Shown here: piece by piece, positions 1-34,637 of the stretch
How the letters are laid out: every line of letters starts with the position of its first letter
Numbering within the stretch: position 1 is the first letter of the stretch
DNA from: Nitrospirota bacterium
GTDB taxonomy: Bacteria; Nitrospirota; UBA9217
Reading direction: 5' to 3'
DNA: 34,637 nt
Assembly: GCA_029858565.1 (NCBI GenBank)
Contig: JAOUEV010000036.1
Coordinates: forward strand, 1-34,637
Notes under the pieces: generated by a model
What the model was told of the DNA's origin: nothing
What the model saw: the letters and a program-made list of their open reading frames with translations, nothing else
Databases searched by the model: none
Position numbers and translations under genes: made by a program

Positions 1-32
1 GTTGGTGAAAGGATTTGCTTGGCGGCAATCCT

Positions 33-61
33 TTTATATCCGCTTCTACAGCGGCCAGCAA
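33..61 (-). promoter_or_regulatory. Putative sigma70 promoter for a gene beyond the left edge of the window
   Basis: Minus strand TTGCTG(61-56)-N17-TATAAA(38-33), preceded by an A-tract resembling an UP element. Confidence 0.4.
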
Positions 62-193
62 GGTTTTTTTGTTTCTCACGGCATCTTTCTATCGCGGGAT
101 TGGGGAGCGGTGATCTCATAACGGAAATGACGAACTTATGTTGCTCGGGATTGAATACAGAAGAAAAGAATAACTGGAGGAGTGCAGCTGATG

Positions 194-1537
194 CTACTTA
201 CCGCTTATGGAGAGCTCCTTGATGCGCAGCGAAGGACTGCCGATCCTGCCGGAGAACCGAAGGTCGCTGCAGACCGCGTCAACGTTCATCATCACATCAA
301 GGATATTGCCGGCAATGGTGATCTCGCGGACCGGGTAGGCCTTGGCGCCCTTCTCGATCCAGAAGCCCGTAGCGCCAACAGAGAAGTCGCCGGATATGGG
401 ATTGGCAGTATGTGCACCCATGATCTCGGTGACCAGAAGGCCCCGTTCTGTATCGCTGATGAGCTGAGCAGGAGTGATCGTACCGGGCTGGATGAATAGG
501 TTTGTCATACCAACGCCGGGAATTCCCTTGAACCCGCCGCGGATGCCGTTGCCAGTCGACTGTGTGCCATCCTTGCGGGCGGTATAGGCATTATACAGGA
601 ACATCGAGAGACGTCCCTTGTCCACCACGGTCTTGGTCCGCGTGGGCACCAGTTCGTCGTCCGAAGGAGCCGTACCTAGCCCGCCTTCACGAAGGCCGTC
701 GTCAATGATCGTGATCAGGGGCGACGCAATTGCCCTATCCAGTTTGCCGATCAGGAGGGATTTCTTCTTCTGCACGTTCTCGGCAGAGAAGCCGCTTGCC
801 AGGATCGAGAGGAATTCCTCGGCAACGGCATTGTCGAGGATCACCGGAGCCTTGACCGAATCAATATGGCGGGCTCCCAGCAGGTCCAGGGCCTTGCTTG
901 CGGCGCGCCTGCCCACGCCTTCGATATCAATGTCCTTGTAGAACCGGCGAACATCGAAATCCCAGCCCGCCTGGGCCTCTCCCCCGGCTTCAGCGACCGC
1001 TTCGATGCTTGCGGATACAGCGGTCGAACGATAGGAAACCTCATTGCCCCGGCTGCTCCTGATGAGCGTTTCCGATTCAGAAAAGCTCGCCGATGCCTTA
1101 CGAATGCGCTTTATCCGGGAGTCAACTCCATAGGCCGCCCGCTCCATGGCCATGACCCGGTCGATCTTTTCCTGCTCTGAGATCCCGGCCACGACAGGAT
1201 CATGGATGATCACGTGCGAATAGGAAGCGCCGGCTATTTCCGGCAGAACTGCAAGCGGGTCCCGGTCAATGCTTTTTGCGTTATCTATCGCCCCGTCAAC
1301 GAGCGTTGCCAGGCCCTCTCTGGTGAAATCCGTGGTAAAGGCGAATCCTATGCGCTCGTCTGTCAGGACCCGGAGACCGATGCCGATGTCCCGGGCGCGC
1401 TCAAAAGCGTCGACCTTCTGGTCCTTGATCTCCACGGACGTCGCGACCGAGCTGCGAAGATAGATCTCCACCCCGCCGGGGCAGCATTTAGCCGTCCGGG
1501 CCAGGACCGTGTCTGAAATATGTTTGGGGTCGATCAT
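194..1537 (-). CDS. pmbA: TldE/PmbA family protein (non-catalytic partner of TldD)
   Basis: N-terminal GIGLRVL..RIGFAFTTD and C-terminal ANPISGDFSVGATGFWIEKG..PVREITIAGN..SPSLRI are typical; no HExxxH. Start trimmed to MIDPKH (1537) because the longer ORF overlaps queD. Confidence 0.9.
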   Translation of the reverse strand: MIDPKHISDTVLARTAKCCPGGVEIYLRSSVATSVEIKDQKVDAFERARDIGIGLRVLTDERIGFAFTTDFTREGLATLVDGAIDNAKSIDRDPLAVLPEIAGASYSHVIIHDPVVAGISEQEKIDRVMAMERAAYGVDSRIKRIRKASASFSESETLIRSSRGNEVSYRSTAVSASIEAVAEAGGEAQAGWDFDVRRFYKDIDIEGVGRRAASKALDLLGARHIDSVKAPVILDNAVAEEFLSILASGFSAENVQKKKSLLIGKLDRAIASPLITIIDDGLREGGLGTAPSDDELVPTRTKTVVDKGRLSMFLYNAYTARKDGTQSTGNGIRGGFKGIPGVGMTNLFIQPGTITPAQLISDTERGLLVTEIMGAHTANPISGDFSVGATGFWIEKGAKAYPVREITIAGNILDVMMNVDAVCSDLRFSGRIGSPSLRIKELSISGK

Positions 1538-1565
1538 AGGTGATCGTTCGGATGCGGGAAGCTGA

Positions 1566-1934
1566 TTATTCGAAGTAGCTCGCTGATGCAGTGTCGGACT
1601 CCCAGACCGTGACGCTGGCGACCTCGACATTGCCGTCGTCGATCTTCTTTGCCATGCTGTCGTAGATCCATTTTGCCAGGTTCTCCGACGAAGGATTGAT
1701 CTGGGTAAAGGGGAAGATATCGTTCAGGAAAGTATGCTCGAGCTGGTCCAGGACCTCGCGCAGATGTTTCTTGAGGTCGTGAAAATCGATCGCCAGCCCC
1801 TGCTCGTTCAGGCGCTCCGCCGTGACGGCAACGGTCACCCGCCAGTTATGGCCGTGCAGCCGTTCGCATTTGCCTTCGTATCCCCGCAGCTGGTGAGCAG
1901 CGGCGAATTTTGATTCAACCATGAGTTCGTACAT
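1566..1934 (-). CDS. queD: 6-carboxy-5,6,7,8-tetrahydropterin synthase
   Basis: FAAAHQL, CERLHGHNW, LAIDF, NPSSENLA and VTVWES motifs of QueD/PTPS. Confidence 0.95.
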   Translation of the reverse strand: MYELMVESKFAAAHQLRGYEGKCERLHGHNWRVTVAVTAERLNEQGLAIDFHDLKKHLREVLDQLEHTFLNDIFPFTQINPSSENLAKWIYDSMAKKIDDGNVEVASVTVWESDTASASYFE

Positions 1935-1941
1935 GGCGGAG

Positions 1942-1970
1942 ATATTAAGTTATGGTCGCGAAAAAGTCAA
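1942..1970 (-). promoter_or_regulatory. Putative sigma70 promoter of queD-pmbA (leaderless geometry)
   Basis: TTGACT(1970-1965)-N17-TAATAT(1947-1942), then 7 nt to the ATG; no SD. Confidence 0.55.
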
Positions 1971-2031
1971 CAGGCAAAACCGGCTGCTTTTTTTCTGGAT
2001 AAAATCAACGGATTCGGATATGCTGAATGCC

Positions 2032-2703
2032 ATGAAACAGCCCAGGAACGTGTCGCTTTTCAAGGACCTCTCCGATGCCGAGTATAAGGAGCTGGAGCCT
2101 TATCTCGCGACCTCGGAGATCAAGAAGAAGGAAACGATCTTCTCCGAAGGGGAGCCCCCGGAATGGTTCTATGTCGTGCTTTCCGGCAAGGTCAAGATCA
2201 CCAAGCTGTCCCAAGACGGCAAGGAGATCATCCTCGAGGTCATATCGCCTACAGATATCTTCGGCGGCGTCGCGGTGATCAAGGGATTCCCCTATCCTGC
2301 CAACGCGGTCGCAATGGAGGACTCGGAGATCCTCAAGATCTCCCGCAAGAACCTGATGCGCCTGGTGGACCGTTTTCCGAACCTCATGTACTGCATGGCC
2401 ATGCAGCTGGGCGACCGGATGAAGAGCTCCTACGATTCGCTCAAGAATATCGCCCTGGAGCGGGTCGAAGCCAGGATCGCCGCTCTGCTGCTCAAGCTTG
2501 CCGGCAAGATCGGCAAGGAGACCAAAGAGGGCCTTGTGATCGATATGCGGTTGACCAAGCAGGATGTGGCCGACATGGTCGGCACGACCGTTGAAACATC
2601 GATCCGCACGTTCAGCAAGTTCAAGAAGCAGGAACTGGTGTCCGAAGTGGACGGGAAGATCGTCATCAAGGACCGCGACGGTCTGGCGTCCTTTTCGTCA
2701 TAG
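2032..2703 (+). CDS. Crp/Fnr family transcriptional regulator (DNR/HcpR-like, no Fe-S cysteine cluster)
   Basis: cNMP-type beta-roll (IFSEGEPPEWFYVVLSGKVKITK..DGKEIIL) and Crp HTH (LTKQDVADMVGTTVETSIRTFSKF); only one Cys. Start is 2032 or 2020. Confidence 0.9.
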   Translation: MKQPRNVSLFKDLSDAEYKELEPYLATSEIKKKETIFSEGEPPEWFYVVLSGKVKITKLSQDGKEIILEVISPTDIFGGVAVIKGFPYPANAVAMEDSEILKISRKNLMRLVDRFPNLMYCMAMQLGDRMKSSYDSLKNIALERVEARIAALLLKLAGKIGKETKEGLVIDMRLTKQDVADMVGTTVETSIRTFSKFKKQELVSEVDGKIVIKDRDGLASFSS

Positions 2704-2772
2704 CGAAGAAGCTCTGGGCTCATGGCAAACGACGAAGAGCTGCCTTGCCGTCATGGACAGCGACCTCCCTAA

Positions 2773-3180
2773 CTACGAACTTACCGGCGGCATCATGGTC
2801 TTGAGCATGTTATAAAAGAACAAGAAGACCGAAACAAGCTCGACCACACCGGCAAGGACCGTCAGGGCGACCAGCGCGCTCGACGGATTGTACAGGTTGA
2901 GGGTGTACGCCGCCAGCATCACGACCAAACCCACGTTCGCCATCCAGAACTGCACTTCCCCGATCTTTTTGCTGTGCATCTGCCGCCCCATGAACTTCGG
3001 CAGGATATGGTAGCCCACGCCGTAGATCATCATGGAAACCCATCCAAGCATGTTAAGATGGGAGTGAACGAACTTGAGCGCCATCGCTTTTTCGCTCCCC
3101 AGCATGGCGATGCCGACCACTGCAGCCAAGCCTAGATACACGATGCTCATGATGATGAACCTGCGAACGAATGTTTCCAT
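2773..3180 (-). CDS. Small ~4-TM membrane protein resembling the C-terminal helices of heme-copper oxidase/NO reductase subunit I
   Basis: Four hydrophobic segments; VHSHLNMLGWVSMMIYGVGYHILPKF motif; GAGGAGG SD upstream. Confidence 0.75.
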   Translation of the reverse strand: METFVRRFIIMSIVYLGLAAVVGIAMLGSEKAMALKFVHSHLNMLGWVSMMIYGVGYHILPKFMGRQMHSKKIGEVQFWMANVGLVVMLAAYTLNLYNPSSALVALTVLAGVVELVSVFLFFYNMLKTMMPPVSS

Positions 3181-3211
3181 TTACTGACCTCCTCGGGATC
3201 TTTTTGCAGAG

Positions 3212-3220
3212 AGTATAGCA
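3212..3220 (-). promoter_or_regulatory. Extended -10 element (TGcTATACT) for the membrane-protein gene
   Basis: Near-consensus TGnTATAAT, starting 29.5 bp from the centre of the 3239-3254 palindrome. Confidence 0.6.
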
Positions 3221-3238
3221 TACTGACACGGCTGCGGC

Positions 3239-3254
3239 TATGATGCCGGTCATA
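3239..3254. promoter_or_regulatory. Crp/Fnr-type operator 1: TATGA-TGCCGG-TCATA
   Basis: Perfect 5-6-5 inverted repeat with CRP-box geometry (TGTGA-N6-TCACA); second copy at 3313. Confidence 0.75.
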
Positions 3255-3312
3255 CATGCCGGCAATGCTATTTGTCCGCCGGTCCTGCATCTCTCCTATG
3301 TTTTTCCTGCCC

Positions 3313-3328
3313 TATGATATGCGTCATA
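3313..3328. promoter_or_regulatory. Crp/Fnr-type operator 2: TATGA-TATGCG-TCATA
   Basis: Same arms as operator 1; centre is 28.5 bp upstream of a TGgTATCAT extended -10. Confidence 0.75.
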
Positions 3329-3345
3329 CTGTTCCTGGCGGAACG

Positions 3346-3354
3346 TGGTATCAT
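3346..3354 (+). promoter_or_regulatory. Extended -10 element (TGgTATCAT) for the DUF1858 operon
   Basis: Near-consensus; would place operator 2 at about -41.5. Confidence 0.6.
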
Positions 3355-3392
3355 AAGTCCACAACAAGGACCCAAGACCCAAGGAGGTTGAC

Positions 3393-3605
3393 ATGACCGC
3401 AGAGAAGAATAAAGTGACCAAGGACACGCTCATCGGCGATGCTATCAAGAACGTACCCGGAGCAAGGGCCGTCATTGAGAAGTATTTCGGCAACGGCTGC
3501 TTCACCTGCCCTGGCATCAACGTGGAGTCCATATCCTTTGGCGCCATGATGCACAATCTGGACCCGGACAAGATCGTTAACGAGATCAACGAACAGGAGG
3601 GATAA
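3393..3605 (+). CDS. DUF1858-type / hybrid-cluster-protein-associated redox disulfide domain protein
   Basis: VTKDTLIGD..PGARAVIEKYFGNGCFTCP..ESISFGAMMHNLDPDKIVNEIN fits the family pattern with CxxC; AAGGAGG SD. Confidence 0.85.
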   Translation: MTAEKNKVTKDTLIGDAIKNVPGARAVIEKYFGNGCFTCPGINVESISFGAMMHNLDPDKIVNEINEQEG

Positions 3606-3606
3606 C

Positions 3607-3744
3607 GTGACAAAACCGGAGATCAAATGCTTTGTCTGCGGGTCTGACGACACCGCCAAGACATACCTGCCCTGCTATCACGAAGGCAAGGAAAAGATCG
3701 TCTGTACCCGCTGTCTTCCCGCGCTGATCCATGGATCTCACTGA
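3607..3744 (+). CDS. Unannotated 45-aa Cys-rich putative metal-binding protein (MTKPEIKCFVCGSDDTAKTYLPCYHEGKEKIVCTRCLPALIHGSH)
   Basis: Hand translation: GTG at 3607 just after the upstream TAA, AGGAGG SD at 3595-3600, two CxxC pairs, TGA at 3742-3744, then a terminator. Absent from the ORF track because it is short. Confidence 0.8.
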   Translation: MTKPEIKCFVCGSDDTAKTYLPCYHEGKEKIVCTRCLPALIHGSH

Positions 3745-3772
3745 AGAGATTTTACCGCTACTTTCACGATGC

Positions 3773-3808
3773 AGCCTCCGGATATCCGGAGGCTTTTTTT
3801 ATTTTTTT
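3773..3808 (+). terminator. Rho-independent terminator
   Basis: AGCCTCCGGA-TA-TCCGGAGGCT inverted repeat followed by T-tracts. Confidence 0.85.
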
Positions 3809-3847
3809 GAATAGAATTTCCTGTTCGTTCTTGGTAAATTTAGCATT

Positions 3848-4537
3848 ATGAAGAATGAATTAGCAGTCGTACTGGTAAGCGGCGGCATGGACAGCTGCGT
3901 TACTGCCGCGATCGCGAACAGGAGCCACCGCCTTGCCTTCCTGCACGTGAACTACGGCCAGCGGACCGAAGGCCGTGAGCTCCTCTCGTTCAACGAGATC
4001 GCGGATTTTTACAAGGCGGAAAAGCGCCTTATCGTGAGCATCGAGCACCTGAAGGTGATCGGCGGATCGGCACTTACTGACATTAATATCCCAGTCCCGG
4101 AGACCGGCCATTCTCAATCCGCAATCCGCAATCCGCAATCCGCAATTCCGGTAACCTACGTTCCCTTTCGCAACGCCCATCTCCTTTCGATCGCCACCTC
4201 ATGGTCAGAAGTGATCGGGGCCCGCTGGATATACATCGGCGCTGTTGAAGAGGACAGTTCAGGTTACCCCGACTGCAGGGAAGTGTTCTACCAGGCTTTC
4301 AACAAGGTGATCGAAACGGGGACGCGGCCTGAAACGCGGATCGAGATCGCAACACCTCTGATCCACATGAAGAAAGCCGAGATCGTGAAACAAGGAAGAG
4401 AGCTGGGCGCACCGCTCCACCTCACCTGGAGCTGTTATCAGGATAATGAAAAAGCCTGTGGAAAATGCGAGAGCTGCCTTTTTCGGCTGAAGGGTTTTCG
4501 CGACGCGGGCGTGACAGATCCGATCCCCTACCGTTAG
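3848..4537 (+). CDS. queC: 7-cyano-7-deazaguanine synthase
   Basis: SGGMDS PP-loop, YGQR, TYVPFRN, GYPDCR and TWSCY..CGKCESC zinc site. Confidence 0.97.
4115..4146 (+). repeat. Tandem heptamer (CAATCCG)x4 plus partial copy, inside queC
   Basis: Four perfect copies at 4115-4142 then CAAT; encodes [11 protein letters not shown]. Confidence 0.9.
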
Positions 4538-4555
4538 ATCGACATCCTCTGCAGA

Positions 4556-5806
4556 TCAGGAAAGGAAACTGGTCACCAGAAGCAGGACCGTCAGTGTGAT
4601 CAGGACCAGGACCATTGCCCAGGTGATGATGTTCATTCTCCGGGAGTTGACATAATCTCCCATGAGCGAGCGATCGTTCACAAGCCTGAGCATGATCACC
4701 AGTACGATCGGAAGCAGGATGCCGTTGATGGTCTGGGAAAAGAACATGATCTTGATGAGTGGTATGTCCGGGATCATGATGATCCCCGCGCCGATCACGA
4801 TAAAAGCGGTATAGAATCCCAGGAACTGCGGCGCCTCGCTAAAGGTCTTGTTGATCCCCGATTCCCATCCAAAGGCCTCGGACAATCCATAGGCCGTGGC
4901 CAGCGGCAGTACAAAGGCAGCAAGGAAGGACGCGTTCAGCAGGCCGAGCGCAAAGAGGTGAGCCGAGAACGGTCCGGCCAGCGGTTCCAGGGCCTTTGCA
5001 GCGTCCTCTGCCGAATCGATGATAACGCCTGCGGGATGAAGGATCGTCCCTGTGCAGAGCACAATGAAGAAAGCGATGAACACGGTCATAAAAGCGCCTA
5101 CATAGGCATCGTACCGTGCGTAGGAGTATTCCTCGACCCGCACCCCCTTGTCCACGACCGCCGATTGCAGATAGAACTGCATATAGGGCGTCACGGTCGT
5201 ACCGACCATGGTGATGAACAGCAGAAAGTAGTCACGGTCCATCCGCACCTGGGGGAAGGATATCTGCCGCGCCACTTCCTTCCAGGGAGGGTTTGCCATG
5301 AACCCGGACACCACATACGTGAAGTAGACCAGGCTGATCACGATCATGAACCGTTCTACCTGCTTGAAATTCCCCTTCACCACCACGAACCAGACGACAA
5401 AGGCCGACACCGGCACGGAAACATACTTATGGATCCCGAACAGCTCCATGCTTGCGGCAATGCCGGCGAACTCGGCGATGGTGACCGTGAGATTGGCGAA
5501 CACGAAGAGCGTCATGATCGCCAGGGTCACGCGGACGCCGAACTGCTCACGTACCAGGTCACCGAAACCCTTCCCGGTAACGACCCCCATGCGAGCGGAC
5601 ATTTCCTGGATCACCGCGAGAGCGAAGGTGATGAGCAGGAGCGCCCAGAGCAGGCCGTAGCCCTCACGGGCGCCCACGATCGAGTACGTGGCGATTCCGC
5701 CTGCGTCGTTCCCGGCATTCCCGGCAATGACCCCGGGTCCGATCACGGCAAGGACCGCGAGAATGCGGCGCTTCACAAAGAATTGTTTCAAGCGTTCGAT
5801 GACCAT
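4556..5806 (-). CDS. NRAMP-related divalent cation transporter (NRMT-like, probably Mg2+)
   Basis: Multi-TM protein; GPG..NAGNDAGGIATYS in place of DPGN; IQEMSARMGVVTGKG; GTTVTPYMQFYLQS. Start trimmed to MVIERL. Confidence 0.88.
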   Translation of the reverse strand: MVIERLKQFFVKRRILAVLAVIGPGVIAGNAGNDAGGIATYSIVGAREGYGLLWALLLITFALAVIQEMSARMGVVTGKGFGDLVREQFGVRVTLAIMTLFVFANLTVTIAEFAGIAASMELFGIHKYVSVPVSAFVVWFVVVKGNFKQVERFMIVISLVYFTYVVSGFMANPPWKEVARQISFPQVRMDRDYFLLFITMVGTTVTPYMQFYLQSAVVDKGVRVEEYSYARYDAYVGAFMTVFIAFFIVLCTGTILHPAGVIIDSAEDAAKALEPLAGPFSAHLFALGLLNASFLAAFVLPLATAYGLSEAFGWESGINKTFSEAPQFLGFYTAFIVIGAGIIMIPDIPLIKIMFFSQTINGILLPIVLVIMLRLVNDRSLMGDYVNSRRMNIITWAMVLVLITLTVLLLVTSFLS

Positions 5807-5858
5807 TATAAATATACCGGGCTGGACTACCGGGAGCAGTGCCGACAAGGGCCGGCGG

Positions 5859-7124
5859 TCAGATCTTTCTCCGTTTCTTTCTCGATGCGGGGGGCAGCAG
5901 GAAATCCACGACGTCGTCAACGGTCACGATCCCGCGCATGACCATATTCTCATCCACGACCGGCGCGGCAAGCAGGTTGTATTTCGAAATGAACTCGGCA
6001 ACGTCCATTTGTTCCGCGTCAAGCGAAAGGGTCTTCATGGGCGACCGCATGATGTCCTGCAATAGGGTCTCGGGCCGCGCCATGATCAGACTCTTGAGCG
6101 AGAGCACTCCGAGCAGCCGCTCCTGGTCATCGGTAATATAGAGATAGTAGACCGTTTCCACATCCGGGGCCTCCAGCCTCAGTTCCCGGATCGCATCCTC
6201 GACGGTCATATCAGGCGGGAAGGCCAGATACTCGGTCGTCATGAGGCCGCCTGCGGTGTCCTCCTCGTGCTCCAGAAGTTCCTGCACGTCCTCGGCCTCG
6301 TCCTTTTCCATGAGATTGATCAGTTCCTGGGCCTTGGCCTCCGGCAGATCTCCGAGAACGTCGGCAGCCTCGTCCGGCGGCATCTGTTCAAGAATATCCG
6401 ACGCTTTCTCCTTGGACATGTCATCAATGATGTCCGCCTGGACGCTCGGCTCCAGTTCGTGCAGTGCTTCGGCCGCCGTTTCGACGTCCAGCGACCCGAA
6501 AATGGCGCTCCGCTCCTTCTGAGACACTTCGCTGATGATCTCCGCGAGGTCAGCCGGGTGGAGCTGCGCGGCCTTCTGGCGGGAAACGGTCAGCGTAAGT
6601 TTGTTCAGTTTTGGCTCCACCGGCTGCAGGTAATGCCACCCGATCAGGACGTTCTGAAGACGATACCGCAGGACAGAAAGCAATCGTTCTCCCCTTGCCT
6701 CCACCCCGAGGCGCCGCAGGATGCCTCGCAGGCCGATGTCCGCCGCTATGAGCGATACCCGGCCGTTCACATCTCCCAGTTTGAGATCGTTGACCCGCAC
6801 GAGCTTGGCTCCATTGATGTCGACGATCTGTTTATCCAGGATATCCCGGCAGATAAGCACCTCCGCCGGCTCTATGACCGCAGGCGAAAGCTGGTCTCTC
6901 AGGAGGTTCACGGAAATTACCCGTTTATTGAACAGGTTGATCTGGTCCCAGGGAATGAGGTAGGTGAGCTTGCCGGACTTGACGACCAGCGCGGTTACCG
7001 AAGGAAAGGGGTCGCCCTGGCCGACAGTGATATCGGTCAGTTTCCCGATCTCTTCGCCAGCCCGGTCAAGAACCGGTTTCCTGTGCACCTCGCTGACAAA
7101 GATATCTCCGGCGAAAAAGGGCAT
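5859..7124 (-). CDS. MgtE-like cytosolic protein (PRC-barrel + MgtE N-domain + CBS pair), no TM domain
   Basis: LHPADLAEII, MPPDEAADVL, TAGGLMTTEY, YNLLAAPVVD..GIVTVDDV; ends immediately after the CBS pair. Confidence 0.88.
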   Translation of the reverse strand: MPFFAGDIFVSEVHRKPVLDRAGEEIGKLTDITVGQGDPFPSVTALVVKSGKLTYLIPWDQINLFNKRVISVNLLRDQLSPAVIEPAEVLICRDILDKQIVDINGAKLVRVNDLKLGDVNGRVSLIAADIGLRGILRRLGVEARGERLLSVLRYRLQNVLIGWHYLQPVEPKLNKLTLTVSRQKAAQLHPADLAEIISEVSQKERSAIFGSLDVETAAEALHELEPSVQADIIDDMSKEKASDILEQMPPDEAADVLGDLPEAKAQELINLMEKDEAEDVQELLEHEEDTAGGLMTTEYLAFPPDMTVEDAIRELRLEAPDVETVYYLYITDDQERLLGVLSLKSLIMARPETLLQDIMRSPMKTLSLDAEQMDVAEFISKYNLLAAPVVDENMVMRGIVTVDDVVDFLLPPASRKKRRKI

Positions 7125-7164
7125 CCTGCGCTCCGGGTGAGGTCGGGATCAATGTGTCGCGCTG

Positions 7165-7192
7165 ATTATACCAGTGGTCGTTTTCAAGTCAA
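7165..7192 (-). promoter_or_regulatory. Putative sigma70 promoter of the MgtE-like/NRAMP operon
   Basis: TTGACT-N16-TATAAT with TG extension. Confidence 0.6.
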
Positions 7193-7464
7193 GAAAAAAG
7201 GCCTTTGAGCATGCATTGATGTGCTAGAATTGATTTAGAAAATGGATGCCCTTTGAAGTTACCACAGAACACGGTTGCTGGCGGATTTGAGTTCCCATTC
7301 TCGTAGATGGAAAGTTACAGCTGATCGTAGTACTGTTTCTATAAGCCTTTAAAATATCAATATAAATAAATTTAAGATGATAGAACCAGGCATTTCTGTT
7401 ATAGTTTTCGAGCGTTGGGCGAACTTCCTTACCGCACCGGCCTCATTGAAAGGAGATCGTTTCC

Positions 7465-8067
7465 ATGTCGGAACAGACCACCAAGGACCTGAAGAAGGAC
7501 ATCTATCTCATGCTGCACAAAGCTCTCGAAATGCTTGAGCTGATCGAGGACGGCTTTGTAAAGAACAAGGTGTCCGCGCTTGATCAGGCAGAGGACCTGG
7601 CGAAGGACATTCAGACCCGGGAAGACCATCTCACCGGAGCACTGGCAAAGATCGCGGCATCGAATCCTGAAGCACGGAACATCCTCGCGGTTCCCGCTCA
7701 CATTGAAAAGATCGCCTACAATCTGAGAAGACTGAACGACGGCATCAGGACCAAGAACAAGGAAGCGCTCCTGTTCAGCGACAAGGCCATTCAGGAAACG
7801 GGCTCCCTCTTTACCAAGGCAAAGGATGTTTTAAAAAAGGCCGGAGACGCCACAGTGTCGTCCAATACAGCGCTTGCTGATACCGTTAAGGCCGACGCGG
7901 AAGCGTTGGTGCGCATGGCTGATGGATATGCCACCTCCCACGAGGACCGGCTCGTTGCTGGTGAGTGTTCTCCCAAGGCATCTTCCACCTACCTTTGCAT
8001 CCTTTATTCCTTCGAGGATGTCGTGTCCCACGCCAAAGAGGTGGTAAAGAAACTTACTGCAAAATAA
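7465..8067 (+). CDS. Stand-alone PhoU-domain protein (like the C-terminal domain of Na+/Pi cotransporters)
   Basis: Two helical repeats; HIEKIAY and SHEDRLVAGECSPKASSTYLCILYSFEDVVSHA; AAAGGAG SD. Confidence 0.7.
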   Translation: MSEQTTKDLKKDIYLMLHKALEMLELIEDGFVKNKVSALDQAEDLAKDIQTREDHLTGALAKIAASNPEARNILAVPAHIEKIAYNLRRLNDGIRTKNKEALLFSDKAIQETGSLFTKAKDVLKKAGDATVSSNTALADTVKADAEALVRMADGYATSHEDRLVAGECSPKASSTYLCILYSFEDVVSHAKEVVKKLTAK

Positions 8068-8100
8068 CGATCAGCGGAAACTGCTGACCCCGGTTAAAAT

Positions 8101-8139
8101 AAAAAAGGACCAGTACCCGTTCGGGCTGGTCCTTTTTTT
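8101..8139. terminator. Bidirectional rho-independent terminator
   Basis: A6-GGACCAG..CTGGTCC-T7 between convergent genes. Confidence 0.9.
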
Positions 8140-8157
8140 GTTCCACGAGAGTGTCTC

Positions 8158-9447
8158 TCAGTGCTTGAATACCCGCTGTCCGGTGAACACCATCGTGACC
8201 TTGGGATTCGCCTCATTGCACGCGGTTATCGCATCAAAATCTCGGTCAGACCCTCCAGGCTGCACGATCGCGGAAATGCCTTCCTTGAGCCCGACATCCA
8301 CTCCGTCACGGAAGGGGAAAAAGGCGTCGGACACCATGGTGGAGCCGATCAAGCCTCCCTTGTCCTTTTTCGTCTGGTCATCGATCTCCTGCAGTGCGGC
8401 TTTGTCCCGCTTGCCCTGGGCCGCTTCCAGCTCGTAGGTCTTATAGGGCACACCGAATTTCTTATAACAGAGCGCATCGGCATATTTCGTATACGCCTTG
8501 AATATGGCGATCTCCGCCACGCCTACGCGGTCCTGTTCACCCGTCCCGATCCCGACGGTAACGCCGTCCTTGACATAGATAACGGAATTCGATGTAATGC
8601 CCTGCTCCACATTCCAGCCGAACAGCATATCGTCATATTCCTGTTCCGTGGGCTTCCGTTCGATCTTGTACTCCTGCCCCTTATACGTCGTTTTTGCTTC
8701 CTGGAAATCCTCTTTTTTGCGGATGGCGTTCCTCTGGGACTGCTGTACGATCAGTCCACCGTCGGTGAGCGCCTTGAATTCAACGATGCTCATATCGCGG
8801 TATTTTGCCAGATCAGCGATCTTTTCGAGACGGATGATGCGAAGATTCTTTCGCTTTGAGAGAATGGAGAGAGTTCCTTCTTCATATTCCGGCGCCGCGA
8901 CGACCTCTAAATAGTTCGAATTAGCCAGCTCCGCCGTCCTTTTGTCCATGGCGCGATTCACCACGAGGCAGCCGCCAAAGGCCGCGATACGGTCTGCCAT
9001 GTTCGCCCGGTCATAGGCATCGAACACGGTCTTTCCGTAGGCAGCCCCGCACGGATTATTGTGCTTCAGGATAACCGCTGCCGGTCGATCCATGAGATAT
9101 TTCAGGATGTTCAAACCATTGTCCAGATCGGTGAAATTGGTCTTGCCGGGATGTTTGCCCGCCTGGAGCATCTGCTCTTCAGTAATGGCGCTCACCATGC
9201 CGTTGCCCGGCTCAATGAACCTTACTCCTGCCAGGACCAGGTTGCCGTTCACCAGTTCGTACATGGCAGCCTGCTGGTCCGGGTTCTCGCCGTAACGGAG
9301 TCCTTTTTCAATGATTTCCCCTGCTCCTTCATCGAGTTTCCACGTCCGTTTTCGATACATAAGCTTCTGCTCACCGAAGGAAACGGTCATTTCCGGCGGA
9401 AAGTTGTCCGCCATGATGGTCTTGTACATTTTTTTGATATCGCTCAT
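8158..9447 (-). CDS. purH: PurH-family AICAR transformylase, short form without an evident N-terminal IMP cyclohydrolase domain
   Basis: LRYGENPDQQA, KHNNPCGAA, AFGG, SNSVIYVK, GIGTGEQDRV, SDAFFPFRDG, IVQPGGSDRD, TGQRVFKH; AGGAGG SD before MSDIKK. Confidence 0.88.
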   Translation of the reverse strand: MSDIKKMYKTIMADNFPPEMTVSFGEQKLMYRKRTWKLDEGAGEIIEKGLRYGENPDQQAAMYELVNGNLVLAGVRFIEPGNGMVSAITEEQMLQAGKHPGKTNFTDLDNGLNILKYLMDRPAAVILKHNNPCGAAYGKTVFDAYDRANMADRIAAFGGCLVVNRAMDKRTAELANSNYLEVVAAPEYEEGTLSILSKRKNLRIIRLEKIADLAKYRDMSIVEFKALTDGGLIVQQSQRNAIRKKEDFQEAKTTYKGQEYKIERKPTEQEYDDMLFGWNVEQGITSNSVIYVKDGVTVGIGTGEQDRVGVAEIAIFKAYTKYADALCYKKFGVPYKTYELEAAQGKRDKAALQEIDDQTKKDKGGLIGSTMVSDAFFPFRDGVDVGLKEGISAIVQPGGSDRDFDAITACNEANPKVTMVFTGQRVFKH

Positions 9448-9486
9448 CTCTGTCCTCCTGCGCAAATAACCGCCGGCGCCCGCATT

Positions 9487-10389
9487 TCAAACCTTGTCGA
9501 TGGTCTTCTGGCCAAAGAGGCCCGAAGGCCTCGCGATCAGAGTAATGATGAGGACCAGGAATGCAAAGGCGTCCTTATAGACGCCGGAAATATAGCTGGC
9601 CCCGAAGTTCTCGATCAGACCCAGCAAGACCCCTCCCACCATGGCGCCGGGGATGCTGCCGATGCCTCCCAGGACCGCAGCGGTGAACGCCTTGAGACCC
9701 GCGAGATATCCCATGAAAAAATGAACGACCCCATAATACAACGTCACCAGAACTCCAGCGACAGCGGCAAGGGACGAACCGATCATAAAGGTAACGGAAA
9801 TAACCTGGTTCACGTTGATGCCGACAAGGCCTGCCATGATCCTGTCCTGGGATGTTGCGCGCATCGCCTTCCCCAGTTTCGTCCTGACCACGAAGAGCTG
9901 GAGCCCTCCCATGACCAGCAGGGACACCGCCAGGATGAGGATCTGGAGCGGCGAGACCGTCGCCCCGAAGAGCGCTATCCCGTCCGAAGGTACGACCGGA
10001 GGAAGATTCTTGTACTCCTTGCCTTGTGCAAGCATTACAAAGTTCTGGAGAATGATCGACATGCCTACTGCGCTGATGAGCGGGGCCAGTTTAGCGGCTT
10101 TTCTCAAGGGGCGGTACGCTGTTCGCTCGATCACCGCGCCGTATGCCGCACAGAACCCTGCGGAAAGGATCAGCGTGATGATCAGTTTCGCCGCCATGCC
10201 GATCTCCGGAGCGCCCGGCGAGGTCAGCAGGCCCATCACGATGATGGCCAGATATGCACCCAGCATATATACTTCGCCATGGGCGAAGTTGATAAGCTGC
10301 AGGATGCCGTATACCATCGTATACCCGAGCGCGATCAGCGCGTAGATAGCTCCCAGAGCAAGGCCATTTATCAGCTGCTGAATGAACAT
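9487..10389 (-). CDS. livH: Branched-chain amino acid ABC transporter permease
   Basis: QQLINGLALGAIYALIALGYTMVYGILQLINFAHGE; GLKAFTAAVLGGIGS. Confidence 0.95.
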   Translation of the reverse strand: MFIQQLINGLALGAIYALIALGYTMVYGILQLINFAHGEVYMLGAYLAIIVMGLLTSPGAPEIGMAAKLIITLILSAGFCAAYGAVIERTAYRPLRKAAKLAPLISAVGMSIILQNFVMLAQGKEYKNLPPVVPSDGIALFGATVSPLQILILAVSLLVMGGLQLFVVRTKLGKAMRATSQDRIMAGLVGINVNQVISVTFMIGSSLAAVAGVLVTLYYGVVHFFMGYLAGLKAFTAAVLGGIGSIPGAMVGGVLLGLIENFGASYISGVYKDAFAFLVLIITLIARPSGLFGQKTIDKV

Positions 10390-10404
10390 GTGCTTGCCGG
10401 CGGA

Positions 10405-11514
10405 CTACTGTACCTCGATGAACTTTCCATCCTTGACCTTCCAGACAACGTAGGGCGCTTTGTTCACATCGCCGTTCTTGTCAAAGGATATGTCGCCGAA
10501 GGCTCCCCGGAACGACGTTTTGGAAATATATTCCGCGACCTTGGTCCCATCGGTCGTGCCGGCCTGCTGGATCGCCGTCAAGATGATGTTCGCTGCATCA
10601 TAGGCATAAATGGAATAGGGGCCTGCTTCACCATACTTGGCAGCATACTTCCCGAGGAACGCTTTTGCCGTCGACAGGCCGCCCGGGTCCTTGCCGAAGG
10701 TGACCAGTGTTCCTTCAGCCGCAGCTCCCGCGATCTTGATGAACGTCGGGTCGTACACGCCGTCGCCGGTGATCATGGGGGCTGTCAGTCCGATCTCCCG
10801 GGCCTGACGCACAAGCCGTCCTGCCTCGGGATAGATGCCTCCGAAGAAGTAGACCTCAGGCCGCTTTTCCTTGATCGCGGTCAGCACACCCTTATAATCT
10901 GGATCGCGCTGGACGATACCGTCGTAGAAAACTATTTCAATGCCGGGGCCAAGGGACTTCTTGAAAAAATCTGCCAGCCCCTGTCCATATGCGGTCTTAT
11001 CATGTATCACGGCAACGCGCTTCGGCCTCATTTTTTTAACGACAAAATCTGCGGCGATCTTCCCCTGCTGGTCATCTGTGCCGCAGACGCGAAATACCGA
11101 CTTGAATCCCTGCTGGGTGAACCGGGGATTCGTGGTAGCCGGAGAGATCATGACCACATTGGCATTGACGTAATATTCCGAAGCCGGTATCGAACAGCTT
11201 GAGTTCCAGTGTCCGACCACTGCCGCGACTTTCTGGTTGATGAACTTGTTGGCAACAGAAACCGCTTGTTTCGGATCGGCCTGGTCGTCACCGGCCAGCA
11301 GTTCGATCTTTTTCCCCAGGACCCCGCCTTTTTCGTTCCACTCGGCAACCGCCAGTTCCGCCGCGTTCCTGAGGTCGATCCCCATCTTGCTCTGGTCACC
11401 CGTCATTGGACCAGCAGCGCCGATCCTGATAACGTTCTGCTGCTGCGAAGTGCATCCCGCCGCCGCGAGACCGAACATTGCAAACAATATGAGCCGATAG
11501 TAGAAGCGGTTCAT
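10405..11514 (-). CDS. livK: Branched-chain amino acid ABC transporter substrate-binding lipoprotein (LivJ/LivK)
   Basis: Lipobox AAAGC; IGAAGPMTG, DDQADPKQAV, GHWNSSCSIPAS, HDKTAYGQGLA. Confidence 0.92.
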   Translation of the reverse strand: MNRFYYRLILFAMFGLAAAGCTSQQQNVIRIGAAGPMTGDQSKMGIDLRNAAELAVAEWNEKGGVLGKKIELLAGDDQADPKQAVSVANKFINQKVAAVVGHWNSSCSIPASEYYVNANVVMISPATTNPRFTQQGFKSVFRVCGTDDQQGKIAADFVVKKMRPKRVAVIHDKTAYGQGLADFFKKSLGPGIEIVFYDGIVQRDPDYKGVLTAIKEKRPEVYFFGGIYPEAGRLVRQAREIGLTAPMITGDGVYDPTFIKIAGAAAEGTLVTFGKDPGGLSTAKAFLGKYAAKYGEAGPYSIYAYDAANIILTAIQQAGTTDGTKVAEYISKTSFRGAFGDISFDKNGDVNKAPYVVWKVKDGKFIEVQ

Positions 11515-12176
11515 TTCCTTATCCCCCTTTGATGTGATCTCGTGCCAAGAACCGGAAGAATGCTGTCCTGCAGGACGCCTATTGCTGCCTTTGGATCGGG
11601 AGCGCTCAGCACCGCGCTGATGACCGCGACACTTTCCGCTCCTGCTTCAATGACATCTTTCGCAGTGACCGAGGATATGCCTCCGATGGCGATTATCGGC
11701 AGGGAAACTGCTCTTCGAATGTCCCTGAGACGTTCAATGCCCTGGACCGGACCTGCGTCCTTTGTCCGGGTCGGGAAAAGCGGCCCGAAACCAATATAGT
11801 CCGCACCGCCTGCCTCAGCCGCCTCAGCCTGGGAACGCGAATGGGTGGAAATGCCGATAATGCGGTCAGGGCCGAGCACTCGCCGCGCGTCCTGAAGCGG
11901 CAGATCATCCTGTCCCAGATGGACTCCGTCCGCGCCGACCGCACAGGCAATATCTGCATGGTCATTGAGGATGATGATCCCGCCTCCCCGTTTCACCGCC
12001 TCGACAATGGACCGCGCCGTACGAACAATGGATCGCCGCGTACCTGTCTTGTTTCGGTATTGGAACAAGCCGACCCCGGACGCAAGCGCTGCTGCTATGA
12101 TCCAGTCGGCTCGGCCAAGGAGAAGTTCCTCATCGAGGATCAGGCACAGACCGCGGATATTATTTTGCCGGATTAT
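11511..12176 (-). CDS. thiE: Thiamine-phosphate synthase (start uncertain, probably non-canonical)
   Basis: [48 protein letters not shown]. The frame stays open and ThiE-like (RGLCLILDE) upstream of the TTG at 12068. Confidence 0.85.
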
Positions 12177-13512
12177 TGTACCGCTCCATGAACTTCGTCG
12201 AGATATCGCCGCTCAGGAAATCATCTTCGGCCAGTATCTTCTTGTGCATGGGGATCGTTGTCTTTACGCCCTCGATGATAAATTCATCAAGCGCCCGCTT
12301 CATGCGCATGATGGCCGCATCACGGGTCTCCGCATAGACAATGAGCTTCGCGATCATGGAGTCGTAAAAAGGCGGGATGACATATTGGGTATAAGCCGCG
12401 GTATCGACGCGGACACCGGGACCACCGGGAGGGTTGAACGCGGTAATGGTTCCAGGCGATGGGGTGAACTTCTCAGGGCACTCGGCATTAATGCGGCATT
12501 CTATGGCATGGCCCTTGATTCGAACCTGTTCCTGGGTGAAGGACAGCCGCTCTCCCGAGGCCACTCGTATCTGCTCCTTGACCAGGTCGATTCCCGTGAC
12601 CAGTTCGGTCACCGGATGCTCTACCTGGATGCGGGTGTTCATCTCCATGAAATAGAAGTTCCGATTCTCGTCCATGAGGAACTCGATGGTGCCGGCGTTC
12701 CGGTATTTCACCGTCTTCGCAAGCGCCACGGCCATGTCGCCCATGCGCTTCCGGAGCACCTCATCGACCGTCGGCGAAGGAGCCTCCTCGATGAGCTTCT
12801 GGTGGCGACGCTGAATGGAGCATTCGCGCTCTCCGAGCGATACAACATTGCCCTTCTCATCGGCCATGATCTGCACTTCAATGTGACGGGGCTGGGTGAT
12901 GTATTTTTCGATATACACATCTGCATTACCAAAGGCTGCAAGCGCTTCGGATTGCGCCATCATGAAAGCCGATGCGAACTCCGATTCGTCCATCACCACG
13001 CGCATGCCCTTACCGCCGCCGCCTGCGACCGCCTTGATGATGACCGGGAACCCCAGGTCGCGTGCAAGCGCGATGGCATCGGACTCTTCAGTCATGACAC
13101 CTTCGCTGCCGGGCAGGATCGGCACCCCGGCCTTCTGAGCGGTCTCCCGGGCGCGGGCTTTGTCGCCCATCATTTTGATGCTGTCCGCGCTGGGTCCGAT
13201 GAACTTTATTCCTGCGGATCCGCATACCTCGGCAAAGCTCGGGTTCTCGGCAAGAAAGCCATACCCCGGGTGGATCGCTTCAGCATCAGTGATCTCCGCA
13301 GCGCTGATGATGCTGGGAACATGCAGATAGCTGTCCGCGCTCTTGGGTGGCCCGATACAGACGCTTTGATCGGCAAAACGAACATGCAGCGAGTTCGCAT
13401 CAGCGGTCGAATGGACCGCGACCGTCTTGATCCCAAGCTCCTTGCAGGCCCGAATGATCCGAAGTGCGATCTCGCCTCGGTTTGCTATCAAAATCTTCTT
13501 GAACACAGACAC
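12160..13512 (-). CDS. accC: Acetyl-CoA carboxylase biotin carboxylase subunit
   Basis: [58 protein letters not shown] start at 13512 or 13506. Confidence 0.97.
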
Positions 13513-13556
13513 CTCGAAGGGACTTGTAAGATTCCCCGGTGACCGGGGCGCTTCAA

Positions 13557-14033
<477 letters not shown>

Positions 14034-14070
14034 GCTGGCTCCTTTGGATCGCGACAGCGATCCTGGATAA

Positions 14071-14640
14071 TTACCCCTGCTTGACCCGCTCGATGAACGT
14101 TCCGGTCCGGGTGTCTACCTTTACAAGATCGCCTTCGTTGAGATAAAAAGGCACTTTGATCACAGCGCCGGTCTCAAGGGTCGCCGGTTTTGATCCGCCC
14201 GACGCGGTGTCGCCGCGTATCCCCGGATCCGTCTGCGCGATGACCAGCTCAACGAACATGGGGATATCGATATTGATCGGCTGCCCCTTGTAATAGAGGA
14301 CCTTGATCTCCATGTTCTCCTTGAGATAACTGATATTCTCGCCCAATTGCTTTTCATTGAGCGAAACCTGCTCGTACGAGGCGGTATCCATGAAAACCCG
14401 GTCCTTGTCCGCGGCATAGAGATACTGCATCGTCTTCTCCTCAAGTTCGGGAGTGTCCAGTTTTTCACCGGACCGGAACGTCCTATCGATGACGTTCCCG
14501 GAGCGAAGGCTCTTCATCTTCGTCCGGACAAAGGCACCACCCTTACCCGGCTTCACATGCTGAAACTCCACGATCACGTAGGGTTCCTTGTCCAACTCGA
14601 TCTTCAATCCGTTCCTGAATTCAGTTGTTGATACCGGCAA
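14071..14640 (-). CDS. efp: Elongation factor P (Lys-type KPGKG loop)
   Basis: [28 protein letters not shown]; TTG start with GAGGAGG SD. Confidence 0.97.
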
Positions 14641-14698
14641 TTCCCTGTTCCTCCTCTATAATCGTCTAACGCAAAGCGTCGATTGTCGTCTGCTATGC

Positions 14699-15775
14699 TT
14701 ATAATTCCAGATCCCTCGGCAAACTGGTAAGGACCCGCGATCCTTCCGGAGTGACGAGAACCATGTCCTCGATCCTCACCCCGCCCCAGCCTGGCACATA
14801 TATTCCCGGTTCGATGGTGAACACCATGGCGGCTTCAACTTTTGACTTTGCCAGAGCTGACAGGGACGGTCCCTCATGAACCATCAGACCTATCCCGTGG
14901 CCGGTCGCGTGTCCGAAATGACGGCCATGGCCTGCCGCAGCGATCACATTCCTGGCCGCGGCATCGATATCCCGGCACAGCGCACCGGACTTCACTTTTT
15001 CCACAGCTTCCTGCTGTGCTTTCAGCACCAGCGCATGAATCTCCCGCTGTCGTGCCGATGGTCTACCCACACTATGGGTCCGTGTAATATCACAATAATA
15101 TCCGTCCGCCTCTGCACCAAAGTCGATGGTGACCATGTCACCTGATCGGAGTTTTCTGTTCGATACCGACGCATGCGGCATCGCTCCATTCGGTCCCGAG
15201 GCCACGATTGTATCAAAGGCCTCTTTTCGAGCACCTTTCGACCGCATCAGCCATTCGAGCTTAAGCCCCAGTTCCCGTTCCGTGATCCCCGGACGGATGA
15301 ATCGCTTGAGCTCTTCAAAAGATTCCTCGGCGCGACCAACGGCTTTTCGGATCTTTGCAAGTTCGAAAGGATCTTTCCGCGTCCGGAGTTCAGCAACAGG
15401 GTCTTTTGACGGTCGAAGGCGAAGCCCTTTTTTTCGCAGTGCGCGGATCCGGTCGAGGGTCATGTTCGACTCGTCGATCCAGAGTGTATTGATCCCGAGA
15501 TCATCCGCCGCATCACCGATCGTGCTGTAGAGGTCCTTTTTCTGGATCTGGATCCTGACTCCGGCGGCCTCGACCCTTGCTTGGAGTTTATAGCGGAAAT
15601 CCGTGATCAGCAGTGGGATTCCTGCAGAAACAAGCAGGCATCCGGACGAGCCGGAGAACCCGGTGAGATACCGCAAATTCTCCCGTTGGGTCACGAGCAT
15701 CGCGTCGATATTCCGCTTGCTCATAAGCATGCGCAGTCGCCGGACCCGTGCCGGTTCCGCTCGTTGTCGGATCAT
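14699..15775 (-). CDS. Xaa-Pro aminopeptidase (M24B)
   Basis: [50 protein letters not shown]. Confidence 0.93.
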
Positions 15776-16218
15776 CGTTTTTCTGAATTATTCACAACCT
15801 GCACCGCTGCACGCAAACCGAGCAGATAGCTCTCGGCGCCAAAACCGGCTATCTGGCCTGCGGCTACACCGGAAATATACGAATGCTGCCGGAACTCCTC
15901 GCGCCGGTAGATGTTCGACAGATGGACCTCGACAGTGGGAATCCCGGTTGACGCGATCGCATCCCGAAGTGCTATGCTCGTGTGGGTATAGGCGCCTGGA
16001 TTGATCACCAGGGCATTGAAGACACCCATGGCATCCTGTATCCTCTGTACCAATTCGCCTTCATAGTTGGACTGAAAACATACCGCCTCAATGCCCATCT
16101 CCGACGCAAGATCGCTGATCCGAGCATTGATCTCCTCAAGCGAGGTGGTGCCGTAGATTCCCGGTTCACGTTTCCCCAGAAGGTTGAGATTGGGTCCATG
16201 TAATATCAGGATTTTCAT
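15772..16218 (-). CDS. aroQ: Type II 3-dehydroquinate dehydratase
   Basis: [41 protein letters not shown]; start trimmed to MKILIL. Confidence 0.96.
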
Positions 16219-16293
16219 ATAAATGATTCCACCGATAAAAGAAAAAACTGCCCAGGGCAGTTTTGACACGTGAGCATCGATATCGTTATTCTG

Positions 16294-16650
16294 TCAGAAC
16301 TCCTTGAGCAGTTTCGGAACGGACATGCGCAGCAGAAACCGCCCTTTACCGAAATTCCCGTCCGGCTTGATGATCAGGACCATGAAATACTCGTCGTTCA
16401 GCCGTCGAAGCATGATCATCGCCTTTTCAGCAATAACGGTTACTTCCTTTGTGGATCCAAGCTGGGCCGACTGCGATCCTTTTTCGATCTCCTTCAGAAG
16501 CGTTGAATATTCGACGGTCATGGACTGAAGATCGATATCCGTGGTCACCGCAAACTCTTCAACAGGGATCCCGTCAACGCCGACGACCAGAGCGCCAAGC
16601 GCACCCTCAGTGCCATGTACAACGTCTCTCAGGATGTCGGCAAATGACAT
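16294..16650 (-). CDS. Roadblock/LC7 domain protein (MglB/MglC-like)
   Basis: GALGALVVGVDGIPVE..GNFGKGRFLLR pattern; 118 aa; TAATG overlap with the upstream TPR gene. Confidence 0.85.
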   Translation of the reverse strand: MSFADILRDVVHGTEGALGALVVGVDGIPVEEFAVTTDIDLQSMTVEYSTLLKEIEKGSQSAQLGSTKEVTVIAEKAMIMLRRLNDEYFMVLIIKPDGNFGKGRFLLRMSVPKLLKEF

Positions 16651-18086
16651 TACTGGGGTTTCTCCTTAACAACGTTCTTTAGCCATGATTCCAACCGGTC
16701 GATGGTTTCCTTGCGTCGGGCCGTCGCAGTAGAGCCGGACGGTTTGACCATTTCAGCGCCTTTTCCCGGATCGGGGCGCATAGCCGGGTCAGACAGGGAC
16801 CGGCCGGTCTGCTGTTCATCCCGCGGCGCCGTCATTGCATCTGCTGCCTGCGGTGCCGCTTTTCCCAAAGGGATCGGCTGTGAGGCCGCCGGTTTTACTT
16901 CCTGCTGTACCGGTCTCCTGACGATCGGCTCCGCAGATTCCCTGACCGCCGGCGCTGGTACTTCGGTACGCGCCGGAGGCACGGGAAAGGACTCCGCACC
17001 CTGGATGCCTGCCATCGCATGCAGTTTCAGCAGTTTTTGCTGAAGCACTTTGTTTTCTGGCCGGTCGGCCAGCATTCGCTGATAGATCTCTATGGCCTTA
17101 TCGTAAAAACCCTGGGATATATAAAGCTCGGCCAGAGTATCGGTATTTATATCATCTGCTGCTCCGGCAGCAGGCGGGAGTGCTTCAGTCGGCGACCAGG
17201 CTTCGCCAGCATCATGGTCCGCTTCCGGTTGTGATTCCAGAAAGGCCTCGCCCAGGTCGAATGCAATACTCCCCGGTTCATCCACGGATTTCGGTTTTAT
17301 CGGCGGAAGCGTTTCAGCAGCCGGGACTGTCGGCGACTTCGCCGTCACCTTTTTCGATACCGGCTGCTCCAGGATATCAGCCTCTAAAACCTCTTCTACG
17401 ATCTCCTCGGCTTCGACCTCAAGAACATCAGGCGTCTCGTTCGGCTGAAGTTCAGGTGTAGCATCAACTGTCTGAGCGACTGGAGCAGCTGCCGATGCCG
17501 CGGGAGACGCCTTGGGAACAGGGGCTCTCTCTTGTTCCTTGACAGGGACCGGAGCTGCGGAAACTGCTTTTTGAGTCGGTGACGAAGGCGCCGGGGGAAT
17601 AGCTGCTGCTATGTCCGGCGATCTGGTCTCTTCCGGAGGCTTTTGCCCCTTGGGCTTAGGTATCCTGTCTGAGATATCTTTTCCGGCCTCAAGGTCTGCT
17701 ACGATAGCCGCAAGCTCTTTATCCACAGGATTCAAAGCCTTGGCTATTTTATATCGTTCTAGAGCCTCGCTGTTCTTTCCCAGCAAAACGAACAGATCAC
17801 CGAGTTTCCGCTGGGCAAGGAGATTGTCCGGTATGGTTTTGACGACTTCCTCGAGCTCCTTTTGCGCTCCTGCCAGATCGCCCTGTTCCAAAAGGAGCCT
17901 GCCGAGGAACGAGCGCGCTGTTGCGTATCCGGGATTGTTCTTGAGCCCTTCGGAAAGGACAACAATGGCCATGTCGATCTGGCCGACCTTCTTGTACTCC
18001 TCCGCCAGCGGAACAAACAGCTTCGACTTCGGGTCCTTGGCGATCCGCTCGGATAGTTTGGCTATTTCTGAGGTATCTTTTTCCAT
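16650..18086 (-). CDS. TPR protein with long Pro/Ala/Glu-rich linkers
   Basis: N-terminal TPRs (DPKSKLFVPLAEEY..), an isolated TPR (TDTLAELYISQGFYDKAIEIY) and an amphipathic C-terminal helix (IDRLESWLKNV). Confidence 0.85.
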   Translation of the reverse strand: MEKDTSEIAKLSERIAKDPKSKLFVPLAEEYKKVGQIDMAIVVLSEGLKNNPGYATARSFLGRLLLEQGDLAGAQKELEEVVKTIPDNLLAQRKLGDLFVLLGKNSEALERYKIAKALNPVDKELAAIVADLEAGKDISDRIPKPKGQKPPEETRSPDIAAAIPPAPSSPTQKAVSAAPVPVKEQERAPVPKASPAASAAAPVAQTVDATPELQPNETPDVLEVEAEEIVEEVLEADILEQPVSKKVTAKSPTVPAAETLPPIKPKSVDEPGSIAFDLGEAFLESQPEADHDAGEAWSPTEALPPAAGAADDINTDTLAELYISQGFYDKAIEIYQRMLADRPENKVLQQKLLKLHAMAGIQGAESFPVPPARTEVPAPAVRESAEPIVRRPVQQEVKPAASQPIPLGKAAPQAADAMTAPRDEQQTGRSLSDPAMRPDPGKGAEMVKPSGSTATARRKETIDRLESWLKNVVKEKPQ

Positions 18087-18120
18087 GAAATCGGGCAGCT
18101 ACTGTGCCTCGGATTGCGAA

Positions 18121-18150
18121 ATTCTACCAGAAACCCGTTTCGAAAGTCAA
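18121..18150 (-). promoter_or_regulatory. Putative sigma70 promoter for the TPR-roadblock-aroQ operon
   Basis: TTGACT-N18-TAGAAT with TG extension. Confidence 0.55.
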
Positions 18151-18151
18151 G

Positions 18152-19357
18152 CTAAACCCCTTGATTTGCTTTGAGTTCTCCCACTTTGTCCAGAATTTTT
18201 CCAGCCAGTTCCTGCTTGGTCAGAAGCGGAAGTGCATCTACCATTCCCGCCCGGTCGATCAGTACCGCTTTATTGGTCTCGGACGCAAATCCAGTCCCCG
18301 CGCTCCCCACCTCGTTCGCCACAATAAGATCAAGGTTTTTCTGTTCCCGCTTTCTCTTCGCCTCGTTCAGAAGATCATGGGTCTCCGCGGCAAAGCCGAC
18401 CAAGATCCTCGTCCCTTTCTCCGACGCAACCCCCTTCAAGATGTCATCGGTCCGTTCAAGAGATATCACGAGCTCGGCATCATCCTTCTTCACCTTGCGG
18501 CTCAATGCCACTGCAGGTCGGAAGTCTGAGACCGCGGCTGCCATGATGAGCACCTGACATCCGGGAAATCGTTCTGATACGGCTTGACGCATTTCCGCTG
18601 CAGTTGTCACCGGCAGGAACAGGATATCATCTGGCGCTCTCTGCTCGGTAGGACCGCTAATAAGCACTACTTCGGCCCCTCGATCACGCGCAGCAGCTGC
18701 GATCGCGTGGCCCATCCTTCCTGTGGAAGGATTGCTGATGAACCTGACGGGATCGATATATTCACGCGTCGGACCAGAAGTGACGATCATCTTGATCCCG
18801 GCAAGGTCGCACCGGGCCGCAAGTATTTTGACGGCGGCATCCACAATCGATTCCGCCGAAGCCAGCTTTCCCTTGCCTTCCACGCCGCATGCAAGCATGC
18901 CGGTCTCCGGCTCGACGATCCGTGCGCCCGTCTCGCGCAGGGTGGAGATGTTGCGCTGCACGATCGGGTTCCCGTACATGCGCGTATTCATGGCAGGGGC
19001 AATGAGCAGCGGACAATTCGTTGCAAGGAGCGCCGTGGACAGTGCATCATCGGCAATTCCAGCCGCGGCTTTTCCCAGAATATCTGCGGTCGCCGGCGCT
19101 ATGATCGCAAGATCGAGCCCGTCAGTCACGGCGATGTGGCCCAGGGAACCCCAGTCACTGCTCGAGAAATCATCATGCAGCACCGGCCGCCCGCTGATGG
19201 CTGAAAAAGTGAGCGGTGCGATGAACTGTGAAGCGTTGCGTGAAAAGACAACACGTACTTCGGCCCCTCGCTCCATCAAGCGACGGAGTATATCTGCGGC
19301 CTTGTATGCCGCGACACTCCCACTGACACCCAGAAGGATCTTCTTTCCGGACAGCAT
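18152..19357 (-). CDS. coaBC: Phosphopantothenoylcysteine decarboxylase/ligase
   Basis: GVSGSVAAYKA, APATAD, PAMNTRMY, LACG..GKGKL, TSGPTREYIDPVRFISNPSTGRMG, VGFAAET. Confidence 0.97.
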   Translation of the reverse strand: MLSGKKILLGVSGSVAAYKAADILRRLMERGAEVRVVFSRNASQFIAPLTFSAISGRPVLHDDFSSSDWGSLGHIAVTDGLDLAIIAPATADILGKAAAGIADDALSTALLATNCPLLIAPAMNTRMYGNPIVQRNISTLRETGARIVEPETGMLACGVEGKGKLASAESIVDAAVKILAARCDLAGIKMIVTSGPTREYIDPVRFISNPSTGRMGHAIAAAARDRGAEVVLISGPTEQRAPDDILFLPVTTAAEMRQAVSERFPGCQVLIMAAAVSDFRPAVALSRKVKKDDAELVISLERTDDILKGVASEKGTRILVGFAAETHDLLNEAKRKREQKNLDLIVANEVGSAGTGFASETNKAVLIDRAGMVDALPLLTKQELAGKILDKVGELKANQGV

Positions 19358-19374
19358 GTACAGGTTCTCCGAGG

Positions 19375-19815
19375 CTATTCCTCCGAATATTCTTCCTGAC
19401 CCGTATCCTCAGCTGCAGGCTCTTCCTCGGCGTCGGCGACGGCCTCTCCCTCGACAGCCTCGCCTTCTTCGGCGCCGGCCTGGGATTCGGTAAGATAGGC
19501 TGACAGCTCTTTGCGGATCTCCTCTTCTTTGGCGGAAAGCTGCTCCTCAATGCGTTCCTGTTCCTTCCGTTTTCTCAGCTCTTCCTTGGCCACTTTAGCA
19601 TCTTCACCGATAGTGATCTTGTAGGCGCCCAGCAGGCTTTCTTCCAGCGCTACGGTCGTGTCCTTGATCGACCGAGAGACCACCAGCGGCTGCTCTCCGC
19701 TCGACAGGTCGCGGACCCGCTGTGACGCGATGTGCACGAGGCGGAATTTCGAATCGGCCATCCGTTCGTTGAGTTCGATCGGCAGGGTAATTATGTCCTG
19801 AGCCAGTTTGTTCAT
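19375..19815 (-). CDS. rpoZ: RNA polymerase omega subunit with charged/acidic C-terminal extension
   Basis: DSKFRLVHIASQRVRDL..KDTTVALEE; canonical gmk-rpoZ-coaBC order. Confidence 0.88.
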   Translation of the reverse strand: MNKLAQDIITLPIELNERMADSKFRLVHIASQRVRDLSSGEQPLVVSRSIKDTTVALEESLLGAYKITIGEDAKVAKEELRKRKEQERIEEQLSAKEEEIRKELSAYLTESQAGAEEGEAVEGEAVADAEEEPAAEDTGQEEYSEE

Positions 19816-19840
19816 GATAAACCTCCTTACGGTTATCTGG

Positions 19841-20452
19841 TTATTTGAGCATGTCTTCGATCCAGCCGCTCTTGAGAAGTTTCGTCCTGCATCTCTCTGC
19901 GGCGATGATCGATCTCAGTTCAGAAAGCGCCCGGTCAAAATCGCGATTCACTACAATATAATCATAGAGTTCGTACTCACGGATCTCGTCTATCGCTCGC
20001 CGCAGCCTATTGCGAATATCTTCCTCTCGGTCCGACTTCCGGTTCCGCAGCCGCTCCTCCAGGATCGCCAGCGAAGGCGGCATGATAAAAATAAAGACCG
20101 CGCCCTCGTAAGCCGCCCTGATCTGCCGTGCGCCTTGGGTATCGATATCCAGGATCACATCGATGCCGTCATGGACCATGTCGTCCAGGACGCGCTTCGA
20201 TGTTCCATATCGGTTCCCATGCACCTGGGCATGCTCGGCAAAATCGCCGGCCGCTACCATCGTTCGAAATCTATCTTCGTCGATAAAATAGTAATCCCTG
20301 CTGTCAAGTTCGCCGGGACGCGGTTTCCTGGTCGTATAGGAGATCGAATGTGTCAGATTCTCCATTGATTCGGTGATCGCTTTGCAGAGTGTTGTTTTGC
20401 CCGCACCCGACGGCGCGGATACCACGAACAGCGCTCCGTTCCGCGCGTTCAT
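19841..20452 (-). CDS. gmk: Guanylate kinase
   Basis: SAPSGAGKTT, SYTTRKPRPGE, YGTS, LDIDTQGA, IMPPS. Confidence 0.97.
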   Translation of the reverse strand: MNARNGALFVVSAPSGAGKTTLCKAITESMENLTHSISYTTRKPRPGELDSRDYYFIDEDRFRTMVAAGDFAEHAQVHGNRYGTSKRVLDDMVHDGIDVILDIDTQGARQIRAAYEGAVFIFIMPPSLAILEERLRNRKSDREEDIRNRLRRAIDEIREYELYDYIVVNRDFDRALSELRSIIAAERCRTKLLKSGWIEDMLK

Positions 20453-20542
20453 AGATCCTCCTTCTCGGCCAATCCCAGACCTGGGATCCTTCCCGTACAG
20501 AGAAAGGCATTTAGGAGTTCCGGCAGATTGTGTGCCGCTCCC

Positions 20543-21424
20543 CTACTCGATGTTCTGGACCTGTTCTCGGATCTTTTCGAGTTCGGCCTTCATGGTGACC
20601 ACGGTCATGGCGATATGGGAATCCATGGCCTTCGAAGCTATCGTGTTCACTTCCCGTCCCATTTCCTGGATCAGGAAGTCAAGTTTCCTTCCAACAGGAT
20701 CGCCGTCCGTCCCTGCGAGCAAACGACGGAACTGGGTAAGATGGCTGTCCAGCCTCGTCAGCTCCTCGGTCACATCAGTCCTCTCGGCCAAAATTGCTAT
20801 TTCCTGTGCGATCCGCTGGGGGTCCGGCTGCTCCTTTAATATTCGGGCAACGGTTTCGGTCATTCTGCGGCGGGCCTGCTCCACGGTCTCCGGGGCCCGG
20901 TCCCTTACGACCGATGTCATGCTTGCGATGGATTCGAGCCGGCCTGCTATATCACCGGCCAGAGCAGCACCTTCATCGCTGCGCATGGTCCGCAGCCGTT
21001 CCATTGCCTGGTCAAGTGCCGGAGCGAGCATGCTCCATAAGGCTTCGGGATCGTCGCTGGAATCCTCTCGGGATATAACATCGGGAAGCCCAAGGACCGT
21101 TGCAACACTGACCTCGCCGGGAAGCGAAAAGCGATGCTGGAGCTCCCTGACAATAGTGAGATACTGTTCTGCAAGATGATGGTCAGCGGTGAGCTTCACG
21201 GCGGCGGCGTCACTGCCGGTCCTGTTGACGAAAACATCTATTCTGCCCCGGGCAAATGAACCTTGTACGGCCTTCCTGATCCGCGGCTCCAGTGCGCCGA
21301 GGTTTCGCGGCGTTTTTACCTGCACATCGAGATAACGGTTGTTCACCGAGCGCATTTCCACGGAGTATCCGCCCCGCTCACCGCTCTGGTCACCTCTCCC
21401 GAATCCTGTCATGCTTCGAATCAT
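20543..21424 (-). CDS. yicC: YicC/YloC family endoribonuclease
   Basis: MIRSMTGFG, SVNNRYLD, GRKLDFLIQEMGREVNTIASK, EKIREQVQNIE. Confidence 0.95.
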   Translation of the reverse strand: MIRSMTGFGRGDQSGERGGYSVEMRSVNNRYLDVQVKTPRNLGALEPRIRKAVQGSFARGRIDVFVNRTGSDAAAVKLTADHHLAEQYLTIVRELQHRFSLPGEVSVATVLGLPDVISREDSSDDPEALWSMLAPALDQAMERLRTMRSDEGAALAGDIAGRLESIASMTSVVRDRAPETVEQARRRMTETVARILKEQPDPQRIAQEIAILAERTDVTEELTRLDSHLTQFRRLLAGTDGDPVGRKLDFLIQEMGREVNTIASKAMDSHIAMTVVTMKAELEKIREQVQNIE

Positions 21425-21496
21425 ACTACGAGCATCCTCCAGTTGATTACACCATCCCCGCCATCCTCCGCAAAAGCACGCCATGGCATTGGCGGA

Positions 21497-21913
21497 TCAC
21501 TTCGCTGCGTAGCTTCCCTCACCCTTTGGTTCGAAATGGTACGTTTGGACGCATCGCTCGCCACATACCCCCCAAAAATAGCGGACTTCAACTTCCCACG
21601 CAGTGGTAATCGTCATTATTTGCCGATCCTCGTGACGCAAGATCAGGAAATTCTCCGCCGTTAACGGAAGGTCGTACCCTTTTGCCTTCACGGCGAGGTC
21701 ATTCTTTATCTCATCATCCTTCAGCACCTGCCCCATGGTCGCCTTTGATTTAATATCATCTTCCAGGCGCCAGAAGTCCATGTTTACAGAAAGCCACTTA
21801 ATGCCAATATGTACAACTGAAAATATCACAAGAAGCAGCAAGAAAACTTTTAAATTACTTGCACCCCGTTCGCCGGAACATACCATCATGCCACGATCTC
21901 CTCTCGTTGTCAT
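21497..21913 (-). CDS. Single-TM pilin-like protein (DUF4845-like)
   Basis: ERG followed by a hydrophobic helix; ATGA overlap with lepB; position after lepA-lepB matches DUF4845 genes. Start uncertain. Confidence 0.6.
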   Translation of the reverse strand: MTTRGDRGMMVCSGERGASNLKVFLLLLVIFSVVHIGIKWLSVNMDFWRLEDDIKSKATMGQVLKDDEIKNDLAVKAKGYDLPLTAENFLILRHEDRQIMTITTAWEVEVRYFWGVCGERCVQTYHFEPKGEGSYAAK

Positions 21914-22620
21914 CTGATCAGGTTCCCGATGCGTTCCCACCGCAGCCACCGGTCATTGCCGTCCCAGGACCAATAAATGATCAACGCTCTGCCTAGGATC
22001 TTCTCGTATTTCACGAAACCCCATATCCTGCTGTCCTGGCTGTTGTCGCGATTATCGCCCATGACAAAAACGGAGTCCTTGGGCACGGTCACGGGCCCGA
22101 AATTTTTGTCTTTCTGGTCCTGCAGGAACTGAACCAGATGGACCATGGTTCCCAGGCGCTCCGTTCCGATCCGCGCCGGAGAACCGAAGGGCTCGTTGTC
22201 GCGATCATTACTCTTTTCCTCGCCCTGTTCTTCGAATGGAACGACCTCGTTGTTGATGAGCAGTTTTCCGCTGTTGATCTGTATCTTGTCTCCCGGAAGC
22301 CCGATGATACGCTTGATAAAGTTCTTGTCCTCGTTCTCAGGATACTTGAACACGATGACATCTCCCCGCTTTGGCTCCTTCCAGGAGAAGATCCTGGTAT
22401 CGGTAAAGGGGATGCGGGGGCCGTATATGAACTTGTTCACCAGCAGATGGTCCCCGATCGTTAGTGTCGGGATCATGGAACCCGAGGGAATCTTGAAAGC
22501 CTCCACGACAAACTGTCGGATGAACAGCGCGACCACGGCAGCGATAAGGAATGGTTCGACCCATTCCTTGTAAAAAGACTTGATACGCTTTGGTTCTTCC
22601 TGATCATTGTCCTCTGCCAT
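21910..22620 (-). CDS. lepB: Signal peptidase I
   Basis: IPSGSMIPTL, FIKRIIGLPGD, GDNRDNSQDSR.WG. Confidence 0.97.
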   Translation of the reverse strand: MAEDNDQEEPKRIKSFYKEWVEPFLIAAVVALFIRQFVVEAFKIPSGSMIPTLTIGDHLLVNKFIYGPRIPFTDTRIFSWKEPKRGDVIVFKYPENEDKNFIKRIIGLPGDKIQINSGKLLINNEVVPFEEQGEEKSNDRDNEPFGSPARIGTERLGTMVHLVQFLQDQKDKNFGPVTVPKDSVFVMGDNRDNSQDSRIWGFVKYEKILGRALIIYWSWDGNDRWLRWERIGNLIR

Positions 22621-22645
22621 GAAACCTCCGTAACCGCGGGGCAGC

Positions 22646-24457
22646 CTAGTCGCCCATTTTCAACACAGCGAGAAACGCTTCCTGGGGAAGCTCGATGCTC
22701 CCGATCTGCTTCATTCGTTTCTTTCCTTCCTTCTGCTTCTCAAGGAGCTTTCGCTTGCGCGTGATATCCCCGCCATAACACTTGGCAAGAACATTCTTGC
22801 GAAGCGCCTTGACGTTCTCCCGCGCGATCACTTTTGCGCCGACCGCCGCCTGGATCACGACCTCGTACATCTGCCGGGGAATGACCTCTTTAAGCTTTTC
22901 AGCAAGCTGCCGTCCCCGGGACTGCGACTTGTCCCGATGAGTAATAAGCGAGAGCGCATCCACCGGCTCGCCGTTCAACAGCATGTCCAGCTTCACCAGG
23001 TCCGATTCCACATACCCAGAAATCTCATAATCGAGCGACGCATACCCCTTGGTCAGCGATTTGAGGCGGTCATAGAAGTCCATAACGATCTCATTCAGGG
23101 GCAGTTCGTAGTGGATCTGCACCCGGTCGCGAGTGATATAGGTGATGTCCTTCTGGATGCCGCGCCGCTCCTGGCACAAAGCGATCAACGAGCCCACGTA
23201 GGTTTCCGGGGTGATGATCGACGCGTTGATAAAAGGCTCTTCGACTTTCAGGATATCCTGGACCGGCGGCAGCTTCGCGGGGTTGTCCACGAGAACGACC
23301 TCGCCGTCCAGCTTGGTCACGCGATACACGACCGTTGGCGCCGTGGGGATCAGGGAAAGCTTGAATTCCCGCTCCAGCCGTTCCTTGATGATATCCATAT
23401 GCAGCAGCCCGAGAAATCCGCATCGAAAGCCGAATCCCAGTGCCAGGGAGGTCTCGGGCTCATAGGTGAACGAGGAATCGTTCAATCGCAGTTTTTCCAG
23501 GGCGTCCTTGAGCTCAGGATAGTCGTCGCTGTTCACGGGGTAAAGACCGGCGAAGACCATGGGTTTCACTTCTTTATACCCCGGCAGCGGCTGCTGCGCC
23601 GGATGCTGGACATCGATGATCGTATCGCCGATCTTCGCGTCGGCCACCCGCTTGATGCCGGCGATGACATATCCCACTTCGCCTGCGGAGAGCTGCCTGG
23701 TCTGCTCCTGTTTCGGCGTAAACGTGCCTACGGACTGCACTTCATAGAAGCCGCCCGTGGACCACAGTTTTATCTTCTGCCCGGGCCGCACCATGCCCTC
23801 CATCACGCGTACCAGCACGACAACACCCTGATAGGCGTCGTACCAGGAATCGAAGAGAAGCGCGCGGAGTGGCGATGTTTCCTCACCACTGGGCGCGGGG
23901 ATGGTCTTTACGATGGATTCGAGTATCTCGCGCGTCCCGATGCCTTCCTTCGCGGAGGCCGGTATCGCCCCTGCGGAGTCGAGCCCGATGACATCCTCGA
24001 TCTGATGTTTTGCCTCTTCGACATCGGCGCTGGGGAGATCGATCTTATTGATCACCGGAATGATCTCAAGATTATGATCCAGCGCGAGATATACGTTCGC
24101 GAGCGTTTGCGCCTCAACCCCCTGGGAAGCATCTACGACCAGCAGCGCGCCTTCACAGGCAGCCATGCTCCGCGATACCTCATAGGTGAAATCAACATGA
24201 CCCGGCGTATCGATGAGGTTCAGGATGTACTCCTGACCGTCGCCCGCTTTATAGCCCAGGCGCACCGCGTGCGCTTTGATGGTTATGCCCCGTTCGCGCT
24301 CAAGGTCCATATCATCCAGGACCTGGTCCCTTCCTGCGGCGGCCATTTCCCGGTCCGACAGGGCTCCGGTGAACTCAAGCAGACGATCAGCAAGCGTTGA
24401 CTTGCCGTGATCGATATGGGCTATGATACAGAAATTTCTGATATTTTTGTTCGACAT
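22646..24457 (-). CDS. lepA: Elongation factor 4
   Basis: [60 protein letters not shown]. Confidence 0.98.
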
Positions 24458-24495
24458 AGATATTAATACATCGTTCCCGCTTCACATGATGCTCA

Positions 24496-25452
24496 TCAGG
24501 ATAGAACGCCGACACGGCTGAACGCAACCGCCGCGGCACCGACCATGCCCGCATCATCGCCCAGCACCGATGGTACGATCTTGGTCCGCTCCGCAGGATA
24601 GGCAAAGGCGCGTCTCCCGACCTCGCGACGTACAGCATCGATGAACAAGGACCAGGCGTCCTTTACACCTCCGCCGACCACCACCATTTCAGGATTGAAT
24701 ATATTGATCAGGTTCGCGATCCCGATCCCCAGAAACCTGCCCATTTCATCAACAGCATGCAGCGCATGTTTTTCACCCGATCCCGCAGCCTGGTAGATCA
24801 TTTCCGATGTTGCCGCATCGCGAGCTCCGGCATTCGTACGATCGGAGGCACAGGCCTCCTGGTAGTTCATGATGATTCCGCGGCTTGATGCGTACATCTC
24901 GAGGCATCCCTGGTTGCCGCATCCGCACTGCCTGCCGTCGGGCACAATGGTCATATGGCCGATCTCGCCTGCCATGCCATCGGCGCCGTGCCAGATCCGG
25001 CCTTGAAGGATGATCCCGCCTCCAACGCCCGTTCCCAATGTTAGAAAGATCATGCTCTGGACGTTCTTACCCGCACCGCGCCATTGTTCACCGAGCGCTG
25101 CTGCATTCGCGTCATTCTCGATGAATACCGGGATGCCGAGCACCCCTTCCAATTCCTGCTTCAGCGGGAGATTGTTCCAGTCGGGGAAATTCGGTGATTT
25201 TACCACGACCCCGGAATCTGCGTGGATAACGCCGGGAGCACCAACACCGACAGCCATGACTTTGAGTCCACGTCTTTCGGCATTCCTGAGGTGAATCCTG
25301 ATGTTCTCGATCAGGCGGCGGATCACTTTCTCGTGTCCTTCTACGACACCTGTTGCCTGTTTATGCCTGTCAAGAATGTCACCACCTTCGGTCAGCAGTG
25401 CAGAACGCAGGTTCGTACCGCCGAGGTCCACACCAATGACAGCTCGATCCAC
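24496..25452 (-). CDS. ROK family sugar kinase (glucokinase-like)
   Basis: GVDLGGT, ENDANAAALGE, LGTGVGGG, GEIGH, CGCGNQGCLE; no HTH; GTG start with AGGGGG SD. Confidence 0.92.
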   Translation of the reverse strand: MDRAVIGVDLGGTNLRSALLTEGGDILDRHKQATGVVEGHEKVIRRLIENIRIHLRNAERRGLKVMAVGVGAPGVIHADSGVVVKSPNFPDWNNLPLKQELEGVLGIPVFIENDANAAALGEQWRGAGKNVQSMIFLTLGTGVGGGIILQGRIWHGADGMAGEIGHMTIVPDGRQCGCGNQGCLEMYASSRGIIMNYQEACASDRTNAGARDAATSEMIYQAAGSGEKHALHAVDEMGRFLGIGIANLINIFNPEMVVVGGGVKDAWSLFIDAVRREVGRRAFAYPAERTKIVPSVLGDDAGMVGAAAVAFSRVGVLS

Positions 25453-25501
25453 ATGACCCCCTAACCATTCAATAAAAAAGGATAATCTAGCCGAGCTGTT
25501 A

Positions 25502-25530
25502 ATACTATCATACTGATACTTAAATGTAAA
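25502..25530 (-). promoter_or_regulatory. Putative sigma70 promoter of the ROK-lepA operon
   Basis: TTTACA-N17-TAGTAT with TG extension, in an AT-rich gap. Confidence 0.55.
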
Positions 25531-25578
25531 CAATTAATTGATTTTACAGGGAACAATTATGCGGAAGTTCGATAACTG

Positions 25579-25989
25579 TCAGGTTCGTGCAATGATCAAG
25601 TAGGCCCAATTTATGAGAACGAACAGCACGATCGATATGCGGATGACGAGATATTCCCGGGAGGTAAATAACAGGACAGGACGTTGTATTCTGAACACCA
25701 ACATGGCCACATTCGCTGCAAGGACCGACAGGGCAACGACTATCAAGACTGCGATGAGAGGATTCATGAGGAATGCGCTGCCCAAATTGCCAAATGCCAA
25801 CTCCCGAACAGCCCTAGTAGATCCGCAAGTTGGACAGGGCAGAGCCGTCACCGAGTGAAAAAAACATATCGGCAGGACCGTGAGGAGCGGAAGTGTACGG
25901 GCTGCAACCAGCATAAGAAGAACGATGCAACCGTAGATAATACCGAATTCTATATCACCGGCCACCCGTTTTTTACGTGTAAGTTGCAT
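25579..25989 (-). CDS. DUF2752 family membrane protein
   Basis: PICFFHSVTALPCPTCGSTRA..AFLMNP signature; about 3 TM helices. Confidence 0.8.
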   Translation of the reverse strand: MQLTRKKRVAGDIEFGIIYGCIVLLMLVAARTLPLLTVLPICFFHSVTALPCPTCGSTRAVRELAFGNLGSAFLMNPLIAVLIVVALSVLAANVAMLVFRIQRPVLLFTSREYLVIRISIVLFVLINWAYLIIART

Positions 25990-26044
25990 GGCATACCTTC
26001 ATCCGTCATGTGGGCTGGACACTCTTATCCCCGGCCCGGCGTCC

Positions 26045-26800
26045 CTATTTCCACGGCTGATTGGTCATGGTCCCGAGCGATGCAGCGACCGTACCGAGGA
26101 TCAGCACAGAGAACAGGACTGCTGCAGCGCAGCACATGATCAGGGGAAAGAGGACGACAAATGCAGATTTTCCGCCGGTCGTGCCATGGCTTTCCTTGAG
26201 ACCGATGATCACAAGGACAATGCTCCAGACGATGGCCAGGGGCCATCCACAGAATGGGACGGCCAGGAAGATATTGGCGCCGTAGCTGTATGCGGCGACC
26301 CGAAACGTGGCCTCAAAACCGTTCTTAGCGCCTTGCACGAGCAGCAAGAGAAGATGCAGCAATCCCGACCAGATGAAGAGGTTGAGAATAATGGAGAACG
26401 GCGCAGCAAACGCGATAACAGCGATGTGTATCCCGGACAGAGCGTCAAAGGCAGCCGGTCCCTTGATATCATGCGGCATCATCACGGGAAGGGCGTCATG
26501 GAGCAGCGTCTGCCAGAGATAGAATGCCATGATGCCGACCATCCCGGTGATGAGCGCGTAGACGATCGGGTCCGTCAGGCCTCCGGTGACCGGCATGTTC
26601 TTGAAAAAATTGCCCGGCGCGAATAACGACCCCTTCAGCGTCTCCATGATGCCGCGCAACCCGCCTACCGTGGACCGGTCCTCCCAGGGGGTCCTGGTTC
26701 GACCTTCCACTGCCGGACTTGCGTCGCGAATATTCACGCCGCAACCGTGGCAGAATGGTTGATCAGCACTTACTTCCCTGCCGCACTGGGGACAGAACAT
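26045..26800 (-). CDS. Zinc-ribbon + YIP1-family membrane protein
   Basis: MFCPQCG..FCHGCG; PWE; LFAPGNFF; FEATFRVAAYS; about 5 TM helices; AAGGAG SD. Confidence 0.85.
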   Translation of the reverse strand: MFCPQCGREVSADQPFCHGCGVNIRDASPAVEGRTRTPWEDRSTVGGLRGIMETLKGSLFAPGNFFKNMPVTGGLTDPIVYALITGMVGIMAFYLWQTLLHDALPVMMPHDIKGPAAFDALSGIHIAVIAFAAPFSIILNLFIWSGLLHLLLLLVQGAKNGFEATFRVAAYSYGANIFLAVPFCGWPLAIVWSIVLVIIGLKESHGTTGGKSAFVVLFPLIMCCAAAVLFSVLILGTVAASLGTMTNQPWK

Positions 26801-26871
26801 GCATGCTCCTTGGTAGTGAAGATAATCTTTACTTTGAGGTATGGTTCAGAATGGTTCCTGCAGCGAGACTC

Positions 26872-26901
26872 ACTGTAGCAAATGGGGAAGGATCTTGTCA
26901 A
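26872..26901 (-). promoter_or_regulatory. Putative sigma70 promoter of the YIP1-DUF2752 pair
   Basis: TTGACA-N18-TACAGT with TG extension. Confidence 0.55.
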
Positions 26902-26930
26902 CACCTCTGCCGTGATGCCCTCCGCACGGT

Positions 26931-27425
26931 TCAGGAACTGGTTCCGCAATCCGACGGATCGCCCTGGATTTTCTCGACCGCATGGACCACTGCGGGAAGC
27001 ACCACCTCAAGGTTCTCACGAACCGCGCGGGGGCTCCCGGGAAGGTTGATGATGAGCGTCCGGCCCCTGATCCCCGCAACAGCGCGGGAGATCATTGCAT
27101 GAGGTGTCTTTAAAAGACTTGCGGCCCGCATGGCCTCGGCCATGCCGGGAAGTTCCCTATCGATGACCTCCCGCGTCGCCTCAGGGGTCACATCGCGAGG
27201 TGCAACGCCGGTCCCTCCAGTGGTCAGGATAAGGTCCACCTCGCCGGAGTCTGACAGTCTCGCAAGGGTATCAGCAATAGATCTACGCTCGTCAGGAAGA
27301 ACCTCATAATGGCTGACGGACGCGTTGAGCCGGGCGATGATCTCACGGATTGCAGCACCGCTCTCGTCACTCCGTTCGCCCCTTGATCCCTTGTCGCTCA
27401 AGGTAATGATAGCTGTCCGTATCAT
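26931..27425 (-). CDS. mogA: Molybdopterin adenylyltransferase MogA/MoaB
   Basis: ITLSD, DESG, LILTTGGTGVAPRDVTPEA, SRAVAG, INLPGSP; start trimmed to MIRTAII. Confidence 0.92.
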   Translation of the reverse strand: MIRTAIITLSDKGSRGERSDESGAAIREIIARLNASVSHYEVLPDERRSIADTLARLSDSGEVDLILTTGGTGVAPRDVTPEATREVIDRELPGMAEAMRAASLLKTPHAMISRAVAGIRGRTLIINLPGSPRAVRENLEVVLPAVVHAVEKIQGDPSDCGTSS

Positions 27426-27480
27426 GAACCCCTGCTCCCTGCCTGTCCCGAACATTATCGCTCCGCCAGGAGCCGTCGTA

Positions 27481-28875
27481 TCAGGCCACTTCACCGCCTA
27501 CGGTGATATCCGGTATGCGGAGCGTTGGCTGGGCGTCGCTGACCGGAGAGCCCTGCCCATCCTTGCCGCAGGTTCCGATCGAGAATCCCAGGTCGCTGCC
27601 GACCCGGTCGATGGACATCATGACCGAGGGTCCGCTCCCGATCAACGTCGCGCCCCGCACCGGTTCGCCGATCTTACCGTTCTCGATAAGATAACCTTCG
27701 CTCACCTCGAACACGAACTCGCCGTTCACCGTATTTACCTGGCCGCCGCCCATCTTCCGTACGAACTGGCCCTGCGGCGTGTCCCGCAGTATCCCTGCAG
27801 GCGAATCCGTCCCCGGAGCAATCATAGTGTTCGTCATTCGCGGAATGGGTCGATGCCGGTAGGTTTCCCGTCTTCCGTTTCCTGTTGACCGGACACCGTC
27901 CTTCATGGCCGAAATCCTGTCGTAGAGGTACGTTTTGAGGACCCCGCGCTCCACCAGGACCGTGCGCTGCGCTTCGGTCCCTTCATCATCGAACCGGAAA
28001 GATCCACGCTTTCCCGCCAAGGTCGAATCATCGAGCACCGTGATCAATGGCGTGGCTATCTGCTGTCCCCTTTTCCCTGAATATACCGAGAGTCCCGCCT
28101 GAGCCAGATCGGCCTCCAGGCCGTGGCCCACTGCCTCATGGATCATGGTTCCGCCCGCTTCAGATGACAGCACGACCGGCATCCGACCTGCCGGAGCTTT
28201 CCGGGCGGACAGCATCATGACCGCGCGCCGGCCCGCAATAACGGCCGCCTGTTCGAGCGGAGCGGTCTCGAAAAGTTCCATGCCCGTCAGCCCGCCGACG
28301 GGCTCGTATCCAGTCTGGACGATCCCGTCCTGCACAGCCACTACGTGTACCAGCGCTGTCAAATACTGCCGGTCATCCTCGATGAACCTGCCCTCGGAGT
28401 TGGCGATCAGGACCTGCTGCCGGTTCTCCCGATAGGTCACCATGGCCTGCCGAATGCGGGGATCGATGGCCCGGGCAACACGGTTCGCTTCACGGACGAG
28501 AGCCGTTTTCCGCTCGATCGGAACGGAACCGGGAGCGATCCGAACAGATCCCCCCCGAAAATAGCCGGAACGCTCTAGTCTGATGACGGACACAGGGGGG
28601 GACTCGCTGCTCGAAGCGGCAAGACTCACGGCATCGGCAAGCTCCAGCAACGATGCTGTCGTTATCTCATTGGTATAAGCGTATGCCGTTCTCAGACCGG
28701 AGATCAACCGCAATCCGGCGCCGCATTCAAAACCGGCAAGAACCTTTTCGATCCTGTTGTCCTCGCACTGGATGCTCAGGGGAGATGTCGTTTCCACGAA
28801 CAGGTCCGCATACTCTCCGCCTTTCCTGAGCGCCCGACGCAGGACTGCATGATGATCGATCCCGAACCGCTCCAT
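27481..28875 (-). CDS. tldD: TldD metalloprotease
   Basis: HEAVGHGLEAD, FDDEG, TGNGRRE, PIPRMTNT, GGGQVN, CGKDGQ..PV; GGGAGG SD before MERFG. Confidence 0.95.
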   Translation of the reverse strand: MERFGIDHHAVLRRALRKGGEYADLFVETTSPLSIQCEDNRIEKVLAGFECGAGLRLISGLRTAYAYTNEITTASLLELADAVSLAASSSESPPVSVIRLERSGYFRGGSVRIAPGSVPIERKTALVREANRVARAIDPRIRQAMVTYRENRQQVLIANSEGRFIEDDRQYLTALVHVVAVQDGIVQTGYEPVGGLTGMELFETAPLEQAAVIAGRRAVMMLSARKAPAGRMPVVLSSEAGGTMIHEAVGHGLEADLAQAGLSVYSGKRGQQIATPLITVLDDSTLAGKRGSFRFDDEGTEAQRTVLVERGVLKTYLYDRISAMKDGVRSTGNGRRETYRHRPIPRMTNTMIAPGTDSPAGILRDTPQGQFVRKMGGGQVNTVNGEFVFEVSEGYLIENGKIGEPVRGATLIGSGPSVMMSIDRVGSDLGFSIGTCGKDGQGSPVSDAQPTLRIPDITVGGEVA

Positions 28876-29144
28876 GTCCCTCCCTGACAAAATGACCAAT
28901 TCTTGGCAACAGATTCAAAATAAACTGCGGTGATAATAACATTCGGAAGCAGGCGAGCCCGCATGACACACCCGGATATTCCGCCTTGGTCGGAGAAGAT
29001 TCCAGCACGGTCTTCCGCCGTTGCAACGGGGAAATCTTACTCCACCCCCGGCCCATTTACAATATGTTTGTATTGGTAAAACTGCACCTCCCTGCAACTT
29101 CACAGCGTGAACGAATTTTACTTGGAGCGGAGATAATTAATTGC

Positions 29145-29174
29145 TTGACAATCATCCCTTCCATCAGATACATT
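29145..29174 (+). promoter_or_regulatory. Putative sigma70 promoter of the receiver gene
   Basis: TTGACA-N18-TACATT. Confidence 0.5.
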
Positions 29175-29195
29175 TGAGCTTACAAAGGATTCTCT

Positions 29196-29576
29196 ATGAC
29201 GACCATGCAAAAAAAGATCCTGATCGCCGACGACAATGAAAATATCAGGGATGCCTTGACCTACCTGCTTGAGGATGAGGGATATGAATTGTTCCTTGCC
29301 AAGGACGGCAAGGACACCATCAGAATGGTCCGGGAACACCATCCTGATGTACTGTTCCTGGATATCATGATGCCGGAGATCAACGGTTATGATGTCTGTA
29401 AAACCATCAAGGAAGACCCAGCGCTCAAGCAGACCCATATCATCATCCTGACGGCCAAAGGGCAGGTCGCAGAACAGGAACGGGGCAAAGAAGCAGGCGC
29501 TGATGAATATATCGTAAAGCCGTTCAGCCCCATGGACATCCTCTCCAAGATCAAGACAATTCTGGGCAACCGTTGA
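29196..29576 (+). CDS. Single-domain response regulator (receiver only)
   Basis: ILIADD, FLDIMMP, LTAK, YIVKPF; 126 aa. Confidence 0.93.
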   Translation: MTTMQKKILIADDNENIRDALTYLLEDEGYELFLAKDGKDTIRMVREHHPDVLFLDIMMPEINGYDVCKTIKEDPALKQTHIIILTAKGQVAEQERGKEAGADEYIVKPFSPMDILSKIKTILGNR

Positions 29577-29642
29577 TCTTCGACCGCCTTGCTTCTCCTG
29601 CCGGCCGCATTTCTCTGCCTGACAATCGCCCTGCCGAACCCC

Positions 29643-29672
29643 TTGACTTTCCTCACTTGTTGGCTGTAAAGT
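29643..29672 (+). promoter_or_regulatory. Putative sigma70 promoter of the kinase-regulator pair
   Basis: TTGACT-N18-TAAAGT, 5 nt before the ATG; no SD. Confidence 0.5.
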
Positions 29673-29677
29673 AGCCC

Positions 29678-31957
29678 ATGCTTCGGCTTATCAGCACTCT
29701 TCGCAACAAGGGGCTCCTAACGCCTGTTCTTCTTGTTCTCGCCTCCTTGTTCATACTGTCCCTGATCATCATTCTCGGCCAGATATTCCACCAGACCCTT
29801 CAGAACGAGATGGCAGTTCAGTTCAACAAGCAGCAACTGCTTCTTGCCCAGCAGGTCGCCATCAACATTGATGGTTTCATTGATCACGTATACAAGGACA
29901 TCAGCGTCATTTCCCGGCTGCCTGACGTTGCCGCCGGCTCCATCGGTCCCCGCGCCCGCTCCGTTGTCGAGAACGTGCACTTCCATCTGGAAAGCGACAT
30001 CCTGGTCACCATCCGCATTGTGGGCCCTGACGGGACCATCCTGTACGACAGCTCCGCTCCCGGCAGAGAAGGCGGCAACCTGTCGAAGGAAGACTACTTC
30101 ATCAAAGCCCGGGGCCTCCGTCGCCACGAGAGGATCATAACTGAGCTGCTTGGCCCGGCGGGACTTCCGGGAAATGCGAAAAACTTCATCATCGCGGCCC
30201 CGATCTACCGCGGCGCAGCTGACCGCGAGCCCTCCTTCGGCGGGATCGTGCTCGCCCTTCTATCGATGGATGGCATCACCCAGAAATACCTGGCTCCGGT
30301 GAAGTCCGGCACCCGGGGGTACGCCTGGATGATGGACAGCGCCGGCACCCTTCTCTACCATCCCACACAGCCCCAGATGGTCGGCAAGAACCTTTTCCAA
30401 ACGGACACATCCTGCTTTCAGTGCCACCGGTCCTTTGATTCAGAAAAAAAGATGATCGAAGGCGAAGCAGAGACCTTCGGATATTACGAAGCGCCGGGCG
30501 GCGAGAACAAGGTGGCAGCCTACTTTTCCATCCCCGTGGGGACCCGCACCTGGATCGTCGTGGTATCTGCGCCCTACACCGACGTGATCGCCCTCATGCA
30601 GAAAAGCCGCATGTTCTATTCCTTCCTGATCATTTCCATATTCGTCGCGACGCTCACAGCGTCCGTGGTGTCGATCATCACCTACACGAAAAAAATCAAG
30701 TTCGAGGAGAAGGCGCGCCACCTCGAGAACCAGCGCAAGCTGGAGCAGGAGATCGTCATCGCCAAGAATTACCTGGAGAACATCATCGAGAACACCAAGA
30801 CAAATCTCCTGGTCCTCGATCGCGAAATGCTCGTCACAACCGTAAACACCGCCCAGGCGAAGACCCTCGGTCGATCGAAAAACGATCTCATCGGGAAATC
30901 GTTCTTCCGTATATTTTCCGAACCGCTGCGGCCCTACGACGGCATCCCGATCGAAGCGCTCCTGCACAAGACCGTGAGCTCAGGCAACAGTTTCGAGATC
31001 AAGGAATACCCCATCGCCGGCCTTCAGCCGGAACCGGTCTATCTGGACATGCATGTCAGCCCCTTGCTCATCGCGGGGAACATTTCCGGCATCATCATCA
31101 CGAGCAGCAACGTGACCAAGCGGGTTTTGCTCGAGGAAGCGCTGAAAAAATACACGGTCGAGCTCGAGGTCAAGGTCGACAAGGAGACCGCGACCTCACG
31201 GAAGCTCGAGCAGCAGGTTCTGCACTCGGAAAAGCTGGCCGCCCTTGGCAGGCTCGCGGCCGGGGTCGCCCATGAGATCGGAAATCCCCTGACGTCGATC
31301 TCGACCTTCGCACAGCTGCTGCGTGAAATGGCCACGGACGAGTTTACCCAGAGCAGTCTCGACATCATCAACAACCATATTCAGCGGATCACGGACATCG
31401 TCCGCCAGATGTCCACCTTCGCGCGGCCCGACTCCTCGAACAGCAAGCTGGTTGAGGTCAACGATATCCTTCGGTCATCGCTCGACCTGATGCGTCTCGA
31501 CAAGCGCATGAAAAGCACCATCGAAATATCGACGAACTTTGCGTCGGGGCTCCCGAAGCTGCTGCTTGATGACGGGCAGATCTCCCAGGTTATCATCAAC
31601 ATCATCCTGAACGCTCTCGACGCAATGCCCGACGGAGGAAAACTTATCGTAGCGAGCGGCCAATCCAGAGATGACCAGGGCCGCGACGCTGTCGCTATCA
31701 GTATAACCGACACGGGGACCGGCATCCCGACCGATTCCCTGGCAAAGATATTCGATCCCTTTTACACGACCAAGGAGGTCGGAAAAGGCACCGGTCTAGG
31801 CCTGTCCGTCAGCTACAACATCGTGAAACGGTTCAAGGGCGACATCAAGGTCGCGAGCACGCTCGGCAGCGGGACCACCTTCACCGTGATCCTGCCCATC
31901 CTTACCGAAACGTCCAAGGAGCTCAGCAATGGAAATAACGAACATACTGGTCGTTGA
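29678..31957 (+). CDS. NtrB-type sensor histidine kinase: TM-dCache-like(CxxCH)-TM-PAS-HisKA-HATPase
   Basis: Two TM helices flank a Cache-like region (GYAWMMDSAGTLLYHP) containing CFQCH; PAS; AHEIGNPL, NIILNALDA, DTGTGI, FDPFYTTK, GTGLGL. Confidence 0.93.
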   Translation: MLRLISTLRNKGLLTPVLLVLASLFILSLIIILGQIFHQTLQNEMAVQFNKQQLLLAQQVAINIDGFIDHVYKDISVISRLPDVAAGSIGPRARSVVENVHFHLESDILVTIRIVGPDGTILYDSSAPGREGGNLSKEDYFIKARGLRRHERIITELLGPAGLPGNAKNFIIAAPIYRGAADREPSFGGIVLALLSMDGITQKYLAPVKSGTRGYAWMMDSAGTLLYHPTQPQMVGKNLFQTDTSCFQCHRSFDSEKKMIEGEAETFGYYEAPGGENKVAAYFSIPVGTRTWIVVVSAPYTDVIALMQKSRMFYSFLIISIFVATLTASVVSIITYTKKIKFEEKARHLENQRKLEQEIVIAKNYLENIIENTKTNLLVLDREMLVTTVNTAQAKTLGRSKNDLIGKSFFRIFSEPLRPYDGIPIEALLHKTVSSGNSFEIKEYPIAGLQPEPVYLDMHVSPLLIAGNISGIIITSSNVTKRVLLEEALKKYTVELEVKVDKETATSRKLEQQVLHSEKLAALGRLAAGVAHEIGNPLTSISTFAQLLREMATDEFTQSSLDIINNHIQRITDIVRQMSTFARPDSSNSKLVEVNDILRSSLDLMRLDKRMKSTIEISTNFASGLPKLLLDDGQISQVIINIILNALDAMPDGGKLIVASGQSRDDQGRDAVAISITDTGTGIPTDSLAKIFDPFYTTKEVGKGTGLGLSVSYNIVKRFKGDIKVASTLGSGTTFTVILPILTETSKELSNGNNEHTGR

Positions 31958-33284
31958 TGATGAAAAGGACATCTGCCGCGCCCTGAACATCATACTCTCC
32001 AAGGAAGGCTACTCGGTGACCGAGGCCCACAATGGAGAGCAGGCCGTGGAGATCATTACCCGGCGGTCTTTCGATATCATCATGACCGACATCAAGATGG
32101 AAAAGATGGACGGATTCGGCGTTCTGCGGGAGGCGCAGCGGATCAGCCCGGAAACATCGGTTATCATGATGACCGCATTCGCGTCCGTGGGATCGGCGGT
32201 CGAGGCCATGCGCGCCGGCGCCGTGGATTATATCACCAAGCCTTTCATCAACGACGATATCAGGCTCACGCTCAAACGCATTGTCGAAAGCCGCAATCTC
32301 CAGCGGGAGAACCAGATCCTGCGCCAGGAGCTCAGCCAACGCCGCGCTACGTTCAAGAACATCATCGGTTCATCGGACGCCATGCAGAAGATATTCTCGG
32401 TGATGGAAAAGGTCATCCCGAGCAAGACCAACATCCTGATCACCGGAGAGAGCGGGACCGGCAAGAGCCTGGTGGCCCAGGCCATCCATGAGAACGGTCC
32501 GCGAAAGGACAAACCCTTCATTTCGATCAATTGCGGCGCGATCCCGGAGACGCTTCTGGAAAGCGAGCTCTTCGGCCATAAGAAAGGCTCCTTTACCTCT
32601 GCGGTCGAGGACAAGAAGGGCCTCATCACCATGGCGAACGAAGGCACCCTGTTTCTCGATGAGATCGGGGACCTTCCCGCTGCCCTGCAGGTAAAGCTGC
32701 TCCACGTTATCCAGACCAAGGAGTTGAAGCCCGTTGGAGACACGCGGGTGATCACCGTGGACGTGCGCATCATAGCGGCGACCAACGCCGACCTCGCCCA
32801 GCGCGTGCAGGACCACCGTTTCCGCGAGGATCTCTACTATCGCCTGAACGTCATCGAGATCCGCATGCCGTCGCTCCGGGAGCGGCGGGACGACCTGCCC
32901 GTGCTGATCAAGCATTTTATCGGGGAATTTTCCCGTGACGCCGGCAAGAGCATCAAGGACATCGACTACGAGGCCATGCAGGCAATGATGGCCTACGACT
33001 GGCCGGGCAACATCAGGGAACTCGGAAACACCCTGGAGCGGGCGATCGTCCTTACCGAGGGCGACCTCATCACGCTCCACGACCTGCCGGACAAGTTCCG
33101 GACACTCGATGTGGAGGGAATGGCCACATCGTCTTTGCGCCAGGCGCTGGATGATTTTGAAAGGGAGTATATCAAGCGGAGCATGGCGGAGAACAAGGGC
33201 AACAAGGAAGCTGCTGCGGAACGGCTGGGGATCGACCTTGCAACCCTCTATCGGAAGCTGAAGAAATTGCGCATCGAGAACTAG
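31929..33284 (+). CDS. NtrC-family response regulator (REC-AAA+-Fis HTH)
   Basis: LVVDDE, TDIKM, GESGTGKS, ESELFGH, LFLDEIG, FREDLYYRLNV, WPGNIREL, ATLYRKLK; GAFTGA loop reads GSFTSA. Confidence 0.95.
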   Translation: MEITNILVVDDEKDICRALNIILSKEGYSVTEAHNGEQAVEIITRRSFDIIMTDIKMEKMDGFGVLREAQRISPETSVIMMTAFASVGSAVEAMRAGAVDYITKPFINDDIRLTLKRIVESRNLQRENQILRQELSQRRATFKNIIGSSDAMQKIFSVMEKVIPSKTNILITGESGTGKSLVAQAIHENGPRKDKPFISINCGAIPETLLESELFGHKKGSFTSAVEDKKGLITMANEGTLFLDEIGDLPAALQVKLLHVIQTKELKPVGDTRVITVDVRIIAATNADLAQRVQDHRFREDLYYRLNVIEIRMPSLRERRDDLPVLIKHFIGEFSRDAGKSIKDIDYEAMQAMMAYDWPGNIRELGNTLERAIVLTEGDLITLHDLPDKFRTLDVEGMATSSLRQALDDFEREYIKRSMAENKGNKEAAAERLGIDLATLYRKLKKLRIEN

Positions 33285-33333
33285 TCGATAACTGCAGACG
33301 GGGCGAAGGGCTGTCGAGAGACGGCCGCGGACA

Positions 33334-33660
33334 CTACTTGCCAGGTTCGTCGACCTCCTCAAAATCATCAATGATCTCTATCTCTTCCGCATCTTCCACG
33401 ATTTCCGCCTCAACGGTGCCTTCCGCAGCATCCATCTCGTCTGCGCCGTCGATCGTCACAGTCAGTTTGTCCGCTACCGCTGTAGAGCGTTTTTCCGCAA
33501 GCTTTATGGAGCTTACGCTGGACGCGGGAAGCGAGAGCCACTGCAGCAAGGTCTTGACATTGACCTCGCTTTCCGTCACCTCGATCAGCGTTCCGCGATA
33601 GGACATCCCGTTCGCGATGATCTCCACTTCCTTGCCGATCATCTGCATAAGATCAGGCAT
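33334..33660 (-). CDS. Small hypothetical protein: Sm/LSm-like beta domain plus acidic tail
   Basis: GAGGAGG SD before MPDL; MIGKEVEIIANGMSYRGTLIEV..VSSI pattern; Asp/Glu-rich C-terminus. Confidence 0.65.
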   Translation of the reverse strand: MPDLMQMIGKEVEIIANGMSYRGTLIEVTESEVNVKTLLQWLSLPASSVSSIKLAEKRSTAVADKLTVTIDGADEMDAAEGTVEAEIVEDAEEIEIIDDFEEVDEPGK

Positions 33661-33698
33661 TGTTCCCTCCTCGTTTCCCACACATTGTTCTTTTCATC

Positions 33699-34637
33699 CT
33701 AGATTTCGATCCGCCCCCACCGTTCTCTTCTGTAGCGCCACGCAAGAATGGACAACCGCACAAGCCAGTCGAGGATCATGACCGACCAGACATAGCGGAT
33801 GGGCGCATGCATGATCGTGGCAAGGAACGCGGTCACCGGTATCCTGACAAGCCACATGCCCGCGATAGTCGCGAACATGATGAAGCCCGTATCACCAGCT
33901 CCGCGGAGAGACCCTGTCAGCACCATGGTAATGGCCAGCGGAACCTGCGCGAAGGCAACGATCTTCATGTACAGTATACCATAGCCGATCACTTCGGGAT
34001 CGCTCGTAAATACCCTGAGAAGCAGGTACGGGAAAAAGAAGAAGACCAGTGCCATGCCTGCCATAAGGATGACCGCGAGCCGGTTCGCTTCCGCAGCGGA
34101 TACCCGCGCTTCATCCGACCTGCCCGCTCCGAGGTTCTGTCCCACCATGGTTGCGGCCGCTACCGCAATGCCGTACCCCGGCATGAAGGAGAACGCCTCG
34201 ATCGCGAGACCCACCTGGTGCGCCGCGTACACGGAAGTCCCGTAGAGCAGGATCACTTTGGCGAACAGCATGGACCCGGCATTCTGCAGGAACCGGTCGA
34301 ACATGATCGGCCAGCCCAGCTTGATCATCAAACCGGTCAACGGCATATCGAACCTGCCGGACAGAACAATATATTTCCGGCTGATCGACCGGAGGAACAG
34401 AAAGACAGCTCCAAAACACTCTGATACGGCGATCGCGATCGCCGCGCCTTTGACGCCCAGGTGCGGGAGACCGAACTTTCCGTAGATCAGCGGATAGGCA
34501 ATCATCACGTGCAGGATGTTCACGATCAGCACTGCATATAGCGGTGTCTTCGTGTCTCCGGTCCCGTGCATGATCCCCGACAGCACATTGATCGATATAG
34601 TAAAGATGATGAAGGTGAACAGTATCCGCGTATAGTC
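33699..34637 (-). CDS. MATE family efflux transporter (5' end outside the window)
   Basis: GTGDTKTP, GVKGAAIA, AAHQV, MVGQNLGAG, LRGAGDT. Confidence 0.92.
   Translation of the reverse strand, partial: DYTRILFTFIIFTISINVLSGIMHGTGDTKTPLYAVLIVNILHVMIAYPLIYGKFGLPHLGVKGAAIAIAVSECFGAVFLFLRSISRKYIVLSGRFDMPLTGLMIKLGWPIMFDRFLQNAGSMLFAKVILLYGTSVYAAHQVGLAIEAFSFMPGYGIAVAAATMVGQNLGAGRSDEARVSAAEANRLAVILMAGMALVFFFFPYLLLRVFTSDPEVIGYGILYMKIVAFAQVPLAITMVLTGSLRGAGDTGFIMFATIAGMWLVRIPVTAFLATIMHAPIRYVWSVMILDWLVRLSILAWRYRRERWGRIEI

Follow-up and report, generated by a model that had tools for sequence, protein, structure and literature searches.

Between queD (PTPS; 1566-1934, minus strand) and queC (3848-4537, plus strand) of the window, the whole 34,637-nucleotide stretch of Nitrospirota bacterium DNA analysed here, lie four genes whose identities were established by computation. 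A Crp/Fnr regulator gene (2032-2703, plus strand; 223 aa, with an alternative ATG at 2020) converges on the gene for a 135-aa membrane protein that carries an HSH motif at H39/H41 (2773-3180, minus strand), the two stop codons being 69 bp apart. A divergent region of 212 bp separates the membrane protein gene from a two-gene operon made up of a DUF1858 gene (3393-3605, plus strand; 70 aa) and a gene for a 45-aa Cys5-His protein (3607-3744, plus strand). The latter starts with GTG one base past the TAA of the DUF1858 gene, and its GGAGG is embedded in the final DUF1858 codons. The operon ends at an intrinsic terminator (3773-3804, plus strand) whose G+C-rich hairpin (3773-3794) has a 9-bp stem with seven G-C pairs and is followed by a T run. 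An earlier note on this DNA had proposed all of these elements, including the convergent pair, the translational coupling, the terminator and two operators with the same arms in the divergent region, and each was confirmed. Its further remark that no catalytic hcp, nor or hmp gene lies nearby holds for the eight genes scanned (~194-5920 of the window).

The arrangement is conserved. All four genes were present at 9 of 11 same-family loci, and the co-occurrence supposed in the earlier note is that of a real conserved unit. A larger set of loci, the best 80 of 507 relatives obtained by searching from eight close sequences, is nearly all labelled Nitrospirota-type; in it the regulator gene converges on the 135-aa gene at 63 of 72 loci, the DUF1858 gene is present at 64 of 77, and the 45-aa gene follows the DUF1858 gene within 80 bp at 64 of 65. 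Among 41 related genomes, which are kin, so that counts overstate independent support, the 135-aa protein was found in 37 and the 45-aa gene in 25, that is, in 24 with a close 135-aa orthologue and in one other (G035) where the 135-aa and 45-aa genes are adjacent. A spread beyond the phylum is suggested by unnamed representatives matched by the family profile and by leads in the Atlas, which point to Gemmatimonadota, Nitrospinota and Pseudomonadota.

Predicted operators and the regulon around them

The sequence CTATGAT-N4-GTCATAC occurs twice in the 212-bp divergent region, at 3238-3255 and 3312-3329, 74 bp apart. The first site contains predicted operator 1 (3239-3254, TATGATGCCGGTCATA), centred ~41.5 bp upstream of the predicted transcript start of the 135-aa gene near 3205, for which the predicted -10 element is TATACT (3212-3217, minus strand). 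The second contains predicted operator 2 (3313-3328, TATGATATGCGTCATA), whose centre lies ~40.5-41.5 bp ahead of the DUF1858 operon's predicted start near 3361-3362, with TATCAT as the predicted -10 element (3349-3354, plus strand). When up to two mismatches are allowed, the operator pattern matches seven times in the window, against a mean of 1.32 in shuffled sequence, and none of 100 shuffles reaches seven. The same geometry recurs in relatives, where 29-34 bp separate a -10 hexamer from the centre of the site at 76 distinct promoters of the 135-aa gene (TAtAcT) and at 68 distinct promoters of the DUF1858 operon; this fixed offset places the predicted site near -41.5, the position of a class II activator. 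At 70 of 78 loci from the best 80 of 507 relatives, a perfect site lies no more than 150 bp ahead of the 135-aa gene. Both the predicted operator and promoter architecture and its conservation are results established by computation; a look-up of RNA runs over 2000-3850 of the window gave no match.

The box is not confined to this locus. Perfect TATGA-N6-TCATA sites number 15 in the genome, compared with a mean of 1.8 and a maximum of 7 for 29 control palindromes of the same composition. A TAnnnT hexamer is correctly spaced at 11-12 of the 15, and the motif marks ~11 promoters; three or four sites lie inside coding sequence or have no -10 hexamer. One site stands 81.5 bp upstream of the genome's own hcp, a gene split across contigs C144 and C49, and a perfect box 76.5-92.5 bp before the hcp ATG is present at 14 of the 19 loci, own genome included, that have at least 200 bp of upstream sequence. 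On another contig, one site precedes an operon for a cytochrome c and NorB (norC-norB), the large subunit of which matches P. aeruginosa NorB (3o0r_B) at E 5e-114. A perfect site before norC is found in 9 of 9 orthologues (at least 67% identity) versus only 2 of 18 paralogues.

We regard a regulon around the predicted box as well supported. The earlier note had called the module self-contained, and this description does not stand, since the motif also serves promoters on other contigs, those of hcp and the cNOR operon among them. Because the motif precedes hcp and cNOR as well, the three small proteins are to be read as a regulator-linked core and not as stand-alone detoxification. Their distribution leads to a related conclusion. 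While hcp was found in 20 of the 41 related genomes, its absence from many relatives resting on one query, and norC matches at E <= 1e-30 occur in 20 of 41 with an orthologue group of only ~9, the 135-aa gene reaches 37 of 41, which indicates that the small proteins are independent of either enzyme.

A Crp/Fnr regulator of the HcpR functional class

[quoted passage not shown] Only three HTH_Crp_2 proteins were found in the whole genome. In the PDB, the regulator is closest to actinobacterial Crp. The cAMP pocket of CRP contains a phosphate-binding Arg, and in the stretch FGGVAV...PYPANAVA, which we take to be the corresponding pocket, this Arg is missing at the expected position. The cAMP-CRP reading was rejected because of the missing Arg and the content of the regulon; the score against the CRP equivalog model (NF008732) was 84.1 bits versus a cut-off of 266. 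FNR oxygen sensors have an N-terminal cysteine cluster that holds a [4Fe-4S] centre, and this cluster is what an FNR would be expected to show. The cluster is also described in PMC1274295. FNR identity was rejected in turn, as the regulator has no cysteine cluster and scores 69.6 bits against the NCBIfam Fnr model (cut-off 228).

An alignment of 80 sequences, the window's own and 79 orthologues, shows an almost invariant recognition helix, MVGTTVETSIRT, and conserved M95, M119, M172 and M182. The sole Cys, C121, is present in 81% of the 80 and is poorly placed, and neither a conserved His nor any obvious cofactor ligand appears in the alignment.

As a Crp/Fnr regulator with boxes before hcp, the protein falls into the HcpR functional class, a label that here denotes box position and not a clade in a tree. 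Within its helix, the V-E-T-S-I-R segment presumably has Val where CRP has R180, which sets it apart from HcpR and DNR in this comparison. In other respects it is like HcpR, DNR and NnrR, being a Crp/Fnr protein that lacks the cysteine cluster of FNR, with palindromic boxes before hcp and nor and with nnrS/dnrN-type accessory genes in the regulon. The core members of NO regulons include hcp, nnrS and dnrN, and HcpR motifs differ by lineage (Rodionov et al. 2005, PMC1274295). The box described here, TATGAY-N4-RTCATA, is unlike the HcpR motifs quoted in that paper, namely wTGTGAn6TCACAw, wyTTGACn4GTCAArw and GTAACn4GTTAC.

Three small proteins with NnrS-like and RIC-like features

The 135-aa protein is modelled with four helices (AF2, pLDDT 97.7), and its HSH motif is conserved such that H39 is invariant and H41 is present in at least 90% of 64 sequences. 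It aligns with residues 306-402 of the cbb3 oxidase subunit CcoN, approximately helices 9-12, and Foldseek comparison of the model with CcoN gives a TM-score of 0.77-0.81. Against COX1 (PF00115) it covers positions 345-398 of 436 with 41.7 bits, which passes the cut-off as a fragment only, and against NnrS (PF05940) it covers profile positions 135-237 of 371 with 17.1 bits, under the cut-off of 28. Sequence and model alike identify it as a predicted single four-helix unit of the haem-copper oxidase/NnrS fold, and the earlier suggestion of a putative haem-type membrane protein is borne out to the extent that it is a relative of NnrS and haem-copper oxidases. With a sub-cut-off score and four helices instead of 12, it falls outside the NnrS family proper. 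In haem-copper oxidase subunit I, six His residues within a 12-helix core bind two haems and CuB. Of these ligands the 135-aa protein has just the helix-10-type HxH pair, and oxidase subunit I identity was rejected, as was the JGI name 'cbb3 oxidase subunit' given the four helices. Another, full-length COX1 gene is encoded in the genome.

A profile of the family draws 3751 representatives at E <= 1e-3, which consist of one, two or three units. Among the best 150 of these, 17 pass the NnrS Pfam cut-off and are three-unit relatives; one natural three-unit relative, when modelled, adopts the 12-helix oxidase core (pLDDT 93.3, CcoN TM-score 0.78-0.81). A DUF1858 or ScdA_N domain is fused in 27 of the same best 150 representatives (13 are three-unit forms; of the one-unit forms, 13 have DUF1858 and one has ScdA_N). 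FeS_assembly_P is additionally carried by one fusion, and a NifU-like piece also occurs among them. These computed fusions tie the membrane unit to the DUF1858 protein. Like NnrS, the 135-aa unit is homologous to the repeat, stands under an NO-type regulator and has its His on the second helix of the unit; unlike NnrS, it consists of one four-helix unit and not of three units. It also differs from the NnrS-type fusion that was inspected, whose later units retain one His only, in keeping the full HxH.

Single-unit proteins with homology to HCO, four helices and the greatest likeness to oxidase helices 9-12 were reportedly described by Pei, Li, Kinch and Grishin in 2014. That description is said to be computational, to propose a trimer and to note a gene context of NO and denitrification. 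With its own gene, its alignment to CcoN 306-402 and its conserved His, the 135-aa protein is presumably a member of this group. What is added to the single-unit family here is the regulator, the predicted operators and promoters, the 45-aa Cys5-His partner and the Nitrospirota hcp/norCB regulon.

The 70-aa protein belongs to the DUF1858 family by PF08984 (41.3 bits, cut-off 32.2) and TIGR03980 (45.4 bits, cut-off 44.95), and C36 and C39 of its CFTC motif are invariant in 30 sequences. Comparison by hhalign relates it to ScdA_N-type domains (probability 98%, E 2e-13); a PDB profile search matched ScdA (9r7j_A, residues 2-60) at E = 1 only. It is a predicted cytoplasmic relative of the ScdA_N domain of RIC, and its homology to the domain with which the RIC/ScdA iron-centre repair proteins begin agrees with the repair theme of the earlier note. 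The N-terminal-type domain is shared with RIC/ScdA/YtfE/DnrN and with TIGR03980, the 'hybrid cluster protein-associated redox disulfide domain'. Unlike RIC/ScdA/YtfE/DnrN, the 70-aa protein has no hemerythrin-like di-iron domain, and it further differs from RIC/ScdA in being a separate, CxxC-bearing protein paired with a 45-aa peptide. A second DUF1858 domain in the genome forms the start of a 488-aa open frame.

In 29 sequences of the 45-aa protein, C8, C11, C23, C33, C36, R35 and H42 are invariant, six of which are ligand-type. The ligand pattern is C-x2-C ... C-x-H ... C-x2-C ... H-x2-H, with H25 and the last His variable. The family comprises 437 clusters, and all names shown among the 120 listed are 'hypothetical'; no Pfam family scored over its cut-off. 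One homologue is on record for Dissulfurispira thermophila. The Cys/His spacing is like that of RING and zinc-ribbon fingers but stays below cut-off: the RING finger zf-C3HC4_3 (15.5 bits, cut-off 27), for which 21 of the 29 members have sub-threshold matches (best E 1.7e-4), was rejected. A PDB search with the 45-aa profile gave a chance-level match only, and a predicted complex of the two operon products with zinc (score 0.00) speaks neither for nor against binding. None of the three small proteins scored over the cut-off of a known catalytic family in Pfam or NCBIfam.

Two systems from other bacteria bear comparison with this gene set. The study of Thermus DrpA and DrpB reportedly assigned a DUF1858 domain to DrpB. 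DrpA and DrpB are small conserved modulators of Dnr-dependent promoters, and DUF1858 is mentioned in the paper that describes them (PMC6282519). In B. diazoefficiens, as here, a small DUF1858 gene (bsl7085) lies beside an NO-type Crp/Fnr gene, nnrR, and is listed in the profile table of an nnrR mutant (PMC6710368), where its fold change is -29.2 and its box is predicted at -62. In the portions of these two papers drawn on here, neither a four-helix oxidase-like partner nor a 45-aa Cys-rich partner is reported. A literature search whose scope was journals other than subscription ones returned no title on NnrS repeat structure or DUF1858 fusions.

Proposed role of the locus

What would such a gene set do? 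On balance we favour the reading that the locus is the core of an HcpR/DNR-like regulon and encodes a split, minimal NnrS/RIC-like NO protection complex, and we judge its chances to be somewhat better than even. The earlier note had envisaged an NO/redox detoxification or repair system; its NO-type theme is retained, given the box before hcp and norCB, and its stand-alone system is not. The inducing signal would likely be NO or nitrosative stress.

According to this model, a Crp/Fnr activator of Thermodesulfovibrionia-type Nitrospirota would act on TATGAY-N4-RTCATA boxes near -41.5 and turn on the two divergent local promoters together with hcp, norC-norB and several other promoters elsewhere. 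The three local products would probably act jointly, as a split minimal version of NnrS plus RIC/DnrN. The 135-aa protein, one third of the NnrS/oxidase core, would probably form a trimer that provides a 12-helix haem-binding membrane body, in which H39 and H41 near the outer face could serve as haem ligands at the subunit interfaces. The DUF1858 CxxC protein and the 45-aa peptide, a putative metal-binding Cys5-His protein, may dock at the inner face, and the assembly would guard the cell's iron centres against NO or repair them, as reported for NnrS. According to PMC3345576, NnrS is a membrane protein containing haem and copper that contributes to NO resistance; it is also reported to shield the iron pool from dinitrosyl-iron complexes (PMC9246220), and the functions of NnrS and RIC/DnrN are given as still hypothetical or unknown in papers of 2005 and 2012 (PMC1274295, PMC3345576). 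Several observations weigh against the model: the lack of a conserved His or obvious cofactor ligands for NO in the regulator, the score of the 135-aa protein under the NnrS cut-off (17.1 versus 28 bits), the wider distribution of the 135-aa gene than of hcp or norC, and the three or four perfect sites that are in coding sequence or have no -10 hexamer.

An alternative hypothesis, which we consider unlikely, is that the three small proteins are not effectors and instead constitute the signal input of the regulator. On this reading the haem unit in the membrane, perhaps a trimeric one-third-oxidase body that binds NO, would detect NO or nitrate/nitrite, and the DUF1858 and 45-aa proteins would hand the signal on, by thiol or metal chemistry, to a Crp/Fnr protein devoid of a cofactor. 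The tight linkage of the regulator to the 135-aa gene (63/72 loci), with hcp and norCB located elsewhere, and the missing conserved His in the regulator are consistent with this idea, as are the likeness to Thermus DrpA/DrpB, which act on DnrS/DnrT, the DUF1858 gene adjoining nnrR in B. diazoefficiens (PMC6710368) and the second DUF1858 domain that opens a 488-aa frame. However, both local promoters bear the regulator's predicted activator boxes, a pattern typical for target genes (though feedback loops exist), NnrS and RIC relatives are described in the cited texts as protective and not as sensors (PMC3345576, PMC9246220), and the FeS_assembly_P and NifU-like fusions point to iron-sulfur handling. 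If true, signal input through these proteins would represent a new three-part, membrane-anchored gas-sensing pathway and would explain why DUF1858 genes lie beside NO-type regulators in both Nitrospirota and Alphaproteobacteria.

It is improbable that the regulon responds to oxygen or general redox state, with the 135-aa protein acting as an assembly or haem-insertion helper for cNOR/cbb3-type enzymes. The box spacing resembles that of an FNR-type box when compared with the motifs quoted in PMC1274295, the 135-aa protein is most like helices 9-12 of cbb3 CcoN, and a full-length COX1 gene lies elsewhere in the genome, but the regulator has one poorly placed Cys in place of an FNR cysteine cluster and hcp and norCB, the targets that are conserved, are signature NO/nitrite genes (PMC1274295). 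Moreover, the 135-aa gene is found well beyond norC (37 versus 20 of 41 genomes at E <= 1e-30), and its fusion partners are DUF1858/ScdA_N and not oxidase subunits. We give very little credence to the self-contained detoxification mini-system of the earlier note, working without hcp, nor and hmp: none of these is among the eight scanned window genes and many relatives retain the small genes where hcp was not found with the query used, but hcp and norCB, in this genome as in relatives, have the same operator and promoter geometry ahead of them, and no small protein passes the cut-off of a known catalytic family.

Few members of bacterial NO regulons are as widespread as NnrS and RIC/DnrN. If the locus does encode a split NO protection complex, it is the smallest natural version of both, with a 135-aa protein that is one third of NnrS, a 70-aa RIC-type domain and an unnamed 45-aa partner. 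All three stand under a cleanly predicted activator whose boxes and promoter geometry are defined, and they are conserved in a lineage with members in culture. Small and separable, the parts lend themselves better to expression, mutation and structure determination than 12-helix fusions do, so that the role of NnrS and DUF1858 can be tested directly. The analysis also defines an HcpR-type regulon and its box, which is not among the motifs quoted for other lineages in PMC1274295. Finally, the single-unit 135-aa protein bears on the origin of the 12-helix oxidase core from a four-helix unit.

Organization and conservation of the four-gene locus

The layout of the locus was established from an open reading frame listing and direct reading, together with Pfam and NCBIfam scans. 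Between queD (1566-1934, minus strand) and queC (3848-4537, plus strand), a Crp/Fnr regulator gene (2032-2703, plus strand; the ATG at 2032 is the start used by orthologues) converges on the gene for a 135-aa membrane protein (2773-3180, minus strand). A 212-bp intergenic region (3181-3392) separates the membrane gene from a divergent DUF1858 gene encoding 70 aa (3393-3605, plus strand), and one base past the DUF1858 stop a 45-aa gene begins with GTG (3607-3744, plus strand), preceded by a GGAGG within the final DUF1858 codons and followed by a terminator hairpin at 3773-3794 (plus strand). The sequence CTATGAT-N4-GTCATAC occurs twice in the intergenic region, at 3238-3255 and 3312-3329. Every detail of these elements described in the earlier note was borne out by the reading frames, domain scans, operators and terminator; its view of the module as self-contained did not hold, since the regulon takes in hcp and cNOR as well. 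Where the regulator and membrane genes converge, an imperfect inverted repeat (2703-2748; 13-nt arms with 77% complementarity) may act as their shared terminator. Separately, the queC reading frame contains a perfect heptanucleotide repeat (CAATCCG x 4.6, 4115-4146) in which gaining or losing copies would cause a frameshift, and alignments of queC from relatives show a gap or insertion at this site.

Among 41 related genomes, 37 yielded the 135-aa gene; within the same family it was present in 22 of 24 genomes. When the gene neighborhood was compared across genomes, as the earlier note had proposed, all four genes and two boxes between the divergent genes were present in nine of 11 same-family loci; one of the other two is truncated and one has the regulator and membrane gene only. 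Among 20 further loci with more distant homologues (30-60% identity), the membrane gene stands alone in ten, a Crp/Fnr gene is still linked in L028, L035 and L036, DUF1858 in L029 and L031, and the 45-aa gene in L027. A broader set comprised 80 species-representative loci, the best 80 of 507 relatives, nearly all with Nitrospirota-type labels. In this set the regulator is convergent within 400 bp in 63 of the 72 loci with enough sequence, DUF1858 is divergent within 700 bp in 51 of 77 and present anywhere in the locus in 64 of 77, and the 45-aa gene follows DUF1858 within 80 bp in 64 of 65, the exception being cut by the locus end. A perfect box lies within 150 bp upstream of the membrane gene in 70 of 78 loci, mostly 61.5-81.5 bp from the ATG. 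The 45-aa gene has a single match in each of 25 of the 41 genomes, namely the 24 with a close membrane-gene orthologue plus G035, in which the two genes are adjacent; these genomes are kin, and such counts are not independent events.

The regulator and its promoters

The regulator has both Crp/Fnr domains and falls below every NCBIfam equivalog cut-off, its best solved relatives being actinobacterial Crp proteins (E about 7e-23); DNR scores 4e-17. The FNR cysteine cluster is absent from its sequence, as, on our reading, is the cAMP-pocket Arg. Alignment of 80 sequences (the window's regulator and 79 orthologues, down to 37% identity) reveals a nearly invariant helix, MVGTTVETSIRT, several conserved Met, one Cys in 81% of sequences and no conserved His. 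According to Rodionov et al. 2005 (PMC1274295), HcpR boxes vary by lineage, and the variation is linked to which residues occupy CRP positions 180 and 181. Our alignment places V-E at these positions, and relative to HcpR the locus box TATGAY-N4-RTCATA with its V-E helix is a further variant among these lineage-differing boxes.

How specific is this box? The window's genome (3.92 Mb in 144 contigs) encodes only three HTH_Crp_2 proteins and contains TATGA-N6-TCATA 15 times, compared with a mean of 1.8 and a maximum of 7 for 29 control palindromes of the same five letters. No long reading frame covers 12 of the 15 sites, and 11-12 of the 15 are accompanied on one side by a correctly offset TAnnnT hexamer. 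Promoters were aligned using the DNA downstream of each gene's nearest box (76 distinct membrane-gene and 68 distinct DUF1858 sequences), and in both sets the -10 hexamer lies at a fixed distance from the box center. In the membrane-gene set, position +29 is T in 89% of sequences, +30 is A in 88% and +34 is T in 94%; the DUF1858 base profile is nearly identical, and a G at +27 and an A at +41 are frequent in both. If transcription begins the customary 7 bases past the -10 hexamer, this fixed distance centers the box at about -41.5, which is the class II activator position of CRP and FNR. By this geometry each of the two boxes serves a divergent promoter of its own, and the predicted starts of transcription lie near 3205 on the minus strand and near 3361-3362 on the plus strand. 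The same box-to--10 spacing is present at the hcp and norC promoters.

Regulon members outside the locus

In the window's genome, a box lies 81.5 bp upstream of the hcp start. An assembly break divides the gene between contigs C144 (its end) and C49 (its start); these contig ends overlap, and the contigs are therefore adjacent. Divergent from hcp are a RuBisCO-like (MtnW-type) gene and a sulphur-transport gene. Another box stands in front of a gene for a dihaem cytochrome c; next to it comes a COX1-family gene whose 457-aa product matches Pseudomonas aeruginosa NorB (3o0r_B) over its full length (E 5e-114), and the pair is identified by this sequence similarity as a cNOR-type nitric oxide reductase operon (norC-norB). 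Boxes with a suitably placed -10 also occur 5' of a multihaem cytochrome weakly like hydrazine/hydroxylamine-type enzymes, an 82-aa zinc-ribbon protein, a YwiC-like membrane protein and several proteins without a family. The zinc-ribbon, YwiC-like and family-less proteins, at C30:6386-6682 (L002), C142:37865-38616 (L010) and on C137, C40, C113 and C135, are candidate further members of the regulon. Two perfect boxes in C73:16500-26500 (L005) have no clean -10 hexamer where one is expected; this region encodes a protoglobin-PsiE fusion, CBS and HPP proteins, an Rrf2 regulator and a NapH-like ferredoxin protein.

In relatives, 14 of the 19 hcp loci whose upstream sequence spans at least 200 bp have a perfect box 76.5-92.5 bp before hcp, one has a box with one mismatch and four have none. 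One of the boxless loci belongs to G013, a complete same-family genome in which neither the 135-aa nor the 45-aa gene was found. Perfect boxes precede all nine norC orthologues (at least 67% identity, own genome included) and only two of 18 paralogues. Since hcp was found in 20 of 41 genomes compared with 37 of 41 for the membrane gene, the small genes are the more constant part of the regulon.

The three small proteins and their role

The 135-aa protein aligns with residues 306-402 of cbb3 CcoN such that H39 and H41 lie opposite the HVH of helix 10, which we take to be the axial ligands of the two haems. Its AF2 model (four helices, pLDDT 97.7) superposes on CcoN with a TM-score of 0.77-0.81, and across 64 diverse sequences H39, G46 and Y57 are invariant and H41 is conserved in at least 90%. 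The charged residues suggest that both ends and the conserved GVGYHILPRF-GR loop are cytoplasmic, which would put the His pair near the outer face. A family profile searched against 1.84 billion cluster representatives yielded 3751 proteins within E <= 1e-3, of which 1106 reach E <= 1e-10; of the best 150 representatives, 99 have one match, four have two and 47 have three or four, and 17 pass the Pfam NnrS cut-off. The three-match group includes two ordinary full-length COX1 proteins. A 413-aa three-unit form, each unit of which retains HxH, is predicted to fold as a 12-helix body (pLDDT 93.3, pTM 0.92) with TM-scores of 0.78-0.81 to cbb3 CcoN and 0.71 to NorB. The 135-aa protein is thus one third of the NnrS/oxidase core, and a homotrimer would be the simplest way to rebuild that core. 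Three-unit proteins of about 390-420 aa (P0121 among them) have HxH in all three units; none of those scanned reached the Pfam NnrS cut-off, and they look like a near-symmetric oxidase-like family. In related Nitrospirota, fused two-unit and tandem single-unit genes occur at L037:2864-3733, L039:291-1157, L040:566-1408 and L038:674-1556. Single-unit genes are likewise present in all three related genomes that have a fused two-unit gene; this lends the trimer model weak support and points to mixed trimers. Pei, Li, Kinch & Grishin reportedly described in 2014 the four-helix 'HCO homology' proteins and NnrS as one- and three-unit oxidase relatives and proposed trimers, and the membrane family is therefore not new.

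DUF1858 or ScdA_N, the homologous N-terminal domain of the iron-centre repair proteins RIC/DnrN/ScdA, is fused to membrane units in 27 of the best 150 representatives, and such fusions are a usual sign that the separate proteins work together physically. Thirteen are three-unit proteins, often with ScdA_N at the N-terminus and one to three DUF1858-type stretches at the C-terminus, 13 join one unit to DUF1858 and one joins a single unit to ScdA_N. One fusion contains a FeS_assembly_P domain, and one short protein a NifU-like piece. The DUF1858 protein of the locus aligns with the ScdA_N-type domains of the fusions with 98% probability (E 2e-13); in a PDB profile search ScdA came up no better than E = 1. 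Elsewhere in the genome, a 488-aa open frame (C47:157-1620, L126) begins with another DUF1858 domain, one that lacks CxxC, and is reminiscent of Thermus DrpB. In the 45-aa protein, C8, C11, C23, C33, C36, R35, L37, P38, I41, H42 and G43 are invariant across 29 sequences; no Pfam family exceeded the cut-off, and 21 of the 29 have sub-threshold RING-finger matches. The family forms 437 clusters at 90% identity, and among the 120 listed the names shown are all 'hypothetical protein', with Thermodesulfovibrionales, Nitrospirota or Dissulfurispira as the source. Most probably the 45-aa protein is a small partner that binds metal.

An HcpR/DNR-like regulon including hcp and cNOR has its regulator-linked core at this locus. 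Rodionov et al. place hcp, hmp, dnrN, nnrS, norVW and the nir/nor/nos genes at the core of NO regulons (PMC1274295), and a DUF1858 gene of Bradyrhizobium diazoefficiens adjoins nnrR and is listed in the nnrR-mutant transcription-profile table with a fold change of -29.2 and a predicted box (PMC6710368). NnrS is described as a haem- and copper-containing membrane protein without which a Vibrio cholerae hmpA mutant becomes more sensitive to NO (PMC3345576), and as a protein that does not remove NO and shields the iron pool from dinitrosyl-iron complexes (PMC9246220). The main rival explanation is that the three small proteins form a sensor upstream of the regulator. Most likely they protect or repair iron centres under NO in the manner of NnrS and RIC, and the working form would be a haem-binding trimer in the membrane, joined by two thiol/metal partners from the cytoplasm. 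What this work adds is the operator and promoter design, the regulon in a Nitrospirota lineage, the 45-aa family, and a clean split form of proteins that are fused elsewhere.
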